DNA of 64,000 bases from Candidatus Nanosyncoccus sp. (GCA_045641865.1 JAZUHW010000002.1:10872-74871), one strand, 5' to 3'; shown: positions 1 through 64,000, numbered from the stretch's first letter. Made by a program: numbers and translations. Notes: generated by a model from the letters alone, not told the origin.

Positions 1-526
1 CGTCAAGATTGCCAGTTGGCTCATCAGCGACGATGATTGGCGATTTGGTTGCTAACGCCCTCGCAATTGCAACGCGTTGTTGTTCCCCACCCGATAATTT
101 GTTTACTAAGCGTTTACTTTCTGTTTCGGTTAGCCCGACCTGTTTGAGATATTTTTGAGGATTATCATTTTTGCGTCCAGCAAAATCAATCGCAACCTGG
201 ACATTTTCACGCGCAGTCATATATTTAATCAAATTATAAGACTGAAAGACAATACTGACATATTTGAGCCGAAAAGCACTCAAACTTATTTCGCGTACCG
301 ATTCTTTACCATAAGTAATATCACCTCCTTGGGTTTTGTCAAGTGCTGAAATTAAGGATAACAGAGTAGTTTTGCCAGAACCTGATTCGCCTTTGATGGC
401 ATAAAGTTTCCCAGGCGCAAACTTTGCGTTGATTTTTTTGAGCACTCCGGTCGGCTGAGCCTGGTCGGTGTAGGTGTAAGATAGGTCTTTGACAATTAAT
501 TGTTTGGTATTTTTTGACTGAGTCAT
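1..526 (-). CDS. ABC transporter ATP-binding protein (N-terminal ~175 codons; C-terminus lies beyond the window start)
   Basis: Manual minus-strand translation from ATG 526-524: Walker [13 protein letters not shown] signature [15 protein letters not shown], Walker [13 protein letters not shown]. Starts 1 nt after the stop of the upstream permease gene. Confidence 0.9.
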
Positions 527-527
527 T

Positions 528-2000
528 TTATTCCTTTCCTTGTAAGATTTGCTTAGGTTGATAACGTAAGATGTTGATGGACGGGATCAAAAGTGCCAAT
601 AGAATAACACCGTAACCAGACGCAAATAATAGTAAGAAATCAATTGGTTTGGCGTTGATATCAATATCAGTCTGGGCTTGCTCAGGGCGACTTGGCGCAT
701 CATTACCTTCTGGCATTTCATCATCGTTTGGTGCTTCGGCTGGTGCTTGACCACCTTCTCCGGTGGTAGGACGACCGAAATTGTGTTCAGACTCAACTTG
801 GGCGGACGCAATTTGCGATTCCAAAATACCTTGCCCCATCACTTTGGCGAGGGCAGTGGCGGTACAGGTGCTAAGGGCGAAAGCAAGCGTACCGACCATA
901 GCCAACTCCACAAAGATCTGGCCGATAATATTAGATTTTTTAGCGCCGAGTGAGAGCAGGACGCCCATCTCATAACGGCGATCTTTGACGTTGATAGTGA
1001 CAATCAGCGTAATAATTGCGGCCGAAGCAACGATTACGATAATCAGTAAAGTTGTCGCAAAACTACCCACCGATTCAATTGGTCCGACCATTTGCTCATA
1101 AAGTGTAGTATCTTCTTTGGGAACAATCTTGTCCTCTGCTAATTCAGGATAATTGGTGGTAATTTCATTAATAAATTCGTTTATTTGCTCAGCGTTAACC
1201 AATTTATAGCTGACATCTTGGACTTTATAATTGCCATTATTATAATCATCGGTGCTGATTAATTTGGCGGCAGTATCCGTGTTCATATAAATAGTGTTTG
1301 CATCCATAAAATTCGAGGCAGAATCATAAATACCAATTACTTTTAGTTTAACTTCTTTGTTGGTGTAGATATTTGTAAAAGTAATAGTGCTATCAACTTT
1401 GAGGTTGTTGGCTTCGGCTAAATCAACAGAAATTAAGATTGAATCAGTGCTTTTTTCGTCAAAATAGGTGCCGCTGCTAAGAGTGGTGCTACCTTCGTCA
1501 ACGCCGTCAAGATAGGCATAGGCATTGATACCGTAAATTGTATAGGTGCCCTGGGTGGTAGCGCTAGAACTATTATTCCCTGGCCCGCCTGGCCCTCCGC
1601 CCATTTTTGGACCTTTACTTTCTACGGCGGTTAGGCTGCTAGCATTAGCGGTGGTAGAAATGACATAGGAATAATCTTTAACATAGCTAGATTTCGCAAT
1701 GGCATCAGCAGTCTTTTTGTTAACGGAAGGACGCTCAAACATTTTACCAGGTTCAAAATCAGCAGGCTGACTAGTGCCGTTTTTCATTTCTTGACGCATG
1801 GACGACATATCAGTTTGCAGCGAAACCGTACCACCGAGTGCTTCTTTCGCATATTCGGTCGATTCGTTGACGGCAGATTTAATAATCAATGTGGCTAAAA
1901 TTAAATTAGCCATTGCTAGGAAAATTAGGCCGATGATAATTGAACGACTAGGCTTGCGTTTGACGGACAGCCAGGCGCGTTTGAAAAGGTTTTTAAACAT
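528..2000 (-). CDS. ABC transporter permease, FtsX/MacB type
   Basis: 490-aa ORF with an N-terminal TM helix, a large extracytoplasmic domain and a C-terminal 3-TM FtsX-like bundle. Tightly coupled to the downstream ATPase. Confidence 0.8.
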   Translation of the reverse strand: MFKNLFKRAWLSVKRKPSRSIIIGLIFLAMANLILATLIIKSAVNESTEYAKEALGGTVSLQTDMSSMRQEMKNGTSQPADFEPGKMFERPSVNKKTADAIAKSSYVKDYSYVISTTANASSLTAVESKGPKMGGGPGGPGNNSSSATTQGTYTIYGINAYAYLDGVDEGSTTLSSGTYFDEKSTDSILISVDLAEANNLKVDSTITFTNIYTNKEVKLKVIGIYDSASNFMDANTIYMNTDTAAKLISTDDYNNGNYKVQDVSYKLVNAEQINEFINEITTNYPELAEDKIVPKEDTTLYEQMVGPIESVGSFATTLLIIVIVASAAIITLIVTINVKDRRYEMGVLLSLGAKKSNIIGQIFVELAMVGTLAFALSTCTATALAKVMGQGILESQIASAQVESEHNFGRPTTGEGGQAPAEAPNDDEMPEGNDAPSRPEQAQTDIDINAKPIDFLLLFASGYGVILLALLIPSINILRYQPKQILQGKE

Positions 2001-2071
2001 AGTGAATTATGCTCCGTTTAATAGTTGATGGCATAATTCTAATGTTTCAAACTTAAAATGGGTTTAAATTT

Positions 2072-2683
2072 TCAAAGTTGTAAAAGGGTGCGCAGATTCG
2101 CTTGAACTTGGTCAATGGTGGTTGTGGCATCAACGATTGGGATTTTAAATTGTTCAGCAATCTGTAAATAAGCGTGGTTAACTTTTTGTTGAAAATCGTC
2201 CGATTTGGCTTCAAAAGTTTCGGTTGCTTTGCCGCGATGCCCTTGACGAGATAGGCGCACGGCATCTGGAACAGTTAAAATTACGGCTTTATCTGGTTCC
2301 CAATAAGACTTGGGCAGACATTTTTTGGTCAGTTGAATAATTTTGCTATGCGAAACCCCTTCCCCATAGCCTTGGTAGGCTAACGTAGACCACCAGTTGC
2401 GAGCCGACAAGACATAACCACCAGCACGCAAAATCGGTTCAATAGTTTTGTGCCATAATTCTAAACGTGCCGCGGTAAAAAGTGCGACATTAGTCAAAGG
2501 TTCTAAATTATAACCCTTCTCATTGTCGACAATCAAATCGTGAATAATATGTGCTTGTTCTAAATCGCCATCGGGCTCGTGCACGGTGATGACTTTTTTA
2601 TCTTGCCTTCGTAGATGTTCAGCCAATAATTCTACTTGCGTAGATTTTCCAGTTCCGTCCTGCCCCTCGATTACGACATACAT
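2072..2683 (-). CDS. tmk: thymidylate kinase
   Basis: 203-aa ORF, N-terminal P-loop MYVVIEGQDGTGKSTQ and overall dTMP kinase layout. Ends on TGA. Confidence 0.9.
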   Translation of the reverse strand: MYVVIEGQDGTGKSTQVELLAEHLRRQDKKVITVHEPDGDLEQAHIIHDLIVDNEKGYNLEPLTNVALFTAARLELWHKTIEPILRAGGYVLSARNWWSTLAYQGYGEGVSHSKIIQLTKKCLPKSYWEPDKAVILTVPDAVRLSRQGHRGKATETFEAKSDDFQQKVNHAYLQIAEQFKIPIVDATTTIDQVQANLRTLLQL

Positions 2684-2689
2684 ACTAAT

Positions 2690-2698
2690 ATTATATCA
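2690..2698 (-). promoter_or_regulatory. extended -10 box TGATATAAT, 6 nt upstream of the tmk ATG (leaderless layout)
   Basis: Reverse complement of 2684-2698 reads TGATATAAT-attagt-ATG. No SD is present. Confidence 0.55.
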
Positions 2699-2701
2699 AA
2701 A

Positions 2702-3628
2702 TTAAAATTCTAAGGTGAAAGTGGTGAGTTTAGCCGATTTAGCATTGAGTTGCCAATGATTACGGTCGGCCAAAGATTTAGCAATGGATAAGCCAAGCCC
2801 AACGCCCTCGCGAGATTTATCGGCTTGATAAAAACGTTCAAAAATATGGGGCAAAACGGTTGGCTTAATTTTGGCGCCGTCATTTGAGATTAAGACAGAA
2901 CGCTCTTTTAGCTGAATAGTGATTTTGGTTTTACTATATTTAATAGCGTTATCAAGTAAAATTGTGAAAATCTGGGTAAAATCGGATAGATTGATTTTAG
3001 TGGGGTTTTGTGGACTGGCCCGAAAAGTTAATTTGAGCTTTTTGGCATCAATTTGCGACTGAGCAACGTCTATGACTTGTTGCAATTCGGTCTTAAGGCA
3101 AACAGTTTTGAGTTTTGGCTGGGTGGGCATTGTGTCAGTGCGTGCCAAGGCCAACATTTGGTTGTTTAATGAAGTTAATTTGTCGGTTTCGTAGGCGATA
3201 TTATCAATCCAATGGTTATTTTTAATATTGGCAGCTTCTAAATTGGCGTGGATAGCCGCCAATGGTGTTTTGATTTCATGAGACGCATTCGCAATAAAAG
3301 TTTTTTGGGCTTCATAGGTGTTTTTGATGGGTGTAATGGCTTTTTCGGCCAAAAAATATGAGATAATGGCGACAACAACTTCAACTAAAATCCCAGAAAT
3401 AATTAGCGTAGTTAATAAACTATCTAGTGAAGCTCGACGATCGGCGCCGATGCGCTCATCCATTATTTTAGAAGTGCCGGGTTCCATTTCGGCGGGTCCT
3501 TGGGGCATAGGACGGTCGAACATTGTGCGGGCCGAAATCATATAAATCGCTACAAAGACAATCAATAAAATACCGGTAGTGATACCGAGGTTAATCAAAA
3601 CAAAATGATTACGTAGTTTATTAAACAT
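2702..3628 (-). CDS. sensor histidine kinase (small periplasmic loop, HisKA + HATPase)
   Basis: 308-aa ORF with two N-terminal TM segments, H-box ANASHEIKTPLAAI, and N and G boxes in the C-terminal half. Confidence 0.85.
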   Translation of the reverse strand: MFNKLRNHFVLINLGITTGILLIVFVAIYMISARTMFDRPMPQGPAEMEPGTSKIMDERIGADRRASLDSLLTTLIISGILVEVVVAIISYFLAEKAITPIKNTYEAQKTFIANASHEIKTPLAAIHANLEAANIKNNHWIDNIAYETDKLTSLNNQMLALARTDTMPTQPKLKTVCLKTELQQVIDVAQSQIDAKKLKLTFRASPQNPTKINLSDFTQIFTILLDNAIKYSKTKITIQLKERSVLISNDGAKIKPTVLPHIFERFYQADKSREGVGLGLSIAKSLADRNHWQLNAKSAKLTTFTLEF

Positions 3629-4293
3629 TATTGCTTCCCTACTATTAATTTATAACCCAGATTACGCACGGCTTGAATTTTTACTTTAGAATTGACTTTT
3701 CGGAGTTTGCGACGCAAAAAACTGATATAAACTTCAACATAATTCTCGGTTTTGGCTGTGTTTTGGCCCCAAACATGTGCCAAAAGATGTTCTTTGTGCT
3801 GGATTTGGCCAGGTTGACGTATCAGAAGTTCTAGGATCTCGGCTTCTTTGTCGGTCAAAGACAACCCATTCAGCGTACGATTAGTTAAATCAAAGGTTAA
3901 GTCTTGATAAGTGATTTTGGTGGCTTTTTGCAGAGGCGGACGGCGCGTAATAGCCTTCAAACGTGCAATCAGTTCCGAAGTTTTAAAAGGTTTGGCCAGA
4001 TAATCATCAGCGCCTTTTTCTAACCCTTTGACTTTGTCTTCAACCTGCGACAAAGCCGACAGCATAATCACTGGCGTGGTGATACCACGTTGTCGAATAA
4101 TTTGCAGAATTTCCAAACCCGACAATTTTGGCAGCATAATGTCCAGCACAATCGCATCATAAACTGGTTGTTTGGCTAATTTGAGGCCAGTTTCGCCATC
4201 AGCGGCCCAATCAACCGCGATTTTAGCCTGTTTTAATAAATGAATTACCGCATCGGCTAAATATTTTTCGTCTTCTACGTATAAGATTCTCAT
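3628..4293 (-). CDS. OmpR-family response regulator
   Basis: 221-aa ORF with a receiver domain (DxxLPKLSG, KPF) plus a winged-helix C-terminus (VEVYISFLRRKL). 1-nt overlap with the kinase gene. Confidence 0.9.
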   Translation of the reverse strand: MRILYVEDEKYLADAVIHLLKQAKIAVDWAADGETGLKLAKQPVYDAIVLDIMLPKLSGLEILQIIRQRGITTPVIMLSALSQVEDKVKGLEKGADDYLAKPFKTSELIARLKAITRRPPLQKATKITYQDLTFDLTNRTLNGLSLTDKEAEILELLIRQPGQIQHKEHLLAHVWGQNTAKTENYVEVYISFLRRKLRKVNSKVKIQAVRNLGYKLIVGKQ

Positions 4294-4358
4294 AAGATAA
4301 TTTTATTATACCTTATTTAAACTAATCTTAAAAACTGAAGTGTAGTAAAATAAAGGTA

Positions 4359-5555
4359 ATGGAATTCACGATTGAGAAAAAACTGGCTAATGGTCTGGGG
4401 CGGGTTGGTACACTCAAAACTGCTCACGGCGAGATCAAAACCCCGGCTTTTTTGGTGGTAGGAACGCGTGGTGAAGTGCGTTACCTCAGTAATGATAATT
4501 TACGTGATTTAGGTGCACAGGCGATGCTTTGCAACGGTTATCATCTACGGGGGCAGGCACCAGAAATTGCCAAAGCCGGTGGTTTAGCTGCCTGGAACGG
4601 CTGGCAAGGCCCGACAGTCACAGATAGTGGTGGTTTTCAAGTGATGTCGCTTGGTTCTGGGCTTGGAAAAGTTGTAGCTATGGATAAAAAGCAGAATGTA
4701 GGTAATACCGCACATAAGGAACGTTTAGCGCACATCAGCGAAAAAGGTGTTGATTTCACAGATCCGTTTACAGGTGAACCGGACTTTATTGGTCCAGAAG
4801 AGTCTATGCAAATTCAATGTCAACTCGGTGCCGATATCCACATGGCTTTTGACGAGCTTACTTCCCTAGCCGATGATTATGATTATAATGTGGAGGCTCT
4901 GGAGCGCACCGAAAGATGGGCTGAACGTAGTTTGGAAGAGCATTTGAAGCATCGTGATGATTTAGGCTACCGCCAATATCTTTATGGCGTTTTACAGGGT
5001 GGACGTTGGGAAGATTTGCGGCGTCGGGCAGCGCAGTATTTGCGTGATTTAAAGGTTAACGGGCAAGGTTTTGACGGTTTTGGTCTGGGTGGTGCCTTTC
5101 TCAAAGAAGATTTGGGCGAAATTTTGCGTTGGTGTGACGAAGAATTGCCAGACGACAAACCAAGGCATTTACTAGGCTTGTCCCATCCCGATGATATTTT
5201 AGTTGGTGTGGAAATGGGTGCTGATACTTTTGACTGTGTAGCGCCAACACGCGAAGCTCGCCACGGCAAAATTTACACGCGTGACGGCAATATTAATTTG
5301 CGCAAATTTCACGATAGTCCAGAACTGCTGGATGCCGGTTGTGATTGTGCGACTTGTCAGGCTGGCTGGACCAGAGGTAAATTACGCGCTTTGTGGCGTT
5401 CTGGCGATAAAAAATTAAAAGAACAATATTACAATTTAGCTTCAGTTCACAACGTCCGTTTTATCATGCGTCTTTGCGAAGAAATTCGTACAGCAATTCT
5501 AAGTGACGATTTTGAGAATTATCGCGACCAATTTCTCAAACGTTATTACCATTAG
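4359..5555 (+). CDS. tgt: tRNA-guanine transglycosylase (queuine tRNA-ribosyltransferase family)
   Basis: 398-aa ORF with TPAFLVVGT, DSGGFQV and a CxCxxC zinc motif (GCDCATCQ). Confidence 0.85.
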   Translation: MEFTIEKKLANGLGRVGTLKTAHGEIKTPAFLVVGTRGEVRYLSNDNLRDLGAQAMLCNGYHLRGQAPEIAKAGGLAAWNGWQGPTVTDSGGFQVMSLGSGLGKVVAMDKKQNVGNTAHKERLAHISEKGVDFTDPFTGEPDFIGPEESMQIQCQLGADIHMAFDELTSLADDYDYNVEALERTERWAERSLEEHLKHRDDLGYRQYLYGVLQGGRWEDLRRRAAQYLRDLKVNGQGFDGFGLGGAFLKEDLGEILRWCDEELPDDKPRHLLGLSHPDDILVGVEMGADTFDCVAPTREARHGKIYTRDGNINLRKFHDSPELLDAGCDCATCQAGWTRGKLRALWRSGDKKLKEQYYNLASVHNVRFIMRLCEEIRTAILSDDFENYRDQFLKRYYH

Positions 5556-5591
5556 TATGATATAATAAGTTTAATAATTAAAGGAGAGGTT

Positions 5592-6755
5592 ATGGCCAGC
5601 CGTAAATTTCAAATTGATACCAAGACTTTTGTGCGTTTTTGGTTAGTTATTATTGCAGTAGTATTGTTGTTCTTGTTCGTGGGGCAAGCATGGGAAGGTT
5701 TCTTGATTGTTGGTATTGCGGCTTTCTTAGCGATTGCAATTCGTCCTTTGGCAAAATTATATGACCGTCTTTTTAGTACTAAAGAGAAAAAACGTTCGGG
5801 GTTGGCCGCTGGCGCAGCTTTTCTGTCGGTCGTGATCGGGATTGGTTTAATTGTGACTTTTGTGGCCCCTGTCGTGGTGAATGAAACAATTCGTTTCGTG
5901 AACGAGTTCCCGACTACTTTCCATGAAAAATTTGGCGGTTGGGAAGGCGTAAATAGATTTGGTCAGACTTTTGGTATCGATAATTTGCGGGGCACTATTC
6001 AAGACGGCGTCAATAATATGTCCAAAGATATCTTAGATAATATTGGTAGCAATGTGGCGTCAGGAGTGGGAACGGTGGCAAATATCGTGACCAACATTAT
6101 TTTAACTTTAGTGATTACTTTATTGCTATTAATTGATGGTCCTAAATTGGCTGACGGTTTTTGGAAACTGTTTGGCGGAACGCATGATCGTCACAAAAAA
6201 GCCCGTCTTAAACAGGCCCGTTCGACTATCCACGGCATGAAAGAAGTCATCGCAACTTATGTTTCTAGACAGCTTCTGATTGCGATTATGGACGGTTGTT
6301 TTGTGGCGTTGACCGTATTTATTTTGTCTCTTATTTTTGGCTTTTCCAGCGCCTTGGCGATCCCGATGGGCTTAATTACAATGACCTGTTACATGATTCC
6401 AATGTTTGGACCATTTATTGGAGCCGCTATCGTTACTATTATTTTACTCGTTAGTAACTTCTGGGCAGCATTAATCTTTGTGGTTGTTTATACTGTTTAC
6501 GGACAAATCGAAGCGAATGTGATTGCGCCGAAAATCCAAGGAGATGCTTTGAAGATGCCCGCGGTGGTAATTTTGATTGCTGTAGTTATTGGTGTTAAAT
6601 TCTGTGGTATTCTTGGCGCCCTCATTGCTATTCCAGTCGCTGGTTGTATTAAAGTTTTGATTGATGATTATCCAAAATATCGCGCAATTCGCGAAGCCAA
6701 ATACGATAAAGAATCTAAATCAAAAAACGTCACCACTATTGAAAGTGCTAAATAA
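5592..6755 (+). CDS. AI-2E family transporter (PerM-like permease)
   Basis: 387-aa polytopic membrane ORF with the typical AI-2E C-terminal segment (IPMFGPFIGA ... IAIPVAG). SD AAAGGAGAGG upstream. Confidence 0.7.
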   Translation: MASRKFQIDTKTFVRFWLVIIAVVLLFLFVGQAWEGFLIVGIAAFLAIAIRPLAKLYDRLFSTKEKKRSGLAAGAAFLSVVIGIGLIVTFVAPVVVNETIRFVNEFPTTFHEKFGGWEGVNRFGQTFGIDNLRGTIQDGVNNMSKDILDNIGSNVASGVGTVANIVTNIILTLVITLLLLIDGPKLADGFWKLFGGTHDRHKKARLKQARSTIHGMKEVIATYVSRQLLIAIMDGCFVALTVFILSLIFGFSSALAIPMGLITMTCYMIPMFGPFIGAAIVTIILLVSNFWAALIFVVVYTVYGQIEANVIAPKIQGDALKMPAVVILIAVVIGVKFCGILGALIAIPVAGCIKVLIDDYPKYRAIREAKYDKESKSKNVTTIESAK

Positions 6756-8177
6756 TTAATTCAAATATTGCCAAACTGGACCGTTTGGCGTGTCTTTGAC
6801 GGTCAGATTTTGTTGGGCTAGTTCGTCGCGTAGTTTGTCAGCGGTAGCGAAGTCTTTCTCGGCTCGTGCTGCTTCGCGTTTTGCGATTAAGTCTTTTTGC
6901 TCGGCTGTTATATCAGACGAATCGGCAATTAAGTTCAAGCCAAATAGTTCATCAATTTTTTGCCATTCTTCCATTGTAAAATCATTGCCGTCAATCAACG
7001 CAAATGCACCGGCAGAATTAAGATTGTTTTCTACATATGACAAAATATTCGTCAGTACCTCTTCGGGGTCGCGTCGCGACAGCCCGTCGTCACGGTTGTC
7101 GCGCGCTAATCCTCGCCGTGGCTCCGGACCCCCCTCAGAGGCATCTGACGCAATATTTTGTCGTAGTAGAGCAATCTTATTGCGCCAGTTCAATCGGCGT
7201 TGCTTGGCGGCGGCGAGATCTTCAAAGGTGAAGTTGCGATCAGATTGGTAATGTCCTTGCAAAACCCACATCTTATAATCCATCGGTGAGAAGCCTTTTT
7301 CGGCTAAATCAGCCAAAGTATAGGTATTCCCTAGCGATTTGGAGACTTTTTCGCCCTCAATCGTAATGAAATTACAATGCACCCAGTAATTAGATAGTGG
7401 TTTATCAAAAGCGGCCGTTGATTGCGCAATCTCATTGGTATGGTGAATTGGCACGTGGTCAATACCACCAGCATGAATGTCAATTGGCTCGCCCAGTTCG
7501 GTATGAATAATAGTAGAACATTCTAAATGCCAACCAGGATAACCCGGACGACCGAGATATTCCCATTGCATGGCGTGATCTTCGCCAGGTTGAATGAATT
7601 TCCAGACCGCAAAATCAGAGATATTGCGTTTTTCCTCGTTAAATTCAATACGTGCACCGGCTTGCAAATGCTCCAAATCTAAATGCGCAAATTTAGCATA
7701 ATCTGGGAATTTGCTGGTATCATAGTAGATTCCATCTTTGGTCTCGTAAGTATAGCCCTTCTCTGTTAAACGGTCCACTAAATCAATATCTTGCTTGATA
7801 TATTCAGTAGCCGGAGCAAATTTGGTGGGCTCAATTAAATTGAGCGCTCGATAATTTTCTAAGAAGTCTTTTTCATAAAACTCGGCAATTTCCCAAACGG
7901 TCTTCCCTTCACGCTTGGCGCCTTTTTCCATTTTGTCTTCGCCATCATCAGCGTCGGAAGCGAGATGCCCGACATCAGTAAAATTAATAATACGGTCAAC
8001 ATTATACCCTTGTGTCTGCAGCGCACGCACCAGTAAGTCCCAATAAATATAGGCAGCATAATTACCAATATGCTGATAGCCATAAACCGTCGGTCCACAA
8101 CTATACATTTTTACCCGTTTCGGGTCCTGGGGCTTGAATTCTACAACTTTGTGCTCGGGAGTATTATACAGTTTCAT
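6756..8177 (-). CDS. cysS: cysteine--tRNA ligase
   Basis: 473-aa ORF with a HIGH-type motif (YQHIGN), KMSKS-type motif (KVSKSLGN) and CysRS Zn-ligand context (CGPTVY, HLEC). Confidence 0.9.
   Translation of the reverse strand: MKLYNTPEHKVVEFKPQDPKRVKMYSCGPTVYGYQHIGNYAAYIYWDLLVRALQTQGYNVDRIINFTDVGHLASDADDGEDKMEKGAKREGKTVWEIAEFYEKDFLENYRALNLIEPTKFAPATEYIKQDIDLVDRLTEKGYTYETKDGIYYDTSKFPDYAKFAHLDLEHLQAGARIEFNEEKRNISDFAVWKFIQPGEDHAMQWEYLGRPGYPGWHLECSTIIHTELGEPIDIHAGGIDHVPIHHTNEIAQSTAAFDKPLSNYWVHCNFITIEGEKVSKSLGNTYTLADLAEKGFSPMDYKMWVLQGHYQSDRNFTFEDLAAAKQRRLNWRNKIALLRQNIASDASEGGPEPRRGLARDNRDDGLSRRDPEEVLTNILSYVENNLNSAGAFALIDGNDFTMEEWQKIDELFGLNLIADSSDITAEQKDLIAKREAARAEKDFATADKLRDELAQQNLTVKDTPNGPVWQYLN
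7041..7160. repeat. 120-bp GC-rich imperfect palindromic insert, in frame inside cysS
   Basis: Terminal inverted repeats CAAAATATTCGTCAG (7041-7055) and CTGACGCAATATTTTG (7145-7160). GC-rich core with GTCGCGTCGCGAC. Encodes a charged low-complexity stretch (ASDASEGGPEPRRGLARDNRDDGLSRRDPEEV). Confidence 0.5.
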
Positions 8178-9162
8178 TTTGCTCTTTCTCCAAATTAGTC
8201 AAAAGTTCGGGGATAATGGAGGTTAACTCTTTGATAACTTCTGCATAAGTGGTGTCATAGGTGCGGAAACCAGCCGCGTTGGGATGGCCGCCACCACCAA
8301 AATACCTAGCCACATCGGCCGCAATCGGCTGATTGGCTCGAATCTTCCCTGTTACTTTGCCATCTGGGTAGGTTTTGATGGCTACTGCCACCTGGACGCC
8401 TTCTACTAGGCGTAATTCGTCCAAAATCAACACCCCAGGATTATATTCATCAGAATATTCTTGAATATCTTCAAACGGAATGTGAACGGTTGCCAGGGTG
8501 CCGTCTTCGGAATAGTCAATTCTTTTAATCAAATCACCCTTATAGGCCAAGATGCGCTGTGATTTTTTCATAAATTCGCGGCGATGTTCTTCGTGCAGAG
8601 CAATATTCAGCCCAGCATCAACGCAGTCTGCCACAGCGCGGAAAGTTTCGGCTGTTACAGAGGCGCTAGTCAGCCCTAGCGTATCAGAGGCAATACCGGC
8701 ATAAAGGTTCTCGGCAACTTCTTTGCTCAGAGGTAATTCTTGGTCTTGAACAATACGATAAATCACCTCGCAACAGGCCGGGGCGCCTTCAATAATTGCA
8801 GTATGCTCAAAAGGCAAATCGTCTTCTTCCATATGATGGTCTATTACTAATACTGGCTGCGTTTCGAGGCGATTTTTAATCGCTGCATCATCAAGTAATT
8901 TCGATAGCAACACCTTACTGGCGGTATCAACGATGATATAACCGTCAGCCTTAAAATCAAATTCGTTCGTCACTCGCGACCAATCTGGAAAATAACGCAG
9001 ATATTTAGGGATATCAACCGGGCAATATAGTGAAATTTTATATTCATCTAGCAAATAATCCAGTGCCAACGCCGACCCCAGCGAGTCACCATCTGGGTTT
9101 TCTGCCTGGATAATACAGAGGTGTTTTTTATCTTGAATAAAATCTGAAAATTCTTTATACAT
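8164..9162 (-). CDS. DHH/DHHA1 phosphoesterase (NrnA-like oligoribonuclease/pAp phosphatase)
   Basis: 332-aa ORF with DHH motifs (NPDGDSLGS, VIDHH) and DHHA1 GGGGHPNAAG. Confidence 0.8.
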   Translation of the reverse strand: MYKEFSDFIQDKKHLCIIQAENPDGDSLGSALALDYLLDEYKISLYCPVDIPKYLRYFPDWSRVTNEFDFKADGYIIVDTASKVLLSKLLDDAAIKNRLETQPVLVIDHHMEEDDLPFEHTAIIEGAPACCEVIYRIVQDQELPLSKEVAENLYAGIASDTLGLTSASVTAETFRAVADCVDAGLNIALHEEHRREFMKKSQRILAYKGDLIKRIDYSEDGTLATVHIPFEDIQEYSDEYNPGVLILDELRLVEGVQVAVAIKTYPDGKVTGKIRANQPIAADVARYFGGGGHPNAAGFRTYDTTYAEVIKELTSIIPELLTNLEKEQNETV

Positions 9163-9190
9163 GTCTCCTTAATTATATCACAGAGGCTTA

Positions 9191-9199
9191 TGTTATAAT
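9191..9199 (+). promoter_or_regulatory. extended -10 box TGTTATAAT, 6 nt upstream of the rmuC ATG (leaderless layout)
   Basis: The sequence reads TGTTATAAT-gagctt-ATG. No SD is present. Confidence 0.55.
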
Positions 9200-9205
9200 G
9201 AGCTT

Positions 9206-10375
9206 ATGGAAATAGTTATGATTATTTTGGGGGTGATTGCAGTAGTTTTATTAGTGGTGCTTTTGGTGCGCAAGCCCAAGGTTCAGGCCGACACCAAAGA
9301 TTTAGAAGAGCGCATGATTCGCATCGAGGGCGAATTAGACAAATTAACACCAAAGATTTCGGCGGAATTTCGTGAAAATCGCAAAGAAATTGCCCAAAAT
9401 CTCGCTAGTATTCAAAAAACTGTTGATACGAAGATAAAAGATTTACAAGACGACAACGCTAAAAAACTCGAAGAAATGCGCGAAACCGTAGATGAAAAGT
9501 TGCAAAAATCGGTTGAGAAACGCTTCAACGAGAGTTTTAAAACTATCTCTGGACAGCTCACCCAAGTCTATCAAGGTCTCGGCGAGATGCGTAACCTTGC
9601 CACAGGAGTCGGTGACCTGAAAAAGGTGATGGAAGGCGTCAAAACCCGCGGTATTTATGGCGAAGTTCAGCTCGGCAATATCATCGAGGATATGCTCTCC
9701 CCTGGTCAATATGAGGAGGATGTGATTACTAAAAAAGGTTCCCGCGATCGTGTAGAATTTGCCATCAAGATGCCGGGCAAAAAGACCACTGTATTCCTCC
9801 CAATTGACTCCAAATTCCCCGTTGAAAATTATGCTCGTCTCAACGCTGCCTATGACGCTGGCGACAAAGCCGCCATCGCGCAATACCAAAAAGCTCTGGC
9901 TACCGATGTCAAAGAGCAGGCCAAGAAAATCTTCACTAAATACATCGACCCGCCTGCCACAACTGATTATGGCATCATGTTCGTCCCGACCGAAAGTCTC
10001 TATGCTGAGATTTTGCGTATTTCTGGCTTAACAGATGAAATTCGCCGCAAATTCAATGTCACGCTGGCTTCCCCGTCCACTTTGCCGGTGATTCTTTCTG
10101 GGCTTCTGATGGGCTTTCGCACTGTGGCGATTGAGCAGCGTTCTGCTGAAGTTTGGCAGACGCTCGGTGCCGTCAAGACACAATTTAGTAAATTTGGCGA
10201 CCTCTTGGCCGCTACCAAGAAGAAACTCCAAGAAACTGCCAACAAAATTGGCTCGGCTGAAACCACTTCGCGCCAAATCGAGCGTAAATTAAAGGGCGTA
10301 GAGGCCCTGCCAGAACACGAATCAGTCAAGATGATTGGCGATGTGAGCAGCGATCTTGCTGAGGACAAAGAATAA
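9206..10375 (+). CDS. rmuC: DNA recombination protein RmuC
   Basis: 389-aa ORF with an N-terminal TM anchor, a long coiled-coil region and an RmuC-type C-terminal nuclease-like domain. Confidence 0.75.
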   Translation: MEIVMIILGVIAVVLLVVLLVRKPKVQADTKDLEERMIRIEGELDKLTPKISAEFRENRKEIAQNLASIQKTVDTKIKDLQDDNAKKLEEMRETVDEKLQKSVEKRFNESFKTISGQLTQVYQGLGEMRNLATGVGDLKKVMEGVKTRGIYGEVQLGNIIEDMLSPGQYEEDVITKKGSRDRVEFAIKMPGKKTTVFLPIDSKFPVENYARLNAAYDAGDKAAIAQYQKALATDVKEQAKKIFTKYIDPPATTDYGIMFVPTESLYAEILRISGLTDEIRRKFNVTLASPSTLPVILSGLLMGFRTVAIEQRSAEVWQTLGAVKTQFSKFGDLLAATKKKLQETANKIGSAETTSRQIERKLKGVEALPEHESVKMIGDVSSDLAEDKE

Positions 10376-12598
10376 AATACAAGCCCCAGCTACCAGACAA
10401 CCCGCAGCGATAATTGAATTAAAGGTCAAAAGTTCAATTGAGAAGAAACCGCGCACCAGCGGGATGCAGAACGCTGCAACCATGATTAAAATCAGCCCAA
10501 TTATCAGAGATACACGTAATTTGTTGAGTGGCCTAGAAATACGATAAATCAGCGCCAAACCAATCGCGAAAATCAGCACCACTGCAATGGTCGCGGTCTG
10601 TTCATAAGAGAAATTACAGATAGACGAAGTAATTGTAGCTGCTAAAATCCCTAGAGTAATGGTCAGACCAGTCGGAATGGAATATTGGATGATATTGCGT
10701 GTAAAGAGGTTTTTGACTCGTTGATTATTCGGCTCCAGCGCCAAGATAAAGGCTGGCGCACCGATGGTGAAGAAATTGAGGAATGTCATAGTAATCGGAG
10801 AAAATGGTGGCTGAAAATTGATAAAAATGAAGATAATTGCAAGTAGTGTTGCATAACAAGTTTTGGCCAAAAACAGAGTAGCCGAGCGCTCCAAGTTATT
10901 GATGGTGCGGCGCCCTTCCCCGATGATATTTGGGATGGAACTAAAATTCGACCCCAGTAGCACTAATTTAGATACCTGACGGGCGGCATCGGTGCCTTCC
11001 CCGATAGAAATACTACAATCGGCCTCTTTCATCGCCAAAACGTCGTTAACGCCATCACCAGTCATTGCTACGGTGCGCCCCTGTTTTTTGAGAGCTAGAA
11101 TCAGGGCTTTTTTCTGCTCTGGCTTGACCCTGGCGAAGATATTGTATTCTTTGACCAGTTTGGCGTAATTAGGCTTCTTTAAAGTAGATAAATCAACTGC
11201 TTTGGGGTCTTGGAATCCAACTTGCGCAGCAATACCAGAGATGGTAATAGGATTATCGCCAGAAATGATTCTGGCGTCGACCTCATTATCGCGGAAGAAT
11301 TGAATAATTTCGGGAGCGTCTTTTCTAATTACATCTTTAATTAGGACAAAGCCAATAATATCGTCAGTTTTGCCAGTGCGCTTTAAGATAGTGAGGACAC
11401 GGTGTTCCTGAGATAGTTCCGTCGCTTGTCTGTGGTAGGTTTTGTCATCAGTCAAGTATTCCAACGCGCCAATCAGATAAGTAGTATTTTTGACTTTCAC
11501 CCCTGAATATTTGCGATCAGATGAAAACGGAATGAGACCATCAGCTTTCACTCTTGACTTCGTGCCAAATTTATGTCGTAATGCTTGAAAAGTAGCATTG
11601 TTATCTTGCAGATTGGTTGATAAAATACCAGCTATTTCCGTCAGTTCTACCTCAGTATGCTTGCCCAATGGCAAGGTATCCACCACCGACATCTCCCCTG
11701 TTGTAATGGTGCCGGTTTTGTCCAGACAGATAGTATCGACTCGTGCCAGCGTCTCTATTGCATAGAGGTCTTGCACTAAAACTTTGCGTTTGGACAGGCG
11801 AATTGTGCTCAGTGCTAACACCGTAGAAGTTAAAAGAATTAACCCCTCTGGAATCATACTAATTAAGGTGCCAACTGTAGAAGTAACGGCACGCTGAGTG
11901 TCATCACTGATAGCAAACTGTTTCCAGAGTAAGAAAATGCCAATCGGAATCAAAATAATAGAGATAACTTTGATAATTTGGTTTAAAGTAGTGAGGAGTT
12001 TAGAGGGGGCAGATTTGATGGTTTTGGCTCCTTTCAATAACGAAGAAGTGAAATTATCAGCCCCTACAGCAGTAACTTCGGCATAGCAGGTGCCACTAAC
12101 CACAAAACTCCCAGAGGTGAGGTCGGCGCCATCAGATTTGGCAATATTGTCCGATTCACCGGTGATAAAGGATTCATTTACCTCGACATCCCCCTCTAGA
12201 ATCTTCGAATCAACTACCACTTGGCTACCCAGAGTGTATTTAATCACATCACCCAGCACAATCTCTTCGTTGGCGATTTTGTGCTCTTTGCCATCTCTAA
12301 TTACAGTCTGTTTTTGCGCGGATATCAGGGAGAGTTTATCTACGATTTTTTTGGCGCGGACATCATTAAAAATACCAATCGCGGTGTTAATAATAGCTAC
12401 AAAGAAAAATAGCGCGTTTTTATACGATCCAACCCAAAAAATCAGCCCAGCCAAAATCAGGTTGACCAAGTTAAACAAGGTCAGAGTGTGCTTCTTCACA
12501 ATCGAGCCAATAGAGGTGGTTTTCGTCTGCGCGACATTCACCTGCCCTTTGGCAATGCGCTCCCGGACTTGTTGTTTAGTTAAGCCTTGTATCGCCAT
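10322..12598 (-). CDS. cation-transporting P-type ATPase
   Basis: 758-aa ORF with the phosphorylation motif DKTGTIT, the hinge GDGVNDVLAM and TGES. Ends on TGA inside the rmuC 3' end. Confidence 0.9.
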   Translation of the reverse strand: MAIQGLTKQQVRERIAKGQVNVAQTKTTSIGSIVKKHTLTLFNLVNLILAGLIFWVGSYKNALFFFVAIINTAIGIFNDVRAKKIVDKLSLISAQKQTVIRDGKEHKIANEEIVLGDVIKYTLGSQVVVDSKILEGDVEVNESFITGESDNIAKSDGADLTSGSFVVSGTCYAEVTAVGADNFTSSLLKGAKTIKSAPSKLLTTLNQIIKVISIILIPIGIFLLWKQFAISDDTQRAVTSTVGTLISMIPEGLILLTSTVLALSTIRLSKRKVLVQDLYAIETLARVDTICLDKTGTITTGEMSVVDTLPLGKHTEVELTEIAGILSTNLQDNNATFQALRHKFGTKSRVKADGLIPFSSDRKYSGVKVKNTTYLIGALEYLTDDKTYHRQATELSQEHRVLTILKRTGKTDDIIGFVLIKDVIRKDAPEIIQFFRDNEVDARIISGDNPITISGIAAQVGFQDPKAVDLSTLKKPNYAKLVKEYNIFARVKPEQKKALILALKKQGRTVAMTGDGVNDVLAMKEADCSISIGEGTDAARQVSKLVLLGSNFSSIPNIIGEGRRTINNLERSATLFLAKTCYATLLAIIFIFINFQPPFSPITMTFLNFFTIGAPAFILALEPNNQRVKNLFTRNIIQYSIPTGLTITLGILAATITSSICNFSYEQTATIAVVLIFAIGLALIYRISRPLNKLRVSLIIGLILIMVAAFCIPLVRGFFSIELLTFNSIIAAGCLVAGACILFFVLSKIAAHIANHLD

Positions 12599-13203
12599 TA
12601 GAGTTTAGTCCTGTTAGATAATGCAGCTAAAAGGGTCATCTGGTCGGCGTAGGCTAGGTCCACTCCTTGAGGCAGGCCACGAGCCAAGCGCGTAATCGAG
12701 AGTTTTGGATATTTTTCGTGTAATAATTTTTGCAGTAATAAAGCTGTTGACTCCCCTTCAACAGAGGGATTAGTAGCGATAATTACTTCTTTGGCATCAT
12801 CATCTTTAACACGTTTTACGAGCTCGTTAATATGTAGCTGATCTGGGGTAATACCGTCAATTGGCGAAATTACACCCCCCAACACATGATAAGTTCCCTT
12901 ATACTGTTTAGTTTGCTCAATAGCATAAATATCTAGCGGCTCTTCTACTACCAAGATCACACTTTTGTCACGCTCTGGGTCGCTGTACAGGGGTGAAACG
13001 TCATCTTTTTTGTCTATTAAAGCAAAAGTCATCGGGCAAGATTTTACCCCATCGTGTAGCCCATTCAACGAATCGGCCAGATTTTGACAAAGTTTTGCAT
13101 CTTGGCGAAACAAAAAATAAGCATAGCGCTCAGCCGTGCGTGGACCTACGCCTGGCAAACAACCGAGCGCATCAATCGCTTCCCTGAGAGCTTTTGGTAG
13201 CAT
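12598..13203 (-). CDS. recR: recombination protein RecR
   Basis: 201-aa ORF with the helix-hairpin-helix LPGVGPRTAER and a Toprim domain. Confidence 0.9.
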   Translation of the reverse strand: MLPKALREAIDALGCLPGVGPRTAERYAYFLFRQDAKLCQNLADSLNGLHDGVKSCPMTFALIDKKDDVSPLYSDPERDKSVILVVEEPLDIYAIEQTKQYKGTYHVLGGVISPIDGITPDQLHINELVKRVKDDDAKEVIIATNPSVEGESTALLLQKLLHEKYPKLSITRLARGLPQGVDLAYADQMTLLAALSNRTKL

Positions 13204-13500
13204 TTAGAATCCTAAGCTGCCGAGACCGCCCATTAATGGCTTCATCTTATCAGTGGCAATTTCCTGAGCTTTGGCATAGCCATCGCGCATACAGTTCTCG
13301 ATCCAGCGCTCTAATTCGTGGATGTCATCCAAATCGATTTTATCAGGGTCAATTTGGACTTTTTTGATCTTCAATTCCCCGTTAATTTGCACAATCACGG
13401 CACCATCGCCAGCTTCAACTTCGACGATTTCCTTTTTTAAGTCTTTTTGTGCTTTACGTAACTGATTAATCATCTTCATCTGATCAGCAGTTTGTCCCAT
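13204..13500 (-). CDS. ybaB: YbaB/EbfC nucleoid-associated protein
   Basis: 98-aa ORF in the classical position between dnaX-side genes and recR, with a typical YbaB sequence pattern. Confidence 0.8.
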   Translation of the reverse strand: MGQTADQMKMINQLRKAQKDLKKEIVEVEAGDGAVIVQINGELKIKKVQIDPDKIDLDDIHELERWIENCMRDGYAKAQEIATDKMKPLMGGLGSLGF

Positions 13501-14978
13501 TATTTTTCCTCCGTTTTATTAGATTCAATGTATAGATATATTCTATCAGAATTATTGACTTTTGGCGAGGTGATAATGCAATCGAGTTGGCCAAGTGAAC
13601 CAGGATGTTCCCATTTACCTAAAGTGGCGAGATGTCCCGAATATTTGACCGGCACATCTGTAACGACATTAATACCAGCAGATTGAGGTAACATTTTGTA
13701 AAAATCATATTCAAGCGATTTTTCTGACACTAACAGAGTGTCGCCGTTTTGTAGATTAGTCTGGATTAGAGCTAGATCGTTTGAAAATTGACCGGCCACC
13801 GGTGGACTATAACGATAGCCAAAAACAAAGTGTGACAAGTCAGACACAATCATAATAGCCATTAAGATACTAATTGGTACAATTGCAAAAACGCGTGCAT
13901 AAGGGTTTTCTGGGAATAATCCGTACCATTTTTCCAATAGATAGCGCAAACCATGTGCGACCAAAATCGCTAGAGGCAGGACTAATAGTGCGGCTACACT
14001 AGGGTTAAAACCAGCGAAGATAACAGTGAAAATCACCAACCAAACGGCCAAAGCATTGCGCGAAGCAAAGAAGCCTTTGGCAGTGGAAATAATACCAATT
14101 ACAGCCAAGGCTATTGAGGCTAAGCCAATTACTGGTGCTAAGAAAATTCCTTCAATATTACCGGTCCAAGTGAAGAAAGGCAAAAAGGCATCACCAAGAT
14201 TAGCAAGATACTTACCAATTGAAAAATCATTAGTGAAGACTAATGCTAGCAAATTTGACCAGTTTTGAACGGCGCAAAAGCCAACTAGCCCTAAACCGCC
14301 TAACATAATGATAATGACCACGAGTAAAGGTATTTTTGGCAGTTGTTTAACCGTAAAACGCAGATGTGGGCTAGTCAATACGAAGATAATGATAAATAGT
14401 ACCAGATAGATCATATAAGGAGTAAAGGCCGACAAAATCAAAGCAAAACTGAGCAAAATTGCCCAAAACGGCCGTGGTTGATTTTTGCCGTCGTTTTTCC
14501 CTTGGACTTTACCTCCTAACCAAAGGAGCAAAGTTGGCCAAAAGACGAACATAATCATCGGTGTGCCAGTGCCAGACAAGAAGAAGAATGCCACCGCCAA
14601 CACACTAATAATCGAAGCCAATAGAGCGACATTACGTTTAAACCAGCGATTTAAGAGTAAGACTAACAGTACGCCCAAAATTACTCCTAGAATCATACTC
14701 GGGAGCTTAATACTATAAGCCGATAGCCCAAATAAAGTAATAGAAAGTTTTTGTAAAACCCGATATGGGAGATCAATAATATCACCTTCGGGTAAAGAAG
14801 CGAAGTGCGTGTTATTCGAAGTTACTGCTGAGCGCATTTCGGCATCAGATAGGCCATTTGGTGACAATAGTGGCAATGAAAAAACTAGTCCCAAAAATGC
14901 GATTGCGAGCAGAATATAGCCAATCGTAAAACGATGCTTATACAAAAAAAGTTTTGAAATCACGAGTTTCTTTTTCAC
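13500..14978 (-). CDS. polytopic membrane protein (possible GT39/ArnT-like glycosyltransferase)
   Basis: 492-aa ORF with more than 10 predicted TM segments and a C-terminal soluble domain. The function is only a guess from its architecture. Confidence 0.35.
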   Translation of the reverse strand: MKKKLVISKLFLYKHRFTIGYILLAIAFLGLVFSLPLLSPNGLSDAEMRSAVTSNNTHFASLPEGDIIDLPYRVLQKLSITLFGLSAYSIKLPSMILGVILGVLLVLLLNRWFKRNVALLASIISVLAVAFFFLSGTGTPMIMFVFWPTLLLWLGGKVQGKNDGKNQPRPFWAILLSFALILSAFTPYMIYLVLFIIIFVLTSPHLRFTVKQLPKIPLLVVIIIMLGGLGLVGFCAVQNWSNLLALVFTNDFSIGKYLANLGDAFLPFFTWTGNIEGIFLAPVIGLASIALAVIGIISTAKGFFASRNALAVWLVIFTVIFAGFNPSVAALLVLPLAILVAHGLRYLLEKWYGLFPENPYARVFAIVPISILMAIMIVSDLSHFVFGYRYSPPVAGQFSNDLALIQTNLQNGDTLLVSEKSLEYDFYKMLPQSAGINVVTDVPVKYSGHLATLGKWEHPGSLGQLDCIITSPKVNNSDRIYLYIESNKTEEK

Positions 14979-15011
14979 ATAAACATTATAGCATATTTTA
15001 AGCGCTTTGGA

Positions 15012-16373
15012 TTAGTCGCTATGCTTTTTATCCAGAGAGACGAGACGGTTATGTTGGTCGTCGAAGTATAGTTCAACTTTGCCAATTGGCCCGTGGCGAT
15101 GTTTATCAATCAAAATCTCGGTAATTTTAGTTTCTTCATAATCTTCTTCGTTTTTATGGTAATAATCAGGACGGTGGATAAACATCACAATGTCGGCGTC
15201 TTGCTCGATAGAGCCAGATTCACGCAAATCAGATAGTACTGGGCGGGGATTTTCACGATTGGTCACATTACGTGATAGCTGCGCCAAGGCGATGACTGGG
15301 ATTTGTAGCTCCTTAGCAATCGTTTTGAGCCCCTGTGAAATTTCGGTGACCTCTTGGACACGATTTCCGGCATAGCGCTCAGAACCCTTAATCAGCTGTA
15401 AATAATCAATCACGATGGCGCCAATATCATGTTCATGGGCAGCGCGACGAACTTTGTTGCGGAGCTCGTAGATGTCATAACCGCTACTTTCATCAATATA
15501 AAGTGGAATTTCACTCATATCACCGAGCGCATCGCCAATTTTAGCAAAATCATCATCTGAAACATTACCTGTGCGGATGTTCCAACTTTTGACATTGGAC
15601 ATATCAGAGATCATACGATCAACAATTTCAGCTTGTGACATTTCCATAGTCAAGAACAATACGCCACGCTTATTGATATTGGCAATATTTAGAGCAAGGT
15701 TTTGGCCAAAAGTGGTTTTACCCATTGATGGACGACCGCCGATAATAATCAAGTCTCCCTGCTGGAAGCCAGCTGTTTTATTATCTATATCGTGATAACC
15801 GGTTTTAAGACCGCGCAATTCCCCTTTATTTTTATGGAGCTTTTCGATACGCTCAAATGCCTCCGACAACAAGTCTTCCAAGGCCTGATATTCCGTTTTG
15901 GTATTTTCATTGGATACATTAAAAAGTTCTTTTTCGGCTTGGCCAAGTAAATCGACCGTAGAAGTATCAGCTTTGTAAGCACCTTCGGTAATTGCGGTGC
16001 CGGCGGCAATCAGGCGACGGCGAACCGAGGCCTGTTCAACCAAGTCAGCATAGGCACTAGCATGCGAAGCAGTCGGCACAAAATTGGATAATTCGGTTAA
16101 ATAAGGCGAGCCACCGACTTCTTTAAGGGTTTTTTGCTTACGGAGTTCTGCAGTGAGAGTTAAGAGATCAATTGGCTGATTTTTGTTATAAAGCGAAACC
16201 ATACCTTGGAAGATTTTTTGGTGACGGGGGTCGTAAAAATCAGTCGATTTGATTTTGGCTACAATCTCTGGAAAAGCATCTTCGGCAATCAAAATGGCAC
16301 CCAAGACTGACTTCTCAGCATTAATGTCTTGGGGCGGAATGCGACCCTCAGTGTTAGAACGGGGTGTTGCCAC
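15012..16373 (-). CDS. dnaB: replicative DNA helicase DnaB (GTG start)
   Basis: 453-aa ORF with Walker A GGRPSMGKTTF and the DnaB N- and C-domains. SD AAAGGAGGAG lies upstream of the GTG. Confidence 0.92.
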   Translation of the reverse strand: MATPRSNTEGRIPPQDINAEKSVLGAILIAEDAFPEIVAKIKSTDFYDPRHQKIFQGMVSLYNKNQPIDLLTLTAELRKQKTLKEVGGSPYLTELSNFVPTASHASAYADLVEQASVRRRLIAAGTAITEGAYKADTSTVDLLGQAEKELFNVSNENTKTEYQALEDLLSEAFERIEKLHKNKGELRGLKTGYHDIDNKTAGFQQGDLIIIGGRPSMGKTTFGQNLALNIANINKRGVLFLTMEMSQAEIVDRMISDMSNVKSWNIRTGNVSDDDFAKIGDALGDMSEIPLYIDESSGYDIYELRNKVRRAAHEHDIGAIVIDYLQLIKGSERYAGNRVQEVTEISQGLKTIAKELQIPVIALAQLSRNVTNRENPRPVLSDLRESGSIEQDADIVMFIHRPDYYHKNEEDYEETKITEILIDKHRHGPIGKVELYFDDQHNRLVSLDKKHSD

Positions 16374-17685
16374 TATGCTCCTCCTTTATATTATCTCCCA
16401 TTATAGCAGAAATCTCGGTTAGTGTGGGGTCTTTTGGAGCAGATTCGGGACTTTCGACCACAATTTCAACTTGGGTATATTTTGAGAAAATGCCATCGGC
16501 GTTGTAATTATTAAAAATTTGGCGTGTAGCCTTGTTATTTGGGAAAATATGCAGGACGTTATTAGTAAATTTATATTTACTGTTTTGCAGCATGCGAGCT
16601 AGAGCAGTATTTTCTTGCTCAATTTGCTCAATGAAATTGGACCAATTAAAATCATCGTCAAGGGGCTGTTCCGGAACAGGTGCGGTTTGAGGAGTAGCTT
16701 TAGCTTTGGTCGTTTTGGTGGATTTAGGCGGCAAAGGTGCTGGCATAGTTGGCGTTGCGACATTAGGTAAAAATGCCAACAAGAGCTTAGCTTCAGCGAA
16801 TGGGTCGGTCACATCGGGCAATGTTTTTAACAGGGGCAATAAAGCCGGTTCAGGTTGTTCAATAATCAAATTAATTAAATTTGTAGCCAAAATATGAGGT
16901 TTTGTCCCACTAGCCAAAAAATCTTTTAATGCTTTGACGATTTTAGTGCTGTCTTGTTTTTTATAAAAATCAAGTAACTGTTCAAGCTGTTGAGTGGGTG
17001 GCAAACCTAGTGCTTGGTTAACGTCGGCTACGGTGATTTTTTGGTCAGACAAAGTAGCAATTTGGTCGAGTAAAGAAATTGAATCACGGAACGAACCACC
17101 ACCATGTTGAACGATGAGATGCAGTGCTTTGTCTTCAATTGGGATTTTTTCGGCTTTGGCGATCGCTTTCAAATGTTCAAACATCGTCTTCGAATCAGCG
17201 AGCTGAAAACGGAAAATCTGTGTACGCGAAGTAATAGTTGCCGGAACTTGTTGTGGATCGGTTGTTGCTAAGATAAAAATTACATGTTCGGGCGGTTCTT
17301 CTAAAGTCTTGAGGAGCGCATTAAAAGCTCCTTTAGAAAGCATATGAACCTCGTCAATAATATACAATTTATATTGACCATTCGTGGGAGCAATGGCAAT
17401 TTTTTCGCGTAAATTACGGATATTTTCCACACCATTATTAGAGGCACCGTCGATTTCAATAATGTCAATATGATCATCTTCAATTTTATAGTCAAAATCA
17501 TTAACGGCGTGTGCAAAAATACGTGCAACTGAGGTTTTGCCGGTACCACGGGGTCCGGTAAATAAATATGCATGCGAAAATTTATGCTGTTTGAGGGCCT
17601 TCGCTAAAGTTTTAGTTACGGTATCTTGCCCAATCACATCAGCCAAAGTGGTTGGTCGATATTTACGATATAAAGCCGTGCTCAT
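16354..17685 (-). CDS. dnaX: DNA polymerase III subunit gamma/tau
   Basis: 443-aa ORF with GPRGTGKTS, DEVHMLS and a sensor motif. Confidence 0.9.
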   Translation of the reverse strand: MSTALYRKYRPTTLADVIGQDTVTKTLAKALKQHKFSHAYLFTGPRGTGKTSVARIFAHAVNDFDYKIEDDHIDIIEIDGASNNGVENIRNLREKIAIAPTNGQYKLYIIDEVHMLSKGAFNALLKTLEEPPEHVIFILATTDPQQVPATITSRTQIFRFQLADSKTMFEHLKAIAKAEKIPIEDKALHLIVQHGGGSFRDSISLLDQIATLSDQKITVADVNQALGLPPTQQLEQLLDFYKKQDSTKIVKALKDFLASGTKPHILATNLINLIIEQPEPALLPLLKTLPDVTDPFAEAKLLLAFLPNVATPTMPAPLPPKSTKTTKAKATPQTAPVPEQPLDDDFNWSNFIEQIEQENTALARMLQNSKYKFTNNVLHIFPNNKATRQIFNNYNADGIFSKYTQVEIVVESPESAPKDPTLTEISAIMGDNIKEEHSGNTPF

Positions 17686-18203
17686 TAGAGGGCCGCTTCA
17701 ACGGCAGCCCAAGCAGCTTGGTCGTTGTTTGCTGGGATAATCACTGAAACTTGAGCGCCTTCTTTTAGGTGGAAATAGGTCACAGAAGCGTATAAAATCT
17801 CGTATTCTTTGCCAGCAACTTCGACATAGTATTTGTCGTCATGATGAACCATAGTGCCAATCACAGTTTTGCGTTCGACTGGACCGATCTGCTTGTAGAG
17901 GAATTTGCCATCCGGAGAAATAGTCAGTTTCATAATATCGCCTTCGACAAGCTTTGATTTACTAGCATAATTAGCAGGAACTGGATAATTTTTGCCGTCT
18001 GGGCCGATCATGATTTGGCCATCAAAAACGCCCTCAATAACTTTGCTATCACCATCAGCTACCACAGTTTCACGAGGAACAGTAATAGCATCGCCGTCAC
18101 CAAGAACAGATACCAAAAGTTCTTTGGCAGCCGACAAGTTAGTCTCAGCCTCTTGAATTAAGCTTCGTAATCGTTTTATTTGTTTTTCTGGTAATTCAGA
18201 CAT
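17685..18203 (-). CDS. hypothetical protein (first gene of the dnaX-dnaB operon)
   Basis: 172-aa ORF with an N-terminal coiled coil then a beta-rich domain. No family recognised. Confidence 0.5.
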   Translation of the reverse strand: MSELPEKQIKRLRSLIQEAETNLSAAKELLVSVLGDGDAITVPRETVVADGDSKVIEGVFDGQIMIGPDGKNYPVPANYASKSKLVEGDIMKLTISPDGKFLYKQIGPVERKTVIGTMVHHDDKYYVEVAGKEYEILYASVTYFHLKEGAQVSVIIPANNDQAAWAAVEAAL

Positions 18204-18233
18204 ACCTCACATCCTACATATAATATTAACTTT

Positions 18234-18262
18234 ATCATACAGTATTCAATTTTTTTTGTCAA
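18234..18262 (-). promoter_or_regulatory. sigma-70-type promoter (TTGACA - 17 nt - TATGAT)
   Basis: The reverse complement reads TTGACAaaaaaaattgaatactgTATGAT, about 30 nt upstream of the 17685-18203 ORF start. Confidence 0.5.
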
Positions 18263-18334
18263 GGTTTTGGGAGTAAAGTTTTCCACCGACTTAACAGAGA
18301 ATAATGGGGCAATGTTGTAAAAAATAACAAAAAC

Positions 18335-18366
18335 AAAAGCCATCTGAGAAATCCCAGATGGCTTTT
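18335..18366 (-). terminator. intrinsic terminator after rplL
   Basis: 10-bp stem AAGCCATCTG/CAGATGGCTT with A/T runs on both sides. Confidence 0.75.
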
Positions 18367-18391
18367 GCCACAATTAATCGACTGAAAAGTG

Positions 18392-18775
18392 TTAGGCCAA
18401 TTCGACGGTAGCGCCAGCCTCTTCGAGAGCTTTTTTCATAGCTTCGGCGTCGTCTTTGGCAACTTTTTCTTTGACGGTAGCAGGAGCACCATCAACGATT
18501 GCCTTGGCTTCGCCAAGACCAAGACCGGTAGCTTCTTTGACGGCCTTGATGACGGCAATCTTTTGATCGCCGGCAGCTTTGAGCACAACATCGTACTCAG
18601 ATTTGCCTTCGTCGGCACCAGCGGCACCGCCTTCGGCAGGAGCGGCAACAGCAACAGCCGCGGCAGCAGCTGGCTCGATGCCGTATTCGTCCTTAAGGAC
18701 ATTTTTGAGTTCGTTGACTTCGAGAACGGTCAATTTGACGAGTTCTTCAGCCAATTTCTTGATATCTGTAGCCAT
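18392..18775 (-). CDS. rplL: 50S ribosomal protein L7/L12
   Basis: 127-aa ORF with an Ala-rich hinge and a conserved C-terminal domain. Confidence 0.95.
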
Positions 18776-18805
18776 GTTAATTCCTTTCTAAAAAATACTA
18801 ATAAA

Positions 18806-19330
18806 TTAATTGGTTGCGTGAGCTTCGAGGCCGGAGACAATTCCGGAGAGACCACCCGAAAGTCCAGAAACTGAATCGGTAACAGGCGAAAGCAATTGTG
18901 CCACCACTTGTGCGACAAGTTCGTCTCTGGATGGAAGAGCAGCCAGTTCCCCAATCGTTTCGGCCGGAACATTAGCGCCGGTTTCGTTGAAACCGCCAGC
19001 AATTTGTAAAGCGTCGTGCGTCTTGGCAAAAGTTGCTAGAACTTTAGCCGGAGCAACTTCGTCGCTATCAGAGACAGCATAAAGCAATTGGCCGGTCAGG
19101 CCAGTTGTGTCAGTGTCTTTGTAGACGGCGATTTCGCCCATGGCGACGCGAACCAAACGGTTCTTGACGACCTTAATAGTCACGCCGGCTTCACGAGCCG
19201 CAGCGCGTAAATCTTGCATATCGGCAACTGTTAATCCCTGATATTCAGCGAAAACAGTCATTTTGGCATCCGACAACAAGGCTTTGAGATCAGCAACCAA
19301 AGTTTGTTTTTTGGACTTTGAAATTGCCAT
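18806..19330 (-). CDS. rplJ: 50S ribosomal protein L10
   Basis: 174-aa ORF immediately upstream of rplL. Confidence 0.92.
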   Translation of the reverse strand: MAISKSKKQTLVADLKALLSDAKMTVFAEYQGLTVADMQDLRAAAREAGVTIKVVKNRLVRVAMGEIAVYKDTDTTGLTGQLLYAVSDSDEVAPAKVLATFAKTHDALQIAGGFNETGANVPAETIGELAALPSRDELVAQVVAQLLSPVTDSVSGLSGGLSGIVSGLEAHATN

Positions 19331-19470
19331 AAAAAGTTCCTAAAAATCAGTCGATCAAATTGTTAAATAGCGTCACCAAATAAAATAGAAGAAGATTCCT
19401 CGGTGGCATGATTAAGGTTTAACACCCGCCACTGTCTTTGGTAACTTCTTCTATTGTATCAAATTTCTAC
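19331..19470 (-). promoter_or_regulatory. candidate L10 (rplJ) leader RNA with its own -10 box
   Basis: In the minus-strand reading, TGATACAAT is followed by a nested stem: TAGAAGAAG...CTTCTTCTA enclosing GTGGC...GCCAC. The position matches known L10-leader autoregulatory elements. Confidence 0.4.
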
Positions 19471-20346
19471 TTAATTGTAAAGATTTTCGATGGCAATTGA
19501 TGGACCCATCGTGGTGGTCAAATAGAGAGATTTGATATAGGTGCCTTTGAGTGAGGCTGGTTTTTGCTGTTTGAGCGATTCTAGGAAAGCTTCAGCATTA
19601 GCAACTAATTGTTCTGGCTTGAACGAAGTTTTACCAAAACCAATGTGGACAATAGCTTGCTTATCGACACGATATTCCACCTTACCAGCTTTGGCTTCTT
19701 TGACAGCCTTAGTGACATCAGTGGTCACAGTACCAGCTTTAGGGTTCGGCATCAAACCTTTTGGTCCTAAGAGACGAGCAAATTTACCGAGCTTGGGCAT
19801 ATATTGTGGGGTCGAAATCAAGACGTCGAAATCAATAGTTCCCTTTTCAAGTTGTTTAAGAAATTCTTCGTCAGCGGCAATATCAGCGCCAGCAGCTTTG
19901 GCTTTTTTGACCTCATCAAGAGGTGCAAACACGGCGACACGGACACTTTTACCATTACCATGAGGTAAAACGATAGTAGTACGAATATTTTGGTCAGCCT
20001 GACGTGGATCCACACCTAAGCGAGCGTGAATTTCAAGCGTGCCGTCAAATTTGGTGGTATTAGTTTTGAGCGCCAAATCAATAGCATCTTTGAGGGCATA
20101 AGTTTTTCCCTTTTCAATCAATTTCGCAGCGGCTTGATATTTTTTGCCACGGCGTTCAATTTTTGGACGAGTCACAGGGATAGCGCCTTTGGGTTTTTTG
20201 GCAGCTTCGGCTTCCTGTTTTTTGGTCTCGACCTTGCGTTCTTGACGCTTGGCTTCGGCCTCGGCGGCTTCAACGTTTTTCTTGGAACGCTTACCGGCCT
20301 TAGCAAAAGTTTCTTCTTGTTCTAGTTTTTTGGCATCTTCAGCCAT
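19471..20346 (-). CDS. rplA: 50S ribosomal protein L1 with a Lys/Ala/Glu-rich N-terminal extension
   Basis: The ORF track gives 306 aa. I place the start at ATG 20346 (MAEDAKK) because of the SD AAAGGA. The L1 core starts at about residue 75. Confidence 0.9.
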   Translation of the reverse strand: MAEDAKKLEQEETFAKAGKRSKKNVEAAEAEAKRQERKVETKKQEAEAAKKPKGAIPVTRPKIERRGKKYQAAAKLIEKGKTYALKDAIDLALKTNTTKFDGTLEIHARLGVDPRQADQNIRTTIVLPHGNGKSVRVAVFAPLDEVKKAKAAGADIAADEEFLKQLEKGTIDFDVLISTPQYMPKLGKFARLLGPKGLMPNPKAGTVTTDVTKAVKEAKAGKVEYRVDKQAIVHIGFGKTSFKPEQLVANAEAFLESLKQQKPASLKGTYIKSLYLTTTMGPSIAIENLYN

Positions 20347-20408
20347 AGTTAAATCCTTTCTGTGGTAATAACGGGTTTCCCCTCCCAACATTGATTATTA
20401 TTAAATTA

Positions 20409-20417
20409 ATTATATCA
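20409..20417 (-). promoter_or_regulatory. extended -10 box TGATATAAT upstream of rplA
   Basis: Reverse complement of attatatca. Lies just downstream of the cdsA-cassette terminator. Confidence 0.5.
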
Positions 20418-20438
20418 TATTTTCGAGACAAATAAAAA

Positions 20439-20467
20439 GGGGGCCCCGAAAGGCTCAAGGGGGCCCC
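20439..20467 (-). terminator. strong GC hairpin terminator after the cdsA-like gene
   Basis: Two copies of GGGGGCCCC separated by 11 nt, followed on the minus strand by CTTTTTATTT. Confidence 0.75.
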
Positions 20468-20531
20468 ACATATCAGAACTACATATATCTATTGGCCGAG
20501 TTGTTATTAGGAGTGCATGTGCAACTACATG

Positions 20532-21284
20532 CTATAAAAAAGTTTGCCATAATATGTAGATCCAATCGAGGATTAGGAGTATCGTTCCGCTGAAAATTAC
20601 GGAATCGATGCGGTCTAGACAGCCACCATGGTCACCCAAAAAGCTTTTTATTTTTTTATAAAAAGTATATTTTTCGGATGCACAGTCGCAAGAGTCTTTA
20701 ATGCCAAAAGCCCGCTTGACCATAGAGCAAAACAAGTCGCCTAGCAAAGCTAGGGGACCTATACAGGCAAAATAGACTTGGTCTAGACTCACATCGATTA
20801 CTCCTAATAGCGGATGGCCAGCCGCCAATCTCAATCCTCACATAATGAGAAAGATTAAGATTGGTGCCAACAGATGGGCAATCGTTCCCTCTACCGTCTT
20901 GTTAGGCGATATTCCCGGGAATGGTGATGTCCGAAAGAAGTGGTGGCCAAATAAGTGGCCTCCGAGTCATCCAGCTGCATCAGCGCCTCATACACAGACA
21001 AATAAAAGGGCAATTTCGGTTTGTGTTGCAAATAATACATACAAACCGCCACCGATAACCAGTAGGTAGCCCCATCCTCGATATCAATTAGCCTTATCTC
21101 GACCAACCCCACCGACTACTCGATGAGTCAATGATGTTAGTTCGATAAAAGCTAACACACAGGCTATTTCAAATAAAATTCGAAATGGCCAGCCATACCC
21201 TATACATAATGTAATTACGGATACAGTCACAATTAAAATTGCGGGGATTACCCGCGCGCGCAAAACGCTCTTTCGTTTCTTCAT
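20532..21284 (-). CDS. cdsA: phosphatidate cytidylyltransferase (CdsA)-like protein; frame open only if 4 in-frame TGA codons are sense
   Basis: Track fragments 21084-21284 and 20532-20834 are in the same frame. The 250 nt between them translate without TAA/TAG. TGA codons at 21084-86, 20988-90, 20967-69 and 20838-40. Motifs V[TGA]GADAAG[TGA]LGG, ISPNKTVEG, KRAFGIKD and HGGCLDRIDS. SD AAGGAGGG precedes ATG 21284. Confidence 0.8.
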
Positions 21285-21315
21285 GAGTACCCTCCTTACA
21301 TAACCTCATTTTAAA

Positions 21316-21345
21316 TGTACCAGTAACCTTTTGGCCACTGGTACA
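21316..21345 (-). terminator. hairpin after rplK
   Basis: 9-bp perfect stem TGTACCAGT/ACTGGTACA followed by TTTAAAAT. Confidence 0.55.
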
Positions 21346-21377
21346 GATTATACTCCTAGAGTAGTGGGAATGCAAGC

Positions 21378-21803
21378 TTAAGCGACTTCCACCCCCATAG
21401 AACGAGCAGTGCCGGCAACGATTTTAACGGCACCTTCTAGGTCGACCGCGTTAAGCTGATCTTTCTTAATTTCAGCAATTTTTTCGAGTTGGGCGCGCGT
21501 AATCTTGCCAACTTTTTCAGAGTTTGGCTTGCCGCTCCCCTTTTGTAAGCCGATTTCTTCGCGAATTAAATCGTCAACTGGGCGACCCAAGCATTTCCAG
21601 TCAAAAGTGCGATCTTCAAACACACGAATGTGCACAATCACATCTTTACCCATATAATCTTTGGTAGCTTCGTTAAATGGATTGATAAAATCCATCATAT
21701 TAAGGCCCCATTGACCGAGCGTGCTGCCAACCGGAGGTCCAGCTGTAGCTTTACCGCCCATCACGCGGAGTTTTAGATTTCCGATAACTTTTGGTGAACT
21801 CAT
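21378..21803 (-). CDS. rplK: 50S ribosomal protein L11
   Basis: 141-aa ORF with conserved L11 N- and C-domains, following nusG. Confidence 0.95.
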   Translation of the reverse strand: MSSPKVIGNLKLRVMGGKATAGPPVGSTLGQWGLNMMDFINPFNEATKDYMGKDVIVHIRVFEDRTFDWKCLGRPVDDLIREEIGLQKGSGKPNSEKVGKITRAQLEKIAEIKKDQLNAVDLEGAVKIVAGTARSMGVEVA

Positions 21804-21843
21804 TTCAATTATTTCCTCTCTAGTGCGTAACTATTTTATTATA

Positions 21844-22398
21844 CTATAATTTTTTAACTTGTAAAGCGTCCAGTTCGACAGGGGTTTCGCGACCAAACAT
21901 TGAGACCATAACTTTGAGTTTACCCTTGGCTTGGTCAATTTCGGAGATAGTGCCATCAAAGCCTTTAAATGGACCGTCAATAATCGAGACAACTTCATTA
22001 ACAGAGTAATTGACAGAATATTTCGGATCTTCTACACCCATGCGCTTTTTAATTTTAGCAATTTCAGCATTGGAGACAGGAGTAGGTTGAGTGCCGGTAC
22101 CAATAAAACCGGTCACACCAGGGGTGTTGCGGACAATATACCAAGTTTCATCAGAGAGGCGCATATCGACTAACACATAACCTTGGAAAATCTTACGGTC
22201 AACAATTTTACGTTTGCCATTTTTGATTTCGATCTGTTTTTCTTTAGGAACAAGAGCCTCAAAAATCTTGTTTTTCATATCAATTGAATCAACACGTTGG
22301 TTGATACTATCGGCGACTTTGTCCTCGTAGCCACTATAAGTACTGATAGCGTACCAGGCACGGGTGTCGTCATAACGGTTGGCTTTTTTCGTAGTCAT
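21844..22398 (-). CDS. nusG: transcription termination/antitermination factor NusG
   Basis: 184-aa ORF with NGN and KOW domains, in secE-nusG-rplK synteny. Confidence 0.92.
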   Translation of the reverse strand: MTTKKANRYDDTRAWYAISTYSGYEDKVADSINQRVDSIDMKNKIFEALVPKEKQIEIKNGKRKIVDRKIFQGYVLVDMRLSDETWYIVRNTPGVTGFIGTGTQPTPVSNAEIAKIKKRMGVEDPKYSVNYSVNEVVSIIDGPFKGFDGTISEIDQAKGKLKVMVSMFGRETPVELDALQVKKL

Positions 22399-22409
22399 AG
22401 TTATCTCCT

Positions 22410-22709
22410 TTATTTGAACATGTTATTAAAGATTAACGAGAATAAGAGGTCGAGCAAAACGATAAAGACGAGGAAAATTGCACAGTAAACCAGCATCGCT
22501 AAGGTCATTTTCCAGGTGTATTTGCGACTCGGCCAGCGGACTTGGCGTAATTCGTGCCATGAATTGCGGACATAGCGCCCCAGGGCCACGAAGGGTCGGA
22601 ATAAAATAAATGGTTTTTTATCGGCTTTTTTGACCTTTTTAGCCGGTTTCTTCACGGTTTTCTTGGCTGTACTTGCTTTCTTAACCGTCACTTTAGTCGT
22701 TTTGGCCAT
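22410..22709 (-). CDS. secE: preprotein translocase subunit SecE with a Lys-rich N-terminal extension
   Basis: 99-aa ORF with C-terminal ELRQVRWPS plus a TM helix. Confidence 0.85.
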   Translation of the reverse strand: MAKTTKVTVKKASTAKKTVKKPAKKVKKADKKPFILFRPFVALGRYVRNSWHELRQVRWPSRKYTWKMTLAMLVYCAIFLVFIVLLDLLFSLIFNNMFK

Positions 22710-22724
22710 ATTTGCTCCTTCCTG

Positions 22725-22748
22725 TAAAAAATAGTCTGTTACCAGACT
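22725..22748 (-). terminator. terminator-like hairpin in the secE 5' leader
   Basis: The minus strand reads AGTCTGgtaaCAGACT followed by ATTTTTT. It lies between a TGCTACAAT -10 box and the secE SD. Confidence 0.35.
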
Positions 22749-22814
22749 GTCAAGTACATTGTAGCATACAAATTCAAAAATGGGAAGTTTTTGTGATAAA
22801 ATTAATAAAGACGC

Positions 22815-22888
22815 TGGGGATTAGCCAAGTGGTAAGGCAGTGGGTTCTGGTCCCATGATCGGGGGTTCGAGTCCCTCATCCCCAGCCA
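22815..22888 (+). tRNA. tRNA-Gln (anticodon CTG), CCA encoded
   Basis: Hand-folded cloverleaf: acceptor TGGGGAT/ATCCCCA, anticodon loop TTCTGGT. Confidence 0.85.
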
Positions 22889-22901
22889 TTTTTGATGCTT
22901 A

Positions 22902-22910
22902 TGCTATAAT
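22902..22910 (+). promoter_or_regulatory. extended -10 box TGCTATAAT, 6 nt upstream of ATG 22917 (leaderless layout)
   Basis: The sequence reads TGCTATAAT-gagatt-ATG. No SD is present. Confidence 0.55.
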
Positions 22911-22916
22911 GAGATT

Positions 22917-24548
22917 ATGAAAAATCGTGCAGATACGCTTATTCTTGGCAACATCATCACCATGGACGACGATAAGCCTACAGCTGAGGCTGTGACGGTC
23001 ATTGACGGTAAAATTCAGTATGTCGGTAGCGTTCAAACTGCTAAAACGCTCTGTGATAAAGATACGAAAATTCTAGATTACGGGGACAATTATGTGTATC
23101 CTGGTTTTTTGGAGGCGCATGCACATGGGCTGGCGGCTGGTTGGCATAGAATGGGGCAAATTGATTTGACCCCCGGTAAAAGCTACAAAGATTACCAAAA
23201 AATCATCCGCGACTATATCAAAGAGCACCCAGGACGTAGGTACTATTTTGGGTCCGGTTGGCAAGTTTTTGACGATGTTGACCCGACCAAGGCCCTCATC
23301 GATGAAGTTTGCTCTGATATGCCAATTGCATTAAGCTCAGTTGATGGCCATTCTATGTTGGTGAATAGTGCCTGTATTGAATTCTTCCATGCCACCAAAG
23401 AAATAGCACATCAGTTTAAGCCTGGCGAGATTATATTGGATGATAAAGGCGAGTTGACTGGTCTTGTACATGAGACGCCAGCGTTAATGATATTGGCTTA
23501 TATACCCCTAACTGTTAAGGAAATGAAGAAATTCGTGCTCAATTGGCAGGATTTTGCTTTTAGCTTGGGTTTTGTGGCGGCGACGGAGGCCGGGATTCAA
23601 GATATTGAAAAAGATGGCGATCAAGCCTATTTGGGCCTAGCCAAAGAGAAGAAGTTAAAACTTCGCACCTATTCTTATTATAATGTTTCCGAAAAAACCA
23701 CTACACCGAAGGCCGATGTGGAGCATATCGCCGATTTTGCGGCCAAAAATAACACTGAATATTTTAAAACTATTGGAATTAAAGTGTTCAATGATGGCGT
23801 GGTGGAGGCACACACGGCTTGGCTAGACGAAGATTACAAAGATATGCCGGGTTATCATGGCGTGGAGCGTCACAATAATCACCAAAAGATGGTCACGATA
23901 TTGACAACGGCTAATAAATATGGTCTGGCGGTGCATTCTCACTCTATTGGCTCTGGGGCTAGTAAGTTTCAACTAGATGCCATTGAGGACGCGCAGCGTA
24001 CTACGGGCAATATGGATCAACGCAACTGTATGGCGCATTTGCAAGTGATACGTGACGCAGATATTCAGCGTTTGGCAGATTTGGATGTAGTGGCAATTGT
24101 GCCACCTCTGTGGTGCGCCAAAGACAAAGAATATTTCCACGAAGAAGTCGAGGCAATAGGCCTACGCGCGGCCAACCAAGAATACCCGGTCAAATCTTTC
24201 CAGGATGCTGGCGCGGTGATTACTTTTCATTCCGATTACCCAGTTAGTCCGAGTATTAGTATTCCCAAAACTTTGTATATGGCGGTGACGCGTCGCAGCC
24301 CGAAGTTAGGTCCAGACAGCGTGCGCGGCATCAAAGAGGCTGTCAGTAAAAAAGAAGCCTTGCTGGCCATGACCAAAAACGTTGCCTACCTCTGGCATGA
24401 GGAAGATCGTATGGGCTCTTTGGAAGTCGGTAAATTAGCTAATATGACGGTGTTTGACACAGACTTCTTGCATGGCGACGTCGAAACCTTTCCGAAGGCC
24501 AAAGTCGTGGCTACGATTGTGGATGGTGAAGTAGTTTATAAAGCATAA
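22917..24548 (+). CDS. amidohydrolase-family metallohydrolase (YtcJ-like)
   Basis: 543-aa ORF with N-terminal PGFLEAHAHG (HxH metal site), internal His ligands and a C-terminal HSD motif. Confidence 0.7.
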   Translation: MKNRADTLILGNIITMDDDKPTAEAVTVIDGKIQYVGSVQTAKTLCDKDTKILDYGDNYVYPGFLEAHAHGLAAGWHRMGQIDLTPGKSYKDYQKIIRDYIKEHPGRRYYFGSGWQVFDDVDPTKALIDEVCSDMPIALSSVDGHSMLVNSACIEFFHATKEIAHQFKPGEIILDDKGELTGLVHETPALMILAYIPLTVKEMKKFVLNWQDFAFSLGFVAATEAGIQDIEKDGDQAYLGLAKEKKLKLRTYSYYNVSEKTTTPKADVEHIADFAAKNNTEYFKTIGIKVFNDGVVEAHTAWLDEDYKDMPGYHGVERHNNHQKMVTILTTANKYGLAVHSHSIGSGASKFQLDAIEDAQRTTGNMDQRNCMAHLQVIRDADIQRLADLDVVAIVPPLWCAKDKEYFHEEVEAIGLRAANQEYPVKSFQDAGAVITFHSDYPVSPSISIPKTLYMAVTRRSPKLGPDSVRGIKEAVSKKEALLAMTKNVAYLWHEEDRMGSLEVGKLANMTVFDTDFLHGDVETFPKAKVVATIVDGEVVYKA

Positions 24549-24559
24549 CCAGAAGTGTA

Positions 24560-24568
24560 TGCTATAAT
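24560..24568 (+). promoter_or_regulatory. extended -10 box TGCTATAAT, 8 nt upstream of the metG ATG
   Basis: The sequence reads TGCTATAAT-atccctat-ATG. No SD is present. Confidence 0.5.
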
Positions 24569-24576
24569 ATCCCTAT

Positions 24577-26142
24577 ATGGCAAAGGAAAAATTCTACATC
24601 ACCACACCAATTTATTACCCATCAGGTGACCCGCATATTGGGCATTGTTATACCACGGTGGCCTGTGATTTGATGGCACGCTATAAGCGTGAGCGCGGCT
24701 TTGATGTGATGTTTGTGACTGGCGCCGATGAACACGGCCTCAAAATCCAGGAAAAGGCCAAAGCCGAAGGCGTTACTCCTCAAGAATACGTCGATAAAAT
24801 GGCCAAAAAGTTCCAGGACCTCTGGAAAACTATGAATATCTCTTACGACCGTTTCGTCCGCACTACTGATGATTACCACGTCCAGACCGTACAGTGGATT
24901 TTTAACGAGCTTTACAAAAAAGGCTACATCTACAAGGGTGAATACAAAGGTAAATACTGCGTCCCAGATGAAACTTTCCTCACCGAATCGCAACTCGTAG
25001 ACGGTAAATGCCCCGAATGTGGTCGCGAAGTGATTGACGCCTCCGAAGAAGCTTATTTCTTTAAGATGTCCGAATTCGCCGAGCCGATCAAAAAACTCCT
25101 CACCGAGACTGATTTCCTCGAGCCAAAATCCCGTGTTAATCAGATGGTTAACAGCTTTATCGACGCTGGTTTGGAAGATCTCTGCGTCTCGCGTAGTAGT
25201 TTTGACTGGGGTATTCCGGTGCCTTTTGTCGATGGGCACGTGGCTTATGTCTGGATTGACGCGCTGTCCAACTATATCTCTATCCTTGGTTTCCATAACG
25301 ACAAATACAACGATTACGACAAATACTGGCCAGCCGACCTCCACATGATGGCCAAAGAAATCGTGCGTTTCCATGCTATTACCTGGCCAGCCATCTTGAT
25401 GGCGCTCGATTTGCCTCTGCCAAAGAAAGAATATGGTCACGGCTGGATCACTTTTGGCGACCAAAAGATGAGCAAATCGGTCGGGAACGTGGTAGATCCG
25501 GTGATTCTCTCTGAGCGTTATGGGGTGGATGCCGTGCGCTATCAGATCCTCAGTGAGATGCCTTACAACGGTGACAGCGCTTTTACCAACGAATTATTCC
25601 TAGAACGCATCAATTCTGACCTCGCCAACGATTATGGTAACTTAGTTTCGCGCTCTACTGCAATGATAAACAAGTATTTTAATGGCCAACTCCCAGATGC
25701 AAGAGAGGAAGGCCCCGAAGACAAAGAATTACTAGAGGTACTCGCTAAGTTACCAGAGGCAATAGAAGCAAAATACGACACCATGCATTTTTCCGAGGCC
25801 CTATCAGAGATAATGAAGGTAATTGGCCGCACCAACAAATACATTGACGAAACCGCCCCCTGGGCTCTCTCTAAAGACGACAGCAAAAAAGCCCGTCTCG
25901 CCTCTGTTCTCTACAATTTATTAGAGGTAATCAGGGTCACTAGTATTTTACTGCGCCCAGTGATGCCAAATATCGCCCCAGAGACCCTCAGACGCGTCGG
26001 AGCGGACGATCAGTGTTCTACATGGCAAAGTGCCCACAAAATCGGTTCCCTGCCCCAAAACGCCAAAATTAGCACCGGAGAGCCCCTTTTCCCTCGTATC
26101 CGTATCAGTCAAGAGCTAGAAGAACTAGCCAAATTAGCTTAG
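24577..26142 (+). CDS. metG: methionine--tRNA ligase
   Basis: 521-aa ORF with a HIGH-type motif (DPHIGH), KMSKS and a CPECG zinc knuckle. Confidence 0.92.
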   Translation: MAKEKFYITTPIYYPSGDPHIGHCYTTVACDLMARYKRERGFDVMFVTGADEHGLKIQEKAKAEGVTPQEYVDKMAKKFQDLWKTMNISYDRFVRTTDDYHVQTVQWIFNELYKKGYIYKGEYKGKYCVPDETFLTESQLVDGKCPECGREVIDASEEAYFFKMSEFAEPIKKLLTETDFLEPKSRVNQMVNSFIDAGLEDLCVSRSSFDWGIPVPFVDGHVAYVWIDALSNYISILGFHNDKYNDYDKYWPADLHMMAKEIVRFHAITWPAILMALDLPLPKKEYGHGWITFGDQKMSKSVGNVVDPVILSERYGVDAVRYQILSEMPYNGDSAFTNELFLERINSDLANDYGNLVSRSTAMINKYFNGQLPDAREEGPEDKELLEVLAKLPEAIEAKYDTMHFSEALSEIMKVIGRTNKYIDETAPWALSKDDSKKARLASVLYNLLEVIRVTSILLRPVMPNIAPETLRRVGADDQCSTWQSAHKIGSLPQNAKISTGEPLFPRIRISQELEELAKLA

Positions 26143-26157
26143 AAGCCATAAAAAATA

Positions 26158-26182
26158 CCCCAGCAGCTTGCACCTGCTGGGG
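26158..26182. terminator. bidirectional terminator between metG and the DUF285 gene
   Basis: 9-bp stem CCCCAGCAG/CTGCTGGGG flanked by AAAAATA and GAATTTT. Confidence 0.75.
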
Positions 26183-26187
26183 GAATT

Positions 26188-26751
26188 TTAAGCACTAGAA
26201 GGTCTAAGAAAGTCCCAAGATCCGGGCCAATAGTCGACATACCTTGCATTAACAAGCACCTCTTGCAAAGATTCACAGCCTTGAAACATGTCGCTAAAAT
26301 CTTTGACACAAGAGACATCAAAGCTATGCAAATCAAGTCGTTGCAATTTTTTGCATCCGGCAAACATGCGACTCATATCTTGAATTTTGTGTGTATCTCA
26401 GCTCGTCAAATCGAGCTCTTCTAGATTTTCACATCCGGCAAATGTCTCCTGCATGTTGACAGAATGGCTAATATCCACATATTCTAGGCCAACAATCGTC
26501 TTTAGACTAGTCATATTTTGGAATAAGCCGGCCATTCAAAACGGCCGCATCCCCTTTACAGATTCATGAAAAACAATTTTGTCAATCTCGTGATAGACAT
26601 TTTGCTTTTCGGCCTGGACAAATCAATCTTGCCAACGTCAGATTGGCCGATAAATACTTTTGTCAGCTAAGTCTTTGTGAACAAAAGTCAGAATTCATTG
26701 CTGCTCCTCGATACTGGTAGCAGCCATTACATCATACGGTGATACTTCCAT
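26188..26751 (-). CDS. DUF285/BspA-like leucine-rich-repeat protein 2 (187 aa); needs 5 in-frame TGA codons read as sense
   Basis: The frame is continuous from ATG 26751 (SD AAGGAGGTGGTGG) to TAA 26188. TGA codons at 26695-97, 26638-40, 26623-25, 26536-38 and 26398-400. Repeats are of the form FxGCxxLxxLDLxx(F/M/TGA)Dxxx(V/I)xDMSxMF. Confidence 0.75.
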
Positions 26752-26855
26752 AACCACCACCTCCTTACTGAACTCAGATCTAAGTGCAAGTTAGATTCTT
26801 CTAATACTGATAAGGTACACAAAAATAGGCCTCAATATGCCCACTTATCATACTG

Positions 26856-26866
26856 ATTATATCACA
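26856..26866 (-). promoter_or_regulatory. extended -10 box TGTGATATAAT for DUF285 protein 2
   Basis: Reverse complement of attatatcaca, about 100 nt upstream of the ATG. Confidence 0.45.
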
Positions 26867-26880
26867 TAAACATAGCAAAA

Positions 26881-26907
26881 CCCCCAGCACGTCAATAATG
26901 CTGGGGG
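26881..26907 (-). terminator. terminator after DUF285 protein 1
   Basis: 9-bp stem CCCCCAGCA/TGCTGGGGG, near-identical in its arms to the terminator at 26158-26182. Confidence 0.7.
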
Positions 26908-26924
26908 CTTACGCATTACACCGC

Positions 26925-27542
26925 TTAGTAATTAGCATCCAAATAAGCTTGTATGGCCTTTTTCATCTCTGATAACGAATACTTTGCTACTTCATATTTA
27001 TGAGGAACCCAACGTTCGTCGCGTTTATAATCCATAATATGAAATTGGACTTTTGGATTGCACCCAGCAAAAATCTGCTTGACATCCTCTCTGTTAGCTT
27101 CAGTATATCCGAACTCAAACTCCGGAGACATATAGACATGTTCAAGGGATTTACAATTAACGAACATGTTACTCATATCTTGGACGTTATGGGTATCCAT
27201 AGTAGTTAAATCGAGCTCTCGTAGCTTTGTGCAACCTTCAAACATCGACCGCATAGATACTGCTTGTTCAGTGTTCAGATGCCCTAAAGAAATTTCCTCG
27301 ACGTGTGGCATATTGCAAAAGAGTCGCTCAAGATTCGTCGGTTTAAACTGTTGTATCGTTCGGTGGAGAATAATATAGTTTATACGCTGGCGACGATTAT
27401 CGCCGTCAAGAAAACCCACTAACTCACCTCAAGGAACTTCGACCTCTCCGGCTTCCTTTGTTGAGTTGCTACTACAGATAGTAAGTACACTGCCACTGCT
27501 GGTAATTCTGCCAACTACTTCGTTGTCATCTAAATTTCACAT
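26925..27542 (-). CDS. DUF285/BspA-like leucine-rich-repeat protein 1 (205 aa); needs 2 in-frame TGA codons read as sense
   Basis: SD AAGGAAGGTGGTG lies 5 nt before ATG 27542, and the second codon is TGA (27537-39). A second TGA is at 27429-31. The C-terminal 164 aa match track ORF 26925-27419. Confidence 0.7.
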
Positions 27543-27597
27543 AATGACACCACCTTCCTTTCGTCAGTCTTGGATAATGCGTAATAATGTACGTCAA

Positions 27598-27620
27598 AAG
27601 TGGGCACTTGATGCCCACTT
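27598..27620 (-). terminator. hairpin after the sortase-like gene
   Basis: 9-bp stem AAGTGGGCA/TGCCCACTT. Confidence 0.5.
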
Positions 27621-27643
27621 GACTATTTCTATTTTAGCACAAA

Positions 27644-28327
27644 TTAGATGCGATCGGCAAAAACAACAAGACGTTGAGAAGCGTCACCACCACCCCAAGA
27701 CACACCATGACAAGTCATAATGGCTAAGCTGTGTTGACGAGTACCACTAACAGTAGTAGCGCGAGCATTAATGATGTTACTCATAAAGTTGCGACCAGGT
27801 AAGCCATCAGGATATAACAGTTCGGTACCACGTGCAGTATATTCGTGGTTATAGATTACCTTTTCCGAAATACGATAATCGGTAGTTTGGCCATTAACAG
27901 TGACAGAAAAAGTCGTACCTTCTGGTAAACCAGCCAAATGACCAAATACAGCACCGGTATTATGACCGTAAAGAAAGCTATTGCTATAACGGGCTACACG
28001 AGTTCCGGCATCATCAGCGGTAGAACCAGTATCGTACATTGAGATAGTGCGACCACCAATAGTAATATAAGAACCAGATAAGGCTACATCGCTAGCATTT
28101 GGTGCCTTAGCACGGGTGACGGTCAACTCAGAACGGGTAGACTGATAAGTATTAGCAATCTCAGAACTCTGAATCGGCTTAGCAATTTCTGTAGCAGTAT
28201 AATTACTGTTACGATCAGAAATATCGGTATCAGGAATCTGGCCAGCATTAGTGGCCGCTGTGAAGCTTGTCAAGGATGTAAACCCAAGAAAAGCCAACAA
28301 AACTAACTGTATCACATGACGGTTCAT
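27644..28327 (-). CDS. secreted sortase-fold protein (class F-like, second copy)
   Basis: Start moved to MNRHVIQLVLLAFLGF (signal peptide). Has His (LYGHNTG), the TC motif (LAIMTCHG) and a C-terminal R (QRLVVFA). No internal TGA. Confidence 0.65.
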   Translation of the reverse strand: MNRHVIQLVLLAFLGFTSLTSFTAATNAGQIPDTDISDRNSNYTATEIAKPIQSSEIANTYQSTRSELTVTRAKAPNASDVALSGSYITIGGRTISMYDTGSTADDAGTRVARYSNSFLYGHNTGAVFGHLAGLPEGTTFSVTVNGQTTDYRISEKVIYNHEYTARGTELLYPDGLPGRNFMSNIINARATTVSGTRQHSLAIMTCHGVSWGGGDASQRLVVFADRI

Positions 28328-28446
28328 TTCCACACTCTCCCAATTTAGTGATATAACATCATTATAGCACACTTTTGTCAAAAATGCAAGTGCTTTTGCT
28401 TAAATCCTGCTCACAATCAAATTATCTCAAATACAACCAGGGGTTT

Positions 28447-28467
28447 CCTGGGGCAAAATGCCCCAGG
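28447..28467 (-). terminator. hairpin downstream of the sigma gene
   Basis: 8-bp stem CCTGGGGC/GCCCCAGG, but no clear T-run on the minus strand. Confidence 0.35.
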
Positions 28468-28474
28468 ATTGACA

Positions 28475-29287
28475 TTAAGGGTTCTGCTCTTCTTCAAGTC
28501 ATCTCTTAAGAGAGCGATTATGTAGAGCCATGCTTTGAAATCCTTTATTAAGGATCTGTCTGACTCGCTCGCGTGTCAGGCCTACTTTTTGGCCAATTTC
28601 CTCCAAAGTATATTCTCTAGGATAGGGTTCTAGCCCAAACCTCATCAAAAAGATGGTTCGCGTTCTTTGCGGGAATGCATCGATGACTTTTTCTAACCTC
28701 TCGCGTAACAGAGTAGTTTCAGCTGCATGACTTGGACTCTCGGCAGACTCATCGGCCACAAAATTGATTAGTGACATTGACTCCGGGTCATTGGCCGCGA
28801 CGGGCGTATTAAGAGACGCAACAGAGGAAAAAAACTCTATATCATCTTCCACTTGATCCACTGGTCATTGTAATTCGTCCGCTATTTCTGATGGGGTAGG
28901 AGTTCTACCTAGCTTTTGAGTTAACTCAGTGGCAGTCTTCCTGATTTTAGCAAACTCCGCATATCGGTGGACCGGTTTTCGGATAATGTCACCTTGCTTG
29001 CATATATACCGTTGCATGGCTTGACGAATCCAAAAGACGACATAAGTGGCAAACGTATTGCCTTTGTTGATGTCAAACCTCTCAATGCCCTTGAGAAGCC
29101 CTAGTGCACCTTCCTGCAACAAATCTTCCTGTGGAACTCGTTGCTGATTCCTAAATCATTTATGATAGGCGAACCAAATAAGATTTTGATTCTTTTCAAA
29201 AATTTGGTTACGAGCTTCCTTGTCCCCTTCTGCCGCACGCTTGAAGAGCCGGCGTTCCTCGGCAGAATAACGAGTTTTTTTAGCCAT
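28475..29287 (-). CDS. sigma-70 family RNA polymerase sigma factor (regions 2-4); 2 internal TGA codons and a third 8 codons before TAA
   Basis: ATG 29287 is preceded by GGAGGTG. TGA codons at 29156-58, 28865-67 and 28499-501. Track fragments 28865-29122 and 28499-28861 are in frame. Region 2 is FATYVVFWIRQAM; region 4 is YTLEEIGQKVGLTRERVRQI. Confidence 0.8.
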
Positions 29288-29325
29288 CGTTATCACCTCC
29301 TTTGTGATATCCTCAATGTCTTTTA

Positions 29326-29344
29326 CAGATACAATTTGTATCTG
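29326..29344. promoter_or_regulatory. 9-bp perfect inverted repeat (CAGATACAA-N-TTGTATCTG) in the sigma gene leader; candidate operator or RNA hairpin
   Basis: Lies between the -10 box (29378-29386) and the SD of the sigma gene. Confidence 0.45.
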
Positions 29345-29377
29345 GGATAAATTGATTGTTAAAGAGCAGATACCCCT

Positions 29378-29386
29378 ATTATAGCA
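29378..29386 (-). promoter_or_regulatory. extended -10 box TGCTATAAT for the sigma gene
   Basis: Reverse complement of attatagca. Confidence 0.45.
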
Positions 29387-29388
29387 AA

Positions 29389-29934
29389 TTATATGCCGGG
29401 TGAAAAATGCTTAAGTTTTTTGCGATGTTCCTTGTAACGGGGGTCGTGCTGGCCAACTTCAGCCCAAAACTCTGGTGAGTGGTCCATATGGTTAAGATGA
29501 GCTAATTCGTGCAAGATCACATAATCCCTTAGGGGTTCCGGCACCTGCATTAGACCGATATTGAGCGATATGGTACCTGTACTGGAACAGCTGCCCCAGC
29601 GCGTATTAGCATGAGACAGACGGCATTTCTCGTAAGAATAGTGGTATTTGTTAGCCCAAAACTCCAATCTATAAGGGAGATACTCGTGGGCTTTTTTGAT
29701 TAAAATCTTACGTTGAGCATCACGGGCTCTCTGGGTGGCAGGATCTTTCAGTGGTAGTTGTTGGCGAATATTTTTGCGCCCCTGATTCAGATACTTTTTT
29801 ATTAAAAAATTAGGAGTGTATTTAGGGACAGACATCTGTAATCTACCAGAGGTCGACACCGAAAAACGAACATTGCGAGCCAAGGGGTTTTTGCGGACTA
29901 AAACTTCCCCAAACTCAGGATCGTTAATAATCAT
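29389..29934 (-). CDS. YgjP-like (DUF45/M48-type) zinc metallohydrolase
   Basis: 181-aa ORF with HELAHLNHMDHSPEFW. Confidence 0.7.
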   Translation of the reverse strand: MIINDPEFGEVLVRKNPLARNVRFSVSTSGRLQMSVPKYTPNFLIKKYLNQGRKNIRQQLPLKDPATQRARDAQRKILIKKAHEYLPYRLEFWANKYHYSYEKCRLSHANTRWGSCSSTGTISLNIGLMQVPEPLRDYVILHELAHLNHMDHSPEFWAEVGQHDPRYKEHRKKLKHFSPGI

Positions 29935-30428
29935 TAGGCTAATTGGGTCAAAACTTGTTTAAGCTGGGTAGCATAGGTATGTTTACCAGAGAGGACAATT
30001 GGACGTTCAAGTTCAGATGGAGCTTCAAGTTCTTCAGTGCGAGCTTCGTATTCAGCTTTGGCTTTTTCAACTGATTTCAGGCGCGTTTTGAGGCGATTAC
30101 GTAAGGTAGCAACATCTGTTTGGATATAAATTAAAGACGGGTTGTAATGGGCTAAACGTAGAATTTTGTAGACTTCTTTACGGTCTTCTTCCGTGCCAAT
30201 GCCGCCTTCAAATACTAAGGTTTGGCCAGTTTTAGTAAGTAATTCAATCAGGAGCAGGATATGCTTGCGCTCTAGATCGTTTTTTTCTTTAATATCATCG
30301 AGATTGAAATAAGCTGCCTTAAATTGCTTGGCAAACTTCTCACAAAATGTGGTTTTACCGCTGCACGGAGCGCCAAATACTAAGATTGCGCGTGGTTGAG
30401 TTTGATTTCCTTCCATATGTACCTCCAT
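29934..30428 (-). CDS. P-loop NTPase/kinase-like protein
   Basis: 164-aa ORF with Walker A GAPCSGKTTF. Confidence 0.55.
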   Translation of the reverse strand: MEVHMEGNQTQPRAILVFGAPCSGKTTFCEKFAKQFKAAYFNLDDIKEKNDLERKHILLLIELLTKTGQTLVFEGGIGTEEDRKEVYKILRLAHYNPSLIYIQTDVATLRNRLKTRLKSVEKAKAEYEARTEELEAPSELERPIVLSGKHTYATQLKQVLTQLA

Positions 30429-30437
30429 AAACTATAC

Positions 30438-31106
30438 TTATTGTATCATACTTTTACTGCTGTTCGCAATACAGACCTGGGCTGGCAGGTAAAATACCCA
30501 GCAACAATAGTTGGCAATACCATACAGAAAAGCCGGCAGGATACCCAAAGTAGTGAAAAATGAGACAGCCACGAGTAGATCACAACAAACAAATAGGCTA
30601 AAACCGAGCAAGCCGTAAAAGGTGCTAAGATTCTTCTTCTTGGTGTATTGATAGATGCAAGTACCTAGGTTGGCTGCTAAGGTTACTCCGTAAACGACAC
30701 CGAAAAAGATAATTTGATTGTCAATTGGTAGAACGTAGGCGACAATTAGCGCTAAACAGCTGACGATTAGCCAAATTTTACTAAGTAATGGTTTTTGACA
30801 GAGACGGATGAAATGTGAGATTTGGGCAAAAGCGAATACTAACACGCCGGCTGCAGAGACATTATTGATTGCTAAAAGTACGTCAGCGGCAAAAGTAAAC
30901 AAAAAGGCAATCTGGAGAAACCTATCTTTTTTAAAATATTTAAAAACGAAGACTAAACAGAGAAAAATACCAATTAATTTGAGCATGGTGACGGCAATGG
31001 AAGTAGGCCAAAACAACCCAAAAACCAAAATCATCGCATAGATTAATCCCCACAACCAAAACCAAAATGGGCGCTCTAATAGATACTTAAGGGTGCCTTT
31101 GATCAT
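30438..31106 (-). CDS. integral membrane protein (possibly YhhN family)
   Basis: 222-aa ORF with about 7 TM segments. The family assignment is tentative. Confidence 0.35.
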   Translation of the reverse strand: MIKGTLKYLLERPFWFWLWGLIYAMILVFGLFWPTSIAVTMLKLIGIFLCLVFVFKYFKKDRFLQIAFLFTFAADVLLAINNVSAAGVLVFAFAQISHFIRLCQKPLLSKIWLIVSCLALIVAYVLPIDNQIIFFGVVYGVTLAANLGTCIYQYTKKKNLSTFYGLLGFSLFVCCDLLVAVSFFTTLGILPAFLYGIANYCCWVFYLPAQVCIANSSKSMIQ

Positions 31107-31567
31107 TTTTTCTTACTCTTTTTGGGCTTATTGGCAAGTTTAGCCTGAACATCAAATGCTTGCTCATAAACTTTATGCCAACCAAATTGATAGAGTGCGG
31201 CACCAATCAGTACGACAAGATTTAACAGAGTAACTTGGCCGTAATTATAGACTACCGACATTAAGCTCAAAATAATTAATCCAGTATTGATAATACGGAA
31301 TTTGTTTGGTGAATAAGCGCAATATTTAATACGCAAACCACAAACAATATAGATCAGATAGAGTAAAATTGGCGGAATTAGCCAGAGCAAAAAATCAATT
31401 GTAATAGTTTGTGACGGGTCTTGAGAAAAAGCTGCAATCAAAAAAGTCGCCCCTAGTAAAGCGACGCCTAACAGGCCAATCAAAGCCAAAACGACACCGT
31501 AACCTCTGATAAAACGTCCGTCTGAAGAATCCCAGAATTTTTTCATTTTTTTGTCGTTTGCCTTCAT
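31103..31567 (-). CDS. membrane protein, unknown function
   Basis: 154-aa ORF with 4 TM segments and a Lys-rich tail. Its TGA stop overlaps the next ATG (ATGA). Confidence 0.5.
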   Translation of the reverse strand: MKANDKKMKKFWDSSDGRFIRGYGVVLALIGLLGVALLGATFLIAAFSQDPSQTITIDFLLWLIPPILLYLIYIVCGLRIKYCAYSPNKFRIINTGLIILSLMSVVYNYGQVTLLNLVVLIGAALYQFGWHKVYEQAFDVQAKLANKPKKSKKK

Positions 31568-31583
31568 TTTGACCTCCTTAATT

Positions 31584-31658
31584 TGGCAGGGGCGACAGGA
31601 ATTGAACCCATATCTACGGTTTTGGAGACCGCTATACTAGCCGTTGTACTACGCCCCT
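31584..31658 (-). tRNA. tRNA-Trp (anticodon CCA), CCA encoded
   Basis: Hand fold: AGGGGCG acceptor, anticodon loop CTCCAAA, D-stem GTAC/GTAT giving a U11:A24 pair. Confidence 0.85.
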
Positions 31659-31716
31659 ATGCTTTCATTTTAGCATAAAAAAGCCCTCAGACAATAATAA
31701 ATTGGTGAGGACGATT

Positions 31717-31923
31717 TTAGCGCTTCTTTTCTTTAACCTCGTTGCGGCCGAGATTTTTCTTGGTTTCGGTGAAAACAACGTGTTTGCGCAAAACAGGATC
31801 GTATTTACGAAGAGATAATTTATCAGGGGTGTTCATAGTGTTTTTCTTAGTATAATAAGCACGAACACCCGACTCTTCGGAGACGAGCCCAACTAGTTTG
31901 CGTTTAGTATTCTTTTTTGCCAT
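31717..31923 (-). CDS. rpmG: 50S ribosomal protein L33
   Basis: 68-aa ORF with an L33 pattern ([19 protein letters not shown]), next to tRNA-Trp. Confidence 0.85.
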
Positions 31924-31966
31924 ATCTGGTATTTTACCATACTTCTCTTAAAATGTAAATAAAAAA

Positions 31967-32042
31967 TGGAGCCGTGAATCGGACTTGAACCGATGACCTG
32001 CCGCTTACAAGGCGGCTGCTCTACCAACTGAGCTATCACGGC
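31967..32042 (-). tRNA. tRNA-Thr (anticodon TGT), CCA encoded
   Basis: Hand fold: acceptor GCCGTGA/TCACGGC, anticodon loop CTTGTAA. Confidence 0.85.
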
Positions 32043-32108
32043 ACTAAAATAATCTTAACAAACATTCTCAGTTTAGGCAAGGTTTATGTTATAATGATTC
32101 TAGACTCT

Positions 32109-32193
32109 GCTGGAGTCGCATAGTGGCAATTGCAGGAGACTGTAAATCTCCCCTCTTCGGAGTTCGTAGGTTCGAGTCCTACCTCCAGCACCA
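32109..32193 (+). tRNA. tRNA-Tyr (anticodon GTA) with long variable arm, CCA encoded
   Basis: Hand fold: acceptor GCTGGAG/CTCCAGC, anticodon loop CTGTAAA. A TGTTATAAT box lies at 32087-32095. Confidence 0.85.
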
Positions 32194-32200
32194 AATTTAA

Positions 32201-32277
32201 GCCGTGATAGCTCAGTTGGTAGTAGCGCATCCATGGTAAGGATGAGGTCCCGGGTTCAAGTCCCGGTCACGGCTCCA
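32201..32277 (+). tRNA. tRNA-Thr (anticodon GGT), CCA encoded
   Basis: Hand fold: acceptor GCCGTGA/TCACGGC, anticodon loop ATGGTAA. Confidence 0.85.
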
Positions 32278-32288
32278 TTTTTTATGGT

Positions 32289-33071
32289 TTAAGAAATGAT
32301 TTTACGGCGACGTGACTTAAGTGTAGGGGCTTTGCGTGCTGCAGGTTTTGCGACGGTCTTTTTAGGGGCGGCTGGGCGTTGAGCAGCAGAACGTCGTGCA
32401 ACCGGACGACGTAGAACTTTGCGTCTTTGTGGCTTTTTAGCCTGTTGCTTAGCGGCGTTTTCGGCTAGTTGTTTTTCGATACGGGCACTGGTGGCAGCCA
32501 TGGCTTCATGGTCCCCAGCCTCTTCATAGAGCGTAAAAATTTGGCGCAAAGTAGTAACACTATGATCTAATTCATAGGCATTTTCTAAGGACTCAATGGC
32601 ATCTTTACGACGACCAAGTTTTTCATAAGCCTTGGCCAACGCAATATGACGAGTCGGGACATCGCCCTCAATTGCCAATGCCTGTTCAAAAGCAATCACG
32701 GCTTTTTCGAACGAACCAGTTTCCAAATAAATCAGCCCAACGTTATGAAGTGAAGAAGGGTTATCGTCAAGAGATTGAGCGATCTCAAAACATTCAATTG
32801 CCTCATCAAATTTACGACTTTTTGCATATAAAATACCGAGGCGGTTATAGGCTGCGGCATTAGTTTCGTCAAATTTTAGAATTGAAAGCAAGGCTCGCTC
32901 GGCACGAGCATTCTTGCTCGTTTTCATTGAACTACGTGCTACCGCCCAAAGTTTGTTCATTTGTGATTTAAATTGTGGGCTGTGAACGTCAGACGGCTTT
33001 ATCTTGGGCTCGTATGGAAAAAAGCAGATCATATAGATCGTGAACACTAAAATCAATACAATAGCAATCAT
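32289..33071 (-). CDS. membrane-anchored TPR-repeat protein with a basic Ala/Arg/Lys-rich tail
   Basis: 260-aa ORF with an N-terminal TM, 3-4 TPR units and the C-terminus KKPQRRKVLRRPVARRSAAQRPAAPKK. Confidence 0.6.
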   Translation of the reverse strand: MIAIVLILVFTIYMICFFPYEPKIKPSDVHSPQFKSQMNKLWAVARSSMKTSKNARAERALLSILKFDETNAAAYNRLGILYAKSRKFDEAIECFEIAQSLDDNPSSLHNVGLIYLETGSFEKAVIAFEQALAIEGDVPTRHIALAKAYEKLGRRKDAIESLENAYELDHSVTTLRQIFTLYEEAGDHEAMAATSARIEKQLAENAAKQQAKKPQRRKVLRRPVARRSAAQRPAAPKKTVAKPAARKAPTLKSRRRKIIS

Positions 33072-33080
33072 AACTTTATT

Positions 33081-33749
33081 TTAACACAAATCAGCCACGA
33101 GGTGTAGCTTGACGTGACCATTTTGACTGATATTTTCGTATGCAGTAATAAACTTAGGAATTTTATCTAGCCACTTCCCCTGATGAGTCTGGCAAAAAGT
33201 CTTAAACAACATTTCAATAGCTGCCTCTATAATCTGCAACGCAAATTGACGTGGGCCTGGTTTATACTCGGCAATTGTTTGCGCTAAACTAGGTAAATCT
33301 TGAGGTTTAGCCGCCAAAAGCTGCTTGGCTAGATTTTTAATCTGAGGGGTAGTTTTAGGCGGCTCAGTAAAATCGATTGGTTTTCTTAAAAAATACACCT
33401 GTGAGCGCGATAACACAGTGGGGAGGAGGGCGGAAGGCATCTTGGTAAGTAAAATAAAATGATAATGTTCGGGCGGCTGCTCGATGGTTTTTAGTAAAGC
33501 GTTGGCTGCTTCAGGAGTCATCACGTCGGCCGGTGAAATAATGAAGAAAAAATCTTTGCGACGCTTACTACGAGTGGCATTGACAACTTCACGAATTTGA
33601 TCAATTGAGATGGTGACTTTATTTTCCAAAGGTGATATTACAATAGAGTTTTTGATTTTGAATTTATGGACATTTGGATTAATTGCAAAAATACTACAAT
33701 TAGTGCGAGCAGCGATTTCGGGGATTTGGTCTGGATTGTCAAAAAACAT
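33081..33749 (-). CDS. holB: DNA polymerase III delta-prime-like subunit
   Basis: Start moved to MFFDNPDQ (ATG 33749). Clamp-loader motifs are EAANALLKTIEQPPEH and the SRS sensor. Confidence 0.7.
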   Translation of the reverse strand: MFFDNPDQIPEIAARTNCSIFAINPNVHKFKIKNSIVISPLENKVTISIDQIREVVNATRSKRRKDFFFIISPADVMTPEAANALLKTIEQPPEHYHFILLTKMPSALLPTVLSRSQVYFLRKPIDFTEPPKTTPQIKNLAKQLLAAKPQDLPSLAQTIAEYKPGPRQFALQIIEAAIEMLFKTFCQTHQGKWLDKIPKFITAYENISQNGHVKLHLVADLC

Positions 33750-34611
33750 CGTAAAACTCCTTTGGCACAGGGGCCGTAAAGATACGGCGGTCGCCTTCTG
33801 GGATGGTGATTTCAAGCTGATAGGCGTGTAAAAACAGCCTAGAAGATGCCTCGCCATACACACTATCACCTAGGATTGGCGTGCCGAGGTATTGTAAGTG
33901 GACTCGAAGCTGGTGAGTGCGGCCGGTTTTGGGTTTGAGTTCCAACAGAGAGAATTGGTCATTTTGCTGTAAAACTTTGTAATAAGTCTGACTGGCTTTA
34001 CCGCTAGCATCGACCATAAAAGTTGTAGGATGTTTGTAATTACGAATAATTGGCAGGTCAATTAATGCCTCTGGTTGCTTGGGGCGCCCTTCAACCACGG
34101 CATAGTAAGTCTTGTGAGTCTTGCGGTCTTGGAACTGTTTACGGAGCATTTTTTGCGTCTCTGGGTCTTTGGCCAAAATTACTACCCCTGATGTATCTCT
34201 GTCAAGACGGTGCACAAGAAGTCCGTAATCTTCCAGAGTAGGCTCGGCACAATACTCCCCTTTAGCCATAGAGAGTAATCCAGCGGGCTTATTGACCACC
34301 AAAATATGTTCATCCTCGTAAATAACAGGGAGTTTAGGTAATTTTTTGGTTTTTTCGGGTGTATCTAAAACAATCTGGGCATCAGGTGCGATTTGAGCAT
34401 TAGGCTTCAGGATAGGAGTGTCATCCACAGATACACGCCCTTCTTTAATGAAACGCTGCAGGGTAGAACGATTAAACTCGGGATGTTGCTGAACTAATAA
34501 ATGGTCTAGTCTTTCCCTATTATCCGGTTTTTCGGTGTCAGCTAATTCTAAATCACCATTAATTACCCGAGACATCTGAGGTTTGCTGAATTTTTTGCCT
34601 GTGCGAATCAT
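33739..34611 (-). CDS. rluD: RluA-family pseudouridine synthase (RluD-like) with S4 domain
   Basis: 290-aa ORF with the catalytic motif HRLDRDTSGVVILAK. Ends on TGA. Confidence 0.85.
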   Translation of the reverse strand: MIRTGKKFSKPQMSRVINGDLELADTEKPDNRERLDHLLVQQHPEFNRSTLQRFIKEGRVSVDDTPILKPNAQIAPDAQIVLDTPEKTKKLPKLPVIYEDEHILVVNKPAGLLSMAKGEYCAEPTLEDYGLLVHRLDRDTSGVVILAKDPETQKMLRKQFQDRKTHKTYYAVVEGRPKQPEALIDLPIIRNYKHPTTFMVDASGKASQTYYKVLQQNDQFSLLELKPKTGRTHQLRVHLQYLGTPILGDSVYGEASSRLFLHAYQLEITIPEGDRRIFTAPVPKEFYDVF

Positions 34612-35642
34612 TTATAAAGCCCAATTGCTTTTTGGACGGTGCGGAGTTTGGCGTTGGCAACTTTATTGGCGTATTCCTCACCTCTAGCCAATATCTGTTC
34701 TACCTCTTGGTCAGAAATTTGAGCTACTCTGGCTTGAAAATCGGACAAGAAAGAGCTAACAGAAGTGGCGACTTTTTGCTTAAGATCACCGTAATGCGTC
34801 TCGCCACTCCAGGTGCTAATAACGTCCTGTAGTGGGACCCCTGAGAGCAGAGCCTCAATCTGGATTAGATTACTAATACCAGGCTGATTCAGCATATCAA
34901 ATTTAATCACCCCAATACTATCTGTGGTGGCAGACATAATCTTCTTAGCCGCCTGCTCCGGTGTATCAGAGAGGCAAATCTTTGACTTATCAGAGGTGGC
35001 ACTCTTGCTCATCTTCTTCTCTGGATCAGTTAACGAACGAATACGCAGACCTTCTTCGCGCCCCATAAACTTACTCTGTTCTTTCTCTGAAGCAGGTAAA
35101 GTAAATAATTCGCCAAATTTGTTATTCATGCGAGTAGCGATATCACGGCAAAGTTCTAGGTGTTGGAATTGATCTTCGCCTAATGGTACGTATTTTGCAT
35201 CATAAAGCAAAATATCAGCCGCCATCAAAATTGGGTAATTAAAGAGGCCCACAGAGATAGATTTTTCATTCTGGCCAGCGGATTTTTCTTTAAATTGGGT
35301 CATGCGAGACGCTTCGCCGAAATAAGTGAAACAATCAAGAATCCAACAGAGTTCGGCATGTGCTGGCACGTGTGAATTGCGATAGATATGAACATGGGGA
35401 TTATTAGCATCAAGGCCGGCCGCTAGATAATATTTGAGCCCCCTGATCGTCTGTTTATAAAAATCCGTATGATCAATAGGGGTAGTAAAAGAATGCAAAT
35501 CAGGGAGAAACATGTTAATTTCGTAATCCCCGGCATATTTTTTAGCGGCATCTACCATTGGTAAATAGGCACCAAGGTAGTTGCCGAGCGTGGGTTCCTC
35601 GTTAGTACGAATACCAGTTAAAACTGTAGGTCTTGCTTGCAT
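34608..35642 (-). CDS. trpS: tryptophan--tRNA ligase
   Basis: 344-aa ORF with a HIGH-region equivalent (PTLGNYLG) and KMSKS. Its TGA stop overlaps the rluD ATG (ATGA). Confidence 0.9.
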   Translation of the reverse strand: MQARPTVLTGIRTNEEPTLGNYLGAYLPMVDAAKKYAGDYEINMFLPDLHSFTTPIDHTDFYKQTIRGLKYYLAAGLDANNPHVHIYRNSHVPAHAELCWILDCFTYFGEASRMTQFKEKSAGQNEKSISVGLFNYPILMAADILLYDAKYVPLGEDQFQHLELCRDIATRMNNKFGELFTLPASEKEQSKFMGREEGLRIRSLTDPEKKMSKSATSDKSKICLSDTPEQAAKKIMSATTDSIGVIKFDMLNQPGISNLIQIEALLSGVPLQDVISTWSGETHYGDLKQKVATSVSSFLSDFQARVAQISDQEVEQILARGEEYANKVANAKLRTVQKAIGLYK

Positions 35643-35648
35643 ACTTTT

Positions 35649-35657
35649 ATTTTAGCA
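35649..35657 (-). promoter_or_regulatory. extended -10 box TGCTAAAAT, 6 nt upstream of the trpS ATG (leaderless layout)
   Basis: The reverse complement reads TGCTAAAAT-aaaagt-ATG. Confidence 0.5.
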
Positions 35658-35681
35658 TATTTTTGATATAATTGAACGAGT

Positions 35682-35758
35682 GGGGCATTAGCTCAGTTGG
35701 CTAGAGCGCTTCAATGGCATTGAAGAGGTCATCGGTTCAAATCCGATATGCTCCACCA
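35682..35758 (+). tRNA. tRNA-Ala (anticodon GGC), CCA encoded
   Basis: Hand fold: acceptor GGGGCAT/ATGCTCC with G3:U70, anticodon loop ATGGCAT. Confidence 0.85.
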
Positions 35759-35775
35759 ATTTTTTTGAAATAAAA

Positions 35776-35795
35776 AGCGGCCCGAATGGACCGCT
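35776..35795. terminator. bidirectional hairpin between tRNA-Ala and the HNH-like gene
   Basis: AGCGGCCC-gaat-GGACCGCT flanked by AAAAA and ATTTTT. Confidence 0.5.
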
Positions 35796-35799
35796 ATTT

Positions 35800-36201
35800 T
35801 TACACATGAAACTTCACGGCAATATCCCTTTGCGCTTCTAGAGCCGTTACCGTTGCTAGGTTGCTTGGTTTCATAGACCAAATTCCTATCAACACGTCTA
35901 GACGTTGAGCTAATGAGTCCAACTTGGCAATTTCACCTAAACACCATAAAGCGTCAAGTTGCTCTAAGGCTCTTTGACACTCTTCACTTGTAGGCACAGG
36001 TATCTGCCCTACTGACTGGTGAATCGTTTGGTGAACGTTGAGCCGCTCTAGACGATACCTCAGGTAAGGATGCCCGCGTAGAGCCTTTGCATACCCAGAA
36101 CATCAATTTGAGCGCGACCATAATAAATGGTGCTTGTTGTACTTTTGGGATTTGACTTTGCGTGCTTGTTTCATGCGTCTTTTTGTGCGTTTTCTTGACA
36201 T
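35800..36201 (-). CDS. small basic His-rich protein (HNH-like motif KHHLLW...H...H); 1 in-frame TGA
   Basis: SD GGAGGTGGTG lies 2 nt before ATG 36201. TGA at 36103-05. The C-terminal 65 aa equal track ORF 35800-35997. The function guess is weak. Confidence 0.55.
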
Positions 36202-36305
36202 ATCACCACCTCCATCGGAAAAACGCGCTTATAAGGTGCTCCACCTTATTTATTATAATAACTTATCATGCTGCATGTGTCAAAATATGCTATAATCGTG
36301 CTATT

Positions 36306-36381
36306 GGGGCGTTAGCTCAGTTGATAGAGCGCGGCATTCGCATTGCCGAGGTCGCGAGTTTGAATCTCGCACGCTCCACCA
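36306..36381 (+). tRNA. tRNA-Ala (anticodon CGC), CCA encoded
   Basis: Hand fold: acceptor GGGGCGT/ACGCTCC, anticodon loop TTCGCAT. A TGCTATAAT box lies at 36288-36296. Confidence 0.85.
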
Positions 36382-36393
36382 TTTTTTTATGAC

Positions 36394-36420
36394 AAAACCA
36401 CGCCATTTGGGCGTGGTTTT
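36394..36420. terminator. bidirectional terminator (ends tRNA-Ala on plus and the rplM-rpsI-miniORF unit on minus)
   Basis: 11-bp stem AAAACCACGCC/GGCGTGGTTTT. Confidence 0.8.
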
Positions 36421-36426
36421 TGATGA

Positions 36427-36564
36427 TTATGGCAAATCTTTCATTTTTTCTTTATCAACTCTACCATTTTCGTCCCGAGGACAGGTTAATCAAGCTCAAA
36501 CGACAAATAGAATTGGGAAAAATACTATTGCTCCAAAAACCATCAGAGCCATTTTCTTTGCCAT
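36427..36564 (-). CDS. 45-aa single-TM peptide downstream of rpsI; 2 in-frame TGA codons
   Basis: SD AAGGAGGTGG lies 6 nt before ATG 36564. Translation is MAKKMALMVFGAIVFFPILFVV[TGA]A[TGA]LTCPRDENGRVDKEKMKDLP, ending at TAA 36427. TGA at 36496-98 and 36490-92. Confidence 0.5.
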
Positions 36565-36609
36565 AGCAACCACCTCCTTAGAGAGATTTCCTCTATATTA
36601 TACCACGTT

Positions 36610-37008
36610 TTAGCGTTTACTGAACTGTTCGCGGCGACGAGCAGAGCGCAAACCGTATTTCTTGCGTTCTTTTTCGCGTGGATCGCGTTTAATAAAGCCG
36701 GCTTTCTTCAAAACCGGACGCAAATCTGGGAATTTGGCGACCAAAGTCTTAGAAATAGCCAACTTAATCGCATCAACTTGACCAGCCAAACCACCACCGG
36801 AAACACGAATCGTGATATCAAAATCACTCTGCTTGTCGGTCAGAGCTAATGGATCAGTAATCTCGGCTAACAGAGTCTTGTTACCAGAGAGATATTCGAG
36901 TGCCGGCTTGTCATTAATAGTGATATTTCCCTTGCCATCATAAAGACGAGCACGAGCAGTAGCAGATTTGCGACGGCCGAGGCCATAAATATAAGTTTTC
37001 GTAGCCAT
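36610..37008 (-). CDS. rpsI: 30S ribosomal protein S9
   Basis: 132-aa ORF with C-terminal RRREQFSKR. Confidence 0.95.
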   Translation of the reverse strand: MATKTYIYGLGRRKSATARARLYDGKGNITINDKPALEYLSGNKTLLAEITDPLALTDKQSDFDITIRVSGGGLAGQVDAIKLAISKTLVAKFPDLRPVLKKAGFIKRDPREKERKKYGLRSARRREQFSKR

Positions 37009-37433
37009 TATTTAATCTCCTTTGGGTTTTGAGCAGCGTGGGCATGTTCTGGACCAGCAAAAACGTGTAGGCGCTTCATGCGGTCGGCGGCCAATTTATT
37101 CTTTGGCAACATCCCCTTAACTGCGTGTTCAATTGCACGAGCTGGGTTTTTAGCGAGAACTTCTTCTAATTTAAGCTCCTTAAGTGAACCAGGGTGGCCA
37201 CTGTGGCGATAATATTTCTTGTCGATCATCTTATTACCAGTCACAACTAAATCTTTGGCGTTAATTACGACCACATGATCACCGTTATCGGTGTGCGGTG
37301 TATAAGTAACCTTTGATTTACCCATTAATTTATCAGCAATAATCACAGCAACTTTGCCTAGTGGCAACTTAGAAGCGTCTACTAAATACCAATCACGCTT
37401 AATTTCTGAGGATTTTTGACTATAAGTTTTCAT
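37008..37433 (-). CDS. rplM: 50S ribosomal protein L13
   Basis: 141-aa ORF in rplM-rpsI synteny. Confidence 0.95.
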   Translation of the reverse strand: MKTYSQKSSEIKRDWYLVDASKLPLGKVAVIIADKLMGKSKVTYTPHTDNGDHVVVINAKDLVVTGNKMIDKKYYRHSGHPGSLKELKLEEVLAKNPARAIEHAVKGMLPKNKLAADRMKRLHVFAGPEHAHAAQNPKEIK

Positions 37434-37810
37434 TATTTATCCTCCTTGATCTTAATGTCGTCTACGAAAGAAATCGTAGCCATTTCAGCGTTATCGCCCT
37501 TACGAAAACCAGCGCGCTCAATGCGTAAATAGCCTGAATTGCGTTTGATTTGTGGGGCAATCACATCCATTAATAGATGAGCGGCATCTTGGTCACCCAA
37601 GCGAGCAATCAAAATACGACGATTAGCCAAACCACCTTTTTTAGCGATAGTGACCAATTTCTCGGTATAACGACGCATTTCTTTGGCGCGTGCCAAAGTA
37701 GTAGTAATTTCTTGATATTCGATCAACGAACACATCAGCCCACGTAATAGTGCTCGGCGTTGATCTTTTTCGCGGCCGAATTTGCGACCTTTATATCCGT
37801 GACGATGCAT
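37433..37810 (-). CDS. rplQ: 50S ribosomal protein L17
   Basis: 125-aa ORF following rpoA. Confidence 0.92.
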   Translation of the reverse strand: MHRHGYKGRKFGREKDQRRALLRGLMCSLIEYQEITTTLARAKEMRRYTEKLVTIAKKGGLANRRILIARLGDQDAAHLLMDVIAPQIKRNSGYLRIERAGFRKGDNAEMATISFVDDIKIKEDK

Positions 37811-37811
37811 A

Positions 37812-38765
37812 TTAAATATTTAACTCCGTTAATTTATCTTTGACTTCGTCAAGGGCTTTGGTACCAAAACCTTTCAGCTCCTTGAGATCTTGCTCGGAAA
37901 GCATTACCAAATCACGAACAGTTTGAATTTCGTTATTGATAAGTGCATTGGTAGTACGGGCAGACAAAGCGAGGTCTTCAATTGGCAACATCAGGTTAGA
38001 ATCATCATCAACAGATTCGGCACCTGGGACGCCAGCTGTCTCAACGGTAGTGCCACCGGCGAGGGCAGTGTATTGATTGACCAAAATTGCAGCAGCTTCT
38101 TCAAATGCTTCACGCGGAGTAATCGTACCATCAGTGTCGATGATCAGATTAAGTTGCTGTAGGTTGGTATCTTGGCCAACACGGGTGTTAGCAACTTTGT
38201 AACGGACGCGAAGAACAGGGGTGAAAACAGCATCCAGCGCAATCATATCGCTGTGTTTACGTTCTTTGCCAGATTTTTCGATAGTTTGATAACCACGGCC
38301 AGTTTCGACCACAAAACGCATTTTAAGCGTATACTTAGGGTCGTCAATGTGGCAGATAGTTTGGTTAGGATTGCTAATTTCAACATCGGCTGGTAACTTC
38401 ATATCTCCAGCAACCACACGTGGTTTGCCATTCTTTTCGGAAGTTTGCTTACTGCCTTTAACTTCGAGCATCAATTCGACTGGTTCATCAGTATGAACCT
38501 TGAAACGAATGTTTTTGAGGTTGAGCATAATGTCTACCACGTCTTCACGTACACCAGGGATGGCGGTGAATTCGTGGTTGATACCCTCAATGCTAAAAGA
38601 GGTGATAGCGGCACCTTTGATGCTAGAAAGCAAAACCCGGCGTAAAGAATTACCCAAAGTGTTGCCATAGCCATAATACAACGGGCGAATCACAAATTCG
38701 GCGCTGTTGTCTTTGAGGTCTTTGACCTCTGCTAATTCTGCTTCGTGAATAACTTTTGTTGTCAT
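37812..38765 (-). CDS. rpoA: DNA-directed RNA polymerase subunit alpha
   Basis: 317-aa ORF with the NTD, and the CTD marked by TNALINNEIQTVRDL. Confidence 0.95.
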   Translation of the reverse strand: MTTKVIHEAELAEVKDLKDNSAEFVIRPLYYGYGNTLGNSLRRVLLSSIKGAAITSFSIEGINHEFTAIPGVREDVVDIMLNLKNIRFKVHTDEPVELMLEVKGSKQTSEKNGKPRVVAGDMKLPADVEISNPNQTICHIDDPKYTLKMRFVVETGRGYQTIEKSGKERKHSDMIALDAVFTPVLRVRYKVANTRVGQDTNLQQLNLIIDTDGTITPREAFEEAAAILVNQYTALAGGTTVETAGVPGAESVDDDSNLMLPIEDLALSARTTNALINNEIQTVRDLVMLSEQDLKELKGFGTKALDEVKDKLTELNI

Positions 38766-38779
38766 ATCTTCTTCTCCTT

Positions 38780-39397
38780 TTAGCGTGAGTAATACTCAAC
38801 GATTAATTGTTCGTTAATGCCCACCTCAGCTTCTTCGCGCTTTGGTAGTCCGGTAATTTCAATTGTCATTTTCTTAGCGTTGACTTTAAGCCAACTCATC
38901 TGTTGCTGGCTAGCAGCAGCGATGATATTGTCCAAATTCTGGAAATAGGCCGATTTTTTGGACTTTGGACGCACTTCTAGAGTGTCGCCTGGGTTCAAAC
39001 GGATTGATGGAATATCAATACGATGGCCGTTTAAGAGGAAATGGCCATGAGAGACCAATTGACGGGCTTGACGACGAGTGGTCGCAAAACCAGCTCTATA
39101 AACGGCGTTATCAGCGCGGCGTTCCAAAAATTGTAACAAATTTTCACCAGTTAGACCGTCAGCCTTGGTGGCTTCTTTCATCAACTTGGCGAATTGTTTC
39201 TCAAGCAAGCCATACAAACGACGTACTTTTTGCTTCTCGCGCAATTGTGTGAGATATAGGCTGCCACCACGTACACGCATTTGAGCGTGTTCACCAGGAA
39301 TACCTGACTTTTTGGCCATAACTTTGTGAGCCTTGGGCGCCAAAGCATAACCTTCGCGGCGACTTTGCTTGACAATAGGTGATCTGTCTCGTGCCAT
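38780..39397 (-). CDS. rpsD: 30S ribosomal protein S4
   Basis: 205-aa ORF with an S4 domain. Confidence 0.95.
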   Translation of the reverse strand: MARDRSPIVKQSRREGYALAPKAHKVMAKKSGIPGEHAQMRVRGGSLYLTQLREKQKVRRLYGLLEKQFAKLMKEATKADGLTGENLLQFLERRADNAVYRAGFATTRRQARQLVSHGHFLLNGHRIDIPSIRLNPGDTLEVRPKSKKSAYFQNLDNIIAAASQQQMSWLKVNAKKMTIEITGLPKREEAEVGINEQLIVEYYSR

Positions 39398-39849
39398 TAT
39401 GGTTTCCTTTCTCCCTTAGGACGCACACCACCGTGTGCAATCGGGGTTACATCCGAAATACTGTTAATAGTGAGTCCGACGCCAGCAGCGGCGCGAATCG
39501 CACTATCACGACCAAGACCAATGCCTTTTACAAAGATATCGACACTGTGCATGCCGTGATCTTTTTTGGCGGCCTCAATAGCTTTTTCGGCAGCAATTTG
39601 AGCGGCATAGGCCGTACCCTTTTTACTACCACGAAAACCATTGGCGCCCGCCGAGGAAGCGGTCAGAGCACCACCAGCCTGATCGGTAACAGTAATAATC
39701 GTATTATTAAAAGTAGCGTGAATATGGACTTGGCCAACTGGAACCTGACGCTTGCGCTTTTTGGCTTTTTTAGCCTTAGGAGCGGGAACGTCTGTTTCCA
39801 CTGGTTTTTTATCCATAACTTGTTCTGGAGCTTTTACTTCTTCTGTCAT
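39397..39849 (-). CDS. rpsK: 30S ribosomal protein S11 with a basic N-terminal extension
   Basis: 150-aa ORF. SD AAGGAG upstream. Confidence 0.92.
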   Translation of the reverse strand: MTEEVKAPEQVMDKKPVETDVPAPKAKKAKKRKRQVPVGQVHIHATFNNTIITVTDQAGGALTASSAGANGFRGSKKGTAYAAQIAAEKAIEAAKKDHGMHSVDIFVKGIGLGRDSAIRAAAGVGLTINSISDVTPIAHGGVRPKGERKP

Positions 39850-39858
39850 GATGTCTCC

Positions 39859-40245
39859 TTAAGTCTTACTCGCTGCTTTAGGTTGTGCACCACCGACCGC
39901 GATCGCCTTACCCTTACGAGTACGCGCATTCGTACGGGTACGCTGGCCGTTTACAGGGAGTTTTGCCTTGTGGCGTAACCCCTTGTAGGAATTAATATCC
40001 TTGATGCGTTTAACATTGTTGGTTACGAGACGTTTGAGATTGCCTTCAACAATATACTTATTGTTGATAATCTCGTTGAGCTTTTGCTCATCAGCCTCGG
40101 TGAGATCTTTCACCCGAGTGGTAGGCTCAATTTTGGCCTCCGCAAGGATGGCTTTACTGGTCGTGCGTCCAATCCCATAAACATAAGTGAGGCCAATCCA
40201 CACTGGTTTATCGGAAGGGATCACAACACTTGCAATTCTTGCCAT
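39859..40245 (-). CDS. rpsM: 30S ribosomal protein S13
   Basis: 128-aa ORF. Confidence 0.95.
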   Translation of the reverse strand: MARIASVVIPSDKPVWIGLTYVYGIGRTTSKAILAEAKIEPTTRVKDLTEADEQKLNEIINNKYIVEGNLKRLVTNNVKRIKDINSYKGLRHKAKLPVNGQRTRTNARTRKGKAIAVGGAQPKAASKT

Positions 40246-40247
40246 GC

Positions 40248-40364
40248 TTAACCCTGCCTTTGCTTATTCTTAGGTTTTTTCTTATTGATAACACGCAGCA
40301 CACCCTTACGGCGTACAATGATGTCATCTGGTGAGATTTTTTTAACACTGGCACGTACTTTCAC
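40248..40364 (-). CDS. rpmJ: 50S ribosomal protein L36, Cys-less form (GTG start)
   Basis: Not in the ORF track (38 aa). Manual translation is [38 protein letters not shown]. Sits in the canonical position between infA and rpsM. Confidence 0.85.
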
Positions 40365-40462
40365 AGTATTATAAAACCCTTTCCTTTAATGTTGTAGAAT
40401 TCACAACATTTGTCTTGGTACGTATTCAAGACAAACGCTACGAACTCTCGCAACGGTTAATA

Positions 40463-40687
40463 TTAATGATTGAGGCGGAAGCTGATTCTACCCTTTGAGA
40501 GATCGTAAGGGGTAAGCTCAACCTCTACCTTATCGCCCGGGACCAAACGAATGTAGTTTTTTCGCATTTTCCCGCTCATATGGGCGATAATATTATGGCC
40601 GTTCTCAAGCTCCACGCGGAACTGCGTGTTCGGTAAAGCCTCAACGACAGTACCGGTGAGTTTAATCACTTCCTTTTGACTAGCCAT
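40463..40687 (-). CDS. infA: translation initiation factor IF-1
   Basis: 74-aa ORF with an S1-like fold pattern. Confidence 0.95.
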
Positions 40688-40700
40688 AAATTACTCCTTT

Positions 40701-40738
40701 ATTGTAGCACAAGAATCTGAGGTTGTAAAGGGTAAAAT
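40701..40738 (-). promoter_or_regulatory. infA promoter (TTTACA - 17 nt - TACAAT) with a conserved upstream element
   Basis: The minus strand reads ATTTTACCCTTTACAAcCTC...TACAAT. The 20-mer is 19/20 identical to the one upstream of tuf (53293-53312). Confidence 0.5.
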
Positions 40739-40767
40739 GCAATTTTCTGTAAAATTATTACAATATA

Positions 40768-41445
40768 TTAATTATCAATTAAAACTGCACGCACAAATTG
40801 TCGAGATAGATAGGTCTGTTGGGCTTGAGACCATTGCCCAGTACAACTGATCAAAGTTAAGGATTCTTTGCCTTTTTCGGGGCTTCTTTGAGCGGTCGCC
40901 ATATAATCATCAGCTTGGTCTAGAGGAATAGTATTACTTTCAACAACTTTGTACTTAAAAATCTGGCCATCACCACGCTCAATTACCACAACATCACCGT
41001 TGGTTAAATCTGGTAGATGTTTAAATACACCGTCACGGGTAGGACCACCGTTGTGCCCATTAATAATCATGGTGCCACCCGCCCCTGGCTTACCAGAGGA
41101 AGTATACCAAGCAGTATCAAAAATATTAGCGGGGGTATCAATTTCTCCCTTATTATTGATCCCGAGACCCAAAACGCGAGCATTTTTCACATTTAGGCGA
41201 TTAATAGAGATATAACGAGGACGATCAGGGGCGACGGTATATGCGGCTTTTTGGTCATCCGTAACATCATTTTCGTCAACATTGCTAGTAACAGGGGCAA
41301 CAGCGCGTTCGCTACCTTCTTTGCTACGGTAATATTCATGCTCCCAGAAAATAACTCGGACTAGAAATAGGAGTACGAGCAATCCCAGTACTCCCCACAG
41401 CACTCTTGGCCAATTTTTCTTCCACCAGCTTAGATTAAGGCTCAT
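40768..41445 (-). CDS. sortase (class F-like), membrane anchored
   Basis: 225-aa ORF with an N-terminal TM, His (INGHNGG), the TLISCTG cysteine motif and a C-terminal R. Occupies the slot normally held by adk/map. Confidence 0.75.
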   Translation of the reverse strand: MSLNLSWWKKNWPRVLWGVLGLLVLLFLVRVIFWEHEYYRSKEGSERAVAPVTSNVDENDVTDDQKAAYTVAPDRPRYISINRLNVKNARVLGLGINNKGEIDTPANIFDTAWYTSSGKPGAGGTMIINGHNGGPTRDGVFKHLPDLTNGDVVVIERGDGQIFKYKVVESNTIPLDQADDYMATAQRSPEKGKESLTLISCTGQWSQAQQTYLSRQFVRAVLIDN

Positions 41446-42857
41446 TCGAACTCATCATAGGTTACCATTAACGCACGGGAATTGAGCTGCCTGATGTTCT
41501 CTAACGCTACGGTAACGATGATCAAAAGACCAGTACCAGAGAGTGAGAGACCGATTGGTGCTCCGGTAATGACAATAAAGATGTAATCTGTAATAAATGG
41601 TAACATCGCGATCAAACCAAGCGCGATGGCCCCGAAAAGATTAAGACGGTTGATGATTTTACTGAGGTAATCTGCGGTTTGCATACCTGGACGCACCCCT
41701 TCGATAAAACCACCTTGTTTTTGGAGATTATCAGCAATTTCCTTTGTATTAAAGATAATCGAAGTGTAGAAATAGGTAAACAACACCACTAAGGCAAAGT
41801 ACATTGCTGGGTAGAAGAACCACTGTGCAGTGATACCGTTAGGATAGAGCGCGGCAAAGTTTGAGGCCGATGGCGCCGAGAATAGGGCTACCAGAGCGTT
41901 ACCAAAGCCACTAGTCGGGAAAGAGGATAAAATCACCTGACCAATCAAAGCTGGCAAGGAGAGGAATGCCATCGCAAAGATGACCGGAATCACGCCCGCC
42001 GCAATTAATTTAATCGGCAAAATAGACTTAATTCCGCCATAGGCGCTATTCCCTCGTACCCTTTTAGCATAGTTAATCGTGATAATACGCTGAGCCTCGT
42101 TAATCTTAACCAAGAAGTAAATCACAATCAACATCGCAATCGCAAAACCAAGCACAATCCAGAAAGTAGTTGGATTAACAGGGAGGTTAAACCAGCCGAA
42201 AATGGAAAGTGTACCATTGGAAGTGTCCATCAAGGATGCACCTAGAGTGGCCAAAGTATTCGGCAATTGGGAAATAATTGAAGCAAAGATCATGGTAGAA
42301 ATACCATTGCCGATTCCCTGTTCGGAGACCAATTCACCGAACCACATCAAGATTACCGAGCCAGCGGTCATACTAGCGACAGATAGGACCCAGTTCCAGA
42401 ACGTTGGCTCAAAGGTGGCGCCACCACTGGACGCAACCGATTGATACAAAATAAAAATATAGGCAATTGATTGGATAATTGCTAGTGGAACAGAGAGAAT
42501 ACGGGTCCACTGATTAATCTTGCGACGACCCGTCTCACCATCACGTGACAATTCCTCCATACTCGGGATTGCTTTGGTCAATAATTGGATAACAATGGAT
42601 GAGGTAATGTAGGGGCCTAGACCAACCAGAATAATAGAGAAGGCGGTCAGCCCACCACCAGAGATAAGATTCAAAAATCCACCGAAATCAGATTGGGTGA
42701 TTAAATTCTGCACGGCATCTTTAAAAGTACCGGCATCACCCATTGGGACAGGAATATGGGCTAAAAGACGATATGCAACAATAATCAGGACAATCGCAAG
42801 AATGCGCTTGAGCATGTCTTTATTCTTGAACGAACGGAAAATGTTTTTGAAATCCAT
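41442..42857 (-). CDS. secY: preprotein translocase subunit SecY
   Basis: 471-aa 10-TM ORF after rplO. Its TGA stop overlaps the sortase ATG (ATGA). Confidence 0.95.
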   Translation of the reverse strand: MDFKNIFRSFKNKDMLKRILAIVLIIVAYRLLAHIPVPMGDAGTFKDAVQNLITQSDFGGFLNLISGGGLTAFSIILVGLGPYITSSIVIQLLTKAIPSMEELSRDGETGRRKINQWTRILSVPLAIIQSIAYIFILYQSVASSGGATFEPTFWNWVLSVASMTAGSVILMWFGELVSEQGIGNGISTMIFASIISQLPNTLATLGASLMDTSNGTLSIFGWFNLPVNPTTFWIVLGFAIAMLIVIYFLVKINEAQRIITINYAKRVRGNSAYGGIKSILPIKLIAAGVIPVIFAMAFLSLPALIGQVILSSFPTSGFGNALVALFSAPSASNFAALYPNGITAQWFFYPAMYFALVVLFTYFYTSIIFNTKEIADNLQKQGGFIEGVRPGMQTADYLSKIINRLNLFGAIALGLIAMLPFITDYIFIVITGAPIGLSLSGTGLLIIVTVALENIRQLNSRALMVTYDEFE

Positions 42858-42909
42858 ATTACCTCTAATTACTCTATTTATCTTACCACAGTTTGGCTAA
42901 AAACTGAAC

Positions 42910-43371
42910 TTATTTCTTGATAGCTTTGCGCTGTGGAATAGCTACTTGTTTGAACGAACCACCAGCTTTTTTAATGGCAGCAACAGCGGTCTTGCTAGCC
43001 CCCTGAGTTTCTAGATCAATCTTAGCGGTCATTTCACCGCGCAAGATGATTTTGACCTTTTCATAAGGGGTAGCAATGAGATCTTTTTTGGCAAGGACAA
43101 AGTTGTCAACTTTACCAGAAAGACCGTTCAAACAATCAGTGTAAACCACCGTAGCTTTGGGGTGGATAGATTTAAAACCTTTGAGCTTTGGAATAGCCTG
43201 CATAAAGGCTTTTTGGCCGCCCATGAAGGTAGCTGGCATCTTATTGTGACCAGCTCGGGACTTTTGACCCTTGGTACCACGACCAGCGGTTTTACCCTGG
43301 CCAGCGGAAATACCACGACCTTTGCGGTTAGGACGAGTATTCTTGTTTACCTGTAATTCATTGTATTTCAT
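42910..43371 (-). CDS. rplO: 50S ribosomal protein L15
   Basis: 153-aa ORF. Confidence 0.92.
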   Translation of the reverse strand: MKYNELQVNKNTRPNRKGRGISAGQGKTAGRGTKGQKSRAGHNKMPATFMGGQKAFMQAIPKLKGFKSIHPKATVVYTDCLNGLSGKVDNFVLAKKDLIATPYEKVKIILRGEMTAKIDLETQGASKTAVAAIKKAGGSFKQVAIPQRKAIKK

Positions 43372-44027
43372 TATTTCTCCTCCTTTTTGGTGGCTTTCTT
43401 TGCCGGAGCCTTTTTGCTAGTAGCCTTATTGATGGTAGTGATCCATTGGCTGCGTGGAGTTTGTTGCTTGAGACCTTCAATTACGGCGTAAGCGATATTT
43501 ACTTTGTTGGCACCACCGATGGACTTGGAAATCAAGTTTTTTACCCCTGTTAAACCAATAATGGAACGCACCACACCACCGGCAATAATACCAGTACCGG
43601 GAGCAGCTGGTTTCATCAATACATCGGCGCCATCAAATTTAGTCTCGGTTTCATGACAGATAGTTTCGCCATCCATGTGAAATTCAATCATGTCTTTTTT
43701 GGCCTTGGTAGTGGCTTTTTGGACAGCGCTGGTGACATCTACACCTTTCGCAACGCCAATACCAACCTTATTCTTGTGGTTACCGATGGCTACTAGAGCT
43801 TTAAAGCGCATACGACGACCACCTTTAACAGTACGAGAAACGCGGTCAATGCTAATGGTAACATCATCAAATTCTTTAGGAGCGCGTTCGACACGGCGAT
43901 TGCGGTCACGACGCTGGTTGCGACGGTCCATCTTTTTACCAGAGATATCGCGCTTGGTACGAGTAGCAGCGACATCGTCGGTCATCTTGAGAGTACCGGA
44001 TTTGTTGATTACTTTTGCTTCAGCCAT
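43371..44027 (-). CDS. rpsE: 30S ribosomal protein S5 with N- and C-terminal basic extensions
   Basis: Start moved to MAEAKVINK (ATG 44027), just after the rplR stop. Abuts rplO directly, so there is no rpmD. Confidence 0.9.
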   Translation of the reverse strand: MAEAKVINKSGTLKMTDDVAATRTKRDISGKKMDRRNQRRDRNRRVERAPKEFDDVTISIDRVSRTVKGGRRMRFKALVAIGNHKNKVGIGVAKGVDVTSAVQKATTKAKKDMIEFHMDGETICHETETKFDGADVLMKPAAPGTGIIAGGVVRSIIGLTGVKNLISKSIGGANKVNIAYAVIEGLKQQTPRSQWITTINKATSKKAPAKKATKKEEK

Positions 44028-44028
44028 A

Positions 44029-44358
44029 TTAGAACTCCAATCCTTCCTTGCGGGCAGCATCTGCAAGAGCAGCCATGCGGCCAGCATATAATTTTGATCC
44101 GCGATCGAACATTACGCATTTGATTTTAGCTTTTTTCGCTTTAGTAGCGATTTCTTTGCCAATCACAGCGGCCATTTCGGTCTTAGTCCCGGTAATTTTG
44201 CTTCCAACAGTGGTAGCATAGGCCAAAGTGACTTTTTTATCATCATCAATAATTTGCGCAATGATGTGCTTGTTGCTGATATTAACGCTGAGACGCGGAC
44301 GGTCAGCGGTTCCATGTAGTTTAGCGCGAGTACGACGCGCACGATTAATAGCTTTCAT
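44029..44358 (-). CDS. rplR: 50S ribosomal protein L18
   Basis: 109-aa ORF. Confidence 0.92.
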   Translation of the reverse strand: MKAINRARRTRAKLHGTADRPRLSVNISNKHIIAQIIDDDKKVTLAYATTVGSKITGTKTEMAAVIGKEIATKAKKAKIKCVMFDRGSKLYAGRMAALADAARKEGLEF

Positions 44359-44897
44359 TAGCTTGTAGCCCCTGCCTTTCCGGCCTTGCGGAGAATAACT
44401 TCATCCACATATTTAATGCCTTTACCTTTATATGGTTCGGGTTTCTTGAGGCTGCGAATTTCAGCCGCAACTTGCCCGACTTTCTGCTTATCAATACCAC
44501 TAACGGTGATTTCCATCTTGTCAACTTTGAGTTCAACATCATCTGGAGCAGTATATTTAACAGGGTGAGAAAAGCCGAGAGCCATCTCAATCTGCTTACC
44601 ACCGCCAGATAGACGAAAACCGACACCATTGACTTCGAGTTTTTTCTCGTAGCCTTTAGTGACGCCTTGGACAGCGTTATTTAGTAATGCACGTTGAAGA
44701 CCATGCCAAGCACGTGACTTGGGCTCATCATCAACACGGGTGACAACAGCTTCGTTGTCTTTCACTTCAACCTTGGTGTTAGGTTGGACCGGCACATTGA
44801 GTGAACCTTTTGGCCCTGCGACAGTAATTTCTTTGTCGCCGACCGTGATTGTCACTCCCGCCGGAATTGGTACGGGTTGTTTTCCGATACGACTCAT
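44358..44897 (-). CDS. rplF: 50S ribosomal protein L6
   Basis: 179-aa ORF. It is the first gene of this ribosomal block. Confidence 0.95.
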   Translation of the reverse strand: MSRIGKQPVPIPAGVTITVGDKEITVAGPKGSLNVPVQPNTKVEVKDNEAVVTRVDDEPKSRAWHGLQRALLNNAVQGVTKGYEKKLEVNGVGFRLSGGGKQIEMALGFSHPVKYTAPDDVELKVDKMEITVSGIDKQKVGQVAAEIRSLKKPEPYKGKGIKYVDEVILRKAGKAGATS

Positions 44898-44929
44898 AAA
44901 AAATCCCTTTGTTAATTAATACTCCGACA

Positions 44930-44940
44930 ATTATATCACA
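44930..44940 (-). promoter_or_regulatory. extended -10 box TGTGATATAAT upstream of rplF
   Basis: Reverse complement of attatatcaca. TTGTCA lies about 14 nt further upstream. Confidence 0.5.
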
Positions 44941-44972
44941 GGCTATCTGTTTTGACAAGGGTCGAAAAAATA

Positions 44973-44996
44973 CCCCGCTCATATCTACGAACGGGG
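44973..44996 (-). terminator. terminator after the carrier-protein gene
   Basis: CCCCG/CGGGG stem with a 14-nt loop, followed by TATTTTTT on the minus strand. Confidence 0.45.
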
Positions 44997-45013
44997 ATAA
45001 AAACTGTATCAGA

Positions 45014-45235
45014 TTATCGACTCTGAATATATTGTACTAATTCGCCAACGGTTTTAACACTCATAATCTCATCGCCCAAATCAACTTCTAAACGCTCTTC
45101 TAGTTCACAAGTCAACTCTAACGCATCTATAGAATCTAGACCTAAATCTTTTAAAGTTGCTGATTCAGTGATTTGTCCTGGAGTAATCTGATGTTTTTCT
45201 CATAATATTTGCTTGATTGTTCCTAAAATGTCCAT
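45014..45235 (-). CDS. acyl/peptidyl carrier protein (73 aa); 1 in-frame TGA
   Basis: Absent from the ORF track. SD AAGGAAGGTG lies 5 nt before ATG 45235. Translation is MDILGTIKQIL[TGA]EKHQITPGQITESATLKDLGLDSIDALELTCELEERLEV..., with the phosphopantetheine-site motif LGLDSID. TGA at 45200-02. Confidence 0.75.
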
Positions 45236-45308
45236 TTTGCCACCTTCCTTTCAACAACCTTACAAACCATTATTAATGTGCTGGCACTCGAAGCACCTTC
45301 GTGAAGCC

Positions 45309-45328
45309 CATTATATCATGATATAATG
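45309..45328. promoter_or_regulatory. perfect 20-bp palindrome CATTATATCATGATATAATG providing TGATATAAT -10 boxes on both strands
   Basis: Self-complementary over all 20 nt. The plus-strand copy lies 6 nt before ATG 45334. The minus-strand copy faces the carrier-protein gene. Confidence 0.55.
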
Positions 45329-45333
45329 CGAGT

Positions 45334-45498
45334 ATGGATGATGAATATTGGGAAGCCGAAATGGAAGAAGAGATGCGCATTCGTGAACGGGCAGAAGAAA
45401 TGGGCATCGACCCTGAGCAAACCGACCAATTAATCCGCGCAAAAGGTGATACTTTTGATATTACAGATGAAGATTTGGACGAGTTAGTCAACGAATAA
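45334..45498 (+). CDS. 54-aa highly acidic protein (leaderless candidate)
   Basis: Manual translation is MDDEYWEAEMEEEMRIRERAEEMGIDPEQTDQLIRAKGDTFDITDEDLDELVNE. TATAAT plus 6 nt plus ATG, as at other leaderless genes here. Preferred over the Ser-rich antisense ORF 45273-45491. Confidence 0.45.
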   Translation: MDDEYWEAEMEEEMRIRERAEEMGIDPEQTDQLIRAKGDTFDITDEDLDELVNE

Positions 45499-45499
45499 T

Positions 45500-53321: not shown

Positions 53322-53813
53322 TTATTCTATTTGTAAAATTTTACCAGTGCCTGGCTCAAGATGGAGTAGACGCTGGTTGCGTGAACCACGGAATTTAAGC
53401 GTGAGATCTTTTTCTTTTTGAATAAATGGGCCGTCAATCAAAGCATCTAGCGATTTGAGGAATTCCCAAGCAGCGCCACCGTGCTCTTTGATTTGCTCAT
53501 AAGTAAACCCGGAAAAAGACCAGACATTCCAGCCGAGTTCTTGACGACACCAATCGGCAATTTCTTTACAGGCTTCGGGCTGGACAAAAGGCTCGCCACC
53601 ACAAAAAGTGATACCAGCTTGGCCTTTCATCTCTGATAAACGCTGTTTTACTTCGTCAATTTCTACCAACATTCCCCCATTAAGATCCCAGGTTTCGGGG
53701 TTCTGACAACCTTTACAATGAGTCGGACAACCTTGCGTCCATAAGACCGCACGTAAACCATAGCCGTTCACGATGTTATCGTGCTCAAGCGGTCCTGAGA
53801 GACGAATTTGCAT
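53322..53813 (-). CDS. nrdG: anaerobic ribonucleotide reductase activating protein (radical SAM)
   Basis: 163-aa ORF with the CxxxCxxC cluster (CPTHCKGC). Follows nrdD. Confidence 0.88.
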   Translation of the reverse strand: MQIRLSGPLEHDNIVNGYGLRAVLWTQGCPTHCKGCQNPETWDLNGGMLVEIDEVKQRLSEMKGQAGITFCGGEPFVQPEACKEIADWCRQELGWNVWSFSGFTYEQIKEHGGAAWEFLKSLDALIDGPFIQKEKDLTLKFRGSRNQRLLHLEPGTGKILQIE

Positions 53814-56161
53814 TATCGTGTTCCTTGAGCAACTTTACGAGTACGTTTAGCAGCTTCGCGAGCTGACTTTTCGGCCTTGGTGTATACACCGTCAACATTG
53901 TGTTTGACGCGGGCACTTTCCTCGGCTTTTTTGGCATCGTTCCAGCGATCCAGTGTACCGACAAGATAACCAGTAATACGACGTAGACGCTCAAATGGCA
54001 CTTCACCGGCCTTTTCAACACGGCCACAAGACGGACAACGATTCCCTTCAATAATTCCCGAAAAACCGCAAACTGGATCGCGATCAACTGGATGATTAAC
54101 CGAGCCATAACCCACACCAGTATCATGCATTTTGCGAATTACAGCTTCAAAAGCTTCAATATTGTCGGACGGGTCGCCATCCAATTCAATATAAGTAATA
54201 TGACCAGCATTACAGAGCTCATGATAGGGTGCTTCGATTTCGATTTTCTCAAACGCCGAAATTGGGTAATACACTGGCACGTGGAATGAATTAGTGTAAA
54301 ATTCGCGGTCGTTAACACCTTTAATCTTGCCATATTCTTTACGATCCATACGAGTAAAGCGCCCAGCTAGGCCTTCGGCAGGTGTGGCTAACAGAGAGAA
54401 ATTGAGTTGATGTTTTTGAGACAAGTCATCGCAAACCTTGCGCATATGACCGATGATTTCGAGACCGAGCTTACGCGCCTCTTCTGATTCACCATGATGT
54501 TTACCAATCATCGCCACTAAAGTTTCGGCTAGGCCAATGAAGCCAATTGACAAAGTACCGTGCTTAATCACATCACGCAATTTATCATTAGGCCCAAGCT
54601 TGTCGCTACCAAGCCAGTTACCCTGCCCCATCAAGAACGGGAAGTTACGCACGTGTTGATTGGCCTGGAATTCAAAGCGTTCTAGCAATTCCCCAGCTAC
54701 GAGTTGCATTTTTTCGTCTAATTCTTTGTAAAAACCTTTCCAGTCGGCAGTTTTACGTTTCTTCAAACAAATACCGTGATTGATGCTAATACGCACCAAA
54801 TTAACAGTAGTAAACGACAAATTGCCACGACCGGTCACGATGCCGTCTGACTCTGGGAAAATACTGGCGAAAACGCGAGTACGACAGCCCATGGTAGCGA
54901 TTTCGGTACGAGGGTCGCCTTTTTTGTAATATTTAAGGTTATAAGGCGCATCAACGAAAACGAAATTCGGGAACAAACGCTTGGCCGAAACTTCCATCGA
55001 GCGACGGAACAAGTCGTAATTTGGGTCTTCGGGATTATAATTAACACCTTCTTTAACCTTAAAAATCGAAATCGGGAAAATTGGGGTTTCGCTATGACCA
55101 AGGCCACGCTCAGTAGCTTCAAGGAGATTTTTACTAACTAGACGGCCGGACGGTGAAGTATCGGTACCGAAATTAATAGAGGTAAATGGCACCTGGGCAC
55201 CAGCACGCGAATGCATGGTGTTAAGATTATGGATAAAGGCTTCCATGGCTTGGAGAGTTTCGTCCTCAACATCAGCATTGGAGACTTCAATGACTTTGGC
55301 TGGGATTTTGAGTTTTTTAAGGGCTTTTTCGTCGCCATAATGTAAATTATCTGGAATTTTAACTTTGATTTTCTTGTCTGTAAATTGGTTGTATTTTTCA
55401 ATGTTGTGTTTCAGAGCTTTGCGGAAAGATTTATCCACGCCCGGCGCCATCACATAATCAAAATTCGGGAAAGATTGACCGCCGTGTTGCTCATTTTGAT
55501 TGGCTTGGAGTACAATTGCGGCTAGAGCAGCATAGCTACGGATAGAATTTGGAGTACGCAAATGTCCGTGACCGGTGTTAAAACCACCGTTTTCAAACAA
55601 GACAGTCAAATCAGTCTGGCAACAAGTCAAAGTACCAGTAGCATAAAAATCGAGGTCGTGAATATGAATATCACCATTGTCATGTGCAAAAGCGTATTCT
55701 GGACTGAGCATCAAAGTCTTGGCAAAAACCTTAGAACCTTCAGCACCAAATTGGAGCATTTTGCCCATAGCGGAGTTGCCATCGACATTAGCATTGCTAC
55801 GCTTCACATCGGAATCTTCCGATGCATCGGCGTGTGAAATGGTACGATAAATTTTCATCAAATCAGATTTGGAAGTGCGAACGCGACTACGTTCTTGGCG
55901 ATATTCAATGTAAGCTTTGGCGGTCTTTTTAAAAGATGATTCCATTAAAATTTGCTCAACAACATCTTGGATTTGTTCAATGTCAGGGCGGCGTTTTTTG
56001 ATTGTGGCTTCGGCGCGTTGCACAACTTTATCAGAAAGTTGCTTAGCGCGATCTTCTTTGAACTCGCCCGTAGCGGCACCAGCCTTAGCGATCGCTTCGG
56101 TAATCTTTTGTTGGTTAAATTTGACGACTTTGCCGTCCCTTTTGACAATTTGTTTGAACAT
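53813..56161 (-). CDS. nrdD: anaerobic ribonucleoside-triphosphate reductase (class III)
   Basis: 782-aa ORF with an ATP-cone N-terminus, a C-terminal zinc ribbon (CPSCG) and the glycyl-radical motif RITGY. Confidence 0.92.
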   Translation of the reverse strand: MFKQIVKRDGKVVKFNQQKITEAIAKAGAATGEFKEDRAKQLSDKVVQRAEATIKKRRPDIEQIQDVVEQILMESSFKKTAKAYIEYRQERSRVRTSKSDLMKIYRTISHADASEDSDVKRSNANVDGNSAMGKMLQFGAEGSKVFAKTLMLSPEYAFAHDNGDIHIHDLDFYATGTLTCCQTDLTVLFENGGFNTGHGHLRTPNSIRSYAALAAIVLQANQNEQHGGQSFPNFDYVMAPGVDKSFRKALKHNIEKYNQFTDKKIKVKIPDNLHYGDEKALKKLKIPAKVIEVSNADVEDETLQAMEAFIHNLNTMHSRAGAQVPFTSINFGTDTSPSGRLVSKNLLEATERGLGHSETPIFPISIFKVKEGVNYNPEDPNYDLFRRSMEVSAKRLFPNFVFVDAPYNLKYYKKGDPRTEIATMGCRTRVFASIFPESDGIVTGRGNLSFTTVNLVRISINHGICLKKRKTADWKGFYKELDEKMQLVAGELLERFEFQANQHVRNFPFLMGQGNWLGSDKLGPNDKLRDVIKHGTLSIGFIGLAETLVAMIGKHHGESEEARKLGLEIIGHMRKVCDDLSQKHQLNFSLLATPAEGLAGRFTRMDRKEYGKIKGVNDREFYTNSFHVPVYYPISAFEKIEIEAPYHELCNAGHITYIELDGDPSDNIEAFEAVIRKMHDTGVGYGSVNHPVDRDPVCGFSGIIEGNRCPSCGRVEKAGEVPFERLRRITGYLVGTLDRWNDAKKAEESARVKHNVDGVYTKAEKSAREAAKRTRKVAQGTR

Positions 56162-56190
56162 ATTCCATGACCTCCTTATGTTCTTGTTTG

Positions 56191-56243
56191 TTCTATATTT
56201 AGTGTCTAAATAGCATTGTACACCACTATATATAGTGTGTCAA
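56191..56243 (-). promoter_or_regulatory. nrdD promoter (TTGACA - 17 nt - TACAAT) with two NrdR-box-like palindromes
   Basis: Box 2 (CACTATATATAGTG, 56224-56237) is a perfect 14-bp palindrome filling the -35/-10 spacer. Box 1 (TTCTATATTTAGTG, 56191-56204) lies 33 bp away, centre to centre. Confidence 0.6.
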
Positions 56244-56285
56244 TAGTTTTTATGCTATTTTTTGTTGTAATTTTTACAATTTTGG

Positions 56286-59111
56286 TTATGCTACCTGTGT
56301 GCGAGTGCGGAGGTCTGCATAAATCACATAATGTTGTGCTAAATTGGTGGAATTTTGGATGGGGTTATCGTGGTTAATGTTGGCGATGACGCTGTCGGAC
56401 GAAAAATCATAGGCCTCGTCTTGCTGATCGTCCAGCACTGGACCGAGATCAGACGGGTCATAGTTGGCAATAAACTCATATTCTTCCAGCAACGCCAGAG
56501 TATCTACAACCTGGTCTTTAGTGAGTCCAGATAAACGAGCTAATTGAGCCTCATGGGACTGATCAGCCATCATAGTCTCACGATATTTATCACCAATTGC
56601 TAAAAGATGCGATGCTCCTTCTTCAGTATTTTCACCGATTGCTTCTGTATCAGTCAAAAGTCTTTGATCCTCGCTAAAACGTTGGTAATATTTCCCTTCT
56701 GTTTGCCAAAAGCTTCCCGCTTCATCCGTTGCAATGCAATTTTGGCCGCTGATCCAGCCTTGATTTGCTGTCTCTTGGATAGCATTAGTTACATCGGCTA
56801 AGCCTCCAATTATAGGGATAGCACCGATGCCAGCATCTACTTGATCAACACCCGTACCGTCAAAATGGGAAGCGATACTGGCATCCGCAATCCCATATAA
56901 AGATTCCCGATTTCCACAGAATTTTTGGAATTTTGCTAAATTTGAATTTTCTTTGACTTTTGGATTTAGAGTGTCAATCGAGCCTTCAAAATTATCATCT
57001 AAACTAGCAATCGTTTGGATAAGCCAATCTTCATCATAATCTAATGTATCAGTGTCAGTCGTATAATACGGATTACAGAAAGCATCTCCTACGCCACCGA
57101 CCGATTCAAGATAAGGGCAGCTACCTTCATATTGGTTAAGATCCGTTGTCGCTATGGCAGCTGTGGTAGGTGATAAATTCGCTATTGAAGTTAATACCAT
57201 CGCATTTGTTTGTGTAAATAAGGCTGGCCACGCACTAGAGATAGTAGCTAATCTTGGAAAGATGGTAAACGCTAAACTTCCCAAAAAAGTATATCTACTA
57301 GAAGTATCAAACGGGCTGAGTGTGGCACGATCAAAATCTGCCTGCTCAGCTAAGGCTATTTGCTGTTGCTGTCTAAAGGCTATTACTTTAGCTTTTGTCC
57401 CTGGCCCCCCTCCACTACCTTGATGGTTTTTACTCATCATTTCCGTAGCACCAGAAGCGACAGCGTTACCCAGGTCTTCGCCTACTACATCGGTAGCAAG
57501 ATTTCTAATAAAAAGACCCGCGGCCCAAGGAATCATAATATCTAAAGCTTGAGCTACGAGTGCTTGTACACCCACACTCCCAATAATTTTTATGAAAATT
57601 TTTACCCCTTCAGTAATGCCAAATGATGGTATAGCTAGAGCATCTAAAACGATATCGCCCACTCCTGACACAGCTCTAGCATAAGTACAATTACGAAACG
57701 CTTCTGCCGAAAAAACAAGTGAAATCCCACCGATTTGCACCATATTGGTTAAACTCTCAATGTTGGCCGAAAGTGTACTCTTGTCCTGTGGTCCTGGTCC
57801 TGATGTATTATTAAAAAGAGACGACATCCCTGTAGATTCCATCGCGCTATTAATCCTATTCCCTTGATTATCTATGCTCGATTCCGTCATTTGTTGATTT
57901 AAATAGTGCATTGGGCTTTGCGATCCTTCTCCAGCCTGAACCTTTTGGACCGATTCTAAATAAGCTCCCGCCACGTTCATCATTTCTATCATTTGTTGCG
58001 CTGCGACTAAGGCAGAAATTGTACCAGCAGCCTGCATTACTCCGCAAACCACTTGTGATGCTCCAGTGGCAGCACCTGCGGCCTTTTCAGCCCTCGCCCG
58101 CATTTTTTTGCCCACGGTATCAACGTCGTCTCCTGTTTTTATTTTGTTATCCTGTGAATCTGTCTGTTCTTCTAAATCGCCATCCTTATTACGTTCATTA
58201 TAGGACATATCACCATCTTGGACCTTTTTCTTTGTTGCTGTCTTCTCTTGAATAGATTTCTTATTAGCTTCTATATCACCAGTATCCTCATAATCACTAT
58301 AATGGCTACGGATATTGCTTAACCCTAAAACTTTAAAAATTTTTGTCGTCATGCTGTCATACCATCCGCTATTTTGCCCCCTCCATTTTTGACTAGCCGC
58401 ATAAAATTTATTTTTAAAAACCTCATTGCTATTGATAAGATTACGTAATGATTTTGTGTCGCCGTCAAGTTCGGCATTTTTTTTCACTGTTTTCCCGTCG
58501 ATTTCCTCATCCCAACTCAACAACAATTTACCTTTTTGAGAATCATCCACTTCAAAACCTTGTTTTTTAAGAGCTTCAATTTGTTTTGGAGATACTTTAT
58601 TTTTTGCAATCAATTTTGAAAAAAGTGGAGCATATCGCCCATTGTTGGACACACCCATAGTATTAAACTCTTCCGTTAAGCGATTTGCAATTGCAAATGG
58701 CATGGCGGTCTGGGACCCTAACATCAAGCCGCCACCACCTAATAACAATAATGCAATCAGTAATCCAACCGGTCCACCTTTTTTCCAGGCTGCCTTTAAA
58801 TTACGTGGGCTATTTAATTTGCCACTAAATTTACTTGTATCTTTACCCTTCCCCCTGAAAAACCCGCCTTTTTTGTCATCTTTATCTTTGCCAACATTGT
58901 TTTTAAAAGAAGACCCGGGTTCTTTTTCGCGATCTTTGGTAGCCCTGGTGCTATCGTCCCGACCGGAAGTGCCAGAGCCACCATGCGATTTAGTCGCACC
59001 CTTCTCGGCACCAGCTAACTTCGTAGCAGCATCAATCGTCTGGCTCATTTTATCTGCAGCGATTTGGCCAGCACGATTAAAAAATTTCTCTTTATCCCCA
59101 TCCGATTCCAT
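56286..59111 (-). CDS. large membrane protein of unknown function (941 aa)
   Basis: Disordered Lys/Gly/Asp-rich N-terminus, a TM at about residues 115-135, and several further hydrophobic segments. A TACAAT box lies 7 nt before the ATG. Confidence 0.6.
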   Translation of the reverse strand: MESDGDKEKFFNRAGQIAADKMSQTIDAATKLAGAEKGATKSHGGSGTSGRDDSTRATKDREKEPGSSFKNNVGKDKDDKKGGFFRGKGKDTSKFSGKLNSPRNLKAAWKKGGPVGLLIALLLLGGGGLMLGSQTAMPFAIANRLTEEFNTMGVSNNGRYAPLFSKLIAKNKVSPKQIEALKKQGFEVDDSQKGKLLLSWDEEIDGKTVKKNAELDGDTKSLRNLINSNEVFKNKFYAASQKWRGQNSGWYDSMTTKIFKVLGLSNIRSHYSDYEDTGDIEANKKSIQEKTATKKKVQDGDMSYNERNKDGDLEEQTDSQDNKIKTGDDVDTVGKKMRARAEKAAGAATGASQVVCGVMQAAGTISALVAAQQMIEMMNVAGAYLESVQKVQAGEGSQSPMHYLNQQMTESSIDNQGNRINSAMESTGMSSLFNNTSGPGPQDKSTLSANIESLTNMVQIGGISLVFSAEAFRNCTYARAVSGVGDIVLDALAIPSFGITEGVKIFIKIIGSVGVQALVAQALDIMIPWAAGLFIRNLATDVVGEDLGNAVASGATEMMSKNHQGSGGGPGTKAKVIAFRQQQQIALAEQADFDRATLSPFDTSSRYTFLGSLAFTIFPRLATISSAWPALFTQTNAMVLTSIANLSPTTAAIATTDLNQYEGSCPYLESVGGVGDAFCNPYYTTDTDTLDYDEDWLIQTIASLDDNFEGSIDTLNPKVKENSNLAKFQKFCGNRESLYGIADASIASHFDGTGVDQVDAGIGAIPIIGGLADVTNAIQETANQGWISGQNCIATDEAGSFWQTEGKYYQRFSEDQRLLTDTEAIGENTEEGASHLLAIGDKYRETMMADQSHEAQLARLSGLTKDQVVDTLALLEEYEFIANYDPSDLGPVLDDQQDEAYDFSSDSVIANINHDNPIQNSTNLAQHYVIYADLRTRTQVA

Positions 59112-59161
59112 TATCTATATTGTATATGCTTTTCCTGAAAAAATCAAATTATTCATTAACG

Positions 59162-59170
59162 TGATATAAT
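59162..59170 (+). promoter_or_regulatory. extended -10 box TGATATAAT, 6 nt upstream of ATG 59177 (leaderless layout)
   Basis: The sequence reads TGATATAAT-gaccac-ATG. Confidence 0.55.
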
Positions 59171-59176
59171 GACCAC

Positions 59177-59968
59177 ATGGAACAAATTCAAGCTTTTCTA
59201 ACGAGCGAAAACTTTTTCTGGTCAATTATAGTAATTTTGACCGGTTTATTAATTTATCTAATCGTCATGCGTATTATCAATGCCATGCTAAAGCGACGCG
59301 TCAAACATGTCCGCATCGCCCGTCGTCGTACGACTTATCTTAAGATGGCGCGTAGTCTAGTGCGCTGGTTGATGATAATTATTATAATTCTAGCCCTACT
59401 CCAAGTTAATGGTGTTAATATAACTTCTCTATTGGCTGGCCTCGGTATCGGGGCTATCATCGCTGGCCTTGCACTACAAGATGCATTCAAAGATATTATC
59501 ATGGGCTTTAATCTGATTGTTGATGACTATTTTGCCGTTGGTGATGTCGTAGAATACAACAAACATCGAGGTGTGGTTTTGGAACTTGCCCTCAAGGTCA
59601 CCAAAATTCGCAGTATCAAAGACGGTGGTATTTATACTATTGCCAATCGTAATATTACCGAAGCCTACGTAGTTTCACGCCAACTTGATTTAGACTTACC
59701 AATTGCTTATGAACATAAAACTGCCGATGTAGAGGTGGCCCTGACTGAGGCAATGAAAGAAATGTCTAAAATCCCCGAAATTGAAAGTGTCGAGTATAAA
59801 GGCCTTAATGAATTTGATGAATCAGCTATCAATTACAAATTACGTTTAATGGTGAAACCCGAATTACAGGATCAGGCCCGCCGTGACGCGAACCGTATCA
59901 TTAAAGAGACCTTTGAAAAACACAAGATTTCAATTCCTTATCCGCAAGTTACTATCCATAAAGCCTAG
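59177..59968 (+). CDS. small-conductance mechanosensitive channel (MscS family)
   Basis: 263-aa ORF with 3 TM segments followed by an MscS beta-domain pattern. Confidence 0.75.
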   Translation: MEQIQAFLTSENFFWSIIVILTGLLIYLIVMRIINAMLKRRVKHVRIARRRTTYLKMARSLVRWLMIIIIILALLQVNGVNITSLLAGLGIGAIIAGLALQDAFKDIIMGFNLIVDDYFAVGDVVEYNKHRGVVLELALKVTKIRSIKDGGIYTIANRNITEAYVVSRQLDLDLPIAYEHKTADVEVALTEAMKEMSKIPEIESVEYKGLNEFDESAINYKLRLMVKPELQDQARRDANRIIKETFEKHKISIPYPQVTIHKA

Positions 59969-61926
59969 GCGCCGGTATTTGGTACGCCAAGATGGGGATA
60001 AACCGTAGTTTCGTTTGATATGCCTTTAACACCATTAACCGAATATGGCACTAGTTTAATAGTGGTGGCACGATCTACGTCATGTAAGGTGAAGCTGTTA
60101 CCATCGGCACGACCCACGATATTATCGTCTACCACGACCAACGTCATACCAGTATTGTTCGAAGTTGCAAATTTAATTTCATAGGTGGAATTACCAAGTT
60201 CCTGTGCATCTAAACTAGTAATACCGGCCAGCGCTTCGGGATTTTGCACAATTACTTCGGCCGACATTGTCGAAACAAAACCTTGCTTATCTACAACTTT
60301 CACTTGCATAAAACCAGAAGTGGCGTTGGGATAAGTTGCTTCAATGATTGGTGTATTAGTGAAACGCTCAAAATTACCGTCAAAATCTAGGTCCCATTCA
60401 TAATGGTCAATGGTATTAAAAGCTACTGATTCGGAAGCGTCAAAGGTAAATGTATCGCCTGGTGCACCAATGTATTGCGGTAGCGGCAAAATCGCGATTG
60501 GACGATTTGTTAAATAATCCGCCACTTTGTCGAGTTCATTATCGGCATCAAAGAAATGACCAGAGGTAGCAGCCGTCAAATCGGCATAAGTATTTTGCAA
60601 CCAGCCAGGCGCTACCGTATAAATATTAATCGGGTCAATTTCTAGAGATTTCTTTGTCACATCAGCCAAAGTCGTGCCATCTTGGTCAGTCAAATGGTAA
60701 CCCGCATCAGTCAAAAGCACAATTGACTTAGTCGCGCCCTCTTGCCATTTTAAAGTGTTCATGGTGTGCAAAAGCGCCCCGAGCGCCGATTCGTCGAGGT
60801 CATCACCCTTATCGGTTTTGATTTTATCTAACTCTTGCACAAATTCATCATAGCTACAACCAAAATTACAATGTTTAATGGTAGAATCTGGGTTTTCATA
60901 AAGATCACGATATTCATACAAAGCGATACGACCACCTTTTTCTAAGGTTTGCTTAGCTAAACGCTTGGCTTCGGCTTTATAACTACTAATGAGTGACGAC
61001 ATCGAACCAGTCGAATCAATTAAAATCGCTGTATCTTGTGTGGTCACATCTGTACGTGTACGAATAATTACTCCACTTTGGGGAAAAGCCGCCGCAATTT
61101 TATTACTGATGAAGACCGCCGCATTGTAATAAAGGTTTTGCGTAGTATAAGAAGTATGGCCACCTAGCAAATTAAACATATTCACCGTTGCACCGCACAT
61201 AATATCTTCGTGATTACACCAAGCACCAACCTTATCAATCAGGGTAGTTTTGCGATAGGGGTTATAGCCATCTAGAATTCCCTGCTCGGTATGACAATCT
61301 GGCACGTAGGCACGATAATCAGATAGATTTTTGCCTTGGCAGGCCTCTGGATTCCAGCCTGAACCCTCTGGCAGATAAAGCTTTGGATCGCCAAAAGTCG
61401 CCGCATAGATAATTTGATTAGCATTTAAACTTTGGAGCGCCTTTGTAACTACCATCCCACCTTGGGAATAGCCACCCAATACAAATTTTGTTTGCGGACA
61501 AGCTAAAGTCGTTTTGCGCATATAAGCCTCTAGTTCATTCACGCCTTGATTAACGCTCTCGCCAAAGGCATAAGATTCACCAGCACTAACTTTAGCGCCA
61601 ATTAAATCAAACATCGCTTCCAAACTGCCGCCAACGGCAATTGCTGGATACTGGAAACCATCTTGACTAGCAGTGCCAAGTTCATAAAAACTATATTTAA
61701 GATTTGAGCCTTCTAGGTTCGCCGCAATATTTGATCTCCAGGCTTGATTGCTGACATCGTTCAAATGCTCACCTGATCCGCGTGCAAAAACGATTTTGAC
61801 ATCGTCGCAGCCAATTGCCTGTGCCGGCGTCGGTGTGATTAGGGGCGTCAAGCACGCCGTCAACGCCAACAAAACTGCCAGCACTGCATACGGTAATTTA
61901 ATTTTAATATGTCGAATTTTTACCAT
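59965..61926 (-). CDS. secreted multidomain protein: cutinase-like serine esterase + vWA + PKD-like domain
   Basis: Start moved to MVKIRHIK (SD GGAGGT). Signal peptide ends AQA. Has GYSQGG, a vWA MIDAS-like motif (DSTGSMS) and a PKD-like FTFDASES...WDLDFDG. Ends ...HLGVPNTGA. Confidence 0.65.
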   Translation of the reverse strand: MVKIRHIKIKLPYAVLAVLLALTACLTPLITPTPAQAIGCDDVKIVFARGSGEHLNDVSNQAWRSNIAANLEGSNLKYSFYELGTASQDGFQYPAIAVGGSLEAMFDLIGAKVSAGESYAFGESVNQGVNELEAYMRKTTLACPQTKFVLGGYSQGGMVVTKALQSLNANQIIYAATFGDPKLYLPEGSGWNPEACQGKNLSDYRAYVPDCHTEQGILDGYNPYRKTTLIDKVGAWCNHEDIMCGATVNMFNLLGGHTSYTTQNLYYNAAVFISNKIAAAFPQSGVIIRTRTDVTTQDTAILIDSTGSMSSLISSYKAEAKRLAKQTLEKGGRIALYEYRDLYENPDSTIKHCNFGCSYDEFVQELDKIKTDKGDDLDESALGALLHTMNTLKWQEGATKSIVLLTDAGYHLTDQDGTTLADVTKKSLEIDPINIYTVAPGWLQNTYADLTAATSGHFFDADNELDKVADYLTNRPIAILPLPQYIGAPGDTFTFDASESVAFNTIDHYEWDLDFDGNFERFTNTPIIEATYPNATSGFMQVKVVDKQGFVSTMSAEVIVQNPEALAGITSLDAQELGNSTYEIKFATSNNTGMTLVVVDDNIVGRADGNSFTLHDVDRATTIKLVPYSVNGVKGISNETTVYPHLGVPNTGA

Positions 61927-62018
61927 AAAGACCTCCGATTTGTTAATTTTGCTCGCAGTATAACAAATCATTGGCCCCTAATGCGACCATAAGCATATTT
62001 GATTTTTTCGCTAAAATA

Positions 62019-62666
62019 TTACCAAATAATAGGGGTAAGACCGTTTTGCTCTAAAAAGTCATTAGTTTTACTAAAATGTTTACAACCAAAAAAGCCGTAA
62101 TGCGCCGACAAAGGCGATGGATGTGGCGCCTCCAAAACCAGATGTTTGTTTGTGTCAATCAGAGGTTTTTTACTGCGTGCGTCACGACCCCAGAGCAAAA
62201 ACACCAAATGATCACACTCCTGATTAAGGTATTTAATTACGGCCTCAGTAAAAATCTCCCAACCTTTGCCATGATGCGAGCGAGCTTTGTGCGCCTCCAC
62301 CGTCAAAACTGTGTTCAAAAGCAGTACCCCTTGTTTTTGCCAACTTGACAAATCGCCTGTTTTATTATGATGCTCCCCTATATCACTATCAATTTCTTTG
62401 TAAATATTAACTAGTGACGGGGGTATTGGCTGGCTAGCTGGAGTTGAAAAAGCGAGGCCATGTGCTACTCCTGGCGTATGATATGGATCTTGCCCCAGAA
62501 TCACCACTTTAGCCTTTTTTAAATCGGTTGTAAACGCTCGAAATACCTGGGTTTTAGGTGGAAAAATCGTTTTATTCTCATATTCCTGATGCAAAAATTT
62601 ACTTAGTTCCTTAAAATAAGGCTTCGCAAATTCCGAATCCAAAAACGCTTTCCAACTTTTATCCAT
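62019..62666 (-). CDS. ung: uracil-DNA glycosylase
   Basis: GQDPYH and HPSPLS motifs. Start placed at MDKSWKAF (ATG 62666) because GGTATAAT lies 6 nt upstream. Confidence 0.9.
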   Translation of the reverse strand: MDKSWKAFLDSEFAKPYFKELSKFLHQEYENKTIFPPKTQVFRAFTTDLKKAKVVILGQDPYHTPGVAHGLAFSTPASQPIPPSLVNIYKEIDSDIGEHHNKTGDLSSWQKQGVLLLNTVLTVEAHKARSHHGKGWEIFTEAVIKYLNQECDHLVFLLWGRDARSKKPLIDTNKHLVLEAPHPSPLSAHYGFFGCKHFSKTNDFLEQNGLTPIIW

Positions 62667-62672
62667 AGTTTT

Positions 62673-62680
62673 ATTATACC
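62673..62680 (-). promoter_or_regulatory. -10 box GGTATAAT, 6 nt upstream of the ung ATG (leaderless layout)
   Basis: The reverse complement reads GGTATAAT-aaaact-ATG. Confidence 0.5.
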
Positions 62681-62731
62681 GCAAAAATTCTCCCCTAATG
62701 CGGGGAGAATTTTCGGTTAGACTTTAAAAGT

Positions 62732-63838
62732 CTATTTCTTGGCTTTGCGAGTAGTGATCAGCGCCAAAATCAAGCCGATTCCGAAGAGCACAGCTAGCAC
62801 GCCGACAATCCAACCAACCACTGGGATCAAAGCAACCAAACCAAGCAAGATAATCCCGATTACGAGTTCGAGATATACATTTGGTTTTGCTTTGAACGCC
62901 TTAGTCAAAATCAAATGACCAAGATAAGCACCAGTTGCTGCCGTCGCCAAGTAGATACACAAGACATAGAAGCCTAATGCGATCAAGGCAAGTGGCATAC
63001 CCACGATGGTGAGTAAGAGCAAAATTGCCAAAATTGGTACTACAATCAAAGCACAGAGACCAAAGACAATATTCTTGATCATTGTGCTGGCTTTCATCTC
63101 TTTAAAGAAGCCCGCGAGCTTACGATGAATGCCTGGGAAAATCGCATGAATCACAATTGCCGTGATCAAGAGACTAATAGTGCTAATGATCATGGTCAGA
63201 GCGTATTCGCCATAACCTACTGGCTGCACCCCCATCGACATTGCGGCGGCTTCATAGGCGTCAGTTTGGCCTTCAACCTTACCATCGACACGAGCATCTT
63301 TATTGTAATTAACCTTACCTTTAACGGTCACTGTACCGTCATAAGTAATAACTTGAGCGTAAACATTGAGGTCGCCCTCAACTTTAACATTACTTAGCTT
63401 GACGGTACTAGCCGCGATAAAGGCATTACCTTTGATGTCGGTATTGACGTTTACAACGCCACCAGCCGCATAAAGGTCACGGCCAATTTTGGCGTCTTTA
63501 TTAATATTAACAACGCCACCACCGACGAAAAGGTCCTTAGTAATGGTATTTGTGACATCCACAGTAGAGCCACCTAACACGCCATACTCATTAGAGCCTT
63601 TAACGGTGACATTGTTACCGAGAGCGAACAAAATGCCATCAACCTTGTCCGAAGATGTGACATTGTTGCCAACCAAAGTCAAGCTATGGTTGACCTCGGT
63701 CTCAGATGAATTAACCGAGCCCTCGTCAACTTTGATATAATTTTCCGAATTGACTGCCTGTGCACCAGATACGCTCAGTGCTGCCACGCCAATACTAGCA
63801 ATGGCTACAGCCAACACGGCTTTGAGTTTTTGCTTCAT
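62732..63838 (-). CDS. secreted beta-helical (bactofilin/polymer-forming-like repeats) protein with a C-terminal multi-TM anchor
   Basis: 368-aa ORF with a signal peptide, repeated GG(V/S)VN(I/V)N...DL segments, and 4-5 TM segments at the C-terminus. Confidence 0.5.
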   Translation of the reverse strand: MKQKLKAVLAVAIASIGVAALSVSGAQAVNSENYIKVDEGSVNSSETEVNHSLTLVGNNVTSSDKVDGILFALGNNVTVKGSNEYGVLGGSTVDVTNTITKDLFVGGGVVNINKDAKIGRDLYAAGGVVNVNTDIKGNAFIAASTVKLSNVKVEGDLNVYAQVITYDGTVTVKGKVNYNKDARVDGKVEGQTDAYEAAAMSMGVQPVGYGEYALTMIISTISLLITAIVIHAIFPGIHRKLAGFFKEMKASTMIKNIVFGLCALIVVPILAILLLLTIVGMPLALIALGFYVLCIYLATAATGAYLGHLILTKAFKAKPNVYLELVIGIILLGLVALIPVVGWIVGVLAVLFGIGLILALITTRKAKK

Positions 63839-63893
63839 TACATTCCTCCATTTATATTACTTCTAGTATAAATGAGGAACGCGCTTATGTCAA

Positions 63894-64000
63894 TTATTTA
63901 GAACTACGGGAATCAATAATCTCTTGAGCCACATTAGGTGGAACTTCTTCGTAGTCAAAGAGTTCCATGGTAGAATTGGCGCGACCTTGCGACATCGAGC
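63894..64000 (-). CDS. 3' end of an unidentified gene (C-terminus ...MELFDYEEVPPNVAQEIIDSRSSK)
   Basis: Open minus-strand frame running into the window end, with a TAA stop at 63894-96. No family assigned. Confidence 0.5.
   Translation of the reverse strand, partial: SMSQGRANSTMELFDYEEVPPNVAQEIIDSRSSK

What the first reader, a model, noticed from the sequence alone, without database searches (positions are those of the whole stretch)
26143..29388. 3.2-kb accessory island: recoded sigma factor, second sortase-fold secreted protein and two recoded cytoplasmic DUF285/LRR paralogues
Four minus-strand genes lie between metG and the YgjP-like gene, each with its own hairpin terminator:
- a sigma-70-family factor lacking region 1 (2 internal TGA plus one 8 codons before TAA);
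- a signal-peptide sortase-fold protein (H, TC and R motifs) with no TGA;
- two tandem DUF285/BspA-type repeat proteins (2 and 5 TGA) that lack signal peptides.

The two DUF285 genes end in near-identical terminators (CCCCAGCAG.../CCCCCAGCA...), which suggests a tandem duplication. In DUF285 protein 1, TGA is already the second codon, directly after a strong SD and ATG.

The island could be a sigma-controlled surface or host-interaction module. No function can be read from the sequence alone.
Basis: partly seen in the sequence, partly recalled or inferred. Interest (0 to 1): 0.65.

Follow-up and report, generated by a model that had tools for sequence, protein, structure and literature searches.

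The report
UGA-as-tryptophan genes in a standard-code bacterium
In a gut Saccharibacteria genome that ends genes with UGA, this island and at least three other genes carry in-frame UGA where tryptophan belongs and are still under purifying selection, so one chromosome seems to use UGA in two ways.

Summary
Four minus-strand genes lie between metG and the YgjP-like gene: a sigma-70 factor with 3 in-frame TGA, a divergent sortase paralogue with none, and two DUF285/PARCEL LRR proteins with 2 and 5.

The premise of a table-4 genome is wrong. In 59 other genes of the window (18,193 codons), all 162 Trp codons are TGG. Eight of those genes end in TGA, five in ATGA overlaps.

In-frame TGA is confined to at least six genes: the three island genes, a cdsA-like gene between rplK and rplA, a carrier protein and an XRE regulator. 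These genes are not decaying.
- Against a sister strain, dN/dS is 0.07 to 0.21.
- All 14 variant sites seen in other gut metagenomes are synonymous.
- TGA and TGG interchange between strains, and more distant relatives carry TGG at the same sites.
- TGA makes up 58% of Trp codons in four of these genes, the same share as other A-ending codons.

My best reading is that UGA is read as Trp in a minority of genes, by a decoder not present in the window, while UGA still terminates other genes. Sigma control of the island is not supported. No such mixed usage is described in a bacterial chromosome in the papers I searched.

The parts
28475..29287 (-). Sigma-70 family factor, 270 aa, regions 2-3-4 only (group-2-like). 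In-frame TGA at 29156-29158, 28865-28867 and 28499-28501.
   Evidence: Pfam and NCBIfam hits. The closest database proteins are RpoD-type at 43% identity or less. All 7 variant sites in runs X1-X3 are synonymous. The codon-263 TGA aligns with TGG in L081 and L082. The allele in sister strain L081 is only 35% identical and carries 3 different TGA.
29288..29386 (-). Sigma promoter and leader: extended -10 TGCTATAAT at 29378-29386, a 90-nt leader with the palindrome CAGATACAAATTGTATCTG (29326-29344), and an AGGAGGTG Shine-Dalgarno site.
28437..28471 (-). Hairpins after sigma; a weak terminator-like site.
27644..28327 (-). Divergent sortase paralogue with an N-terminal signal or anchor. H122, C206 and R219 are invariant. 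It has one Trp codon (TGG).
   Evidence: Alignment A1. hhalign against the neighbouring canonical sortases gives probability 97.7%. One family member hits PF04203 at 5.6e-9. dN/dS is 0.12. The AF2 model is too poor to use (pLDDT 44).
28361..28369 (-). Extended -10 TGCTATAAT of the sortase-like gene, with TTGCAT 17 nt upstream.
27598..27620 (-). Terminator hairpin of the sortase-like gene. It lies downstream of the -10 motif assigned to DUF285-1 (27631-27639), so it sits inside that gene's putative leader.
26925..27542 (-). DUF285/PARCEL LRR protein 1, 205 aa, no signal peptide. TGA at 27537-27539 (codon 2) and 27429-27431 (codon 38).
   Evidence: Pfam and NCBIfam hits. dN/dS is 0.21 against L081 (p = 0.005), with both TGA kept. 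Codon 38 aligns with TGG in L082.
26878..26910 (-). Terminator of DUF285-1 (13-bp stem, CCCCCAGCA...).
26188..26751 (-). DUF285/PARCEL LRR protein 2, 187 aa, no signal peptide. TGA at 26695-26697, 26638-26640, 26623-26625, 26536-26538 and 26398-26400.
   Evidence: Pfam E 6.5e-18. dN/dS is 0.07 with dS 0.88 and three TGA/TGG flips against L081. All 7 variant sites in X1 and X3 are synonymous and the TGAs are kept. The AF2 model of the orthologue has a BspA-type LRR fold.
26856..26864 (-). Extended -10 TGATATAAT of DUF285-2, followed by a 104-nt leader and a TAAGGAGGTGGTGG Shine-Dalgarno site.
26158..26182 (-). Terminator of DUF285-2 (CCCCAGCAG...).
20532..21284 (-). cdsA-like CTP_transf_1 gene inserted between rplK and rplA, outside the finding. 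It has 4 in-frame TGA (codons 67, 99, 106, 149).
   Evidence: Pfam E 1.4e-23 and genomic context. The same 4 TGA occur in L084, with dN/dS 0.21. The orthologue in the same slot in L091 has 7 TGG and no TGA, and two of the window's TGA align with its TGG.
45014..45235 (-). Carrier protein (PP-binding) with TGA at codon 12 (45200-45202). The Ser35 attachment site needs read-through to be translated.
   Evidence: Pfam E 8.7e-13, spanning the TGA. The TGA is kept in run X1.
50666..50896 (+). XRE-family HTH regulator with TGA at codon 17 (50714-50716), inside the HTH_3 domain.
   Evidence: Pfam E 9.2e-12. The sequence is identical in run X1.
31584..31658 (-). tRNA-Trp(CCA), the only Trp tRNA in the window. 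It has U11:A24 and a G27.U43 pair at the top of the anticodon stem.
   Evidence: Its anticodon arm is identical in the standard-coded relative L091, so on its own it does not explain the recoding.
34608..34610 (-). Example of UGA used as a stop: the end of trpS, in an ATGA overlap with the next gene's start.
   Evidence: Homology to solved TrpRS structures ends at residues 342-344, just before this TGA.

Best explanation
The window comes from a gut Saccharibacteria (TM7, Saccharimonadales) bacterium. UGA is an ordinary stop codon for most of its genes, but a minority are written with UGA as tryptophan. That minority includes three of the four island genes and at least three genes elsewhere in the window.

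These genes are intact and selected, so the cell must translate UGA as Trp with useful efficiency, at least under some condition. The decoder is not in the 64 kb. I infer a tRNA with anticodon UCA, or another UGA-reading Trp tRNA, encoded elsewhere in the genome or supplied by a resident element. That step is not shown. Output of the island genes would then be gated or throttled by UGA suppression, on top of ordinary housekeeping-type promoters and strong Shine-Dalgarno sites.

The island itself is a strain-variable accessory module inserted next to a conserved sortase-like gene. It holds a group-2-like sigma factor that is swapped between strains, and two small BspA/PARCEL-type LRR proteins without export signals. 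Their role is probably cell-envelope or host interaction, which is also inferred. A sister strain carries a 548-aa secreted PARCEL protein with a C-terminal hydrophobic segment and basic tail, also with 6 UGA.
For: Taxon:
- L36 and S13 fall in 90%-identity clusters with proteins named Candidatus Saccharibacteria or Saccharimonadales.
- S5 abuts L15 with no L30 between them.

UGA as a stop:
- Among 59 genes the stops are TAA 44, TGA 8 and TAG 7, with five ATGA overlaps.
- TrpRS homology ends at its TGA.
- SecY is 471 aa in three strains, and the record's code-11 proteins are in the public collection while the code-4 forms are absent.

UGA as Trp in a gene subset:
- 14 TGA and 10 TGG in four genes, against 0 TGA and 162 TGG elsewhere (p = 5e-15).
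- Two more genes carry a TGA inside a Pfam domain.
- TGA and TGG flip between the window and L081 at 6 aligned columns: 3 in DUF285-2 and 3 in the sigma alleles.
- TGA aligns with TGG in the more distant L082 and L091.

Selection acting in place:
- dN/dS is 0.07 for DUF285-2 (p = 1e-21), 0.21 for DUF285-1 (p = 0.005) and 0.21 for the cdsA-like gene (p = 0.004).
- 14 of 14 variant sites in sigma and DUF285-2 from three other metagenomes are synonymous.
- There are no frameshifts and no TAA or TAG in any copy.

Long-term neutral use:
- The TGA share of Trp codons is 0.58 and 0.61 in the two strains, equal to the A-share of the K, E, Q and L codon pairs (0.41-0.72).

Native origin of at least one recoded gene:
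- The cdsA-like gene sits in the same rplK-rplA slot in L091 with TGG only.

Expression signals:
- Each island gene has an extended -10, a strong Shine-Dalgarno site and a terminator.
Against: - No UGA decoder and no prfB were seen, because only 64 kb of the genome was available.
- The one Trp tRNA has anticodon CCA, and its anticodon arm is identical in a relative without recoded genes.
- No transcript or peptide data could be found.
- Efficient suppression should also extend the 14% of proteins that end in UGA. Yet back-up stops after those UGAs are not enriched (median 12 codons against 13), and the share of UGA stops is no lower than in relative L083.
- No sequence context separates sense UGA from stop UGA.
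- The census rests on one window and two to five related strains.
Confidence: 0.6

Rival explanations
1. The whole organism has already switched to code 4, with RF2 lost and a tRNA-Trp(UCA) gained. The apparent UGA stops would then be read through into short C-terminal extensions.
For: UGA-to-Trp reassignment is now known in Patescibacteriota, in Minisyncoccia (PMC13092985; bioRxiv 10.64898/2026.05.24.727570). Extensions after the UGA 'stops' would be short, at 4-46 codons. A gene caller chose code 4 for contig L081.
Against: If UGA were a free synonym of UGG, TGA should appear in all genes. It is 0 of 162 in 59 genes, against 58% in four recoded genes. There are 0 flips in 31 host Trp columns against 3 in 19 recoded columns between strains, although host dS is 0.18-0.63. 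Five UGA stops sit in ATGA start/stop overlaps. TrpRS homology ends at its UGA. Described code-4 lineages lack UGA at gene ends (PMC13092985).
Confidence: 0.12
2. The UGA-containing genes evolve under code 4 somewhere else, in a recoded phage, plasmid or other organism. They are repeatedly imported and are not translated in this host.
For: DUF285-2 (dS 0.88) and sigma (35% aa identity) are much more diverged between strains than their flanks. DUF285-1, the sortase-like gene and the cdsA-like gene are less diverged (dS 0.05-0.08 against 0.18-0.63). Both patterns indicate recombination. The TGA share is at equilibrium. UGA-recoded phages of standard-code hosts are known (PMC10746230; bioRxiv 10.1101/2021.08.26.457843).
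Against: The cdsA-like gene is native: the same operon slot in L091 holds a TGG-only orthologue. The orthologous island in L082 is TGA-free. No phage hallmark, integrase or repeat flanks the island, and PHROGs and PADLOC give only generic sigma hits. No relatives turned up in IMG/VR. The recoded genes lie at five separate loci among core genes. DUF285-1 and the cdsA-like gene show purifying selection at the same divergence level as the neighbouring sortase-like gene.
Confidence: 0.1
3. The genes are young pseudogenes that happen to be disrupted only by TGG-to-TGA mutations.
For: The public record, annotated in code 11, does not contain the full-length proteins.
Against: There are 16 TGA and no other lesion in six genes. 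dN/dS is 0.07-0.21, and 14 of 14 population variants are synonymous. TGA-to-TGG changes also occur between strains. Several TGA lie at non-Trp ancestral positions.
Confidence: 0.04
4. The pattern is an assembly chimera or a sequencing artefact.
For: None found.
Against: The same gene order and the same TGAs appear in an independent Logan assembly (L081, L084) and in contigs of runs X1-X4.
Confidence: 0.01

Closest known systems
Genome-wide UGA-to-Trp reassignment (translation table 4): Mycoplasmatales, Hodgkinia, Zinderia, Nasuia, Stammera, Eggerthellaceae MGR clade, Minisyncoccia JAKLIH01
   Same: UGA stands at conserved Trp positions and interchanges with UGG. The organism is host-dependent, has a reduced genome and belongs to Patescibacteriota, like JAKLIH01.
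   Different: In those lineages UGA is used in genes of all classes, never ends genes, and prfB is lost (PMC13092985, PMC13462651). Here 59 of about 65 genes avoid UGA completely, and 14% of them end with it. This is a different class (Saccharimonadia), for which only code 11 is reported (PMC10746230).
Stop-codon-recoded phages and prophages in standard-code hosts (code 4 or code 15 phages with suppressor tRNAs)
   Same: Two coding regimes meet in one cell. Recoded genes can be made only when a suppressor is active. The TGA share looks like long-term neutral use.
   Different: No phage genes, no block structure and no suppressor tRNA are seen nearby. The recoded genes are cellular, scattered, and at least one is a native gene inside the rplK-rplA operon.
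Ambiguous-intermediate model of codon reassignment, and context-dependent stop/sense codes of ciliates and Blastocrithidia (4-bp anticodon-stem tRNA-Trp CCA)
   Same: One codon apparently serves as both stop and Trp in the same genome.
   Different: In this bacterium no positional or sequence context separates the two uses. The tRNA-Trp(CCA) has a 5-pair stem with a G.U top pair that is shared with a non-recoded relative. Here the split is by gene, not by position within the mRNA.
Low-level natural UGA read-through by tRNA-Trp (as described for Bacillus subtilis; from my own knowledge)
   Same: Trp would be inserted at UGA by a CCA-anticodon tRNA with U11:A24.
   Different: A few per cent read-through per codon cannot yield product from genes with 3-6 UGA, yet these genes are under strong purifying selection.

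Membership tests
Translation table 4 genome (UGA = Trp throughout) | In-frame UGA at Trp positions in genes of all classes | tested here: not met
   0 TGA among 162 Trp codons in 59 genes; TGA occurs only in six genes
Translation table 4 genome (UGA = Trp throughout) | No UGA at the ends of genes | tested here: not met
   8 of 59 genes end in TGA, five in ATGA overlaps; TrpRS homology ends at its TGA
Translation table 4 genome (UGA = Trp throughout) | Loss of prfB (RF2) and presence of tRNA-Trp(UCA) | not testable with these tools
   Only 64 kb is available; it holds no prfB and no UCA tRNA
Recoded phage or prophage block | Phage hallmark genes and one contiguous recoded block with its own suppressor tRNA | tested here: not met
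   PHROGs gives only generic sigma and LRR hits; there is no integrase; the recoded genes lie at five separate loci; the tRNAs of the window are standard
Pseudogene | Relaxed selection (dN/dS near 1) and mixed lesions | tested here: not met
   dN/dS 0.07-0.21; all 14 population variants synonymous; TGA is the only lesion
Selenoprotein genes (UGA = Sec) | UGA aligning with Cys or Sec in homologues | tested here: not met
   UGA aligns with TGG (Trp) in strains and relatives; SECIS elements were not searched for separately
Sigma-70 family | Regions 2, 3 and 4 | tested here: met
   PF04542, PF04539 and PF04545 all above cut-off. The best NCBIfam models are RpoS/RpoD-type but below their cut-offs, so this is a group-2-like factor without region 1.1
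Sortase (PF04203) | His-Cys-Arg catalytic residues on a sortase domain | tested here: met
   H122, C206 and R219 are invariant. hhalign to canonical sortases gives probability 97.7% with the three residues aligned. The window protein itself is below the Pfam threshold, and its structure model is unusable
DUF285 / PARCEL (BspA-type LRR) | PF03382 / TIGR02167 repeats and an LRR solenoid | tested here: met
   Pfam E 5e-11 and 6.5e-18; TIGR02167 above cut-off; the AF2 model of the orthologue matches 4gt6, 6mlx and 4fs7
   All four island genes carry TGNTANAAT, the motif also found before tRNA, ribosomal and metG genes (51 sites against 14 expected)

The most novel reading that the evidence does not exclude
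This Saccharibacteria lineage is a living dual-use state of UGA. RF2-dependent termination and efficient Trp insertion coexist, partitioned by gene. That could be a regulated code switch, in which a suppressor turned on in a particular life-cycle state or by an infecting element unlocks a regulon of UGA-gated genes: a sigma factor, an XRE regulator, LRR and surface proteins, and lipid and carrier proteins. Or it could be the long-postulated ambiguous intermediate on the way to table 4.
Probability: 0.4. Interest if true: 0.95.

Novelty: new variant of a known kind. Interest (0 to 1): 0.8.

Why it matters
Every bacterial UGA-to-Trp reassignment described in the papers I read is complete: RF2 is gone and no genes end in UGA (PMC13092985, PMC13462651, bioRxiv 10.64898/2026.05.24.727570). 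How a lineage crosses from one code to the other is inferred only from models such as codon capture, ambiguous intermediate and unassigned codon.

A chromosome in which UGA still ends 14% of genes while a selected minority uses it as Trp at synonymous equilibrium would make that question directly testable. It would also extend 'code switching as gene regulation' from phages to cellular genes.

There is a practical side too. Code-11 annotation silently drops or truncates these genes in Saccharibacteria MAGs, including a sigma factor, a regulator and surface proteins. Coding-density tests for table 4 would miss such genomes.

Tried and rejected
- Exact look-ups of the window's own sortase-like protein, metG, SecY and the edge genes found nothing, so the window's own contig appears to be absent from the contig look-up.
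- The GTDB scan with metG returned only Ruminococcaceae-like genes at 65% identity or less.
- Viral scans with sigma, the sortase-like protein and a sigma alignment gave no close relative.
- The two database relatives of DUF285-2 outside the lineage are low-GC, TGA-free elements and were uninformative.
- No RNA runs were found, and the raw-read run X6 does not contain the organism.
- I laid metagenome contigs on the tRNA-Trp gene to look for a UCA paralogue. The result was swamped by other organisms' tRNAs.
- A search of phage contigs for the window's anticodon arm with UCA found 32 phage contigs, most carrying a tRNA(UCA). The four I aligned resemble the window's tRNA only in that arm, so no link can be claimed.
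- Back-up stops after UGA stops are not enriched.
- Sense and stop UGA do not differ in sequence context.
- The AF2 model of the sortase-like protein was too poor to search with.
- PADLOC gave only a generic sigma match to MzaA, so I did not take this as a defence system.


Full report
**1. What is there**

- Sigma (28475-29287) has Pfam regions 2, 3 and 4 and no region 1. NCBIfam places it nearest the RpoS/RpoD-type factors but below their cut-offs. Its best database relatives are primary sigma factors at no more than 43% identity.
- The next gene (27644-28327) has an N-terminal hydrophobic anchor and no Pfam hit. Its small family has invariant His, Cys and Arg residues. A profile of the family matches the canonical sortases that sit next to it in relatives, with probability 97.7% and E 2.4e-12.
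- DUF285-1 (26925-27542) and DUF285-2 (26188-26751) hit PF03382 and the PARCEL repeat model. They lack any N-terminal hydrophobic stretch.
- An AlphaFold model of the 89%-identical orthologue of DUF285-2 has pLDDT 65-93 over residues 50-180. It matches BspA-type LRR proteins 4gt6, 6mlx and 4fs7.
- TGA counts and positions are as reported: sigma codons 44, 141 and 263; DUF285-1 codons 2 and 38; DUF285-2 codons 19, 38, 43, 72 and 118.
- Terminator-like hairpins follow each gene, and the two DUF285 terminators share a CCCCAGCA stem.

**2. The genome is not table 4**

I called ORFs with only TAA and TAG as stops. Most large genes have no TGA at all. Eight have a single TGA in their last few per cent.

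Under code 11, the 59 ORFs of at least 100 aa end in TAA 44 times, TGA 8 times and TAG 7 times. Five of the TGA stops form ATGA overlaps with the next start codon: trpS, its downstream pseudouridine-synthase-like neighbour, secY/adk and the FemAB pair.

Homology of TrpRS to 24 solved structures ends at residues 342-344, immediately before its TGA at codon 345. The public record of this contig was annotated in code 11. The 203-aa Tmk and 471-aa SecY are in the protein collection, while their read-through forms and the table-4 island proteins are not.

The organism is a Saccharibacteria (Saccharimonadales) bacterium. Its L36 and S13 fall in 90%-identity clusters with proteins carrying those names. 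S5 abuts L15 without L30. Near-identical DNA occurs in gut metagenomes.

**3. TGA is confined to a few genes, and not only in the island**

In the 59 host genes (18,193 codons), all 162 Trp codons are TGG. In sigma, DUF285-1, DUF285-2 and a cdsA-like gene at 20532-21284, 14 of 24 are TGA (Fisher p = 5e-15).

The cdsA-like gene (CTP_transf_1, E 1.4e-23) lies between rplK and rplA. A scan of short ORFs found two more such genes:
- a carrier protein (45014-45235; PF00550, E 8.7e-13) with TGA at codon 12, upstream of its Ser35 attachment site;
- an XRE regulator (50666-50896; PF01381, E 9.2e-12) with TGA inside the helix-turn-helix.

The sortase-like gene has only one Trp codon, so its lack of TGA does not place it in either class.

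**4. The TGA-containing genes are under purifying selection where they sit**

A sister strain was recovered as Logan contigs L081, L084 and L089, with flanks 92-94% identical in nucleotide sequence. It carries the same island and the same cdsA-like gene.

| Gene | dN/dS vs sister strain | dS | p |
|---|---|---|---|
| DUF285-2 | 0.07 | 0.88 | 1e-21 |
| DUF285-1 | 0.21 | 0.067 | 0.005 |
| cdsA-like | 0.21 | 0.051 | 0.004 |

No copy has a frameshift or an in-frame TAA or TAG.

Three of eight Trp columns in DUF285-2 flip between TGA and TGG, in both directions. The two sigma alleles are 35% identical, have three TGA each, and also show TGA/TGG alternation.

Contigs from three further gut metagenomes keep the TGAs they cover. 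They differ from the window at 14 sites in sigma and DUF285-2, all synonymous in the TGA = Trp frame. The carrier-protein and XRE TGAs are also kept.

**5. TGA means Trp, and at least one recoded gene is native**

In the more distant relative L082, the sortase-like protein is 57% identical. Its orthologous island runs sigma, sortase-like, sortase, DUF285, DUF285 and has no in-frame TGA. Its TGG aligns with the window's TGA at sigma codon 263 and DUF285-1 codon 38.

In L091 (50% identical), the gene order is YhhN, AAA, YgjP, sortase-like, sortase, metG, SecE, NusG, L11, cdsA-like, L1. That gives three results:
- The sigma and DUF285 genes are an insertion in the window's lineage, where the DUF285 genes occupy the slot held by the canonical sortase in L091 and L083.
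- The cdsA-like gene is an old resident of the rplK-rplA slot.
- In L091 it has 7 TGG and no TGA, and two of the window's four TGA align with those TGG.

Relative L083 also lacks sigma and DUF285, and it uses TGA as a stop.

**6. TGA behaves as a neutral synonym in these genes**

The TGA share of Trp codons is 0.58 in the window and 0.61 in the sister strain. The A-ending share of AAR, GAR, CAR and TTR in the same genes is 0.41-0.72.

In host genes between the two strains, none of 31 aligned Trp columns has flipped, although dS is 0.18-0.63. In the recoded genes, 3 of 19 have flipped (p = 0.049). So TGA is strongly selected against in most genes and not detectably so in a few.

**7. How it most likely works**

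Shown:
- The genes are real, selected and well equipped for expression. Each island gene has the extended -10 TGNTANAAT, an AAGGAGG-type Shine-Dalgarno site and a terminator.
- UGA in them stands for Trp.
- UGA also ends other genes.

Inferred: the cell has a UGA-decoding Trp tRNA that I could not see. The window holds only tRNA-Trp(CCA), even with relaxed Rfam thresholds. Its anticodon arm, with G27.U43 at the top of the stem, is identical in the non-recoded relative L091.

Two versions fit the data.
- A regulated suppressor, giving two states. This would explain the all-or-none split between gene classes, the equilibrium TGA share and the normal use of UGA stops.
- Constant competition between RF2 and a suppressor, tolerated only in genes where low output suffices.

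I lean to the first but cannot test it. Either way, the island proteins are made only as far as UGA is suppressed. TGA at codon 2 of DUF285-1 would then act as an early gate.

**8.

A sigma-specific promoter is not visible. The island genes use the same extended -10 found 51 times in the window (14 expected), in front of tRNA, ribosomal, trpS and metG genes.

The recoded genes do differ in having 50-104-nt leaders, whereas 11 host genes have the -10 only 6-9 nt from the start codon (Mann-Whitney p = 0.013).

PADLOC and PHROGs give only generic sigma and LRR matches. The two DUF285 genes are 33% identical and both are present in L082, so the duplication is old.

A surface or host-contact role remains plausible but untested. 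In the sister strain, a 548-aa PARCEL protein has a signal peptide, a C-terminal hydrophobic segment with a KRK tail, and six in-frame TGA.

**9. Comparison with what is known**

The UGA-to-Trp reassignments covered in the papers I read are Mycoplasmatales, several insect endosymbionts, a Verrucomicrobiota symbiont, gut Eggerthellaceae and the Minisyncoccia lineages JAKLIH01 and GCA-2747955. They are described as genome-wide, typically with prfB lost and a tRNA-Trp(UCA) gained; absence of UGA stops is reported explicitly for JAKLIH01 (PMC13092985, PMC13462651, bioRxiv 10.64898/2026.05.24.727570).

Saccharibacteria and their phages are reported as code 11 (PMC10746230). Partial recoding tied to gene class is known from phages of standard-code hosts (bioRxiv 10.1101/2021.08.26.457843; PMC10746230). 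Here there are no phage genes, the recoded genes are scattered, and one is native.

My literature searches found no description of a bacterial chromosome with this mixed usage. That is absence in the searched library, not proof of absence.

**10. Verdict**

The interesting point is not the island's gene content, which is ordinary. It is that the island belongs to a set of selected genes written with UGA = Trp inside a genome that otherwise uses UGA as a stop. The main gap is the unseen decoding machinery. The whole genome and proteomics would settle it.

Noticed in passing
window 20532-21284 (-): A cdsA-like CTP_transf_1 gene with 4 in-frame TGA sits between rplK and rplA in the secE-nusG-rplKAJL cluster. 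The orthologue in relative L091 occupies the same slot and uses only TGG.
   Followed up: yes
window 45014-45235 (-) and 50666-50896 (+): A carrier protein (PP-binding) and an XRE-family HTH regulator each carry one in-frame TGA inside the Pfam domain. Code-11 annotation would truncate or miss both.
   Followed up: partly
window 35800-36201 (-): A 133-aa ORF lies between two tRNA-Ala genes, with one in-frame TGA (codon 33), a basic N-terminus and no Pfam hit. It may be a seventh recoded gene.
   Followed up: no
whole window, e.g. 24560-24568 before metG and 35649-35657 before trpS: The extended -10 motif TGNTANAAT occurs 51 times against 14 expected. In 11 host genes it ends 6-9 nt before the start codon, which implies leaderless mRNAs. 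The recoded genes instead have 50-104-nt leaders with AAGGAGG Shine-Dalgarno sites.
   Followed up: partly
window 28475-29287 vs L081 2323-3153: The sigma gene is replaced by a 35%-identical allele in a sister strain whose flanks are 92-94% identical. DUF285-2 is also far more diverged (dS 0.88) than its neighbours. This looks like allele exchange within the island.
   Followed up: partly
L089 136-1785 (-): The sister strain encodes a 548-aa secreted DUF285/PARCEL protein with six in-frame TGA, a signal peptide and a C-terminal hydrophobic segment with a KRK tail (possibly a sortase sorting signal). It sits next to the amidohydrolase and metG genes.
   Followed up: partly
window 29326-29344: A perfect 19-nt palindrome, CAGATACAAATTGTATCTG, lies in the 5' leader of the sigma gene. 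It could be an operator or an RNA hairpin.
   Followed up: no
window 27598-27639: The -10 motif assigned to DUF285-1 lies upstream of the sortase-like gene's terminator hairpin. A transcript from it would start with that terminator, so attenuation is possible, or DUF285-1 may be read through from upstream.
   Followed up: no
window 42910-44087 and 44358-51359: S5 abuts L15 with no L30, as expected for CPR bacteria. S10 is separated from L6-L18-S5-L15-SecY by Mur-ligase-like, hydrolase, DegT, two FemAB and carrier-protein genes. The L3 to S8 block is absent from this stretch.
   Followed up: no
window 24577-26142 (+): The best matches to metG among GTDB species genomes are Ruminococcaceae and Oscillospiraceae at about 65% identity. 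This suggests acquisition from Bacillota, or very poor sampling of the host lineage.
   Followed up: no
window 31584-31658 (-): tRNA-Trp(CCA) has U11:A24 and a G27.U43 wobble pair at the top of the anticodon stem. The same arm occurs in relative L091, while the more distant L100 has C27-G43.
   Followed up: partly
L112-L143 (IMG/VR): 32 phage contigs, many over 100 kb with tRNA arrays, contain the exact 17-nt anticodon arm GCGGTCTTCAAAACCGT, and most carry a tRNA with anticodon UCA. The four aligned are otherwise unlike the window's tRNA-Trp.
   Followed up: partly
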